NCBI GenBank assembly: GCA_000320545.1
Contig: ADNK01001509.1
Location: 62,001-126,000 of the forward strand
Origin: Bigelowiella natans CCMP2755
Lineage: Eukaryota > Protista > Cercozoa
Length of the DNA: 64,000 bases
Reading direction: 5' to 3'
Below the pieces are notes generated by a model. The model did not search any database. It was not told where the DNA came from and worked only from the letters and a program-made list of their open reading frames with translations. A program made the translations under genes and the position numbers. Of the stretch, positions 1 to 64,000 are shown one piece after another (the stretch's first letter is position 1; each line of letters begins with the position of its first letter).

Positions 1-136
1 TTCATAGGAAGGAAATAACACAGATAGTGGAGGGCATTTAAACCGAAAGAAATTAATAAAAATGAGTAGAGAAAGGGAAATGAAGAAGTGCAACAAGGCA
101 GCAGAGAGTATCATATTTATGATTCGGTCTCTTTAT

Positions 137-174
<38 letters not shown>

Positions 175-1202
175 GGGAAAATGAAGTTGTGCTTCTGCAA
201 GCGGTGGGGGACAGGAACATCTTTCACCCAATCTGTAGTAGAGCATGTGACAACAAGCAGTAGTCGCAAGTATAGAAGAAATAAAAAGAGCAAAAGAAGA
301 AGAAGAAGAAGAAGCAATCAACAACACACTATTCATTGGCTAGATTATCACGACACACCATGCAATGAAAGCCTGATATGGTGATGATTGTCCCCCTCCC
401 AAGACAAACGACATTTAAGGCCATAAAGATGGGCAGAGGAATCGAGATGAGTACACCGCTGATAGTAGAAAGTAGTAGCAGTTGTAGTGATAGTAACACC
501 AGATAATTACTTTTCTCTATCTGACACAGCCGAAGAGTATCCGTCTCCTGTCGTCGCTTCTGGCAGTATTCTTTAAAGCACAAGTGCGTGTGGGAGAGCA
601 GAATTGACATATGATGATGGGATGAGAGTGAATGAATGCGAGCGATATAATGATTTCCATAACCACCTTTCTACCATATTTTCCCTTCGCATTGATCACT
701 CTCACGGATATGATGTGGTAATCTAAATAACTGAATGCTCTAATGTACCCTCGCGAGCATGAGCCAGGAGGTCTCGTAGGCATTCACCTGGTGAGGTAAA
801 AGATGCTGATCATCATGATCATCATCATTAACATTATTATTATTATCATCAATATTATTATGGTTTTTTGTTATCTTCTGATGGAGTCTCCGGACCATCA
901 TGATGATGAGCTTTTATGCCGTATATATCTAGCAAAAGTGTGCTGATACGCACACAGACGCATCTACACACGCACAATTTCTAAATCTTCACCGGCGGGT
1001 CGGCAGCCAAATGGGTGATAGTAAGAACCAGCGTATGTGTGTAGAATCACCTAGACAATAACATCAAAAACAACAACAACAACAACAACAACAAAAACAA
1101 CAACAGTTGAATTATTGGATTCGTGCGATTTTGCCATAGAGTTCTCTTGTTTTCTCCCTGTCCTTTCTTCTCTCCGTGGGGTGTGCGTGCGTTTTGTCGT
1201 TA

Positions 1203-1235
<33 letters not shown>

Positions 1236-3036
1236 ATGGATATATAGCTTGCTACTACTACTACCTCCACCACTCGGTTGTGTTGTGTGACCCAACTGCA
1301 AGAAGGAGTATCACCAACAACAAGAACCGCAAATGAGATCCAACCAAACATAATTGTCTACGCACACATACTACATATTTATAATATATACCTCAACACA
1401 TGTGTGGATATTAAATTCATGCAACAACGCTGTTTGATATGCTGCTTCAAACGATTTTTTAGAAGGTACTATTACACGTGGAAAGCTGTGTGGGATTTCT
1501 GGCTCTCCCCTCGGAACAACTCATGTGAGAAAGAGGAGCTTTTGCTGGACCTATCATGTACTCCCTTTTCATCGTCCCTATTGTTTTCAGTGATAATAAC
1601 ACACAACAGAATAGCAATGTCGTCAGTGCAAACCATAGGCTAGACCTGAAACACAGAACTCTCCTTGCAGTTTTTCCATGGTACGTATTAGTAAGTTTCA
1701 TGGATGAAAACAGTAAAATTTTAGATAAAAATAAGGTGAGAAATGCTGCTGCCTTTTCATCATTATCCTCGATGCACATTCCGCACCATTATCATCACCT
1801 CTTTTTACGCGTCTTCTCCGGGTCGAAGTAAAGCTTGTACTGCAATAATAAGCACTCATCAGGAGCAGCACTATCACAAATACGTGCGCTATGATAAACA
1901 TGCATACATTCATACACACATTCAATGCAAACAAAAGCATCTTGATATGATACTACGCTTGCCCGACCTGCACGCCATCGTCAAGTTGCGGCTCTAACGG
2001 GTAGAACTCATTGGATCCTCCTACACCATACAGATACACGTGCAGAGGAAGGGCTCACCAGACGCGTCCCAACGTAGATGTTTCTACGCTTTTCTATGCT
2101 AGAATCACCTTCTTCCATCCGCACCTCGATGGTTTTCTTGTTATTGTTTCGGTCGGTCCGCTCCATGGCGTCGAGACGCGCTGCACGGGACACGGTTTCG
2201 CACTTGACCCACTCCACCACCCAAGACCCTGGAAACGTCGGGGAAGAAAGAGAATTACTTTACGGAGGATTTTGGTATTATAAGTGTCTGTTTGTTGATG
2301 CAAAGAGGTGATGACAGCTATCATGGAACATCTTCCTGCTTGCAGGGTCTGTTACTACTACCAGGGTTATTCGCCCCGCCTACGGGAAGGATGAATCGAG
2401 ACCAGCGACGGCGGTTTATCCTATGGTTTATGAAGAATTTGGATACCAATGAGTAAATTCGGACGTATAGTATTAGCGCAGTTTTGGAAGAATTGGGGCG
2501 CAACAGCCATGCGTTTATGTGCGAAAGCTTCGAGCGACCAGCTAATTAAGTTGTTGAGGAGGAGAAGAAGAAGTCCTATGGACACCATATTTGTAGCCTG
2601 GGACAGTAAACGCCGTAGATCCGATCCGGTACGAGATCGGAGGACCGCATACTGAAAGCCGAAGGGAAGGAAGAAGAGGGTCAAAATAGCACGAATCTAT
2701 ATGTTTATTTATTGTCGCTTAGTAATGTGCGACCACGAGTCGGCGCATGTATTTCCGCAGAGGATTCAAGTTCGGTGGCAGCGTAAGAGTGTTAGCTAGA
2801 GCCAGAATGCCTTCCGAAGCGAGGGATAGAGGCGCTGAGCACAAACACACAACGAAAACAAGATTAGCAGAAGGGAACGCCATTTGTTGCTTGCTCACCT
2901 TTAGACGCACGTAGTGGATTCATTGCACCTGAACGGGGGCCGACACTCTCGCTCATACGTTCAAGGGGAGAGGAAGAGGCGTGCCCCACCCTTCCGACAC
3001 GTCGATGATTCGTTTGTTGTAGGGTCCTGCTGACCA
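1..3036 (-). CDS. Multi-exon hypothetical protein, 3' end probably outside the window; exon model only partly resolved
   Basis: Short open segments flanked by AG/GT on the minus strand between microsatellite-rich introns (e.g. EYCQKRRQETDTLRLCQIEK ~515-575, DYHIISVRVINAKGKY ~675-722, VILHTYAGSYYHPFG ~990-1050, YKLYFDPEKTRKK ~1800-1840). Candidate ATG ~3036 with an aag|gtgag donor ~2899. No family recognised. Confidence 0.45.
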
Positions 3037-3038
3037 TT

Positions 3039-3245
3039 GCCAACAACTTGCCAACAACTTGCCAGCCAACAACTTGCCAACATCATCATTCTTACTGTAA
3101 TTTCCCCCCCTATTTCCCCCCCTATTTTCCTCCCTATCGAATTATCAGGACGTTTGTTTTCGTTTTCAACAACACTTTTGCAACAAGCACAAGCTCAACA
3201 CATTTACACCCAAATTTCCATCCTAATTTCTGCCCTAATTTGCAC
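3039..3245. repeat. Cluster of short imperfect tandem repeats (GCCAACAACTT x~3-4; TTTCCCCCCCTA x3; CCTAATTT-like x3)
   Basis: Read directly at 3039-3082, 3101-3137 and ~3209-3242. Confidence 0.75.
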
Positions 3246-4553
3246 CATCAGCCCTTGTTTTTGCCCGAGCAAGCAATCGAAGGAATCAAGCACTGACAGC
3301 CAGCTCTGCCAGTCTGAGGCTCGCGTGCGGTGCGTTGTGCGTTGTCAAGTCCCCATGCTGGCATGCACGTGGAGGGGATGACAGAAACAATTTTCACACT
3401 GGTCAAACACATTGTGGCATCAAGTGACCACCTCGTTGTCAGCAGCAACGAAACCACAGAGTGGATGAGCTTGTGGATGAGTTGTCATCACGATCAAAGC
3501 GATGCTTGTCCACATGCTGACCGAGCGCAGATCGATGCATGTAGCAAGCAGGCTGGCTAGCTGGCAGGAGGCCACAGTCATCTCGATTCATTGAGACCAC
3601 GGACAACGTGTTGGACACGAACTAGCGAAGAGGATGCACGCCAGTCTAGCAGTGCAAGCTAGCAATGAGAGTGCGACGTGCGATGTGGATCGAAATGTCG
3701 AAGTGAATCAAATCGTCACACACCTCTGTGTGCCTACCAACAATGGACAATGGCACTAGCCTAGGTGCGTGCACGTGCATTGTGCATCAAATGATGGCAG
3801 GACACCATGATCGGATGTGCATGCACAGCATCCACCGCACAAGCTACTAGCAAGGCTAGCAGATGCTCATGGCCTTCGTGGCTCCGCCAAGCGTGTTTTG
3901 CAACAAAGTGCATGTGCATTCATCAACCATTTCGCTGTGCCAGTTATTGTGTCCGCCGTGCATGGTCACAGCGTACATGCTGCACAGTTTGTTAATGCCT
4001 GGTGTTACCCACAGCGACACATATTTGAGGTGATCAGATGTGTTGTAGTTTTACGTTCATCTCTTTTTTAGTAAAACATACTTTTACACACCGATCATCG
4101 ATCATGCATCATCATTTTTAATTACTGGACATAGGCGGTGGCCAATGTAGTAGTAAAATCTATTCTCCTAATTAAACCCTATCCTTAAATCGAACTGATG
4201 AGGTGTATTTACATAAAACCTTGTACCAATTTCAAAACACACAGGACGGAAGAGGACAGCTCTTCCAACCATTTGCTACTTCCCTGCATTCTATACAGAT
4301 TGTTCCTGCTGCTGGATGTGGCATAAACGGAAGGTGGAGGGCACTTTCAACGGATAGTTCCCTTCGTAGTTGGTACCGGCATAGAGGTTTGAGAGGTTAC
4401 TACTGCTAAATTTGGGGGGGGGTTGAGAATGAATCTGAGATATTTGTCTCAATATATGCATCCTCGGATATGTAATTGATTTGTTCGTAAGGCAAATGTG
4501 CGTGGCTTTTGGGCATATAACCCTCTTTTCCACAGAGCCTTCTCTCTGGATCG

Positions 4554-7325
4554 TTACTGGCCTATGGGGGTGAAAAACTGTGGCGTGAGCTCAACAATAC
4601 TCTTCCCGGTAAAGTACTCGGAGAGCACGAATGTCACCAGTGCAATCATTGCCAAGCGGCCATTATTAATCTCCCCTGCCTGAGCCCGTAATTGCCCCGG
4701 TCTATCGTCGGGATACAGCATAAGAGGATCGAAGCCAAGGTCACCAGGACTAACCTCAGTGAACACTGGCCTACCTGCCTCCCCCCTTGCAATCATGTCT
4801 GCGTTCTCGATGCGAATTTCCCCCTTGAGACCACGCTCTCCATAAAGCAGCTCCAACGTAATGGTTGCTCCGAGGATGCTGGACCAGAAGAGGGGAGAGA
4901 TCTGCTGCAGGTCACCCCCGTTGAGTACATCGGGGTTTCTACCATCTTGCGTGAGCAGAGGTGCCACCTTGAGCAAGTTAGCGAGAGCGGGATCGAACAG
5001 CTCCTGCAGCGGCCATGCGGCCGCAGCCAGCATAGCAAGGCGGCCATGCTTCACCTCTGCTAGGCGCATGCGACGCAGCATTTCCGGGTCCTTCTTCACA
5101 CCAAAGAGGTCGATATTGTAATCTGCTGGCATTTGCCCTTGCTGCTGCTGCTGCTGCTGCTGCTGGCCGTCAGCTTCCGAGGTGCTATCTTCCACTGGGC
5201 GGACCATTGTGTCCATATCGTCGAAGAAATCCTTCGCCGCCGAGGGGGGCGGAGCGACGCTTGAAGTTGTCGACGTCGCTGCGACCTGCTGATCTGACAA
5301 GGCAGCTCCCTTAGACTCAAGCAGAACCCTGTCGACATCAGAGCCAGCAACTGTGAGCACCGGTCTTAATGTAGCATCCGCTTCCGCCCCGACCTCCTTT
5401 TCTGGGTATAAGGAGCGAAGAACCGGTTCTCCATCGTCAGATGGTATCTCAATACTGTGCTTGACCTTGGATACTACTTTCTCCACGGCCTTCGGAGACA
5501 CAAAGTGAACGTGAGCTTCTTCACTGCCCGCCGCCATATCCAGGCCACTGACCGTACCGAATTTAGCGAAGTAGCTTTGGAGGAGCTCCTTGCTAGCACC
5601 CTGAGGAAAGTTAACTCGTATCGTGCGTGTGGGCGTACTGACGCTCTTGCTCATCTGTGCACTGGGGACCTCTCCGCGAATAGCGATGTCTTCTTCCTTG
5701 AGAGCCTTCTGCACGGCCAGATTGTGCCCCATCAGTCTGTGGTACTGCCCCATCACCTTCTCAGTCGTCTTTTCGTTTTTAAAGGTGACGAATCCAAAAC
5801 CCCGTGATTTTCCCGTTTTCTTGCTCGCCATCACAGTGGCGTCCTTGACGGGTCCGAACTGCGAGAAGTGAATCACCAAGTCGACAGCTGAGGCAGTTTT
5901 GTTAAGGTTACCGACAAAGATACGCGTTGTCGGCATAGATTCGACAGCTCCCGGACGATTGAGGGACTCCTGGCGGCGCTGCATCTTTTCTTGGCCGTCA
6001 TCGTCTGTGTACCATTTGAAGTCCCGGATGTTAATCGGCATGCGAAATGTTTTGGCTCTCTGCGAGATCTTGCTGCGCCATAGCTCCCGCGATCCTGGCT
6101 TCTTGAAGTCGAGGATAATACCTCGAGCATCTCCAGTGTCTTTGTTGTGGAAAAAGTGCGTATTCCTCGTGAGCAACTTCCCCCAGTCGTCACCCATCAT
6201 CTTTTGCACCCTGCTCTTTAATTCTCCAGGCGTTAAGACCGGATTGTCGCCCGTGATAAATTTGCTTTCGATAATTATAGGATATCGGTAGAAGCGTTTT
6301 ACACTCAAAGCACGTCGTTCGAAACCTACCGGTCGCTGTGCCCAGAACGTCGCCCAGCGATTACGTGCTGCGTTGATCTTAAAATCTAATACAAGGCCCC
6401 TCCCCTGCATCCATTGGCATCTCTTCACTAGTGTCTCAAACTCGCGACCCATCGACATCTGAACTTGCTCCACAGCGTCTTCGACGTAGCTGTCACTCTC
6501 GAGAATCAGAGGGAAGCTGTACTTAATGAAACTTTGTGCTGGGGCACCTAGTTGATCGTAATCGAGCTCCTCGCGGTCCGTTTCGACAAGGAATTCCTTC
6601 GTTTTCTCATGGCATCTCGATGCGGCAAGGGCCTTAGCGACCGTCGCTGGCATCAGACCTCCCCCCTCCATCTTATAGAGCTCCACTCTCCCGATCGACA
6701 AAGCTTCTGGTTGCGCCCATTCTCGCAAGCATAGAGATCGGAATTCGTCCGAGCGGAAGTCGACGACCAGTCCCCTCCCTTGGAGGTAGCGTACCTCACG
6801 AACCATCTTCGGATACGCGGCACCTAGACTACGAGCTACTGCCCGTTCTGAAAGAATTACACCTTCGCTAGATACCAGAAGGATAGGATAGTCTAGCTTC
6901 ACCGTACGAATCCACCCTGATAATAAGTATGTGCTGTCACAACTCTCTACTTTCTCATCTCGCTTAAACGACTTTGTACTCTCTTTCATAAACGGGTTGT
7001 CTGCGGTGATCAACATTTATTGTAAAAAAAATGATAATACGCTACCTTCCTTCACTTCTGAAGCCGAAGTCTTCGGCGCTTCTACATCAAGGTTCACATT
7101 TGCTGCCGCTGCGTTCCTTTCAACCACAGCTTTTAGTCTCAGCGAGTTCTGATTGGCTCTTGATTCATATCGTAATGGTTTTTTTGAAATACTAGAAAGT
7201 CTCAATCCTGCCTTAGCAGCAGGCCCCCTTGAAAAATGCGTTGGACTGGAGAGGCGGGAAAATGTCTTCGCTCCAGAGGACAAGGTTGCCGCGGCCAAGG
7301 GCACCAAAAGCAAAAGGCGAATCAT
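4554..7325 (-). CDS. Plastid-targeted RRM-repeat / light-harvesting chlorophyll-binding (LHCZ-like) fusion protein, ~908 aa; complement(join(4554..7000,7046..7325))
   Basis: A 45-nt in-frame GT-AG intron (7045-7001, gaag|gtagc...cgcag|acaac) joins the 129-aa and 820-aa ORFs. N-terminus MIRLLLLVPLAAATLSS is followed by an S/R/K-rich transit-like segment. Canonical RRM (RIFVGNL, RGFGFVTF) ~5930-5700 and second RRM ~5625-5395. C-terminal LHC has EVKHGRLAM, a helix-2 Glu, GDLGFDPL and EINNGRLAM (5132-4554). Confidence 0.9.
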
Positions 7326-8512
7326 AGCCGCTGCAGCGTCCCACCTCGTTTTCACAAACTGAATAATATCGCAAGAGGCGACAGATGCTAGTTTTCCACC
7401 CTGCAAGAAAGCATTGTGTCAGTCTCGCTTCATTTGTGATGTGGGAACACGTTATACGAGCCTTACACCACACATACAAACGCATACACACATGCGCTCT
7501 ATTGTAGTGGACGAGTATGTACGTGCTATGGCCTAAATACCCAGCCACCCGTGCAGCTTAATCAGGAAAAATCACAAAGATGAAGTAATCGCAATTCACA
7601 CCTATTCCACGTAGACGGCCCTGAATGGTGGAGCGAGGTGGGTTGTTAAAAAGATTACGTAAGATATTAAATTCATTAACATCTGCAGCTGAAATGCGAA
7701 TCGTTCAAAATTCAATGACTAATCCATCGAATGAGTCGACATTTATGTTGTCGTATCTCAAAATACCGATGAATGATGTTTTCCAATAAAACCCAGGTAA
7801 GGATTACGAGAAATGATCCGGTTTTAATTTAGTTATACTTGAAATTACCGGCAATTTTGTCCATAATCTTTTAGGTTATGAATGTCGTAGTGACGAATAA
7901 GAGCGTTTTTAATAAAGAGTGGAGCTTTTCGTTCCGAGTTTCAGAATAACCCATACGAAAGATTTAAGGTTTTACATTCCCCAGATCCTCCAGAAAAATC
8001 ACTCCTTTTTGAATTAATTAACTATGTTCGCTATTTAACCTATCGAATTATGACCTATTTAATCAGGTTTGTCTATTCGATTCCTATAGACAGAGATGGA
8101 AATTGAAAGATGACTACGTAATTGGAATTTATCTCCACATTTGCATTTATTCGTTAATTCATAGAAGTCGCATCATAAAATAGGGTTTTTATAGATCCAA
8201 AATGGAAAATACCCCGAGTTTAGAACTTGTTTCGACGATCTTAACCTGCATTGTTGTCGCTAGAAAGAGAGCGATTGCTCTCCTCGGCAGATCAGCAAAG
8301 AAAGAGAAGCCGTTCCAAAAAAAACAATTGAATGATTTGGTCAAAGAATCACGCTGAAAACATCTAAATCTACAAAACAATATTTTCTGACATAAAATCA
8401 GCAGTAGTTTTACCGACGACGGCCTCCAATCCATACCCATGGGACAGCACCTCCCCATCGTGTGGTAGACGGGGGGGGAGCGAAGCACATACGAGGCCGG
8501 GCTCTGCTTGCA
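7326..8512. promoter_or_regulatory. Putative bidirectional promoter region between the RRM-LHC and OPR-like genes
   Basis: AT-rich, microsatellite-poor ~1.2-kb interval between two divergent signal-peptide-encoding starts (7325 - and 8513 +). Positional inference only. Confidence 0.4.
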
Positions 8513-8885
8513 ATGAATTTTCCACTTTTGCACTTGGCTACGATTCTGATTGCAACTCTTCAAGGGATTGGGTTTCATCACGCCCTCGCATTATCGTATG
8601 CTGTGCCCCAAACCACACCGCTCTGCCGTCGAGCACAAGGAGTCTCAGCTTACTTCTCCGCATCCAGGCAAGTTATCCACAGCGGCTGATTTAGAGTGTT
8701 TGTAAGCGGTTATTTTTTCTTTGGGGTCGAATGGTGTGCAGCGAGAGCGATAGACACGTCGAACAGTTCAAACAACAGTTTTGTTCGGTATAGGTATTAT
8801 CGGTCTGGAACTCCATTTGGTTCGGCTCGTCGTCTCGAAAAGTCACATGGTAAAATTAGGTTATCTTTGAGCTACAGCAGCTATG

Positions 8886-8926
<41 letters not shown>

Positions 8927-9192
8927 AACAACAACTGCAAGTAGTACTCAACTACCACCACTACCATCATGATGGTTTGGATGCTTGAAGTTTCTTGTAC
9001 TAGTAAATGAGTGCGAGCCGTTGAGTGCTTCCCAGATTTCTTCACGAATACTCATCGTGCGACAGCATGCATTTATAAGTACATCATATCAACAAATGCG
9101 GATCTCTGCTTAGGAAAACTACGGTTTGAACGAGGCAGGTTTGTTCCCCTACAACGCGGCTGCCAGTTAAATCAACAGGTATTAACGACACA

Positions 9193-9241
<49 letters not shown>

Positions 9242-9772
9242 AGACACACACACACACACACACACACGAGTACAGCATGACGCGAACCAACATCCCAAGC
9301 GCGGAATTGCATCATCATCGTCGTCGTCGTCGTCGTCGTCATCATTCTTGCAACCCTGGTTGGACGAATAAACTATGATATCAGGAGAATAGTCATCATG
9401 GGAAGGATGAGGCACCGAGTGCGGAAGAGGAAGTCAAATCATTATTGGATAGCGGTGGAGATGCCCTGTTCCAAAAGCCCAATGACGTACAATGCTTGCT
9501 AAGCCGGATGGAGTTTCTTACCCGGGGCGGCCAAGCCGCGCTCATGTGCGTGTGTGACACTGACCGCTTTCCTCTTTTGCTAACACTTTTGGAGAATGAC
9601 AAATTCTTTTGCCGCAAATCGAAGAGCTAACTGTGTGAAAAACATCTAACGACGCAGGAAGGAGTTCGAGCACGATCCATCTGCAGAGCTTGAATGGCGT
9701 TCTTCAATACACCAGCTACCAGACTTAATACCGAGTTTGGATGCAAGTCAAATAAGGGTCTGGAGCATACTA

Positions 9773-9864
<92 letters not shown>

Positions 9865-10306
9865 AACGTGTGCGTCTCCCTCTCATATATCTCCTCCCGA
9901 TCTTCCTTCTTAAACCCCAGTGTCCACTTCTGCTTTGATTGATAAGTTTTCATTGATAACGTAGCTCGCAATGCTTGCACTGTCTCGCTTAAAAGATAAT
10001 GAGACCTACGACCGCATATTCGCCTCTCTTACGGATAGAGCGACGCATCTATTACAGCAAGGTTTTTGGAGACATAATAATCATTAGCTGGTATACCAAA
10101 GATTGCGGCTGATTAGTCAATGTCGTATTATTGACGATGCCGTATTCCCGTGTATCGCTACAATTTATTTTTATTGTTTTTATGATTAGATGAAGAAATT
10201 TCCCCTTTCTTGGTCGTGGACATTCTGTGGAGTCTTGCAAGTGAGAAGAATGAAAACAGAAGAATATAGAATGATGCAATCCTATCCTACTTCTATCCCC
10301 ACTGTG

Positions 10307-10354
<48 letters not shown>

Positions 10355-10856
10355 ATTCTACATGCGTGCGTGAAAGGATGCTTGGGCACAATAATTTAAG
10401 CCATACAGTGATGATTTGGGGGAATTATTAACGATGTTGTTGTTGTTGCTGCTGCTGTTGTTGTACTACTGTAGGACTAAAGAGACCTGCGCCACCTGTG
10501 TTTTACCAGCGCATACGGCAAATCATTCACTCGGATAAAGGTCATCAGCGAAAAATACTTTATTTTCCTCTCTAAGTTAGATCTACCATGCTCTTCTATT
10601 CTTCTCTTAAATTCCAACGTAAAGAAAAAGGGATCCGAAAATGGGGGGCAACTGTTGGTTTCCAACTTCTGTCTACTTCCCCGCCCGAAAAAGAGAGAAT
10701 GAGGGAGAGAGCTGTTTATCTTGTTCACTTGTTATCATCATTAGATTTGGACGTCTTCCGTCCGCATAAGCTGAGATGCCTCATACGTATCGTCTGGTCG
10801 ATGGGCAGAATGGTAATTCGTAGGGGGGGGAGGGAGGAGGAAGAGAGAGGGAGGGA

Positions 10857-10900
<44 letters not shown>

Positions 10901-11800
10901 AGAGGACGAACTCTTGAAGGCATGCATGTAGATGCAGCTTCTTCAATCTATCCGTCAATCATCATTTCATCCATCCTACGTTCAGATAAGTTTTAAAATC
11001 GAGCGGGAAGAAGTGGTGTTGGGTGAAGATGCAAAAGCGCGAGATATCCTACGACAGCGAATTTCCTCGGCTATGGCAGGTTGGTTTTGAAACCGTTCCT
11101 TTCGATCCAATACTGATTATGATGACAATGGGTGAGAACCCTGCATCTGTGTGTTTGCCGTTTTCTAACTTGAAGAAACAGTTTTGTATATTTGTGCGTG
11201 TTAAAGTCGGTATGTTGTCTGAAATCATCTGTTGATTTTCCAATATACCAGCTTAACCATGACTGACTGCTTCTAAGCAAGCGTGAGAGAAAGTATTGAT
11301 CCCCGGATTCTCCTTTCCCCTCCCCCTCCCTCAGAGACGATGTTAACAAAGAATCGGGGCTTACGTAGTGACATCTCGCTTCGATCTGTGTTCGATATGG
11401 TATAAGCCTCATTGTACGGAATATGCACGTTTTTGGTGCTCACATCAATGCAGCAGTGCAAGTTGTTGTCACCTGTCGCACTTAATAGCAGTTTTAGCGT
11501 TCAATTCCATGCAAAGCTATCAGCTTAGCCGAAATTTGTTATCATCACCGTGATCATCATTACCATCATCGTCACCACCACAACCATCATCATCGTCGTC
11601 ATCATCATCATCATCATCTAATCATTGTCGCACAAGAGTCATCATTGATTGCTGTATGACACATGTTAAAAAAATGTGCAGACTCTGGCTTCGCCTCCAC
11701 TCCAGCTGCAACTGGATGAAAGATTGAAAAATAAGCTTATTTGGTTTCTAGGGATCCGCGACAGGTAAAAATATAAGCAGGATACTACACTTATGGTCTC

Positions 11801-11842
<42 letters not shown>

Positions 11843-14800
11843 TCTCTTTCCCTCTCTCTCGTCCCTCACACAAACACACACGCGCGCACAAGCGTACGCG
11901 CATGCTTTAATAGCAGCCCCCCATACTGGTAGTTGCAAGATCTCTCCCCTAATATTCAACAACACCATCGCAGCGAGCTGGTGAAAAACGAGAGGTCAAG
12001 GGTATGGTGGGCAGCAGCGCAGTTGCATGAGATCCAAACGTTGGAGAAGGCTCAAAGAATAGTCAGAATCCGGAGGACAACGGCGCAGGTTCTTTCCCGA
12101 AAGAACTCAACTGCTTATGAGCTCACCAAAGCGCTAGAGGAGATCTCTTCGGTAGGATCGTTTGTCGAGGGGAAAATGGGGGAGCGTCAATCGTTAATCC
12201 TGCTGTTTAAGCGGGCAGAAGGGCTGGCACGGAGAAGGAAAATGGGACCGAGTCAGCTGAAAACTGTCTTAGTTGCAGCGGCGCGTCTTAACGTGAACCC
12301 GCCACCACACTGCGTGAGAGCATTCAGCACGATCAACCGCGCTCTCTTCGACAATCGGAGCTTCTCCCACCGAGCACTCGTTGATATGGCCAAGGCTTTT
12401 GCAACAGCACAGAAGCCACAAGGCAGAAAAACCTATCCCTCCTCCTCCTCCTCCTCCTCCTCATCATCATCATCATCATCATCATCTTCATCACTATCCA
12501 TCTTCAAAACTGGCTATTCGCTTTACAGACGTATTGTCATCCTGTCGATGGAGCGGATCAATGATTTTTCGGCACTCGATGTCACCGAGCTGTTATCCTC
12601 GCTAGCAAGCATCAAGAACTTCCGTCTTAGCGTTGAGGAGGCGAGCGTGTTTTGCCGCCGTGCAGAAACAATAATAAGCGATTTTAGCGCACGCGAAGTC
12701 TCACTGTTCCTGCGAGCTTTTGGCATACTCACATCGCCGTACCGCCATCAACTGGCTGAAAATCGTAACAAGATCAAGTATAGTAGCAAAGGGAACAAGA
12801 CCAGCTTCGATGTGCCAGAAACCGCTGCTTTCGGCGGTAATTCCTCGGCGTTGAATGAGAACATGACGACAAACTCAGAGGGGTATAAGAAGGAAGAGGG
12901 GGAAGAAACTGCAATCTTAGACAAGCAAGCGATTGCTAATATGCACCGCGACATCGATCGGGCGTTGCATATGCTAGAGAAAAGGCTCGTTCAAATATAC
13001 GAAGATGAGGGGGGGGGGGGGATTAGCGGTGCCAACCTCGCAAACATCATCCACGCACTCGGAAAGCTTCAAAGACTGCCTCCTAAATCTCACATCGACG
13101 CGCTTCTGAAGATGTTGGAACCGCGCTGTAATGAGCTGAGCGCGGCGCACGTATCGAACATAGCTTGGGGCCTTGCCAACGTGTTCAAAGCTCACAATCA
13201 TGCAAAGGAGGCGATGCGAAGAAAAAGGTGGCGGGAAAAAAGAAAGAGGGGGAAGGACATGTCGGATGGGAGCGGCACAGATAAGGACACTCCCCACGAT
13301 GAAGATTTTTTGGGTGGTGATACTACTGAAGGTGGGAATGCTGTTAAAGGCATGCCCTCAAGCCTACTGCTCCCTAGCGACACAACGCGATCAGGAGATA
13401 GTGGAGACATCTGGTCTCAAAACAGCTTTCGTAGGGCCTTAATAGCTCTGCGGCAACGAGCAGTCAGGCTTCGTTTCCAGTTTACACCACAAGGGATTTG
13501 TAATCTGCTATGGGCGCTTACGATGCTGCACCAGCGTCCAGGCCCTGCATGCACGAGGATGCTTGAGCACCGGATAACCTCTGACATTCGTAACTATGGG
13601 CCACGGGACATTTCAAGCGTGGTTTGGGCATATGCTCGCATGCAGCTACCGTTGACTGTCCCTCTCTCTGACGCGCTTACGAAGGCAACGCTCGCCTCGG
13701 AATTACGCATGAATGGCTACGATGTTGCGCTACACATCTGGGCGGCTGCGACGCGCATATCCCAGAAGGAGCAGGAACTTTTGGAAGAGGGGGCGGAGAG
13801 TCAAGACGAGCCACAGCGGGGGGTGCAAGGTTCCAAGGACCGCTATGTAAACGATGTGAACGGAAGCGGCAGCATCAGCAGCAGCGAGAATTACATCTCA
13901 TCGAACACAACGACGGCGGCAACCACCACCGCCACCACAAGCACCATAGATCCAGCTGTCGCTGCCGCCGCTGCGGATCCGAGTTTCACAATAATGACGG
14001 GGAAATACATCGAAGCTTTGTTACGTTCCCTTGAAAGGGTAGCTGTAGGGCCCATAGATCTAACGCACATCCTGTGGGGGCTTGTTGTGCTCAATCGTAC
14101 CGGTCATCCAAGCGTCATGGCATCTATTATCGGATCGATACCTTTGCTAGAAGACCTTGTGATGAAGGCTGTGGGTAGAATGAACCCGCAGGCTCTCTCT
14201 ACAACTCTTTGGAGCCTTTCTATCCTCTCACCTGCCTCTCCAGACTCCTGCAATCCGAAGCTGCTCACCAAGTTGCTGCGCGCAGCGAGCTCGAAGTCTC
14301 ACTATTTTAACCGCCAGGATCTTGTGCTTGCACTGTGGGGGGCGGCCAAGATGATGAGCGGACTCTCCGAGAATTTTTGTCTCGACACCAACGAAGGTGT
14401 CGCAATCACGGACAGAAGAGGAGTAGATAATAGAGTAGAAAATCAGGATATTAGTGTAGATGGAGGTAACGAAACAGAGTCAGTTGATTCTGCTAATCTA
14501 CTTATATCCACTAAACTTTATGACCGATTTCTCAACAAAATGACTGCGCGGGCGATGAAGCTGAACGTCCTGGGAGATGAGCTGGATTTAAATGTGGAAA
14601 GCGACCCACAATACACAACAATCGCCGGTGATAGAGAGATAGCAGGAACAGGAAATATGGAAGGAAAGGCGACAATAACACCGAATGGTGAGGAAGGAAG
14701 AAATGGTGGGCACGAAAACAGTTTGCAAGATAGCAGCGATAGTATCAACAGTATGAACACTACATCTGGGCAAACCATAATATGGGCTCTCTCAACACTT

Positions 14801-14845
14801 CGAGGGGTCAGGGGAAAGATTAAAAATGAACTAGGGGCAAAATGA
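8513..14845 (+). CDS. Large OPR/FASTK-like helical-repeat protein, probable organellar (plastid) RNA-binding factor
   Basis: Recurrent motifs SPFLVVDILWSLARL, LIRIVWSMGRM, GANLANIIHALGKL, SAAHVSNIAWGLA, TPQGICNLLWALTML, GPRDISSVVWAYARM, GPIDLTHILWGL, NPQALSTTLWSLSIL, NRQDLVLALWGAAKM. Phase-consistent exons 10190-10240, 10475-10540, 10745-10812, 10986-11079, 11335-11399, 11682-11764, 11974-14845. Candidate first exon 8513-~8667 (MNFPLLHLATILIATLQGIG..., possible GC donor). Exons between 8700 and 10190 are not fully resolved. Confidence 0.75.
9776..9861. repeat. Compound (CT)n(GT)n microsatellite in an intron, representative of dozens of intronic microsatellites (CA, TA, GA, TAG, CAT, GAG) across the window
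   Basis: Read directly. Other examples: 138-170, 9195-9266, 26613-26644, 37817-37911, 44482-44522, 50641-50712, 62922-62962. Confidence 0.95.
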
Positions 14846-15039
14846 ACATTCACCACGCGCACGTAGGAGATGTCATTCGAGTTAGAGATTAGAGATCCAA
14901 CGCACATGCGCACAAATTCAATCAGTTTCTCGTGACAGACCTTTTATTTCGCTTTGCGGAGAGTGCATGTGCTTGTACACCATGCTAGCATGCACCGACA
15001 TTGGTGCATGGCCATGACAATTTTGTCGGCATTGCTGTT

Positions 15040-15074
<35 letters not shown>

Positions 15075-15892
15075 CACACACCTTGGCATATGCCTGCTAG
15101 CGCTCTGGTGTGCAAGCGCATGCATGTCTTCATTTCTGGGCTTGCATTGCATTCCAAATGCTTTGCTGCATGCGAATGGAAGCATTGAGGTGGAGCAGAA
15201 CAGTTTGGACATGCCAGCATGCTGGCATGCACCGGATGTCTGACAAGAGCTAGGGAGCACTGGAGCATGGAGCTGCAGCATTGCACAACAATTCATTGCA
15301 CACAACGCCATCACATGTCGCTGATTGATTCACAATTCACATTGCTAGATCGGAACAATCACATTGGAATGGGGCCACCTCTGGACCTGACAGGCCCAAA
15401 GCATGGCAGTGCGAAGCAACACTGTGCCACGCGAAGCAACATGAAGCAACTCCATGCAGCAAAAGGATTTTGGGAAAGTCACACGGCAATCCGCAAATGC
15501 TCTCCTTGTCAGATTTGTGTTGCAAGTTGTGGACCCCTCACTGTCGTCCCGAAGGTGCGCTGTGAAAGCTGCCGTGAGTTGGAGTTTTCGGCAATCCCGC
15601 CACAGGATTAGGACACTTTTCATGCAATTTAGCTATGCAAAAGCTAAGTTATAGTCTGTCGCAAGACGAAAATCGAGCGAGATTTATTGTTTTTCAAAGC
15701 ATCAGCATTAGCTGCAATTTCCTTCCGCACTCCTCTCGAAAGGAGAGCGTTCTGTTCTTGCTCTTGATTGTGGATCATGCTGTTCGTTTTAATCTTCAAC
15801 TACATCGCGTTTATCATGATCACTTCCAAATACTCGCAATGAACAAAGGGCTGGGATCAGAAAGTTGTTGATAAGGTTTACTGAGTTGCGCC

Positions 15893-17045
15893 ATGTTTGC
15901 TGATTTGCCGCCCTCCCACTACCGTTTGGCACAATCTTCAAAGACGCTGCTGGTCGTAGTCAGCATTTGGTTGGTTCTATTTGCAGCAAGTGGAATTGAA
16001 GAGGATACTATCCACGCAGATGAGGGAAAGTTTATGGAAAAGCCTCGATCGATGGAAAGAGGAGGAGCTGTGATAGAAGTTGACGAGACGGAGAAAATGG
16101 AAGTGGAGTTTCGAATACTTGCATCGGATACGGTAGATAATTTTCTATACTAATTTGCCAAACAAATCGTAATTGCTTTACATAAACATAATACTTTTAC
16201 TGTAGATTCGAAGGTTCCTCTCCGCAGTGTTTCCGTCCCAGCATGGATCGCATAACTGCGCCAACGCTGAATGGAATCGATACCTTACCAAAAACGGAAC
16301 GGTTGATATTACAATGTTAAACAGTGAGCTTGTGCTGGATCGCACATGGCTGACACATGTGTGCAACTCGACCGCCCTTGACTGGCTTGAAATGCCTAGA
16401 CGGACCCAGAGCATAGGACGACATGTAAGCTTTGCTTATGCCGCCTCTGTAGCAAGCTTCGACGAGCAGAGAAGAGAAACCCATGTGTTGGTAATGCCGT
16501 TCACAATAATAGCAAAGATGAACATTCGTGGGAATGAGATTCAATCTGCCCAGCTTACGTACCCACCAAAATATGAAGGATTCGCTAGTCCTCAGTACAT
16601 TCCAAAAGAAGATATCTCCATTCAACCTGACAAGGCCAAGCGACTTGTATCCAAAGTTATGCGCACTCTCTATCAAAGAAATGTCCCTCTGTTTGGCCAC
16701 TTACTCACCAAAAACTCTACATTTGAAGAGGTGGGCGAGACCAGCCACAAGATCAAGACTCTAAACGACAATGACCACGAAAAGGACAGGGTAGCAGAGT
16801 CTTTCCTTCCATTGTCAACGACATCTAATGGAAATGGCGTGACTGTTTCTGGATACTTTGGAGATTCTATCATCGACCCCATCACTGGAAATGTATGTGC
16901 AGTGATATGGCCCTACACCTTCTTCTTCATGATGAATGAGGATATCAGTAAAGTAGAAGATATACATGCCAAGCTCGATGTCGTAGCTTGGAGCTGGCAT
17001 TTCCGTAAGACTTGTCACTATGATTATTTGAAACATTTGAAATGA
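15893..17045 (+). CDS. Secreted or membrane-anchored protein with two tandem NTF2/SnoaL-like domains; join(15893..16132,16206..17045)
   Basis: Phase-0 GT-AG intron 16133-16205 joins the two ORFs. N-terminal hydrophobic segment LLVVVSIWLVLFAASG. Internal duplication (LTKNGTVD / LTKNSTFE; MPFTIIAKMN / WPYTFFFMMN). The fold assignment is pattern-based. Confidence 0.6.
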
Positions 17046-17940
17046 ATTTAAGATGTTGAATGTTGCCCAAGAATATATGATTATTAATATATGATAATTG
17101 AGTGTGTTACGCATAGCATGCAATGAGCGCACATGCACATCTCTTCACGCAACGCATGTGCACACAGCACATGAGCGCGGGCACGTCGATCCTGACTCTC
17201 CAGGTGCGTGTGTGGCATAAATCTGAGTGTCTGCTACATGCAACATCTCATCTAGATCGATCCTAGACATATCAAAAACATCAGCACTATTGCTTTGCCG
17301 GGCAGGAAGAGCTTGCATTGCGACTTTGTGACCCGCGGCGGTGGGGCGATGCGCTTGCGCATCGCATGCACTTTAAGGCTAAATAGATGGCCATACGAAG
17401 CATGTGCATCGCAACAGCAAAAAGGGATCGAGCACCACTGCTTGCAGTAGAAAACGTAGAATTGAGGGTCATCTAGTCTAGTAGTTATGAGAGATTACAT
17501 ATAGAAGCTCACGTTGGATAGGGACAGTATTGGCTTGTCGTCTTAATGAGCGATGCATTGGACACAGAATGTGCTAGGCTGTGTTGCACCCATGCGCACA
17601 GCGCATATAATGAGTTGATATAAGTTAAAAGCTTGGGATGTAAAACACCTGTAGAGACATGTTATTATATAACAATAAGTTGGGTCTCTATACGTCACTA
17701 GTGCATCGCAATGCCTTGTGGCTGCAGTTGGTCTGCCGCAGGCGGCTGAATCGGCAATAGCCTACGATACATCTCGATTATTTCTTGTGGACTGTTTCGT
17801 TTTTGGTACATTTTTCCTTCTTCTTTGAACGAATCAGTAATCTTCTTCCGAAGCATCATCATCGTCATTATAATATGCACTGCAACTCCTCACAGCAGAT
17901 TTCTTTGCGTCTACGTAGCTTCCGTTCAAAATCGCCTCTG

Positions 17941-20079
17941 CTAATGCACTTCCAACTGGAGCAGGGGCGATGCGAAAGCTATATCCATATGGACCAAAAC
18001 TAGATGAAGAACGAGTATGATGATTATAAATTGCAGCAATTAGTACAAAGACAAAGATGAAATTATCTACTGTCATTGTACTACCGTTCAAAGTTTTGGT
18101 GAGAAATGTAAGCTATCGCCCGATTACATTGCATAATCTCGCGCCTATACGAAGAACAACCATCAACGAGTAGCCACCATTTTGAATAAATCAGATCTTT
18201 ACATTCTCTGGGCTAGAAGGCACAACAAAGTCTCATTTTCTTCGTAGTCCTCCCTTACTGCCAATGAAATCCGGTACTCATTCTTCCTATTTGAGAGTGT
18301 TACAGTGGATACAGCACGGAGCAAGTCTTCCCTGCCAAAACTTTCTCTCATCTGTTGATTAAATAAAATGGGGAATGAAGAAAACTCAGAAGTTTCTCGC
18401 ATGATTTGTGGAACAGATTTAAATGCCGGCGTCGGGGCACTCAATTCCTTTCAAAATTTTTATGATTTATGCAGGAAGGTGATGAAGAAGACGCTACCAG
18501 GCTTCGTGCAATTCGCCCAAACCATCTAAAAATGGTGTCTTTTGGTGATTCATCAACGTGCTGTAAACAGATAGGGCAATGATGAGACTCAAAAGTAGAT
18601 AAAAACACAAAGATGTACAAGAGAGAGGATAAACCTTCCTGACTGTCAGCATCAAAGCACCACCTTGCGGCCTCCCTCCCCGTTCCGACAACAAACTGCC
18701 TAAAGTCTGTTCAACATTGCCCGATTAGGTGTGCGAAAGGTCTGCAATGCCAAGTTGTTTGACATATCTGCATTGTTATTGATAATTACTACCTTCTCTT
18801 TCACGGTGTTGTGCACCAGAACAAGGTCTTCCCCTTGCAAGAGGCATGCGGATGCCTCCTGCCACTCCATAGCATCAAACTCATTATAATTGACTCGGTG
18901 ATTTTCTCGGAAAAGTCCCCTTAGGCGGTGCGTCTGTCGCTTGTAAATTCCGTCTGCGCGCTGAGAGTATTCGGATTTCACGTGGTCGATGCATGCGTAG
19001 AAGGGCGAGCTTCCATCATACAAAATCTGAAGCTCGTTCGATGATTCTTTTCCCTCTTGATCTTTCTCTTGCTTGGTCTTCTGTTTCTCGCTAGGCACGG
19101 CTTCAGTGTACTGCGATGGCATTGTGTTGTTTCCATCAATTTCCAGATCATCTATTTTGTTGTTGATCTCCTCCTCGAGACTTACCTTCTCTTTGAAAGA
19201 TCCAATGGTTTCATTTATCGCCAGCTTTTCATCTTTGCGTTCCTCTATTGTTAGAGCCTTGAGTCTCGCCAGATTTTCTTCCTCCGCCTCTCTGTCATCC
19301 TCTTCATCTGCTGTGAAGTTATAGCCGGGGAACATCCACTTATGCTCGTCGCGCTTCGGGTCGTAGAGGTCCTTCAGGTTAAGATCCCCTTTAACTTCAG
19401 GGTCTATTTGATCTAATAAGTTGCAACGCTCTGCTGTTTCCACAAGCCAGCGGTCCATTAAGACATCCCTCCGTTTCTTTGGCCAAGCAGCGGTCTCCTT
19501 TCTCGAGGGTACGTATGCTAGCGTGGACACCGCTTCATGCGGATACCCCTCCTGCTCCAGAAACCCCATGAACCCTCCTACTTCCTCAAGGTACTTGTTG
19601 ACACGTTGCATAGGTGTATCGTCCCCTGTGGACTCGAGCGGTGATTCGTAGTCAGATGGTACCCCTTCATTCGCTAGTCGCTCATACTCCTCACTCGTAT
19701 CCGTTTCTGCGAAATTCGGAACGAACCCATCATCCTCCTCTTTTCTATGGGAAGCATCGGTGTCTACTTCATCCCAGCAACGATACTGCTGCCAATTATC
19801 CTCTTCAGTTTGCGTTGTGTCGGGTACCTCTTCTCCTCCCCCGTGGCCCTCTGACTTTGCACTGGGCAGAGATGCCTTCAGTATCAAAGGAGCGACGGTT
19901 GCGACGCTGAACGATAAAATCATGGCACCTGCTCGCTGATAATCAAAACGGTTCTTATTTTTAGAAACCCTAGGGTATCTGCTCTGGATGCATGGAGCAC
20001 TAGAGCATAGATCTTTTTCACCACCAGTGAGAAAACCGGCGTGCAGGCCATGGTGGTCATCCGGTTCCGAGGACGGCAT
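17941..20079 (-). CDS. Hypothetical protein with N-terminal hydrophobic segment, long acidic region and multi-exon C-terminus
   Basis: 463-aa ORF from ATG 20079, with further plausible exons ~18707-18636, ~18560-18498, ~18450-18203 and 17999-17941 (ending ...QRILVHMDIAFASPLLQLEVH*). No confident family. Confidence 0.6.
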
Positions 20080-20584
20080 ACTTATTTGCAACTGTATCAG
20101 TCATAGAAAAATTGAAAATGCATTAAAAACTTTGTTTACGAGCTCAACGATAGGCAAAAATCATTACAGTGTGTCTTCGGATGCCCCGCTCTCGCTTAAT
20201 GCCTTCTGTAGCAATGAGCAGGACGAGTGAGATCAAAGAGGCTATGCACCATGGATCAGCCCAGTTCCTGCCTCTACAGGTTCTCCGGTTATTGTGTCCC
20301 CGAACTCTCATGAGGATCATCAATAAGATCCACCCCTTGGTTTTATCACAGGCCCAATGTTTCAGTGAACCACACCCCCTTCCGGTGTGATGGTGGGTCC
20401 CACCGCAGTTGGGGTGTGCGTTGTTTTAAATTCAAACGGCCTGCTTTCTTGCTCCAAGCTATCACTATTTTCCCCTGCGACAACCAATATCCTTGTCGCT
20501 CCTTGTGAAACTCAGTGGATCTACAGATAAAAAGCGACATTCGCGGAACGGGTCGGAACACGGAACGGGAGCAAGACTCTCTTG

Positions 20585-21920
20585 ATGCCACCTCGAACAA
20601 GGAAAGGAAGGAAGAAAAAGACGGAGGAGAAGGAGGAGGGGGAAGAAAATCCTAGTGCTACCTCACCCAGTGAGTCCAGCGCGTTTGGTGGCTTCGATCT
20701 ATCGAACTTTTTCGGGAATTCGAACTACTATAAGTGTGGCAGGCTCACTGAAACCTTGGTGAGCGAGATCTTTCATAAACCCCATTCGTCGTCTTTAAAC
20801 TAATGCATCATGTCTCTCAGATCACGGAGTTCGAGGAAAAGTTCGATTACAAGCTCCCAGCGTCATATGTTGAACTGCTTAGTGTTCAAAATGGCGGGAC
20901 CCCAAAGAAAACACTCTTTGCTGCGGCTGGGACAAGCTGGGCCCCCGACCACGTTGCAATATCTAGTATCAAAGGCCTTGGAGGCAACGAATGGGGCTTG
21001 GATGGAAGCCTTGGTCAAAGCAACTACTATGAATGGGGATATCCAAAGATTGGAGTCGCTATATGTGACTGGTTATGCACAAACAAGCGCGCACTCACCC
21101 ATTAGCATCATGGTTCATAATTCAATGTAGTATCAATAGTATTTTATTCACCAAAACAATGCGACTCCGTCGAACGACGATCCTTTGCTTTTTGCATCCC
21201 TTTTCTAAGCTATGGTGCTGGGCTAACACACACAGCAAAACACAACACACGCACGCAAGTAAGCCCACTCAACTCTACACGGTGCAAATCTTTTTATGTC
21301 CGAATTTCAGTCCATCCGGAGGCCATGATATGGTCGTTCTCGACTATAGAAAATGTGGCAGAAAGATGGAAAAGGGTTTTGAGCCATCTGTTGTCCACAT
21401 CGACCAAGAATTTAATTTCAAACGAACCTTCTTGGCGAAGGATTTCGCTACATTTATTAAGGGGTTGAAGTCTGAAAACGACGCAGATGATTTACGGGAA
21501 CAACGGAAGAAGAAAGCAGAAAAAAAGAAAGGAAAGAAGCGAGGCAGAAGTAATGAGAATGGTAAAGACAAGGCCGATTCATCATCTAATCGTAAGCGCG
21601 GGAAAAAAGGTAATACAATACGAGATACGGTAAATGGAAGCGGTAGAGATAGACAACATTTCGCAATACCTCAAAGTGTGCATGATTTTGTATATGCCAT
21701 AGATGATAGCCCAGAGTCGAATGTGGATATCATCGAAGAACTTGAAAGACAAGGAGCAGCGGAGATAAACAAATTTAAGCAAAAAGCTTACATAAATGCC
21801 GCAAAAGCGCTGAAGCGATGTAAGAAGGCCATTACATCCAGCAAGGATATAGCACACTATAAAGGCATTGGAAAATCGGCCAAAATTTTAATTGATGAAG
21901 TTATAGCTGGTCGTGACTGA
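20585..21920 (+). CDS. SMI1/KNR4 (SUKH) family domain fused to a DNA polymerase X/beta-type N-terminal helix-hairpin-helix (HHH_8) domain, 344 aa; join(20585..20758,20821..21071,21311..21920)
   Basis: Splicing of two GT-AG introns restores LTETLITEFEEKFDYKLPASYVELLSVQNGG...TSWAPDHVAI...[30 protein letters not shown]...EPSVVHIDQE...FLAKDFATFIKGL, which follows the bacterial SMI1/KNR4 pattern. C-terminal NVDIIEELE...KFKQKAYINAAKAL...ITSSKDIAHYKGIGKSAKILIDEVI matches the PolX 8-kDa pattern. K/R-rich NLS-like segments at the N-terminus and in the linker. Confidence 0.88.
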
Positions 21921-22932
21921 AGATAATGTATTATCAGGAATACAGTGCGAACTTCGTTGACGCATATGATGCGTTGCTGCAGGCATGCTAACATAGTCAT
22001 AACAGCGTAGCAATCTATTCCCTGCTACAATTAGTGAAGGCTGTATTGGTGAAGCATGGCGTTTGGCAACACTTCTTGTCAGCCATGTTATCATCTAGTC
22101 ATCGCCTAACGCAATACATACGTGAGCCATATCTAGCATATGCTTAGCTAGCTGTGATGCGGGCAAGTGCAACCTGCATGCATGCTAGCATGGCGTTGAT
22201 CAAATATTGTACATATCGCTCAATGCTGTTCGCATGTCTAGCTATAGATGCTTGAATGTCCATCTGCTACACGGCAGACGTACGTTAACGGACTCTATCT
22301 TATCATTTACAAGCCGTACCACTAAGACGAGCATGATATCTGGTACAGCTATACAGCGCATAGTTACTCTAGTACTCGCGTCGTGCAACTGTGTAGGAAC
22401 ATTCTAGCATTGCCTGTCGCACTGCACAGATGCTTCACGGTAGTAAAATACAGATCCCACACATATCTCAAAAAGGACACGCGAAACTATCAAACTCGAT
22501 GCCTCTAATGGAAGTTGCTACATACAAGCTAATGATGCAAACTCGCAGCCATTCCATAATACATGTATCAACTACGTCTCGCCCAAAATTCATTTTTTAA
22601 TTTAGATAAAACTACGGTGTTGCATTCAGGAAGTATTTGTTCATAGGCAACAGCAATTATTACTATGCTACGTCAATGGGATAAATTAAACTATACATTA
22701 AACAGTATAAAACCTAGTTAAGTGACTATGGGCGTGAAGAAACTACACAAATTATATTCTCAAATCCTTTATCATATATATACGAAGACCAGGTTCATCA
22801 AAGTATTTTATTTTCTCTTTTCAAGCACAATTGGCATCTCATTTTCTTATTTTTTTAACTCATTCTCCTTATCCTCTGTAAAATCTGTAATGAAGTCGGA
22901 AAACAAAGCAACAACACTATGCTTTTGTAGCC

Positions 22933-24112
22933 TTATCTTCTGCTCATTTGATGTGTTTTCTTGAACCTCTTTTCAGTTTTGGTTGGTGACATCGCAAACG
23001 CTAGTTTTCTTTTGGGTTGATGATGCAGAGGTCCTGTCGCCACTGTATAGCTGTTATTCCGCTCAACTTTGATCTTCAAGGAAGGAATCTTCCTCTTTTG
23101 TGCAGCGTTTGGCATTTTATCCATCAGGAACGGATGCTGTAGTATCTCCTTCAGGGTCAATCTTTCACTCTCAGGGAGGAATATCTTAGAAAGTAGATCG
23201 GCTAGCGTGGCATCGATCTTCCAATTTTCTTGTAGAGATCGTGCACCTCCGGTGAGGAGTGTATATCGTTCGTTCATTTCAGTGGGACTATCTGTGATAC
23301 TGAGACCAAGCTTTCCTGATGCCATGGCCAGAGCACAAAGCCCCAACCCCCATACATCACATTTTTGGTGGTCGAAAACTTCTCCACAGAATCGTTCGGG
23401 CGGCATACAATGAGACTTGCCTCCTCCACCAAAATCAATCAAGCGCACCTCGGTTCTTTCATTCTCTTTATGTAGCATGACGTTTTCGGGAGTTACGTCC
23501 AGGTGAGAAAAGCCTCGCTCGTGCACGTACATCAGCGCTAGAGTAAGCTGGCGAGTAAATAACCTCACTTCACGCACAGGGATACCGCTGTCAGGGATAT
23601 TGTCGATAAGATCTCCGCCATTGCACCAGTCAACCGCCACTGCCAGCCGTGATGAATTCTCGAGCCAACCCACGAGGTTGACCACGTGTCGCCTTCCAGG
23701 GTGCTCTCTTTGCTTCTCACTCGAGAGCGCTTTGAAGATTTTTATCTCTCTCTCAGGACTTTCACCGTTGTAGTAGTATCTTATCCTTGAACAGTCGGTA
23801 ACCTATTCAAAGCAGGAAAATGATATCAGCAATTTTCAATACTTCGCAGAATAATACGTGTCCACATACCTTCAGGAGGACTCTTTTTTGGTCTGTGAGT
23901 CGAATTGCTTCGTAGGCGCTCCCAAAAATTGTGGGATGGATCTTACTTACAATGTGGTAGTCTTTTGCATGAATTTCTACCGGTAGAAAAATGTCTCCTG
24001 TTTTAGAACGGGGGGAGGGAACAAAGGGGGATAGGTCAGTTACCACTGCACGTGGGCTATAAGTTGATGAGCGTACCTTGATATTTTGGATGATAACTTG
24101 TTTTTTTCCCAT
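22933..24112 (-). CDS. Ser/Thr protein kinase (CAMK-like); complement(join(22933..23802,23870..24112))
   Basis: Subdomains TIFGSAY, VLLK, ESPEREI, HLDVTPEN, IDFG, MPPE, CDVWGLG, ERLTLKEILQHPF. Phase-0 GT-AG intron 23869-23803. Confidence 0.85.
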
Positions 24113-24944
24113 TCATCGAGGAGGGTTTCAAATGAGAAGGAAGACCCTTTAACTTCATTTTTAGTTTCTTCACTTTCTTATCTTCCATTTGAATAACCAA
24201 GCTGCATCTCGGGTCGGAGTCTCTTAGTTTTCCAGGCTGCATCCTCTAAATTTTCCCACACCGTTATTCCTATCTCTTCGTTTGAGATGTTGGAGAAGAT
24301 CAGCTAAATTTCTCCGGTATTTGCAAGGAGGAGGAAGGGGGATAGGGTCTGTGGTACCTTCTTCGTTTATGACACCCGCTCGGTAAGCCGGATGGGAACG
24401 TGCTCGGTTGCAATTTAGGACACAACATTTGCAGTATGATAGTGGAAATGCCTTCGGATTTTATGATAAATCTGACGGATGTTAATAAAACGCATGAGAA
24501 ATAGCACCCATTTTCTCTTTTTCCTGAATGCTGCTCTTTCTCTTCTTGGTGAATCTCCCGGAACAAAACTCTTCTTTAAAACAGCCTCAATTTTACCCTA
24601 TGAACTAAATGTAGAGGATGTCGTTATGTACATTTCGGAAGTATTCTCATCCGACGTTTTACTTATCTTTTCGATAGAGCATCAACGGCAACGTCCCCTC
24701 GCTCACTTCGAATAATGATGACAATTTTAGTGATTCTGGCATGTCAAAGCAAGTCTCTGAACGAAAATGGATCAAATTATTTTTCCGTCTCATCTGTTCA
24801 CTTCGAATGCACCGTGTTTTTCATTTATCTTCTCTGTTTCCGGTCTCTTTTTTTTTCTATGTCGCTTAATCCTAAACGACCAGGAACTTCTGCATTTTTG
24901 GCCTGCGACAACGATGCTCGATTATTAACCGATGTGTGACCAAC

Positions 24945-26609
24945 ATGCGCTCCGAGTGCAGCGATGATCAACAGCGCCCATGCTCCTCGCCAAGCCCCGC
25001 CATCACCAGCATTTCAATTGTAGTTACAGTTCTCCTCTTTCAATCGGGCCAACGTAATTGTTTAGATATGAAGAAAAGGGAAGGCTCGTTGACATCAAAC
25101 ACTACTACTACACTTGCTACTGCAGGTTCTGACACAAATGCTTCGGTTCGTAACTTTAATGGGATAGAGAAATCCGTCCTCAAAAATGGATTGGGATGCG
25201 GAGAAATTGAGGGATGTGGCAGGATTGTAGGCATATCATCTGGTCGTTCAGTATTCTTGCTTTTGCCTCTTAACAAGCTCTAACATCGAAATTAACCACA
25301 AAATGTGATCTGCACACACCTAGACAGAAGCATCTCTGTGCGTCTCGTGGCATATTCATTGCACAGACAGCATTATTTATTGTTATTTCTTATTTGTTGG
25401 TTTCTACATAACCCTAGCCATCGGCGATCGGAGTCTTGGAGCATCATCTCTAGACGTGCTTAGGGGAGGACAAGGTGGAACTCCATTGCAAAGGAGGAGG
25501 AGGAGGAGAAACACCCGCAGCAGCCGGTCAAGAACGAGGCGGCGGCGGAGAGGGAGGAGTATACCGCGCAGCTCATCGGCTTTTGGTAGAAGGCAAAACA
25601 ATTACCCATCATCTGCTGCAAAGAGATCTGGTGCTGTAAGTGCTGTAAGCAGGCCAGATTCCCGACCCAGACAGAGAAGGAAATGGATGAACGTAGACCC
25701 TCCTCCCCCCCTTGTCAACGACGAGGAGGAGGATGAAGCGAGGCAAAATGTCGAATATGCTGAGCTTTTTCCGGACCAGTTTCCCCGAAGCAATTCTGTA
25801 AGCTGTGCAGTGGTGTAGATAGCGAATATGTTCCAACGAATAAATCTTGTAGTTTTGCATCTGTACCGTATAATCATGGATTACTGGGTTGCAGAAGGAA
25901 AACCATTTGGATTTGAGTTAGAGTTTTGGCACTTCTACATTTTTCATTTTCTCACTATCCTCCTCATCATCATGATTATCACTGCGCTACCGTTCGTCGT
26001 TGTTGATAGGGTCTGATATCCCACCCCGGGGAGCATTCTGGAGAGAGGCGCAATGGGGCTACTGCAAGGGGGGACGAGAAAAATAAGATAGAGAAAGATC
26101 AGACAAGAACACACCCACATGAGCATATCGACGCCCCTAGGAAAAGTAACTTGAAAGCCGCTCATAGCTATCCTAACTTCGAGATCCATGCCCACCTTAA
26201 CATTCAGCGAAAAGAAGATTTGCTACATTTCATTCTTGCATTTTCTATTACATCTCCTCCCCTCTTCTCTCATTCTTCATCATCTTAACCTGTTGTTCAC
26301 GTTTTTCACCCCTTTTCTCCCTTGTTTCGATGCCAGTAACTTTCTCAAGCATGAAGCTTCAGCAGTTGTCATCGAGTATGCAGATGCAGCAGGGGGACGA
26401 GGATCAGCAGAGCGACAGCAGCCCTCGTGGTGGTGGTGGTGGTGGCGGTGGCGGTGCAAACGATATTGGCGATTTGCATACGAGCAATGTTCGAGGTGCT
26501 TAATGGAGAGATTACAATATAATAAAAGAATACGGGAGGAGAGAGAGACTGCAGCTTGATATAATCAAGCAACGCGTAAACGAAAATACACACACGCGCA
26601 CACGTACAC

Positions 26610-26647
<38 letters not shown>

Positions 26648-27371
26648 TTGATATATTCCATGCACTGACAGAGCAGAGGATTGACATGTCGGATCTCATT
26701 GACAAAGCAGCCATTCCTGTGCATCAAGCCCATTCACCCACAACCATGCAAGTGAAAGATGAGACGAAGGTGTCACTTACCACGCCATTTCTAAAGAGCA
26801 CGCTACTAATAGGCGCAGCTGTGTCGTCCTGATGATAGGCCTTCTAATATACATGAATAAATATAGAATGCAACGAGACCTGCGGTGGACACGACAGTAG
26901 CGAGGGATGAGAAACAGAAGCGCATAATCCAACAGGTTGTCCGTCCAAGACAACTCTATTTTTTAGTGATTTCAAATCACGAGTTTCACGATGATTCATA
27001 CAGCGAAATGCCACTTTATGACGAGCTTCCTCTTTCTATGATTTGATTTTTGGCTCATAGCAGCAAGAGAACAGAAACGACTTGGGGGAGGAGGAATCCT
27101 CCTCGGTATATGCTCAGAGACGCATGGAGATTCCGAAGGCGTATCTCACCGCTGTGAAGCACCAGAAACGCATAAAAGATGATAAATGGGGTGCTGAGGT
27201 AGGAACATAGATTATCATGGCAGTACAATGACAACAGTATTTAGGAGGTGGGTCAGGGGTGGAGAAGGGGGGGGGGTTCATGAGAAGCGAAGTAGCAGCA
27301 ACACGTATTTGCAGTTGGAGTAATAGTAGTTGTCGAAGAGTAGGACGTGAACAAAGCAAGATCAAACACGT

Positions 27372-27414
<43 letters not shown>

Positions 27415-28231
27415 CACAAATGAAACAAACACACAACGCCTGGATGTGTGCTCGATTCTCATCATCATCATCATCATCATAAAATGGGCTACAGGAGGAA
27501 GATGTCTACGATGATCGCAATAGCGCGATGTTCGCCAAATACCGCATGCAGGCTACTAGAAATCTGTCCACAGCGGGTAATGTAACAAGAAGGCAAAAGA
27601 GGGGGGGGGGGGAAATGACATCAAAACATATTACTTGCCGCTAAGAATATTGCCCCTCTTCCCCACCAGCACAACTTATGAGCTAACACCCGTGTTTTCA
27701 CTTCAAAGCTCCGCACTCCTATATGCCCAGGTCCTCCATTGTTTATCCTCTTTTATTTTCAGGGGAGGCTGCTATTAGTAGCGCTGATTTCCGGCGAGAG
27801 GAGTTATCATCGAAAGAACAGCGCAAATTGATGGCCCTACCTCCAGGAACACGTGTCATGGCTTTAAGTAAGTATTCTATTTTCCCCAGAGAGCGATAGA
27901 AAAATAAAGGGCGAGGAGAGTTAAGAACAATTCTCTCATATACTGACATGAAAATCAGAATTTGTTCTTTCAATCAAGCTTTGGTGAAATGCCTTTGGAG
28001 TATCCTCTCTTCCATTTCGCGCCGTTGAGCTGTCGGTTGCACTCGCTTATGATGATGAAGTATGACGGTTCTTCCTTCTTCTCTGCGTGTGTTCTGCATC
28101 ATCCGCATTGTCGCAGCTTTGTATGACCAACCGGAACGAAACGGACAGTACGGAAAAATAGTGTCATATGAGGCTGACATTGATAAATATGAGGTACAAT
28201 GACTATATCACAACGTTTCTCTTACTCTCCC

Positions 28232-28269
<38 letters not shown>

Positions 28270-30387
28270 ATCTCTTCCTTGCACATGTGGATATGCAGTA
28301 GTTCTCTTTCGAATAAAGCATATCACTAGCCTTCCCCATTCTTCCTTCTTCTTCCTTTTCTTCTTCTTCTTTTTCTTTTCCCTCCCCCCCATCCTCATTC
28401 TCCAACTCCCCCCGCATACTTCAATATACAGGTTTTGATGGATCAGGACTGGAGACTAAACTTTACGATACAAATGTCGCAAGGTAGTAGGGCCTTTTGT
28501 ACTACAGCAAATGTATATACCATCAACAGCATCTTCTTATTATTTCTCCTCCTCTTCTAGATCAATTCGCCCAACGTGTGGAAAACTGTACCCTGCACCA
28601 TGTGCCTCCCATGAAGTACGATAGCAGTGTAGTAGTAGTAGTAGTAGTAGTAGTAGTCGTCGTCGTCGTAGTAGTAATAGCATAGCTGTCTGGACGAGCA
28701 AGTGGAAGATGATCGCGCTTTCACTAGAAATAGAGAAACGCAGTTAGATCATTCTTCGGTGAATGTGGGCGGTTCTAAGATGAGAATACTGATTACAGTT
28801 GCTGAAATCCACGATATAACGAAAACTACTGCCAACATATGGCATACTATTATTACATCATCATGCCGTTGTCCTCCTTCTCCCCCTTCTCCTCCTCCTC
28901 CTCCTCCTCCTCCTCCTCCTCCTCCCTGGTGTGCTTCTACTCACCTACCTTCCCACTTACCTATCTGTCCTCTTCTGCCAGGAGTAAAGAAGTGGAGCTC
29001 AACTTGAACAACGACAGATGTGCAGTGGTGCAGTGGTTTCCCGATTTGGGTAGGAATCAACGCCAGTGATGATAATGATGATGATGGTGGTGGTGGTGGT
29101 GATAATGATGATAATGGTGGCATGGCTGTGATGCGGCTTCGGTACTGCCTCTGGTTTGCTTCAAGATCCCATATCCAAAATTCATCTTGATTTCTTGTGC
29201 AATGAGGTCGATGATGAAATCCATACAAACATATCGTATATTGCCTATCGTTCTTGATGTTGCTTGATTGATCTCTGCATCGCTAAGATATCATATATGT
29301 GTCTACTATTCTTGATCCCCCCTCATGTAAAGATAAATCGGGAAGATATGCTGTTCTCATGTACGATGGAATGACGGAGGGGTAATAGCAGCCAATCGAG
29401 CTGTCATTTAGAAGTTACTGTTGCATCATACTACGAGCACCCTTGCCAGTATTCGCTATGTCGCTGCCACAACTCATCTAAAGTCTTCCTTTTGCTCTTC
29501 TCACTTAGATACATCTTATACTTCCATCCGCACCAAATCAAATTGCCTGTGGGCACGAGGGTCCTCTGCTATTACTACTTCTACTACTACTACTACTATA
29601 TATTCTGCTATTGATGTAGCTACTAGGACTACTGCTGCTGTGATTATGGGAGCTTCCTTCCATTTCTAAATTCTCATCTATCGTCATGTAGTATCAGTGA
29701 ATCATGTCAGCACGAATTCATAATATGTCTTGGGATACGTTTCTTTACGCAACACACATCATATGTATTATTCAACGTTGGTGTGTGTATTTGTAAGCGA
29801 AGACTCTCCTGCCTGCCTCCTCTCTCTTCTGTTACGCGTGTATTGCGTCCTACACATACTCTGCATTATGGTGAGCATGAAGCTTTGAATAAATCATGCA
29901 GGTTAAAATCCGACAGTTGCAACGACGGATCCACTACAATGGGTATGCTATTCACAGCCAACATGTGCTTCATTTGGAACTATTGACGAACGAAAGACCA
30001 GGCCGAATTCCTTTTGTTAAGAAGTGGTTGAAAGATAAATGGAATCAGTTTCCAAAGAGTATTGTTTAGTTTAGAAACTGAAAGGCATTCACTCAAGGCT
30101 TCATCGTCGTTCATTGTCTTCACTCTGCGAAGTTTTGTTATTTGCGAATTTGAGTTGAGATCTGAAGAAATTGTTTAACTTGCATATACAGGAAATGGGG
30201 TTCAGTGTCGCGCTGGATAGAGAGGGAAAGGAGATACCAGGTGAAGCGACATTCATTTTTGCAATACTACTTGAAGGCTATTGTTTTACAGAAAGAGTGA
30301 GTATACTGAATATGATGCTACGGACTCTAGGTTGACATGGGAACAGAATACATTCTAGTGAGACCAGAGAAGGCAATTGCTTGCTAA
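24945..30387 (+). CDS. Multi-exon protein with a low-complexity N-terminal half and three tandem SH3/KOW-like beta-barrel repeats at the C-terminus
   Basis: Spliced exons 27763-30387 give LPPGTRVMALTLYDQPERNGQYGKIVSYEADIDKYEVLMD..., ...LNNDRCAVVQWFPDLDKSGRYAVLMY..., LPVGTRVKIRQLQRRIHYNGKWGSVSRWIERERRYQVDMGTEYILVRPEKAIAC*. The start and 5' exons are less certain. Confidence 0.65.
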
Positions 30388-32789
30388 AAGTAAAAAACGA
30401 ACAACTGTATTTCGTTGCGTGACACCCACTTATCTAAAACTAGTAAAATGCGAGCGAAAGAGCTGCGATCGATGCAATGCCAAGATAAGTGCTGAACGGT
30501 TCGCATACTTAATATATATTTACTCGCTGGTAGTGCCCATGCAACTCTCATAAACTAGTAAATGCAGCTGTTGCTCCCAAATATGTGCTTGTCGGTCACA
30601 TGTAGATATGCATGCACGCGGAGGAGCAGATCTAGAGATGTATAATTATGTAACGGTATGCGGCGCGCAATGCAATCTAGCAATGCTTTCTATCATCTCT
30701 TAACTAGTTAAGTTCGAGGTGTAGCGCATTTATCAATTGGTACAATGTTGCTACGTGATGATGCACATATCGCTATATCATACATGGCAATGTATGTATG
30801 TATGTATGTATGTATATATGTCATGGGGCTTTGAAAAACATATGCAGTTTATGCAATTAACTTGCATATAATATATGGCCTAGATAGATATGTGTGCAGA
30901 TATGTATCGAGTTGGTCATGCACGCGACATGTACCTCTAAGAAATAGATGTATATTCTGTTCCATTCATTGACGTTAAAATATTTTTCATTCTGTTCATA
31001 CAACTGCTGTGCCTGTCCCATAACGGTGCACGCGATGTTACAATTTCACCGAAAGCATCTTGACGTTTAGTTAGCGCTTGATCAAATTAATTCTTAATTG
31101 GAATGAATTGAAGTAATTGCTCTATTCTTTCCACCATTCCATCTTCACAATAGCGTGTGCTATACCGGCAATGAGAATAATCGACATCACAGTGGCGACC
31201 TATAGTGAAAAGGGGGGTGATGCAATTATGGTGTGTTGAATGTAATTTGCTGATGCTAGTCAAAGAGAGGAATTTTGCGATATTATTTCTCTGACCTGTT
31301 TCATAGGAAGATCATCATTCCGACAAGTGATATCTACTTGTGTTGACCGGATCCATTCTTTCATACGGTTATACCTGAATTTAATTCATATTATTGGTGT
31401 TAGTTAGGCCAGAAAAGGGTGAAGAGGAGAGTTCTGAAGGGAAAAACTAGGAGAGACAATATTAAAGATAGGGAAGAGGGGGTAGGAAAGGTAGGAAAGG
31501 CAGGTACACCTGATGACTCCGTATGCGAAGAACGCGAGTCCTGTCATTTGAAACCACACGGCGATAATTCTGTCCATCCTACACGCACGTGTCGTTATCA
31601 TTGGAGAGGGAAAAATCCTTGATTTAGGAAATTATAAATATGGAACCAAATCCCCAACATCTGACAGGGTATGTTTGTCATGTGATTCCCCATTTTAAGG
31701 CCTCACAGGATTCGAATTGGATCAAATATCAAAATAACACCTACCAGGTCTCCGCGGGGAAAAAGTAGGTATGCGCGAAAGCGATTGCGTATCCCAACGC
31801 AAACATCTTTAGCGACGTGCGTACCCTTCATGAAAATAGTAGCGATGATGTTTTTTGTTAGGATAACAAAGTATCCGTAGGATGCATCTCACATTCATTG
31901 AGAGAGAAAAGAGAGAGAGGGAGAGAGAGAGAGAGAGAGAGGGAGGGAGGGAGGGAGGGAGGGAGACCATATGCGTATTTAAAGTCGTATATAATTACAT
32001 CAGTTTACCATGCTAGAAAGGTTCGCTCGTTCGCTAGTTTGGTCTCTGTTACAAATCAAGCCCTCTTTAGTTACAACTTCAGGTACATTCAAATTTCCTA
32101 CGATATCATGTCATTACTCTGTTTGCACGTTTATGTATGTGCTTCATAATCATCGAATCATTTTCCGATTTATATAATAGCTGTTATATGCGTTATCTCA
32201 CTGGCTATCGCTGCAGGGACATGGCTGGAGTAATTCTCCATGCCCGCTGCTCGGAGTTCGAGCACAAGGCGTTCCGATAGGGCTTGAACTGAATATAAGT
32301 TAGAACATATTTTGATAGGGAAATATCTCTTATATTTCATCAACAAGGATCACACCTAACTCATCAATGATGATTATGTAATGAGAAATTTTTATCATGC
32401 ATTAGGTTCATATTTCGATGGAAATATGTATAATTTCAATCTAAAAGTTTGCTACTCGTAAGATTTCCTGATTTCCGAGATGATGTCGCTGTCGATAAAA
32501 AAGCCAGGAGAGACTGCAACACGAATCGTTGTGTGAAGCGGAAATACCTGCTGAGACATGATTCACAGGAACATGCTGCTACGACAACGATAGTGTGGCA
32601 AAAACAGTTTGAAATCTGGACGAATCAAAAGGAATATCAGCGACACGCGTTAGCTACTCATATCAAACACGCAGGAAAGTCTTAAGGTGTTTTCCCTATG
32701 TGCGACTTGCTTCGAAGACGTCAGTCGAAGTTTTCAAACAATTTACAACTTCCTTTTTCCTCCGTGTCGCCTGCAAGTGGATGTTTAGT

Positions 32790-35700
32790 ATGAGCGACAG
32801 GTGCATAATCATGTCGTAAGTTTAGAAATTGATCCGTTTTGGCTCGTTTGCAGAACAGATCTAAAAGGGAGGCACACGCTCCCACCCTTGACTTCCTGTA
32901 CTTTCTTGTGGGCAACCAGAAAAGAAGGAAGAAGAGAGACCAGTGATTCAGAACGGACAGTCGCTCCCACACGGGAATGGTCGGCACTCGGTAAACACTA
33001 TCCTGGGGAAATCGACAGCACTCTTGCATCCTGCTCCCCCTGGTGAGGAAACTTTTGTTAGTCTCGATTGGGCTGCCAGAAGAGATCCGCGATGGGACAA
33101 GACAAGAAGGCGGAAAAAAAGGGGAACGGGGAATATAATACAAAGCGTGAAGATGAACAGGGTCAGTGGTGGACATTAATTGCGTCAAACTTGTAGTTTT
33201 GCGATTGGATATTGAACATATTTGCGGGTCATCATCTCGATGTCGCAAATATATTTGAGTAAATTTTGCACATGAAATAACCTTGAAGAATAATCAAAAT
33301 TTTGGAATTCGTAAGATCGACTGTTAATTTATACATTGTTGTATAGATGCCAGGCATTCGTGTGGAGGAATTTGCAGCTGGCTCCCCTGCTTCAGACCGT
33401 ATCGGGGTGATATGGAGGACATTCGAACCGTGATTTCAAATGCCCCATTTTCTGGAGACCCGGTATCTTGCTGGTATTGTTCATTTTTGTTTCAAACTAA
33501 TATATGTTAACTTCCCCCAGGAGATAGTGTATGGACATGAATTCATGTCCAACTATGTGAGCACAACTCGATATACAGTTTGGAACTTCCTCTTCAAGGT
33601 AAGTAATCAGTAGGGAGAAAGCGAAATTTAAGTAAAGGAACTTATTATAAACTGACAACTAGAATATTATACGACCTACATCCTAAACTCTTGTTGTATG
33701 GGCCACAGAACCTTTACGAGCAGTTTCAAAAGGCTGCCAACTTTTACTTTCTTTTGGTGGCGATTGTCACATCTATACCAGGTGATTCATATAGAACAGG
33801 AGCGAAATTAAAGCTACACAAGCGGCCTTTTTTGCTGATTTTTGTTGTTTCCAGGCGTCTCTACCATTCCTGTGTGGTCAACTGTCACGCCTTTGGCGTT
33901 TGTGCTGGGAGTAACAGCGATAAAAGACGGCATTGATGACTATAAACGCTATAAGGTGACACTTTATGAATTTATGAAGATTTGATAGATTTTTTACAGC
34001 CAGCCTTCCGTTTTTGTGACTAATTACGTATTATCAGAACGATCGAGAGCAGAATCGGAGGCAAGTTGAAGTTTTGATCTCGGGGGAATCTGGCGAGACC
34101 CGGAGAACGAGATGGGAAGATTTGCAAGTGGGCCATGTAATCAAGGTGGTGGCTAGGCTATTATCGCAGCCGCAGCAGCAGTAGCAGCAGTAGTAGCATT
34201 TTATCATAGCCCAGACGCAATCTGAAAACATAGGATTCGTAGGCCTCACATGATCACATTACTCAGGTGAACGAGGGGGGGGTGTTTCCGGCGGACTTAG
34301 TCTTGCTAACAAGCTCAAGACCAAATGGTTCGTTCGATGAGCGCAGAAAGGAGGGGGAGGGGGTGAGGGCCGGGGGTGGATTTCGGCGGGCAATAAATAG
34401 AAGCCACTTTCAACAGTATGTTGAATACGAAGAATCCGGTGTGAATATGTCCCCTCCAAACATTCCCCATTTGTCAGGTGATTGTGGCATTCAAACCGCA
34501 ACGCTTGATGGAGAGACGAATCTAAAGCTGAGGCAGGTATCATTCATCACAATCTAAAGGCTTCCTCAGTTCTCTTTGCATGCATCTGAGACATAAATTC
34601 CTGCTAATATAAGGCATTGAAGGAAACAGCCAAACTAAGCCCTGATGTGCTCGCACGAGAGGGCGAAATTGTAGTTAAGTGCGAGGTAATCACAGTAGCG
34701 CCGAAGCCGTTAGTTTATGCAATACGGGTGTTGTATATGCGTTGTCGTATCCTTCCCATTGACTACCTGAAGTATATGCGCCGAGTACGCAGTATTATTC
34801 ATCCGGAGCTCATTCTCTTCTCCTCGCCCCCCTCCTCCCCAATGACGCATCATCACAGAGACCTCACACGGCACTCTACCAGTTCGATGGCCAGCTACTG
34901 CTTGGAGAGGAGCGGCACTCGCTAAACTCAAACCATCTCCTTCCGAGGGGAGCAATTATGAAAGAAACAAAGTAGTAGCAGCACTTTGTATTTCAACCTA
35001 CTTGTCTGTCAACTTCGGAAGCCGAATATAAGAACTGCGAGGGTGAGGGGGGGGGGGGTGCGTCAAAAGTAACGAATTACATCCATGAATGAAAAGGGAG
35101 CTCTAGTTTTCACAGAGCCTGATTTTGTATCTACGGTATTATCATCTTTCTGGTCGTTCTCCTCCTCCCTCCCTCTGCAGATACGTCTATGCGTTGGTCG
35201 TATACACGGGGGACCAGACAAAGGTAGTAGAATCTGCGCATGATATCATTTGCTAAGAGAGAGAGAGAGAGAAAGAGGAGGGGGGTTGGAGGTTAGGGGG
35301 TTTATAGCAGCATGATGTCGTGCCCGTCGAGAGGAATTTGGCTTATTTTCGCGGGGATGAAACAGAAGAAGGCTAAAATACACAAAGAGGATAGATTCCC
35401 TCTAGAATGAGTATCTTCGCTATTTCTACTGCTCAGATCATGCTGAACAACGACCCCCCCCGCTTCAAGCGCTCGCATATGGATCTAGTCATGAATAAGC
35501 AGATGTGAGACCCAAATCTTATCTTTGTCCTGTGCGCCTGATGTCTTGGTGTTGTTTTTTTAAAAAAATACTCCCTTGTCTCGGATCTTTTATAACCTGG
35601 CGTGTCCCGAAAACAATTTTTAGCAGTTTACGACACTGGAGATGATATTTGCCTCTCCCCCCCCCCCTCCCTCCCGTTTGCTTTTTAGGTATTTGATATT

Positions 35701-37817
35701 CGTTCTTCAGTTCTGTATCGTATTCACGGCAACAGTGCTCAGCGGTTGGTTTTACGTGAATCAAGCCGGAGATCATTGGTACCTTCGCATAGATGATACC
35801 TCCACAAACGCAGGCGCACGCATAGGATTGCGCAACTTCTTTGCCTTTTACGTCCTGCTGAGCGTGATGGTACCGATCTCGCTGTACGTCTCCATGGAGT
35901 TGGTGCGTGTTGGGCAAGCGATCTTTGTGAATATTGATAATAGCATGTGGGACGAAGAGGACGGAAAGCTCGCGTCGGTCAAATCGACCACACTCAGCGA
36001 GGAACTCGGCCAGATACAATACATCTTCTCGGATAAGACCGGCACGCTCACTTCCAACCAAATGGCCTTCGAGAAGTGCTCGATTGCAGGCAAGCTGTAC
36101 GGCGACAACCACGAAGGGAGGGGGGAGGGGCAAGGCCGCGCATCATCGTCATCATCAGGAGTTGACGTGAAGAAAATTGAAGGGAGGAGGATGCAGGTAG
36201 ATGGGAAGAAACAGCGCCCAAACGATGAGCAGCAGGGTCTCATCAACGACCCTCGTGGTGGTCAGCAGCAGCAGCAACAACGATCACCACAACAACCACA
36301 GAAACTAAAGCAGAATACAACTACTACTGCTGCTGCTGCTGCTACTCCAGCCACTCCTATTACTACTGAGACTGCTGCTGCTACTCCGAGTAGAAACCTG
36401 CTGGATTCTGTAGAAATCGACGGAGATCCTCGCTTCTGCAATATGCGTGACCAAAACCTTATATCTGCGCTGGTGGCAGGGGACAAGAGAGCGCGCGACT
36501 ACGTGCTCGCACTCGCCCTTTGCCATACATGCAACGCCTCTCCCGACCCAGAGAGGCCAGGAAAGGTGGTGTATAGTGGGGAGTCTACGGACGAGATCGC
36601 CTTGGTATCGATGGCAAGCTTTCATGGAGTCCGCTTTGTTGAGAGGAACCGCGATAAGGTCACCCTTGCTCTGCCGTGGCCAGCTAGTGAGGACAATAAT
36701 AATAATAATAATAATAATAATAGTAATAATAATACGCCGACGACGGATTCCAAAGGAGGGGGAGGGGCAAGCACCACGTCATCATCCGATGGCAGAAGCA
36801 GCGGTTTATTAGCGGGGAAACTCGGTCGCGGTTCATCATCAGCATCAGCGTCGTCCTCGTCTTCATCCGGGCGCAGGCGGTTCCTCCGCCAGTATAAGAT
36901 ATTGCACGTCATCGCTTTCTCGTCGGATAGGAAGAGGATGAGTGTGGTCGTGAGGTTTCCGGACGGGACGATTCGCGTCCTCACCAAGGGCGCCGACAAC
37001 GTGCTCAAAGCACTCGCTAGCACGGACGAGAGCGTAAACTCGAAGACCATGTGGAAACACACGGATCAGCAGCTTCACCACTTCTCCCGAGAAGGCCTCC
37101 GGGTGATGCTGGTGGGGCAGAGGACGCTTAGCATGGATGAGTATAAGAAGTGGAGCCTGAGGTACAAGGCTGCCTCGGAGTCCTTCGCAGATGCTTCGGG
37201 TAATCGCTCGGACAAAATGGCGCACATTGCCAGAGAGGTGGAAAATGACCTCAAGATCCTTGGCGTGACGGCTATCGAAGATAAGCTGCAAGTCGGGGTA
37301 CCTAGCACTCTCCAGCAACTGAAGAAGGCAGGAATCAAGATCTGGGTTCTTACCGGCGACAAGCAGAACACGGCGGTAAACATAGGGAAATCATGCGGAC
37401 TGATAGGGTGGGGGTATACCCTTTGCTACATCCGAGAGACCGAGAAGCAGGCGTGCCTTCACCAAATGTCCGCACTTCTCGACACGCTCGGTAATGATGG
37501 GCCCTCAGCAGCGTTGATGGTGTCAGGGGACAGCCTCAAGACAGCCATGATGGACGACGAGAACCGCAACTGCCTCTTTGAGTTGATGAATCACCCACGG
37601 GTTCGTGTTGTCGTCGCATCGCGCATGTCGCCGCGACAGAAGGCGGAGGTGGTGACGCTGGTGAAGGAGAAACTCGGCGTGGTGACCCTAGCAATTGGAG
37701 ATGGGGCCAACGACGTCTCCATGATCAGGGCAGCGCACGTGGGGGTGGGCATAAGGGGGAAGGAAGGGATGCAGGCTGCCAACGCCTCGGATTTCGCAGT
37801 CTCCAAGTTCAGGTAGC

Positions 37818-37851
<34 letters not shown>

Positions 37852-38829
37852 CTTACCGACTTTATCTTAGCAGTAGTAATAGTAATAGTAGTAGTAGTAG
37901 TAGTAGTAGTATTGGAGAGAGTTTTACAATGGGGGAGAGAGACACGGAGAGAGAGAGAGAGTGAGAGAGAGAGGACGACGCAAAATCTACAATGACCTCT
38001 ACCCATTACAATCGTGGTCATCATGAACATTGCTTTCTTCTTGCTGACTGACTCTCTACTACCGATTATTCGTGCTGTTGCTGCTGCTTTTGCAAACACA
38101 CACGTACACGTACACCCATACAGATTCCTGACGCAGTTACTTCTCGTTCATGGCACGCTGTCGTACTACCGAAACTCCCTCCTGATACTGTACTTCTTCT
38201 ACAAGAACATCATGATCGCAACCCAGCAGGTATACTTCCTCTTCTACGCGGGGTACTCGTCGGAAGAGGTCTTTGACGGGTACATGCTCAACACCTTCAA
38301 CTTATGCTGGACCGCACTGCCGATTCTGCTCTTCTCTGTCTTCGACCGCCCCGTGAATGTGGAGGAGCTCCTCGAGTTTCCACAGCTCTACCTCACGGGG
38401 CTGAGGGGGGAGTTGTTCAACTTTAAGACCTTCTGGATCTCCTTCGGCGAGGCCATTCTGCACGGGTCGGTGGTGTTTCTGTGCGTGTGGCACACGCTTC
38501 ACGACATCTTTGACAGCTACTGGGTATGCTCCGTGGCGACGTACACTGCGGTTGTGCTGGTGGCAAACACCAAAATGGCAATGATCACGTCTTCGTGGTT
38601 TTGGTTCAACGTGCTAATCATTCTCCTTACGGTAGTAGTAGTACTAGTAGTACTAGTAGTACTCAAGAACACCACTCATCATCATCATCAACATCATCAT
38701 CATCACCACCACCATCATCACAATGATCATGATCTAATCAACAATCGCTTGTCAGGTGTTGGTGTACTTCGTGTTTATTTCTCTCTACTGTGGGGAGATC
38801 GGCTTTCAGTTTTCTCCCTGGCTTTTCGG

Positions 38830-38865
<36 letters not shown>

Positions 38866-39983
38866 TAATTAATTGCGTATGTATGGTACTCGATATGTGA
38901 ACTTGTTGAGTGAGTGAGTGAGTGAGTGTGTGTGCGTGTGTGTTTGTGTGTGTGTGCCATCGCTGTTATATCGTTGTATATATGGAACGGGTGATGAGGA
39001 AGGTGATGATGATAATAATGATGATAATTATGTTGATAATGATGATGATGATGATTAGAAAGACTAGAATACTATACAGATGCGACACCGTCTTCCTCAT
39101 CACAATCACCGTTCATCGTCATCATCATCGATTTTCCACCAGGTAATCCAGCAGATCCTCCAGCAGCCCATGTTTTACTTGGTGGTCTTTTTCCTCTGCA
39201 TAGCCGTGGTACGAATAAATGCTAAAACCTCCTAGTTACTACCACTACCCACCACTACTACCTATGATGATGATGATGACCACCACGACAACGAAGAATC
39301 AATGCAGTAAGAGGTGAAATAGAGCTAATAGGAGATGTGCACTCCATCAGCACAGCAAGCATGATTCTAAATATGAAAGGAAGAGAATTTTTGCTGTTCC
39401 CTATTTCATGATTGTTTGGGCAGAAGCCCCCTCCTCTTTGTCGGTTGAAAAGCCCCATCACCGCCTCCACCAACCACCATCGTCCTGGTCATCATCGCCT
39501 TACTTTCTTGTCGTTCATAGTTCCTGCAGGACTTCACGTGGACGTACATCAAGAGGATTTTCATGCCCTCTTTGATGATGCTCGTCCAGGTTGTAAGAGG
39601 AGGGAGTGGAGGGGGAGGAGGAGGAGGAGGAGGAGGAGGAGGAGGAGGAATGTTGTGTCTGTGTGTATGCGTGTTTGTGTGTGTGTGTGTGTGTGATAGT
39701 CATGTCACTGATTATGACCGCAGCAGCCATATCTCTGGTATATATGATGATAACATATAAGGAAAAAATGATGATGAGGATGATGAGGATCACGGCACCG
39801 ATGCTTGTTTGTACGTTATTGATTGTTCTAACCCACTCAACGTCACTCATCTCTACCACGCAGGAAACGAGAAGCAGAGAATATGACAAAAGTAACACGA
39901 AGAAGGAGGCTCTTCTCCTTGCGGTGTGGGCGATTTTGATTGTATTTCATTCATTGTTACTGGTGTACATGGCCAATGATGAC

Positions 39984-40019
<36 letters not shown>

Positions 40020-40432
40020 ATCCACTAACATCATGATGATACGCCCATGTGTTTCCCAATCATTCTTCTACCATTGTTCCATATTATTAATCTGTCGCTT
40101 ATTTTACTTAGCTCAACGCCCAGGATGATGAAAGAGAAGGTGCGTTGTGTTGTGCTGCTTGTGTGCAGCAGCAGCAGCAGCAGGATTATACGTTTTGTTG
40201 TCCTTTGCCCAACAAAGAAGTTTTCATGTGCTTTTTTCCATCTCCTAAGACGATGCTTATGCTACTACTGTTTTTGAGGGATTGTTCCTTTAAGTCACTT
40301 GTTATAATATATGACAACATCTCACCTCACAACTCAGAGTGGAAGACACAAGAGATGGGAAGCATGAGGAATAAGGAAGAAGAACACCACGGCCACGGAG
40401 GACAGAGGGCAGGAGACAACAAGGAACAATGA
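32790..40432 (+). CDS. P4-type ATPase (phospholipid flippase, DRS2/ALA family), many exons; start approximate
   Basis: NYVSTTRYTVWNFLFK, QFQKAANFYFL, LDGETNLK, PISLYVSME (P4 signature), SDKTGTLT phosphorylation motif, FSSDRKRMS, KGAD, LTGDK, IGDGANDV, YFFYKN. Last exon stop at 40432. Confidence 0.95.
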
Positions 40433-41049
40433 GATGATAGAAATGGTGGTCCAACACACGAAGAACATGCAAGATTCCACACCACAGTACTACATAAATT
40501 CCTGAGACTGTTTGTTTCCTTCCGGGAGAGAGGAGAGGGGGGGGGGGGGGGGGGGGATTAGGGAGCAAGGATAGAAAACTAAAATATGGGAACCGCGCCA
40601 GAAATGTTTATAGAGTGATGATGCTCACGACATATTTCACGGATTATCCTCCTTATACACAACAGCAAGAAGGAAAGGGAAGGTCCATCGGTGGTGCAAC
40701 CCAATTCCACAATAGCAGCTTAAACGCGTCCAAAGCATAGTAAGGGAACAATGTACCATGGTGGCGGAGACTGCGCCGGAAAGTGTGCTAGATTATTGAC
40801 GCATGATAAGGTCATTCAGAATTGATCTAATAAAATGCGGTAGTACGAACGCCGAACAAGCAAAGTTGGTAATAACTAGCTGTGATAAACCCCCAGCCGG
40901 CAGCAGAAAGCCTTTCATTATTAATTTATACTTCTTTCGATAAGGAGGAACATTGGCATCGATATCGTACCTAAATGCCAGATAGTATTTTTTTCAATAT
41001 GTAGCGTAGTGTCAAAGATTCAAGTGTAAGCTGAAATATCTTGTTATTG

Positions 41050-41880
41050 GCATGTTGCAATTGCATGGGCGATGCGACAATAAACGTAGCTTAAAAGTCT
41101 ACACATATATTCTTTTCATATATTCAGCCTTATTCGCAGCAGCGCGCGATCAACAGTTGCAGCTGCATGTAGTGTTTTGTGGCACACTAGCACACACCAT
41201 GCACGTCTTGTTGTATACGTCCGGATTTAGACATGCAATCACATCTCTAAGCTAGATCTAGACACATCTAGTTAGCTAGCTAGCTCTAGAGCTAGATATC
41301 TAGCTGCGAGGCAACGCAAGTGAATAGTGTTCTAGTGTTGTCATATAGTGCTAGCTAGCTAGCAGAGCGTATAAGCTAGTATGAGCCTTAGAGCCTAGCT
41401 AGCCTAGGAGCGTGATGCTGTCTAGCTGTGTGCATCTCTAATGATTATAACTGCATCGTACTAGTCTAGTACGTAGTGTAGTCACCATGACCATCTGCTA
41501 GCTAGGTATCCTTGCGCGCATGATCGACTCGCATGTCAGCTAGTTTCCGCGCGGCGATGGCCAGGCTAGCCTGCTAGCAGCTAGTCTTGAAGTAGCATAT
41601 GGATGCGCACTAGCTAGCTAGCTAGCTTGCGATGAATGATCGCATCGAGAGCGAGCATCACTATGTAGTAGCTAGATCAGCTGCTGCAGCACATCTGACA
41701 TCTCTAGATCTAGCTAGCTAGCTAGCTCTGACTTAAAGTTGCATTTGTCATGTAAACGTATCTAGCACATATGTGTGCTAGTGTACTGTCGCCACAGCCT
41801 ACCTAGCTATGAACATCTAGCTGCCCGCCGTGTATAACCCAGCTAGCATCACGTACGTCTAGTACGTGCTCGAGACAGGA
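41050..41880. repeat. GCTA/CTAG/TGCA-rich low-complexity intergenic tract between convergent genes
   Basis: Many (GCTA)n runs and 4-6 bp palindromes with few homopolymer runs, read directly. Confidence 0.75.
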
Positions 41881-42271
41881 TGGATATGAGCAATTTTGAT
41901 GATTGATGCATAATTTACGCTGGCATAATAATAACGATACTGGTCTCATGCATAACTAATGCCATAAATGCTTCCATGGCTTCGAACAATTTATTTATAC
42001 ATAAACTCGAATCAAACGAGCTTTAACATCATAACATAGTTTATCTGTTTATCTGGGATCCAACCGCAACTTCCACCATGCACGCATGAACACTTACTTA
42101 TTATTTTCTGGACTTATGAAGGAGCACAGAAGATATAGAAGGATAAAGCACACGTTTAATGATCTAGATGATGCTGACGATGTAACGGGAATCCCACAAG
42201 TGCTGACTGTGAGGGATAAGTTGAAGGGAACAGTAGCCGTAGAACTAAGCAGTATCGGTTATGATTGATAC

Positions 42272-42951
42272 TCATGCTTCTAGCTTTATAGCCTTAAGCT
42301 CCTCGCTCACCTGAACAATAATCGATGGATATATCAGTTTTACGAGTGATTTAAAAAAAAAAGTCAAAGGAAAGGAACGCACTTGGACGCCTGCTTTGGT
42401 CGCAGGGTACTTGGAAGCGTCCTTTGCTTTCTCAAACTTGCCTGGAGAAGATGAAGGGAGAGAAACATAGGAAACAGTAGCATTCACACATTGCCTTCCA
42501 AACATAAGCAAACCCTGCGCGCGAGCACCCACACGCACCACCCACACGCACCCCCCACACACACACACACGCGCGCGCGCGCTCACACATAAACATGCAC
42601 GGTAAAGAATCACCTAGAGGCGTGAGAGTGTTATCGGAAGCGATGTGAGAGAAAAGAGTGCTGGAAACACGCCAAGTTGACTTCCCGGCAGCCTCTGCTT
42701 TCTACAGTAGTACGACGTCCACACAATGTATCATCTCAAATATTCAAGACAAGTCAAAAAGCGTTACCTCCAAGAATACTATCGCTACAACTAATACTAC
42801 TACTACCTACAAGCAATATCTTGTTGCATGTTACCTTCTTTGCAGCTATCGTAGCATCGGACACGACCACCTCGTGAAATCCAGCAAGGACATATCCCCC
42901 TATATTCACAATATGCAATCAGTGCTTTAGTTTGTATTTGCCTGTTATTGT

Positions 42952-42983
<32 letters not shown>

Positions 42984-44165
42984 TCATCACGGTATATTTA
43001 CAACTACTACTAGATGCGCACTGCACATCATCTACGGACTAACGCACCGGTCAGCCATTCGAACTGCTTCCCTGCCTGTACCCAGCGCAAACACACACGC
43101 ACACACACACACACACACACAAAGTGGATGAATAACAGATTGACAAGTCCATTCAGCGATTTATTTTGAACATATAAATTGGTGCTTGCTTCCGTGTGGC
43201 AGCTTGATGCATCTTTGTTTATGGTACTGGGGGTATTCATGAAGTGGGGGGGGGGAGGAGGAGGAGGAATAATACCTGGAGGAGAAGACAACCCGGAGGC
43301 ATCTTCACAGCGCGACGCTTGTTATCCCTGATGTATAAGAATTTCCATATATATATATATATATATATATTGTATAAATATAAATATATACAAATTCTCA
43401 ATGAATAACATGCAGTATCTAATGTACTGCTGCAGTAGCTGGAGTCTCGATTGCGGGCTATTATCTTTTTCACCGTTCATGACTCTCATCATCATCATCA
43501 TCATCATCATGACCATTTTCAGCACTCCCCCCCTCCCTTGATAGCTGTTATTTCTATCAGCTTCTACAACATAACGGAACCTCGTCCACACGTAGAGGCC
43601 AGGAAATCGCGATTTCCCGTGGATTGTAATGAAGTTTAAATCTGGTGAAAGGGTGGCCGTAAGAACGACAAAATGATTCAATTCTGCAAGCTGCTTTAAG
43701 TATCCTATCCTCTCCTCTCCCCCCCCCCTCCTCCTTCTCCTCTTCTTTTCTAATTATGCGAAATATTGATATCTGCTAGCACTACCGTAATGGTAGGATG
43801 CAAAAGCGGTGTCCTTTTTCGCATATTTGCTAAGATCCGACCCCGTAGGAGCAAGTAGGTGAGGCCCTGCAAGCATAAGAAGATATATGTCATGATTAGT
43901 AGTGCGTTCGTATGCGTTGTGTGTGTGTGTGTGTGTGTGTATTGCTTTGCCATCAGGAGAGATATGGAGATGGAAGAGGAGGAGGAGGAGGAGGAGGAGG
44001 AGGAGGTTGAAAACATTAGCACACACCATTTTCCATGAGCTTTATGAATACGTTGCGTTCGAGACCGAATCCTGAAAACAATTCACTGCTGTCATCACCA
44101 TCATCATCATCATCATCATCATCCTCAAGAACCTCCAAAATAACAATATCATCAACTGAACATGC

Positions 44166-44196
<31 letters not shown>

Positions 44197-44480
44197 CCTC
44201 TTTCATGAGGTTGCTAAGATAGCAATAAGGTATCTATTCTCCATGGGTGACGGACGGAGAAGAGGAGAAGTAGAAAGTAAGGATTGGCATGCAAAAAGGA
44301 CATGCAAAAAGAACTAAGAACAGAAATGTAGTACCGCCAGCTGCCATTTGTGTGACAGTGCGCACTGTTTGCATAATAAGGCTACCCCAAGTGTCCATAC
44401 ACTGTTATTACATAAAAATAGAAATCACGATGATGAGGATGATGCACACTACATATTAGTTAAGATAGATAAATAGATAG

Positions 44481-44524
<44 letters not shown>

Positions 44525-45990
44525 TCTCCCAACCAGGAATTTGCTTTGGTATAACATTGGAAACGTTCAGCTGCTTGAAATCCGTTTTCTCAGGGCGCTT
44601 ACCAATGCGCCAGAAATACCGCCATTTTGGGTCTTTGCCAGGGGGGCACTCCTGATCGCAGCATCACAGTGAGTATGATTCATAAAGAGATGGAGAGGAG
44701 CTCAAATGTAAACTGGTATCCTTAGTTCTCCTATGCTACTACTCCTCCTACCGTTACAGGTCTGTCTTCGTCGGCCATTCCTTTTGCTCGCTCACAGTGA
44801 TTACGGGCTTGTTCGACACCCTCAGGTGTTGCTCCGATCTGATAAAGGCGCACTCAGTCTTGGATATCTCTTTTGGGAAGCAGAGTTTGATAATGCTTTA
44901 CCTGATAATGATACTCAGGATGAACCGTCTCCATTTTCGCCTTGAGGTCCAACTCGTAGAATCTGTTGGCGCATAAGACAACAACGCAAAAATCAAAGAA
45001 GAGAAAGGGGCGATGCATGTACGATATTTATCATAAAACTGCAAGGAAATTGATAGATTTCCTGGAACTACAACCTCACTAATTTTCAGCATTACACGAA
45101 GAGGCATTGGAGAATTCAACAAGCAATACACATGAGCACAATAATGTTATTATTAACTGCATAAAATGACCCCAAAAATTGGCACCCTCTCTCCAGCACT
45201 TCTTCTTCATCATCATCATCATCATCATCACCAATCATCTTATTTATACAATTACACCATCATTATTTACTTTTCCATATTGTCAATGAAGGTATCGTTA
45301 TGCTCCATGCTAACCTGAACAACAACATCACAACAACTTGTTCCATTTGGCCATACAAAGATTTCGGTGTGTGTGAAACTATTGGGCAGCACGAGATAGA
45401 CTATCAATTACCCTAGGATCCTTGACAATTAGAAGACCGGTCTCATGAAACATTTTTGCCACAAGCTGAAGAGTGAATACCATCAATGAATTAGCCGATG
45501 TGATGTTGAGTCAAATAGACTTCATAATCTCAGATGTACCCTCTCAGTCTGCTCCCCTACTGACTACAATAGCTACCTTACAGTCCTCCTCCGCGCTATC
45601 AGGGTCCTTCAGAAACTTGCTCAAATCCTAGATAGGTTTTGGAAGAGTAGATCGAGAAAACGTCAAAGTGGGTGAGTGATGATTGGGACGGCGATGCAGA
45701 GGGTTTGTGCGAATAATATACTGGAAATTACAACAAAGGTTCCTTTTGTCAGACTGACGTGCAAATATTTGCGTCTACATATCCGGTTGCCCCGAATTAT
45801 TCAGACGAAGGATGTGATATGTTTATCATCATACAAAAGACTGCCCCCAGACCCACACTTTCATTCACAACGAAGTTGGCGTGCATCAATCAGCGTTGAT
45901 TATCGCGAAACAAATTCTGCAAGACAGTACCAGAACAGGGAAATCTGAGCTCTTTTCATTGCCCTCAGAAGGCACTTCCTTGGTCGCCAT
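42272..45990 (-). CDS. 2-oxoglutarate/Fe(II)-dependent dioxygenase (isopenicillin N synthase / clavaminate synthase-like superfamily), many exons
   Basis: Spliced: MATKEVPSEGNEKSSDFPVL|DLSKFLKDP...FHETGLLIVKDPR...HPEYHYQIGATPEG...DPKWRYFWRIG...GPHLLAPTGSDL...YHYDLNFITIHGKSRFPGL...AGKQFEWLTG...GFHEVVV...WRVSSTLFSHIASD...EELKAIKLEA*. The HxD...H triad and RxS motif are present. Confidence 0.88.
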
Positions 45991-46572
45991 GGCTCGTCCG
46001 TGCGAGGGGATTGTGGGGATACAGACTGTACCACCACCACCTGATATTTCATCGGAGCCGACTTTTTATTATTATTCAGAACCCGGTACCCTAAGCCCGT
46101 CCCCTTGTCGCAATGAATATAATCAAGGTAAAATACATATAAAAGACATGATACATGGGATAAAACACCGTGAAACACGGGGCGAAGAAATGGGATGGGA
46201 GCGCTTTCAGCGAGACTCCGAAGGATTTTCCGAGCGATCTCCGGTCGTAATAAATGCCCGGTGTTCTTCTAATCCCGGTATTGTAACAACTTGAATTTCG
46301 CATCACCACGTGGTTTGTTTCTGGACCAAAGTCCGATATTTGGCTGCTAGGTCAGGCGAACTGCGACAGATCAATCCAGCAATTTCAGGCGCCGCCCTGT
46401 CTACCTCATATCCCTCCTCTGCACCCGTACCAGAACCTGTCAGGGCGGAAATTGTGGCAAGTCGAGAAAGACAGTCTGCATACCTCGATCTACACAGCGG
46501 TGCACATCCAGGGCAATCACTGCCTCCTAGCCTCCAAACCACAACTTGTTCTTGTTCTTGTTGCTGACCAAC

Positions 46573-47568
46573 ATGGAGAGCAAGTTCTACCCGCAGTATA
46601 AGACGGTGGACGGCTGGATTGCGAAGCTGTTGAAATGTCAGCACCTCTCTGAGTCGGAGGTCAAGGATCTCGTCGCTAAGGTGACATGATGTGAGATATG
46701 TGGGGTTAGTAAACTGTTTCCTGACTCCTTCCTTCCTCAGGCGCGAGAGATCCTGGAGCGCGAGGACAACGTACAGCCTGTCCGATGTCCAGTGACAATT
46801 TGCGGTGATATCCACGGCCAATTTTACGACCTATTAGAGTTGTTTCATATAGGGGGAATGCCTCCTGACACCAACTATCTGTTTATGGGCGACTACGTTG
46901 ATCGAGGCAACTTCTCCATTGAAAGCGTTTCGCTAGTAGTTGCGCTGAAGGTAAGACACAAGGACCGCGTGACGATGCTGCGTGGCAACCATGAGAGCCG
47001 CCAGATCACACAGGTGTATGGCTTCTACGACGAGTGCCTCCGTAAGTATGGGAACGCAAACGTCTGGAAGATGTTCACCGATCTCTTCGACTATCTCCCT
47101 TTGTCAGCAATCATAGAGAAGCAGATTTTCTGCCCTCACGGTGGGCTATCCCCATCCATTGACAATCTAGATGATATTATGGCTCTGGATCGAGTGCAGG
47201 AGGTGCCGCACGAGGGGCCCATGTGTGACCTGATGTGGTCGGATCCCGACGACCGCTGTGGTTGGGGTATATCCCCAAGGGGCGCCGGCTACACCTTCGG
47301 ACAGGATATTTCGGAGCAATTCATCCACAACAATAAACTGACTGTCATCGTGAGGGCGCATCAGCTGGTGATGGAAGGCTTCAAATGGGATCACGATAAG
47401 AACCTAGTCACGATCTTCAGTGCCCCAAACTACTGCTACAGATGTGGAAACCAGGCAGCAACGATGGAAGTCGATGAACTGCTGGAGTACACGTTTCTGC
47501 AGTATGATCCGGCCCCAAGAGATAATAAACCTGAACAGAAGCAGAGGTCCCCAGACTATTTTCTGTAA
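46573..47568 (+). CDS. PPP2C: Serine/threonine protein phosphatase 2A catalytic subunit, 311 aa; join(46573..46680,46741..47568)
   Basis: [74 protein letters not shown]-terminal PDYFL. 60-nt phase-0 intron. Confidence 0.96.
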
Positions 47569-48534
47569 AACCAGCAGCTTGGTACTCACTAAGATACAGC
47601 TTCAACTGCTGAGAAGTATGCACGTTCGCAGGCGTGAGCGTTTTACATTTAGTTCAATTTACTTACTAAATGCAATTGATGTGGAAAATATAGGAACCGT
47701 ATGAATGACGACCATATGGACACTAAAATCTCCATCACGAATATATTAGAAGTTTCGGAACGTAAATAAAGAGAAGATGCATTGACTAAATGTAAGCACA
47801 TTTGGGTTGCGTTATTTAATACCCTGTTTAATAGACTGCGCGGCTTATGTCTAGATGTAATAATGTCAGCTTGTGTTCTATAGCCTGGAGGGCTATATAG
47901 CGTACGCACGTACGAACATGTGTAGTTTCTACTCTACATCTAGCTAGACTCATCTTAGACTTAGAAGACATGTGTAGCTACAGATGGATCATGAACGGCA
48001 CTGCGTGCACATGTGCGTGTGCATCGCGTGACGCCCTTACGCTTGTCATGCGCCACGTGCACAAATCTTGACACACATCGTCATGTGCTAGTGTAGAGTG
48101 GCATGCATCATGGTGTAAGCATGCGCTGGGCATCTACGTACATGAGCGCTGTAGCACAACTGCTGCTTTGCATGGCTACATTAGGGCGCTAGGGCGACCA
48201 TTGAAATAATTTAATCGTTTCATTACATTTGTCTCATGCATACAAAAGCGTTGCATAGTCATACAAGCATGCCTCCGGCTTGTGATAGCATGCCTAAGAT
48301 GGAGCACAATTCAATTCTATGTTTAGCGTACATGCCCATGCACGTGCATGAGCTGTAGGACATATACATCACGTGTACATATATGCGGATCAGGGGTGTC
48401 GTAGCTACCCCCATCTAGTAGCAGCTTGTATAAGAGTTTATAAGTTCGCTATACAGAGCACAAATATAAGAGTTCTTTGCTGCGCCAGACAACAGCGATA
48501 ACGACAATGATATCGATATTGTGTAAATTCTCTA

Positions 48535-50637
48535 TTAGAGTTGACGTTGACGATCACGTTCGTTTAGCACTTGGGCGAAAATTTGTGCGAGCCTTGAGGC
48601 TTGGTCAGGGGATGAGTCGGCGAGCTCGTTGACTAACCTTTGAGCGTCAAGAGCTTCTTCCTCAGCAATGTCTGTATTCTCCTCTCCATCCCTCTTATTA
48701 TGATGGAACATGTCGGACAGTATCTGAGAGGGGAAATGCACAATCCTCTTTTAAATATAATGTAAGAAACCGCTCATAACAATATACACCTATGAACCCC
48801 AGTGGGTGGAAGATGAAGAATCTACAACTTATATTGAGGCCAGAGCATTACCTTCTGTGCTTGCTCATCGTTTTCCTCCGTGGCTGCCATCTGAAGATTG
48901 AACCAAACAGATGATCGGCAATTTTAAAGGAGGCTTCAAAGTTGACAAATGCATCCTGGGAACATTGTACTGAAAACACGGCTACTGCCAAAGACCATGG
49001 CATTTTCAAGGAGCTTTCATGGAATTCATCATTCTATCCCACCTGGACGAAAGCTCTTTGCATGTCTCGATACAACCCACCCTTCTTATACACAGCCATG
49101 CTGAGGCTAATGTCCACGCCTAAGAAAGGAACAGCACAATCAGATGACAACTACACGGAAAACTACTTTGGTTAGCGGGGGGAAGTAGCAGACGTAATTT
49201 GACGAGATTACGGGATAGATTGTAGATTCACAAATGCTCTAAATCAATTTGTCATAATAAATACTTCTGAGATAGTCGCCCAAAGCTTTGCTCGGTGTGA
49301 GGAAGAAGGATAAGGATGAAGCCGAGTCCTCTCCCACGACCTGTCGTACCCGCTCCAAACCCTTCACCCCACCCCCTTCGAGCATCAACTTCGTCCATAT
49401 TAAGCTTTCTGCAGCGTTCATGACAGAGGGTGGCAGCTTCATCATCGTCTAACGAAAGCATACCATCAAGGAAAAGTCAATCGCACGTGCATATTCACGT
49501 GGTATGCAAAGAAAAGAGAATGCACAGAAAACAGGTTCTCGACGATTTTGGCCCTCTTCATAATTCAATCGCGGCAGGAAACATCTTGAAGTATCAAAAT
49601 CTTCGCAACGATCGGTTGTGTGCTTGGGTACGTGTTGGCAGTGCTGCCACTCGAATGCAGCTTGGTCGCTATGTTGTTACCTTGGAGGGAGAAGAAGCAC
49701 TACTACTATCAGTGCTATGTGAGGCTTCTTCTATCATTGATGTTGCTCCTGTTTCTGATGCCTCATTCTCGCTATTAACCCGTTGGTATAATAGAGAAAA
49801 ATACTGTAGGACAGGGGATATCCGTTTACGTTGGTGCTGCTGCTGATGCTGATCTATATTAGAATCCTCCTCCTTCCTTTCTAGCGGCAGAGTTCCAATT
49901 AAAGAGATTGCCTTTTTTGTGGGGAGACCAAACATGTTAACGATCAATCTAGAAAGAAGACTTTAAGAGGAGGAGGAAAGGGGGAGAGGGGGGGGGGGGG
50001 GGGGTTGAGAACGAGAATGCAACTACTGCATGAATCGGGAAAACAGCCCATCAATAAGGTTCTTCCTGATGGATCATCCTAAACCCCATCCCCCCCAAGT
50101 ATTTACCTCTGCGGAACGAAGATAGTGATCGACGTGCTGTGATGATGCCAGCTCCAACGCCTCATCAATAAGCCTAGGAGTCTCTATCATTTCCTTTGTT
50201 GTTGTGGTAAATAATACATATTCTGTTAACGATAATCGTCATACTTCTACTTCCAAACACTCTCTTACATAAAATCTGCGAATCGTTTGTAGCTCTTCAT
50301 CCGAAACCATCTGTTTGTATGTAAATTAAAAAGCATCTACCAATGCATAGCCGGTGTTAATTATCTAAGCTTCTCTAGTATGTGCACACAAGAAACCTAT
50401 CAGTGGCTGCTTTGAATAGATTATTCCAATAACACGCTGATAGACTGACCTCGTTCTAACATTTCAAACGTTTCGAACGATGTGTTCTCACTACTATTAA
50501 AACGTACTCGCGAAAGGAGCTCTTGGGCTGATTTGTAGCTTTTACTGGCTTTCATTAGCCAACTAAAATCACACAGATGTACTTCCTTGTAATGACTTTG
50601 TGAGTATAAATAAGTATAGTATTTGAGTTCAGACATG

Positions 50638-50717
<80 letters not shown>

Positions 50718-51937
50718 CACTCATACATGTATCAATATGCACATATTGTTGATACATTTCATATAGTTTCTTTATTTAATTGTTGCGTCTCTAGGAAGAC
50801 ATCACAAGTATTGGATTTCTTGAGAAATCGTGTTATATCGTACCTAATCGCTCTATGTCGACTCCTTTCAGCGTTGCTGTATGGCAAACATTCAGAATCA
50901 TGAGAATTAGCTTGTACTTCAAAGTCTTACAATTTTGCAATGAAATTGTTATCAACCAAGGGACTTTCTACTCTAGTTATGTAATGTCTCTCGAAATACT
51001 CCTCCTCCTCCTCCTCCTCTTCCTACTACTACTACTACTACTACTACTACTGCTGCTGCTGCTACTGCTACTGCTACAACTAGTTGCTGCATTCAACCCG
51101 TAGCCCACTAGATGGAAATTTGCCATGAGAAAGATCGACTTCTGGTCGCCCTGCATTTTTGCAACAACAACCACAACAACAACACATACATGTTATCGCA
51201 AATAAATGTTGTACGAACTTAAGGGAGCAACACGAAGGAAAGTTTGTACATGTCAATCGAGTAGAAACAACGAAGAGGAAATTCAGGATTTGTGGTTTTT
51301 TTTTTTCACTCGAATCGACGCAAAGTGGCCGGTTGAGATCATCTAATATCATCAACCACAAACCACTTCCTCAAGAAGCAGAAATCAATGACTAAAAGTA
51401 ATCTCACACCAAGTCTGCCTTTTGAGCGTACTCGTCCGTCCACCGATACTCCATGGCACGAACCACCTATGGATCAGTAGATAGTAGTAGTAGTAGTAGT
51501 AGTAGTAGTAGCATACTCTGCCTTATCTCTGGGCATGAAGATTCATTCTATTCAAATAGTATCGTCCTATTCGACCACCAGCGTAGAAATATGGGTGATA
51601 GACCAGAATTCACCAGTTTTCCCTCCCCCTCTCTCTGTACATATTAGGTCTACCTCTGAGAGGCTATGCGAGATTATTTGTGTGTTTTTCTTCTTCTTCC
51701 TTCCTCGGCCCTTTGTGGCCACTATTTGGTCCAGCTCTCCATTTCTCACACCAGTGGATGTAAGGGACGACGACGACGATGATAATGCTGATGACGATGA
51801 CGATGTCGATTCCTTCTTTTCCCGGTTAGCTTTCTGGAGATAATCGTGAAATGGATTAGGTTGTCATCCCACCCTACGTGACTCTCGCTTGCACACGTAT
51901 GTTACCATAGATGCCCTACCTTTTTGGCTGCGGTCAT
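48535..51937 (-). CDS. Multi-exon hypothetical protein
   Basis: Series of AG/GT-bounded coding-like segments (MTAAKK|KANREKK..., SHYKEVHLCDFSWLMKASK..., MKLPPSVMNAAESLIWTKL..., terminal ...RLAQIFAQVLNERDRQRQL* at 48535). No family recognised; start approximate. Confidence 0.5.
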
Positions 51938-52757
51938 TCGCTTTTTCCCAGAAGCTAGCCCTCGTCGAAATCTTTAATAAGAAAGCGCTGTCAGAACAAG
52001 TCCGAAATCGAAGTATGAACGTGTTAAGAGAAAGGAGCAATGAATGACCCCCTGAGGGCTGCTCGTGACAACGACCTCCAGGCTATCTTCCTGGAATTTT
52101 AGGGAGCATACAGTAAAATGAGCTTACTCGAGTTTATTAAAAGTTATATCCATTAAATTTCAGAATGTGTAAGATGCTTCTGAAGATTCAGGGGAGGGCA
52201 CAAGGGCAACCGGCAGCAGCTCCCTAGGTACATGTTTATTTAAGACATATCTACAAACGTACGAAACAATGAAATAATGGGGGAAATGGAAATCCATTTC
52301 AAATCTATCCTACGACATACCGGAATGGTCTTGTCTATTATTCCCTACCAGAGAATCTCAAAACCAAAAATATTAGGATGTTTCTAGGGTATTTCCTTTG
52401 CGCTATTTTCCCGTTCGCGCAATAGTTCGCAATCGAAGTTTTCTTCCCTGAAAGTTCCAACGCGATCGATTTCCTGCGCAACTACCAGCACGCTATTGCC
52501 TTCTCGCGCAAACGGAGAATAAAAATCAAGCGGGAAACTTCCATCGGAAGATGCGGTTATTGTGATATTGTTGGCAAGACGATCGATCGACAACGAAGAA
52601 GACCGAGGAGCGAAAGCAGCACGTCCTGCCCACCGCCTCCCCCGCACTTTCCAAGTGAAGCTCACAGGTGTGTATGCATCCACGATCTGCTGTGTAGCGG
52701 CATGTGCAAAGCCTTGTTTTCCTGAGTCCCTCCTCTGATGTTCCTTAGGATATTACG

Positions 52758-57893
<5,136 letters not shown>

Positions 57894-58388
57894 GGAGGAG
57901 GCGACCACGGCTAAGAATTCTACTGTTATTGTAGGGTGTATTGTAGTGGCAGAATATGCTGCCGCGCTCACTCGCATCATGAACGCGACTATATTAATAA
58001 ATCATGTTCGCAGGATGCATGAACTTTCATATAACAATTCATCGAAATTCATTAGTTAGGTCCTGACGATAAACACTGCTGCATGTTTAAATGTCATCAT
58101 TCACTTGTGGTGGTGGTGGTGAAAGGTCTCACGGTGCAATGATGAGGCGAATCCTCGGAGGCACATGCACTTGACTGAAGACTTCTGCTACGCAGCAGGC
58201 TATACATGACGCATTGACATGAGCAGTAGTGTCTTTGTAAGTGAGATATCATTTTATTAGACCTTACACCAATTGTTGCAATGCTAGAATGCGTGGCCGC
58301 ATCTAGGCTGTACTAGTGTAATGTGTCGTCTAGATCATGCATGCATCATGATCGATGTGATCGAAGAAGTATGCGAGGCCGCACACTG

Positions 58389-58431
<43 letters not shown>

Positions 58432-58699
58432 TTGTCATCCACATGTTTATATGGTCTGTAGCTATGGCATGTGCGCATGCTTGTATTTGACTACTCGTAC
58501 GGTGCATAGCTGCAAACTGGCTTGTGTGCAATGTGCGCAGCATGGGTCAGTTAGTGTCGTATAACTCCTTGCATGTGCGTTTCGATGGCACAACATGATG
58601 TTCGTACAATTCGCATAGCAATTGGATTATTTCACGCGCCTCATCTGTTGCCGCTTTTCTGGATAAAGTACAGCTGGTCTAGCTATTGTTTTGCTCGAA

Positions 58700-61600
58700 C
58701 AGCTGTTCATATTCATTTCCAGCTATGTAATGATACATCGACAAATCTCTAGTCACACTTTAACTCCAATTTTCCAAGAATGTCCCGAATCTGATTCTGC
58801 ATTGTAATCGAAAAGAGGAGTCAAGACATTGGAGGTCAGTTACTGATAAACTATAGGTGCCAGGCATGGTGGTTGTCGAGTCTTTACAAAGCATCAGTCA
58901 GAAGGTATAAGACCAATCGGATCCGCGTCGTGACATCGTGTACGAGAATCCTCCGACATACATTATCAAGCCCCTTTTAAAACAACAATCACTAACTTTC
59001 ATCTGGGCCGATAGTAGTACACCCTACGAGCAAGTAACCTTACTATCAGCCTCAGCATCAGTCTCTGGAAATCTTATCTCTACTTTAGTCGCACTGTACA
59101 CTTCCTTCATATTTCCGCCTGAAGAGTAATGCTTACATGTAAGGCGAAAGGTAATGCAGTGAGGTTAGACAGCATCCTTTCAAGCGCCAGTAGCTTTTTC
59201 TCGAAGCTACATCTGGAAGTAGTTTTGAAAGAAAAATTCGGTTGAGTTATTTCCGCTGAAGAACCTTGGAACGGCAGGAAACCGTGTAGAAGGACGAAAA
59301 TGCAGACTCCGAAGCTCCACACATCCTGGTCATTATGCGTGATAAATAAAGACTAGATCATCTCTTCCTCCGCACTGGGAACAAACATGAAAGCCCAAAT
59401 TGTGCATCGATACGCTTATAGACAAAATTTCTTCGACAAAATATCTACCGTCATCGCCAGATCATCTCCAGTGCCTGAGAAAAGCGCCTCATTCCGAAGC
59501 AACTCTAGGTGTTGTTGTTGAGGCATAGAGTATAAGCATTATGATAAGCTATTCGAAGCCTTCTTTGATTGATTTGGGTGAAAATTGCGGTATTCTGTTT
59601 GATTCATGTGACATGAATCATCAGCGTTTTTCTGCCGCAACATACCTCTTGAGACATATGATTCGTTTTTATGGCATCACCAACAGCTGATAACAACTCA
59701 AGCTGTACGTCAAATATAGGAGATATTATTACCGGGAGCCATAAACGGAAAAGTCCCTGCAATGACTTCTGAGCTTAACTTCTGTTGATGATATGGCACA
59801 ATGCAATAGTGTTATGCGTAGATTCGATCATGCATAGCAGGATGATCCAAACAGCTGCACACACAAACACACACACACACACACACACGCATGTGATATT
59901 TTGTCGCTCTCAAAAATGATAATGCAGGGATGGATGTAATTGGGATAGGTCCGACCTCTTCGGGGGTAGCGAAGAGAGCAGAACCGAAATCACTGAGTTT
60001 CACGATTCCATTTTTGTCGAGAAGAATGTTCTCCGGTTTCAGATCGCAATGAACCACGTCGTGCTTGTGCAAGTGCTCGAGCGCTATGTTAGCGGGATTT
60101 TTGTGGTGAAAAAGATATTTTCTTGGAGAAAGGGAAGTGCAGCGGTTGGGCGCCGAGCAGCACAAAAGATCAAACACACAAAGTGCGCGAAAAGAAACTT
60201 AGCTGATGAACGTACGGAAAGGATATCATCATATATATCATACATATATGAACTCAGTTGTATGGGTGTCTATTGTACCTTCGAGGATCCCTAAAATGGC
60301 CGCCTTGGCTTGTTGGTGCGAAACAAGGCGATAGCGTCCATCTGATCCCATTGATGAAATGCTGCCTCCAGGTGCAAGCTCGGTCAAAATCATACTAATA
60401 TTAAGAGGGGGGTGGGAAGGGGGGGGGGGGATAAGGCGCTAAATATTCAGAACTAATCGTTTTTCTAGTTTACTTTTCGCACACGAATAATGTCTTCCGA
60501 ACAGCGAATAATTATGATCATAGTAGTCTTTTTGGGTAGAAAATCGTGATTTCGATAAAGAGGACATTTAAACCATTAACTATTGGGGAATGATTGTAAT
60601 GTCACACGTACAAGTGACTGGGCGTCTCGAGTTGAAAGCCGGCCATTCCGAGCACGTGACTATGCTGGCAAACCCTTTGATGAATTCTGTGGAATAATCG
60701 AATGAAATGCTCTTCAATCCGAAGTGCTTCAATTCGTTTATCTTATTTTTGAGTCGTAGAAGTCACCCACCTTGCCTCCTCCAGTGCCAAATCTAGCTGT
60801 GTTTGGAAACAACCTAATCGAGTCATCGTTACTGTCTACACTTTGCTGGCAGCGGTACTACGTGGAATCTTGAAATTCAAATTTGAATAATATTGAAAAT
60901 CCCCTTCTCATTGATATATATGCTTTACGATATTCGCCTCAAGAATTCCAAATGTACAAAGATTGATTAGGGCAACCTTTCCGCATTAACTGCCGCTTGA
61001 AGCACAGCGCCTTATCGAATACCTTAAGCATGACAGGCAACTCACACTTTTGTCATCATCACACGCTGTCAGATAATAAGAAGAATGAACTGACAGACAG
61101 CTCTAATCTAGCCACCCGGACTTGACCTTCGCTGCAAATTTTCCCTCCTTCGGTGCTCCCCACAGGCATCGAATCTTTGTTAATGTGGACATTGTTTGAG
61201 GCAAGGCAGCTTGATATTTTCCAGATTAAATAGGAAGTGTTCCATGGATCAGCGTGTTTCAACTTGTTATGCATCATACTTGCGAGAGTTTGCCGGTCCC
61301 TCCTATCCTCTCCCCCACATGTAGACACGTGGGGGGGGGCCACCCGTTCGGCCGCAAGGCTGATTATTTCGAAACATTGGTATGATGCTTGACTCACTTT
61401 AGCTATAGTGTAAATCTGTGAGCAGTTATTCATAGGATATAGGAAAGACACCTTTGAAGCGATCCGAAGTTGCTACGACGTGAAGACGTGAACCGCCGCT
61501 TAAACGATATTTAGCATCCTCGCTGCTGGCATCAGATGAAGACTTCTCGATGACAGCTGCTAGAATGCGCAAGCAAGCCCCGGATTTCACATCGCCCTGT

Positions 61601-61743
61601 ACTGTTCCAAGCTGCCTTTCGTTGTTGACGAGAATGTAGCTTGGACTAAAGAAACAAAATAACTCAGTCGGGGGGAGGGCGACAAACGAGCAGTAAGATG
61701 GGCCAACAACAACCTTGCAACAGCATCGTCTAAGGAGCGGCAT
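58700..61743 (-). CDS. Ser/Thr protein kinase, many exons; both ends approximate
   Basis: Exon fragments [49 protein letters not shown]...[36 protein letters not shown]. Confidence 0.8.
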
Positions 61744-62170
61744 GATGTGCAAATGGACCCCATTATTCTCTAGCTTACATCCATCGGTATGAATAAACGA
61801 AGGCTGGCAAGAGGAGATGGTGACATTGATACATTTTCCCTAAATCGCCCCCCCCCCGCTCCCCTTCGGAACAAAGACACAAAGTCCTCTGCGACAACAA
61901 GTTTTTCTATATAAAGATGAAAACGCCATGGTTTTCCACAACTGAGCCTATTCAAAAAGCACATTATCCTCGGAGATAACGGTACTCTCGCATTTGGTAT
62001 GAATATGTGACCTGCGACAGGATCATCATGCTCGAAATCGGGGTTTTTTTGGGTCTAATTGTGAAGAGGGTGCAGGGCAAATTCTGAAATGCTTGTCTTA
62101 AAAACATCATCATTTCATTTGTGATCATCATCGGTCAACCAGATTCCAACACGCACGCTTTCAACGAGCC

Positions 62171-62919
62171 ATGATGAACGAAGTCTCCTCATTTGATGAG
62201 GATCTTGCCCTTTATCTTGGTAACCTCAAAACTGACCTCCAGAATCTTGAAGATCTGCTCAGAGAGAAACAAGTTCAGGATTTGGTGAAGCAATTAGAAC
62301 GTGAGCGGGGTGCTCATAAAAATACGAAAGACGAGCTCTCTCAGCTTCAGATGAGGCACCAAAGTCTCCTGAAAGATCATCAAGTTTTAGAAGATGCAAA
62401 GAAAGATCTTGAGAGGGAATTGAAGCGTTTGAAGGGCAAGAGAAAGACGTCAATCAATACTTCTGTATGTGCGTATATTTTAATTGTCCGTCATGTTTCT
62501 TCGTGTGCCACGAACATGCAAAATTAGCTACCATTTAAGACCTCTGATTAATATCATTAATATACAGGAAGCAAAATCAACCAAACGTAGGAAGAAGGGA
62601 AAGAATCCACCAGCCGCCAAAGAGAAATATAATCCACCAGTCGAAGAGACTTTTGCGTTCAGGGAAGATGAGCAAAAGGGTGACCAATATTACGAGACCG
62701 AGAAAGACAACGAGGTGAAGAACACAATATTGTCGTTTACTACCCATTTAAGCCATTAACAGCATTGAAATCCGTGCTATGTGATCTCATTATGTCATGG
62801 TGCATTCTATTTAGACTTTGAAGTCCATTGCAAAAAAACTGGGACTAAATGCGGAGGAATTGTTTGAGCTAAACAAGGAAAAGTACAAGGTGGTCACACA
62901 CGTAGACAGACAGACAGAC

Positions 62920-62969
<50 letters not shown>

Positions 62970-63208
62970 TATGTGTGTGTGTAAAGAGAAAGGATGTTGA
63001 AAGGGGAAGCTTCATATAAGTATATGCATCGAGATGTTGGATGTGTCATCGGCGCATATTTCCAAACGAATGTTACAAAGCTTTATTCAAGAATCAGAAT
63101 ATGAAGTATTCGTATCAGTAATTGAGAAGCCTCAGATAGTGTTTATACTTTCAGGGACTAAAGTTAAATGCAAAATTGCAAAAAAAAACTACGATAATTA
63201 CAAGGTGA
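62171..63208 (+). CDS. Small coiled-coil + LysM-like domain protein, ~189 aa; join(62171..62464,62568..62714,62815..62889,63155..63208)
   Basis: Four phase-0 exons. Heptad-rich N-terminus, KRRKKGK basic motif, and C-terminal YETEKDNETLKSIAKKLGLNAEELFELNKEKYKGLKLNAKLQKKTTII matching the LysM pattern. Confidence 0.7.
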
Positions 63209-64000
63209 AATTTTTGGATTAGAGTGAAGCAGACTTTGTTGTGCTGGGAAAAAAAAATAATACAATTCGCTACAAATCATGCTTGCCCAAGCATACAATC
63301 AGTTGAAACAGCTAAATATTTCAAACAATAGGTTACTACAGTTAAGACTTGTGGATGGTACTGCGGCTTGGTGGAACGTCTATTCAGGAGTCGCATACAA
63401 ACATGACGATGAGCTCCAGTATCCGTTACCGCCACTTAAGGAATATCTTCGATTCATGCAGTAGTTAAAAGGGCACAACGTATTTGTATTCAGAATATCA
63501 ATTGATCGTGATTCCAAACCTGAGGAAGCTATGACTGTACGATGTTGATTTTTTGCTACTTATAGTAAGTACGGCACGGGAGGAATAAGTGAGCAGCCAG
63601 TTCAGCTATTCATATAAGATGTATAGGTGTAGGACACATGTGGCCTTTATGTAAACATTTTTTTTCTATAATTTAAGCTTTGGTCGGCCAATAAAATAAA
63701 TATACAACGCTCACCCATTTTGCATGTGTCCTGTTTACGTTGCGTTTACAATGTATCTTGTCCTGCACAGGACACATATGATGCAGAACATGACCTATAA
63801 TATCATTTGCAGGAGGTGCCGTACGTATGATTTAGACATAATACACACCTAGACATGCATGTATTCTATACATATAGCAACCCGCCGCCAGCATCATCAT
63901 GCTCATGCTATGCTGCTATGTGTAAGAGCAATGATGCTTCATGACTAAGTGGGCTGCCTACTACTCAGCGCTGTAGCCACAGGCATGTCGCAATATCGCA

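What the first reader, a model, noticed from the sequence alone, without database searches (positions are those of the whole stretch)
20585..21920. Bacterial-type toxin-immunity (SMI1/KNR4, SUKH) domain domesticated in a eukaryote and fused to a PolX DNA-break-binding HhH domain
Seen: after removing two GT-AG introns (one splits the CDC|PSGGHD motif), the N-terminal domain closely follows the bacterial SMI1/KNR4 subfamily pattern (KLPASY...QNGG...TSWA.DHVAI...EWGYP.IG..ICDCPS.GHDM..LDYR.CG...EP.VVH.DQE...FLA.DF.TFI.GL). It is followed by a K/R-rich NLS-like linker (~21500-21610) and a PolX 8-kDa-like domain (~21715-21917) with no polymerase core. Known: SUKH proteins are immunity proteins of bacterial polymorphic toxin systems, often against nuclease toxins, and the Pol beta 8-kDa domain binds gapped or nicked DNA. 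Inference: a horizontally acquired antitoxin is redirected to the nucleus and to DNA lesions, protecting the alga against nuclease effectors from prey or associated bacteria, or serving as a new repair scaffold. No cognate toxin is adjacent.
Basis: partly seen in the sequence, partly recalled or inferred. Interest (0 to 1): 0.86.

Follow-up and report, generated by a model that had tools for sequence, protein, structure and literature searches.

The report
Algal SUKH protein fused to HhH domain
An expressed nuclear gene of the alga Bigelowiella natans joins a bacterial-type SUKH protein-binding domain to a small polymerase-X-like DNA-binding domain, a combination found nowhere else, but its function and the route by which the alga got it are still unknown.

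Summary
Window 20585-21920 (+) is a real, spliced, expressed gene, identical to JGI Bigelowiella natans model 88541 (313 aa).

The protein has four parts:
- a basic N-terminal tag;
- an SMI1/KNR4 (SUKH-1) domain;
- a linker that is half Lys/Arg;
- a C-terminal HHH_8 (PolX 8-kDa-like) helix-hairpin-helix domain, with no polymerase core and no lyase lysine.

Among 1.84 billion representative proteins, only this protein and an orthologue in another chlorarachniophyte transcriptome have both domains.

The SUKH domain is 45-57% identical to a large bacterial subfamily found in more than 505 genomes, often fused to other immunity domains. The same subfamily also occurs in Symbiodiniaceae, Chromera, Anaeramoeba, two eukaryote-like metagenome contigs, and a second intron-bearing paralogue in this genome. 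Trees do not show whether Bigelowiella got the domain directly from bacteria; one eukaryotic clade is not rejected (AU p=0.14). The origin of the HhH domain is unresolved.

A nuclear anti-toxin role is untested. I read the protein as a DNA-tethered protein-binding adaptor. This is a new variant of a known kind (eukaryotic recruitment of SUKH domains). The scan had noted this stretch twice and the paralogue once.

The parts
20548..20584 (+). 5' untranslated region (approximate transcript start)
   Evidence: Contigs of runs X1, X3 and X6 begin at 20548-20555. There is no ATG before 20585 in this stretch.
20585..20758 (+). Exon 1 (58 codons): basic N-terminal tag (8 K/R in 22 residues), then the start of the conserved SUKH subfamily domain (the F.DFDL.NF motif)
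   Evidence: The translation equals P0003 residues 1-58. Bacterial homologues align from about residue 30.
20759..20820 (+). Intron 1, 62 nt, GT..AG
   Evidence: The joint is seen in contigs of X1, X3 and X6. Splice dinucleotides checked.
20821..21071 (+). Exon 2: core of the SMI1/KNR4 (SUKH-1) domain
   Evidence: Pfam SMI1_KNR4 E 6.7e-9, 36.9 bits, profile 7-83. Equals P0003 residues 59-141 plus two bases of codon 142.
21072..21310 (+). Intron 2, 239 nt, GT..AG. It splits the Cys142 codon and is retained in part of the transcripts, where retention brings a premature stop.
   Evidence: Spliced joint in X1 and X3. Retained in the X6 contig and in MMETSP transcript P0002.
21311..21500 (+). Exon 3, first part: C-terminal third of the SUKH domain (PSGGHD ... 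VVHIDQE ... FLAKDFATFIKGL)
   Evidence: Pfam profile 85-124. Alignment A1. AF2 pLDDT about 90, and Foldseek top hits are bacterial SMI1/KNR4 structures.
21501..21609 (+). Exon 3, second part: K/R-rich linker, predicted disordered, NLS-like (18 K/R in 36 residues)
   Evidence: Composition. pLDDT is below 50 for residues 226-243; a predicted helix (197-218) runs on into the first part of the linker. 78% identical in the orthologue P0004.
21610..21702 (+).
   Evidence: Joint in X1, X3, X6 and one raw RNA read pair of X23. Absent from P0002, P0003 and P0004.
21703..21920 (+). Exon 4: HHH_8 helix-hairpin-helix domain (PolX 8-kDa-like) and the TGA stop
   Evidence: Pfam HHH_8 E 7.1e-9. Best solved relative by sequence is the Pol lambda 8-kDa domain, E 0.02. 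The AF2 model (pLDDT 84) matches the Pol beta and Pol lambda lyase domains at TM 0.70-0.75. 94% identical in P0004.
21921..22006 (+). 3' untranslated region (approximate)
   Evidence: Contigs end at 21952-22006.

Best explanation
This is a genuine four-exon nuclear gene of Bigelowiella natans (JGI protein 88541, 313 aa). It is transcribed and spliced, and it is conserved in a second chlorarachniophyte.

The protein has four parts: a short basic N-terminal tag; a SUKH-1 domain of a highly conserved, mainly bacterial subfamily; a disordered Lys/Arg-rich linker; and a C-terminal HHH_8 domain of the PolX 8-kDa type. The HHH_8 domain keeps the GIGK hairpin but has Leu where Pol beta and Pol lambda carry the dRP-lyase lysine.

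Most likely mechanism (inferred, not shown): the basic segments take the protein into the nucleus. The non-catalytic HhH domain holds it on DNA, possibly at nicks or gaps. The SUKH domain, which in all characterised relatives is a protein-binding module, binds one or more partner proteins there. The protein would then act as a DNA-tethered adaptor or inhibitor of a nucleic-acid-acting enzyme.

Likely history: the SUKH module descends from a bacterial lineage but has been in eukaryotes long enough to gain introns, duplicate and appear in several protist groups. The HhH exon was added in the Bigelowiella lineage. The nearest relative sharing the QMEKG insertion (P0013) has an acidic tail instead.
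For: Gene and expression:
- All exon translations equal P0003.
- All three GT..AG joints are present in contigs of three runs.
- One 1251-nt contig carries the SUKH exons and the HhH exon together.
- MMETSP transcripts P0002 and P0004 exist.

Domains:
- Pfam matches are above the curated cut-offs for both domains.
- The SUKH fold is modelled at pLDDT about 90; the best structural matches are BF1740, Listeria 2icg, Syd and YobK, then Knr4 and FBXO3.
- The HhH model matches the Pol beta, Pol lambda and Mus81 HhH domains.

Uniqueness of the fusion:
- Of 782 hits in 1.84 billion representatives, only P0004 and P0002 reach the HhH part.
- None of the other eukaryotic homologues has HHH_8.

Selection: between the two species the HhH domain is 94% identical, the SUKH domain 85% and the linker 78%.

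Loss of catalysis: the Pol lambda K312 position aligns to Leu and the R308 position to Ser.

Bacterial kinship: 45-57% identity to proteins of Chryseobacterium, Paenibacillus, Hymenobacter, Polyangiaceae, Colwelliaceae and others.

Long residence in eukaryotes: introns, a divergent paralogue, and homologues in Symbiodinium, Effrenium, Chromera and Anaeramoeba.

SUKH domains as protein-binding adaptors in eukaryotes: PMC3113570.
Against: - No localisation, DNA-binding or partner data exist.
- The HhH model was built with PolX sequences in its small alignment, so its fold match is partly circular.
- In the whole-protein model the HhH part was poorly predicted.
- HhH domains can also mediate protein contacts.
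- The subfamily's near-invariant His/Cys/Asp/Glu residues hint at a metal site or an activity rather than a plain binding surface.
- Much of the mRNA retains intron 2, which would truncate the protein.
Confidence: 0.45

Rival explanations
1. The protein is a working antitoxin: a bacterial immunity protein taken up by the alga, sent to the nucleus and to DNA breaks, where it neutralises nuclease effectors delivered by prey or associated bacteria.
For: - The SUKH superfamily is the classical immunity partner of nucleic-acid-degrading polymorphic toxins (PMC3113570).
- The closest bacterial relatives are fused to other immunity domains: Imm51, Imm68, Imm33, DUF4253, DUF4261.
- The HhH domain and basic linker fit a DNA-proximal location.
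Against: - No toxin gene lay next to the bacterial members examined. Neighbours were nuo genes, SHMT, an aldehyde dehydrogenase, a peptidase, Sel1 and another SUKH gene.
- The subfamily is about 50% identical across bacterial phyla and protists, with near-invariant polar residues. That is unlike immunity proteins that co-diversify with toxins.
- The gene is single-copy for this architecture, with no lineage-specific expansion.
- The earlier survey concluded that conserved eukaryotic SUKH lines took on roles distinct from toxin immunity.
Confidence: 0.15
2. The SUKH subfamily is not an immunity or binding module. It is a conserved metal-binding or enzymatic domain, using the His102, Cys142, His147, Cys157, His171, Asp173 and Glu175 set. 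The fusion brings that activity to DNA.
For: - These residues are kept in 85-98% of 351 domains from many bacterial phyla and several protists.
- Identity between kingdoms is 45-57%.
- Bacterial members often stand alone among housekeeping genes.
Against: - No catalytic SUKH domain is known.
- Structural neighbours are non-enzymatic immunity or adaptor proteins.
- Fusion to Imm domains fits the immunity context.
Confidence: 0.2
3. The protein acts in conflicts with giant viruses or other mobile DNA. The HhH module would come from a giant-virus gene, and the SUKH domain would bind a viral nuclease or replication protein.
For: - The nearest clusters by protein-language-model features are stand-alone HHH_8 proteins of Nucleocytoviricota (score 0.92).
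- Giant-virus PolX and HhH proteins are among the structural matches.
- The HhH exon has no paralogue in the host genome, and the host PolX 8-kDa domain is split over several exons and dissimilar.
Against: - Atlas scores of 0.9 occur by chance in 4-10% of shuffled queries, and the method favours clusters of similar length.
- No relative was found in IMG/VR by pattern search.
- No short homologue was found (a blank of limited weight).
- Cellular PolX domains are equally similar, at 27-33%.
Confidence: 0.08
4. The fusion is a neutral product of exon shuffling. The HhH tail has no DNA-related role, and the protein works like the tail-less SUKH proteins of other protists.
For: - The architecture is confined to one genus-level lineage.
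- The other eukaryotic homologues carry unrelated acidic tails.
- Frequent retention of intron 2 suggests loose processing.
Against: - The HhH domain is the best-conserved part of the protein between the two species: 94% against 85% for SUKH and 78% for the linker.
- It keeps the HhH signature GIGK and scores above Pfam's cut-off.
Confidence: 0.1

Closest known systems
Bacterial SMI1/KNR4 (SUKH-1) immunity-type proteins of the CDCPSxGHD subfamily (e.g. Chryseobacterium and Paenibacillus SMI1/KNR4 family proteins; Paenibacillus methanolicus WP_148930833.1, a TPR-SUKH-Imm51 fusion)
   Same: - 45-57% identity over about 170 residues, including the N-terminal F.DFD..FW motif and the C-terminal FLAKDF.TFIKGL helix.
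- The same near-invariant His/Cys/Asp/Glu positions.
- The same fold.
   Different: - The bacterial proteins stand alone, or are fused to TPR repeats, other Imm domains, or an uncharacterised extension of about 150 aa. None has an HhH domain.
- The algal gene has introns, basic tags and a 4-residue insertion (RKME/RQME).
Tail-less eukaryotic members of the same subfamily (Symbiodinium microadriaticum OLQ05351.1, Effrenium voratum CAJ1455811.1, Chromera velia Cvel_969, Anaeramoeba flamelloides M0813_16404, contig protein P0013, and the second B. natans paralogue on G000:C3587)
   Same: - The same SUKH subfamily in intron-bearing eukaryotic genes or in transcripts.
- P0013 shares the QMEKG insertion.
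- Low-complexity charged tails.
   Different: - No HHH_8 domain; the tails are acidic or the extensions coiled-coil.
- Intron positions differ.
- Kinship with the Bigelowiella fusion is neither shown nor rejected.
Classical eukaryotic SUKH recruits: yeast Smi1/Knr4, FBXO3/SKIP16, PGs2 (PMC3113570)
   Same: - A SUKH fold reused in a eukaryote as part of a multidomain protein, presumably as a protein-recognition module.
   Different: - These are much more distant. They rank below the bacterial structures in the fold search.
- Their partner domains differ (F-box/ApaG, disordered hub regions). None is DNA-binding.
The 8-kDa (dRP lyase) domain of family X DNA polymerases (Pol lambda, Pol beta, bacterial PolX) and the Mus81 N-terminal HhH
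   Same: - Pfam HHH_8 above the cut-off.
- A helical fold with a GIGK hairpin.
- 27-33% identity to bacterial PolX; 24-29% to Pol beta and Pol lambda.
   Different: - No polymerase, BRCT or nuclease domain is attached.
- The lyase lysine (Pol lambda K312) is Leu, and R308 is Ser.
- The domain sits at the C-terminus of a SUKH protein.

Membership tests
SMI1/KNR4 (SUKH-1), Pfam PF09346 | Sequence match to the family profile above the curated cut-off | tested here: met
   Exon 2 alone scores 36.9 bits against a cut-off of 25.4. Exon 3 continues the profile at positions 85-124. PF09346 and PF14568 are precomputed for P0003.
SMI1/KNR4 (SUKH-1), Pfam PF09346 | SUKH alpha/beta fold | tested here: met
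   The AF2 model has pLDDT about 90 over residues 30-210. Foldseek top hits are 3d5p (BF1740), 2icg, Syd and YobK, then Knr4 and FBXO3.
Polymorphic-toxin immunity protein (functional class) | Gene lies next to, or is co-transcribed with, a cognate toxin gene | tested here: not met
   The window neighbours are an acidic protein gene and a kinase-like gene. The neighbours examined at eight bacterial loci (12 ORFs scanned against Pfam or with precomputed domains) showed no toxin domain. Fusions to Imm51, Imm68 and Imm33 do place the subfamily in the immunity world.
Polymorphic-toxin immunity protein (functional class) | Binds and neutralises a toxin | not testable with these tools
   No cognate toxin was identified, so no complex prediction was attempted.
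HHH_8 / PolX 8-kDa domain, Pfam PF14716 | Profile match above the cut-off and a helix-hairpin-helix GIG motif | tested here: met
   36.4 bits against a cut-off of 30. KGIGK is invariant in the alignment with three bacterial PolX domains.
HHH_8 / PolX 8-kDa domain, Pfam PF14716 | Fold of the lyase domain | tested here: met
   The model has pLDDT 84. TM is 0.70-0.75 with probability 1.00 to the Pol beta and Pol lambda lyase domains, and 0.61 to the Mus81 HhH. Caveat: PolX sequences were in the 5-row alignment.
Family X DNA polymerase | dRP-lyase nucleophile lysine (Pol beta K72 / Pol lambda K312) | tested here: not met
   The HMMER alignment to Pol lambda puts Leu at the K312 position and Ser at the R308 position (residue numbering from my own knowledge of Pol lambda).
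Family X DNA polymerase | Fingers, palm and thumb polymerase core | tested here: not met
   The protein ends 3 residues after the HhH domain. There are no PolX core families in Pfam. The host's own PolX gene is elsewhere, on G000:C3589.
Gene acquired by horizontal transfer from bacteria | Closest relatives are bacterial, and the gene is integrated in the eukaryotic genome | tested here: met
   Best non-chlorarachniophyte hits are bacterial at 50-57% identity. The gene has three spliceosomal introns and its G+C content matches its surroundings.
Gene acquired by horizontal transfer from bacteria | Supported nesting inside a bacterial clade, and absence from other eukaryotes | tested here: inconclusive
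   Other eukaryotes carry the subfamily. FastTree groups Bigelowiella with them (support 75). IQ-TREE with the C20 model puts it beside a long-branch Tenacibaculum sequence (76/91). The AU test does not reject one eukaryotic clade (p 0.143), nor Bigelowiella plus P0013 (p 0.234).
Classical eukaryotic SUKH lines (Knr4/Smi1, FBXO3, PGs2) | Groups with these vertically inherited eukaryotic families | tested here: inconclusive
   None of the named rows among the 120 best hits is one of them; the 150 best carry no names. Knr4 and FBXO3 rank below the bacterial structures. No explicit tree including them was built, because no referenced sequences of them were at hand.

The most novel reading that the evidence does not exclude
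A deeply conserved, Cys/His-bearing SUKH subfamily of bacterial origin has spread among several protist lineages. In Bigelowiella it has been wired to DNA through a captured non-catalytic PolX-type HhH domain, making a nuclear guard. The guard sits on DNA or at breaks and blocks (or regulates) a nuclease or deaminase-type enzyme, whether a bacterial or viral effector or an endogenous one. That would be a eukaryotic descendant of bacterial toxin immunity acting on chromatin.
Probability: 0.15. Interest if true: 0.8.

Novelty: new variant of a known kind. Interest (0 to 1): 0.45.

Why it matters
It has been known since 2011 that eukaryotes and DNA viruses reuse SUKH immunity domains. The known cases attach the domain to ubiquitin-ligase or cytoskeletal machinery, not to DNA. 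This fusion would be the first case in which the domain architecture itself points to a SUKH domain acting on DNA.

The work also shows that one unusually conserved SUKH subfamily is shared by many bacteria and by several unrelated protists: a chlorarachniophyte, dinoflagellates, a chromerid and Anaeramoeba. That raises two testable questions:
- What conserved partner or activity keeps the domain so constant?
- Did it move between eukaryotes?

If the protein does bind a nuclease on DNA, it would be a compact natural tool and an example of bacterial conflict systems feeding eukaryotic genome maintenance. If not, it is one lineage-specific domain fusion among many.

Tried and rejected
1. Short stand-alone homologues of the HhH exon. 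The search for homologous proteins with the 71-aa exon found no candidate. This blank covers only proteins of 39-124 aa that share exact words, so it says little.
2. Close viral relatives of the HhH exon in IMG/VR. There were 23 pattern matches, none confirmed.
3. A paralogue of the HhH exon in the alga's own genome. Only the gene itself was found. Other weak HHH_8 candidates (E 0.1-5) were unrelated; one I inspected is an ion-exchanger-like gene.
4. Recent duplication of the host PolX 8-kDa domain as the source. The host Pol lambda-like gene has its 8-kDa domain in several exons and looks dissimilar, and neither the Pfam nor the protein search of the genome connected it with this exon. Rejected as a recent source.
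5. PHROGs scan. Nothing meaningful.
6. Shared intron positions as a test of common eukaryotic ancestry. Positions differ between this gene, its paralogue and the Symbiodinium gene. Uninformative.
7. Literature. No paper in the held library links SUKH with HhH, Bigelowiella, Symbiodinium or Chromera. The B. natans proteomics supplement is not held.
8. Spatial clustering of the conserved Cys/His residues. Model coordinates are not exposed to scripts, so this was left untested.
9. Bacterial contamination. Rejected, given the introns, the RNA joints and the eukaryotic flanks.
10. Joining exons. Searches used single exons by reference, or the database protein P0003, which equals the spliced product. 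The paralogue's exons were compared one by one and left out of the trees.
11. No complex prediction was run, because no partner is known.
Full report
**What is there**

The stretch 20585-21920 on the + strand is a protein-coding gene with four exons:
- exon 1, 20585-20758;
- exon 2, 20821-21071;
- exon 3, 21311-21609;
- exon 4, 21703-21920 (TGA at 21918-21920).

All three introns are GT..AG. It missed the third, a 93-nt in-frame intron at 21610-21702.

Each exon translation is an exact, contiguous piece of database protein P0003, the JGI Bigelowiella natans model 88541 (313 aa). The two split codons give C142 and D242. The window is therefore from B. natans or a near-identical strain; the tools place it at G000:C2228 in a 91.4-Mb assembly.

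Searches used single exons by reference, or P0003, a database entry identical to the spliced product.

**Expression**

Contigs from three public runs show all three joints (62, 239 and 93 nt skipped). One 1251-nt contig runs from the 5' UTR through the SUKH exons into the HhH exon and the 3' UTR. The transcript spans about 20548-22006. These three runs are marked only as probable RNA, but spliced joints show that they contain RNA-derived sequence.

Intron 2 is retained in that long contig and in MMETSP transcript P0002. Intron 3 is retained in a minority of contigs. Some of the unspliced contigs could be pre-mRNA or DNA.

A complete ORF with the same SUKH-linker-HhH order (P0004, 255 aa) comes from another chlorarachniophyte transcriptome.

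**Domains**

- *Pfam.* Exon 2 matches SMI1_KNR4 at 36.9 bits (cut-off 25.4), with the rest of the profile in exon 3. The last exon matches HHH_8 at 36.4 bits (cut-off 30).
- *SUKH extent.* Bacterial homologues align from about residue 30 to 205, so the conserved domain begins in exon 1.
- *SUKH fold.* AlphaFold2 models this part at pLDDT about 90. Its best structural matches are bacterial SMI1/KNR4 proteins (BF1740, Listeria 2icg, Syd, YobK), followed by yeast Knr4 and FBXO3.
- *Basic segments.* The linker (residues 206-241) has 18 Lys/Arg in 36 residues, and its second half (residues 226-243) is modelled below pLDDT 50. The N-terminus has 8 Lys/Arg in 22.
- *HhH domain.* Its best solved relative by sequence is the Pol lambda 8-kDa domain (E 0.02). 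It is 27-33% identical to three bacterial PolX 8-kDa domains, with an invariant GIGK. A separate model (pLDDT 84) superposes on the Pol beta and Pol lambda lyase domains at TM 0.70-0.75, and on the Mus81 HhH at 0.61. PolX sequences were in that small alignment, so this is supportive rather than independent evidence.
- *Lost lyase residues.* In the HMMER alignment the Pol lambda lyase nucleophile position (K312, my numbering from memory) is Leu and the R308 position is Ser. A catalytic lyase is unlikely. Three residues follow the domain, and there is no polymerase core.

**How unusual is the architecture**

A full HMMER scan of 1.84 billion representative proteins with P0003 gave 782 hits. Only P0004 and P0002 extend into the HhH part; all others match residues of about 30-210. 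None of the other eukaryotic homologues has HHH_8. Between the two species the HhH domain is 94% identical, the SUKH domain 85% and the linker 78%. The tail is therefore under at least as much constraint as the rest of the protein.

**Where the SUKH domain comes from**

The nearest relatives outside chlorarachniophytes are bacterial, at 45-57% identity. They include Chryseobacterium, Myroides, Chitinophaga, Hymenobacter, Flavisolibacter, Paenibacillus, Brevibacillus, Polyangiaceae, Colwelliaceae and Woeseiaceae. More than 505 species-level genomes carry a relative.

Longer bacterial members are fused to TPR repeats and to other immunity domains (Imm51, Imm68, Imm33, DUF4253, DUF4261). A bacterial origin of the subfamily is thus the economical reading.

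The same subfamily occurs in:
- Symbiodinium microadriaticum (a 14-kb, intron-rich gene), Symbiodinium sp. KB8 and Effrenium voratum;
- Chromera velia;
- an MMETSP transcript;
- two JGI contigs that look like eukaryotic cDNAs;
- Anaeramoeba flamelloides.

One of the JGI contig proteins, P0013, shares with Bigelowiella a rare insertion (QMEKG) at the same loop, and it has an acidic tail instead of an HhH domain.

B. natans also has a second, divergent paralogue on G000:C3587. It has at least three introns and a charged tail, and is only 30-41% identical to P0003, exon by exon.

The trees are unresolved:
- FastTree on 351 domains places Bigelowiella with the other eukaryotes (local support 75).
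- IQ-TREE with a site-heterogeneous model on 85 rows places it beside a very long Tenacibaculum branch (76/91), with the alveolate group apart.
- The AU test rejects neither a single clade of the nine chlorarachniophyte/alveolate/contig rows (p 0.143) nor Bigelowiella plus P0013 (p 0.234).
- Anaeramoeba sits elsewhere among bacteria (97*).
- Intron positions are not shared between this gene, its paralogue and the Symbiodinium gene.

Direct transfer, older eukaryotic residence and alga-to-alga transfer all remain open.

**Where the HhH domain comes from**

This is unresolved.
- The exon has no paralogue in the genome.
- The host's Pol lambda-like gene (BRCT plus a multi-exon 8-kDa domain, G000:C3589) is not similar.
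- No close relative turned up among short proteins or in IMG/VR (both are limited searches).
- Protein-language-model neighbours are stand-alone HHH_8 proteins of giant viruses (0.92), and giant-virus PolX proteins appear among the fold matches. Cellular PolX domains are just as close, so this is only a lead.

**Function**

- Nothing next to the gene is toxin-like.
- In bacteria, the neighbours I examined at eight loci were housekeeping or other immunity-like genes, not toxins.
- The subfamily is strikingly constant. H147, D153, Y154, C157 and E166 are kept in 93-99% of 351 domains, and H102, C142, H171, D173 and E175 in 85-90%. That does not fit well with immunity proteins that diversify with their toxins. 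It suggests a conserved partner, a metal site or an activity. I could not test spatial clustering.
- The 2011 survey of the superfamily argued that conserved eukaryotic SUKH lines act as protein-recognition modules rather than antitoxins. It lists no HhH fusion and no chlorarachniophyte. I found no later paper on this architecture.

**Best reading**

The gene-level and domain-level statements are shown. The mechanism is inferred: basic segments for nuclear import, a non-catalytic HhH domain that holds the protein on DNA, and a SUKH domain that binds a partner protein there, making a DNA-tethered adaptor or inhibitor.

The alternatives are a metal-dependent activity of the SUKH subfamily, a role in virus conflict, or a neutral tail. 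The last is disfavoured by the conservation of the HhH domain.

**Verdict**

This is a new variant (a new domain architecture) of a known phenomenon, and it is restricted to one algal lineage. Interest is moderate. It would rise sharply if DNA binding and a nuclease-type partner were demonstrated.

Noticed in passing
G000:C3587 about 77110-78180 (+); L094:1111-2181: A second, divergent intron-bearing paralogue of the same SUKH subfamily in this genome. It has at least 3 introns, an acidic then basic tail, and no HhH domain.
   Followed up: partly
G000:C3589; L095:3410-8600: The host's own Pol lambda-like family X polymerase gene. It has a BRCT-containing first exon and an 8-kDa domain split over several exons. 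Its introns are full of (CA)n/(GA)n runs.
   Followed up: partly
P0003 residues 102, 142, 147, 153, 157, 166, 171, 173, 175 (window exons 2-3): Near-invariant His/Cys/Asp/Glu positions across 351 bacterial and protist domains of this SUKH subfamily. This is unusual for immunity proteins and hints at a metal site or an activity.
   Followed up: partly
window 21072-21310 and 21610-21702: Intron 2 is retained in a large share of transcripts; this truncates the protein after exon 2 and opens a downstream ORF, as in P0002. The in-frame intron 3 is retained in a minority, adding 31 residues to the linker. This could be regulated splicing or just unprocessed RNA.
   Followed up: partly
P0005, P0007, P0009 and many ~322-aa hits: A very common bacterial form of the subfamily carries a conserved C-terminal extension of about 150 residues with no Pfam family.
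   Followed up: no
L006, L007, L008 (Logan contigs): In one bacterial lineage the SUKH gene (P0008) sits inside the NADH dehydrogenase operon, between nuoCD and nuoE.
   Followed up: no
L077:6602-7709: In a Muribaculaceae MAG the subfamily member is followed by a DUF2947 gene and another, distant SMI1/KNR4 gene. This looks like a small array of immunity-like genes.
   Followed up: no
window 22933-23685 (-) and 18700-20091 (-): The flanking ORFs are a protein-kinase-like exon downstream and a long acidic ORF upstream. Both are on the opposite strand, and neither is toxin-like by eye. They were not scanned against Pfam.
   Followed up: no
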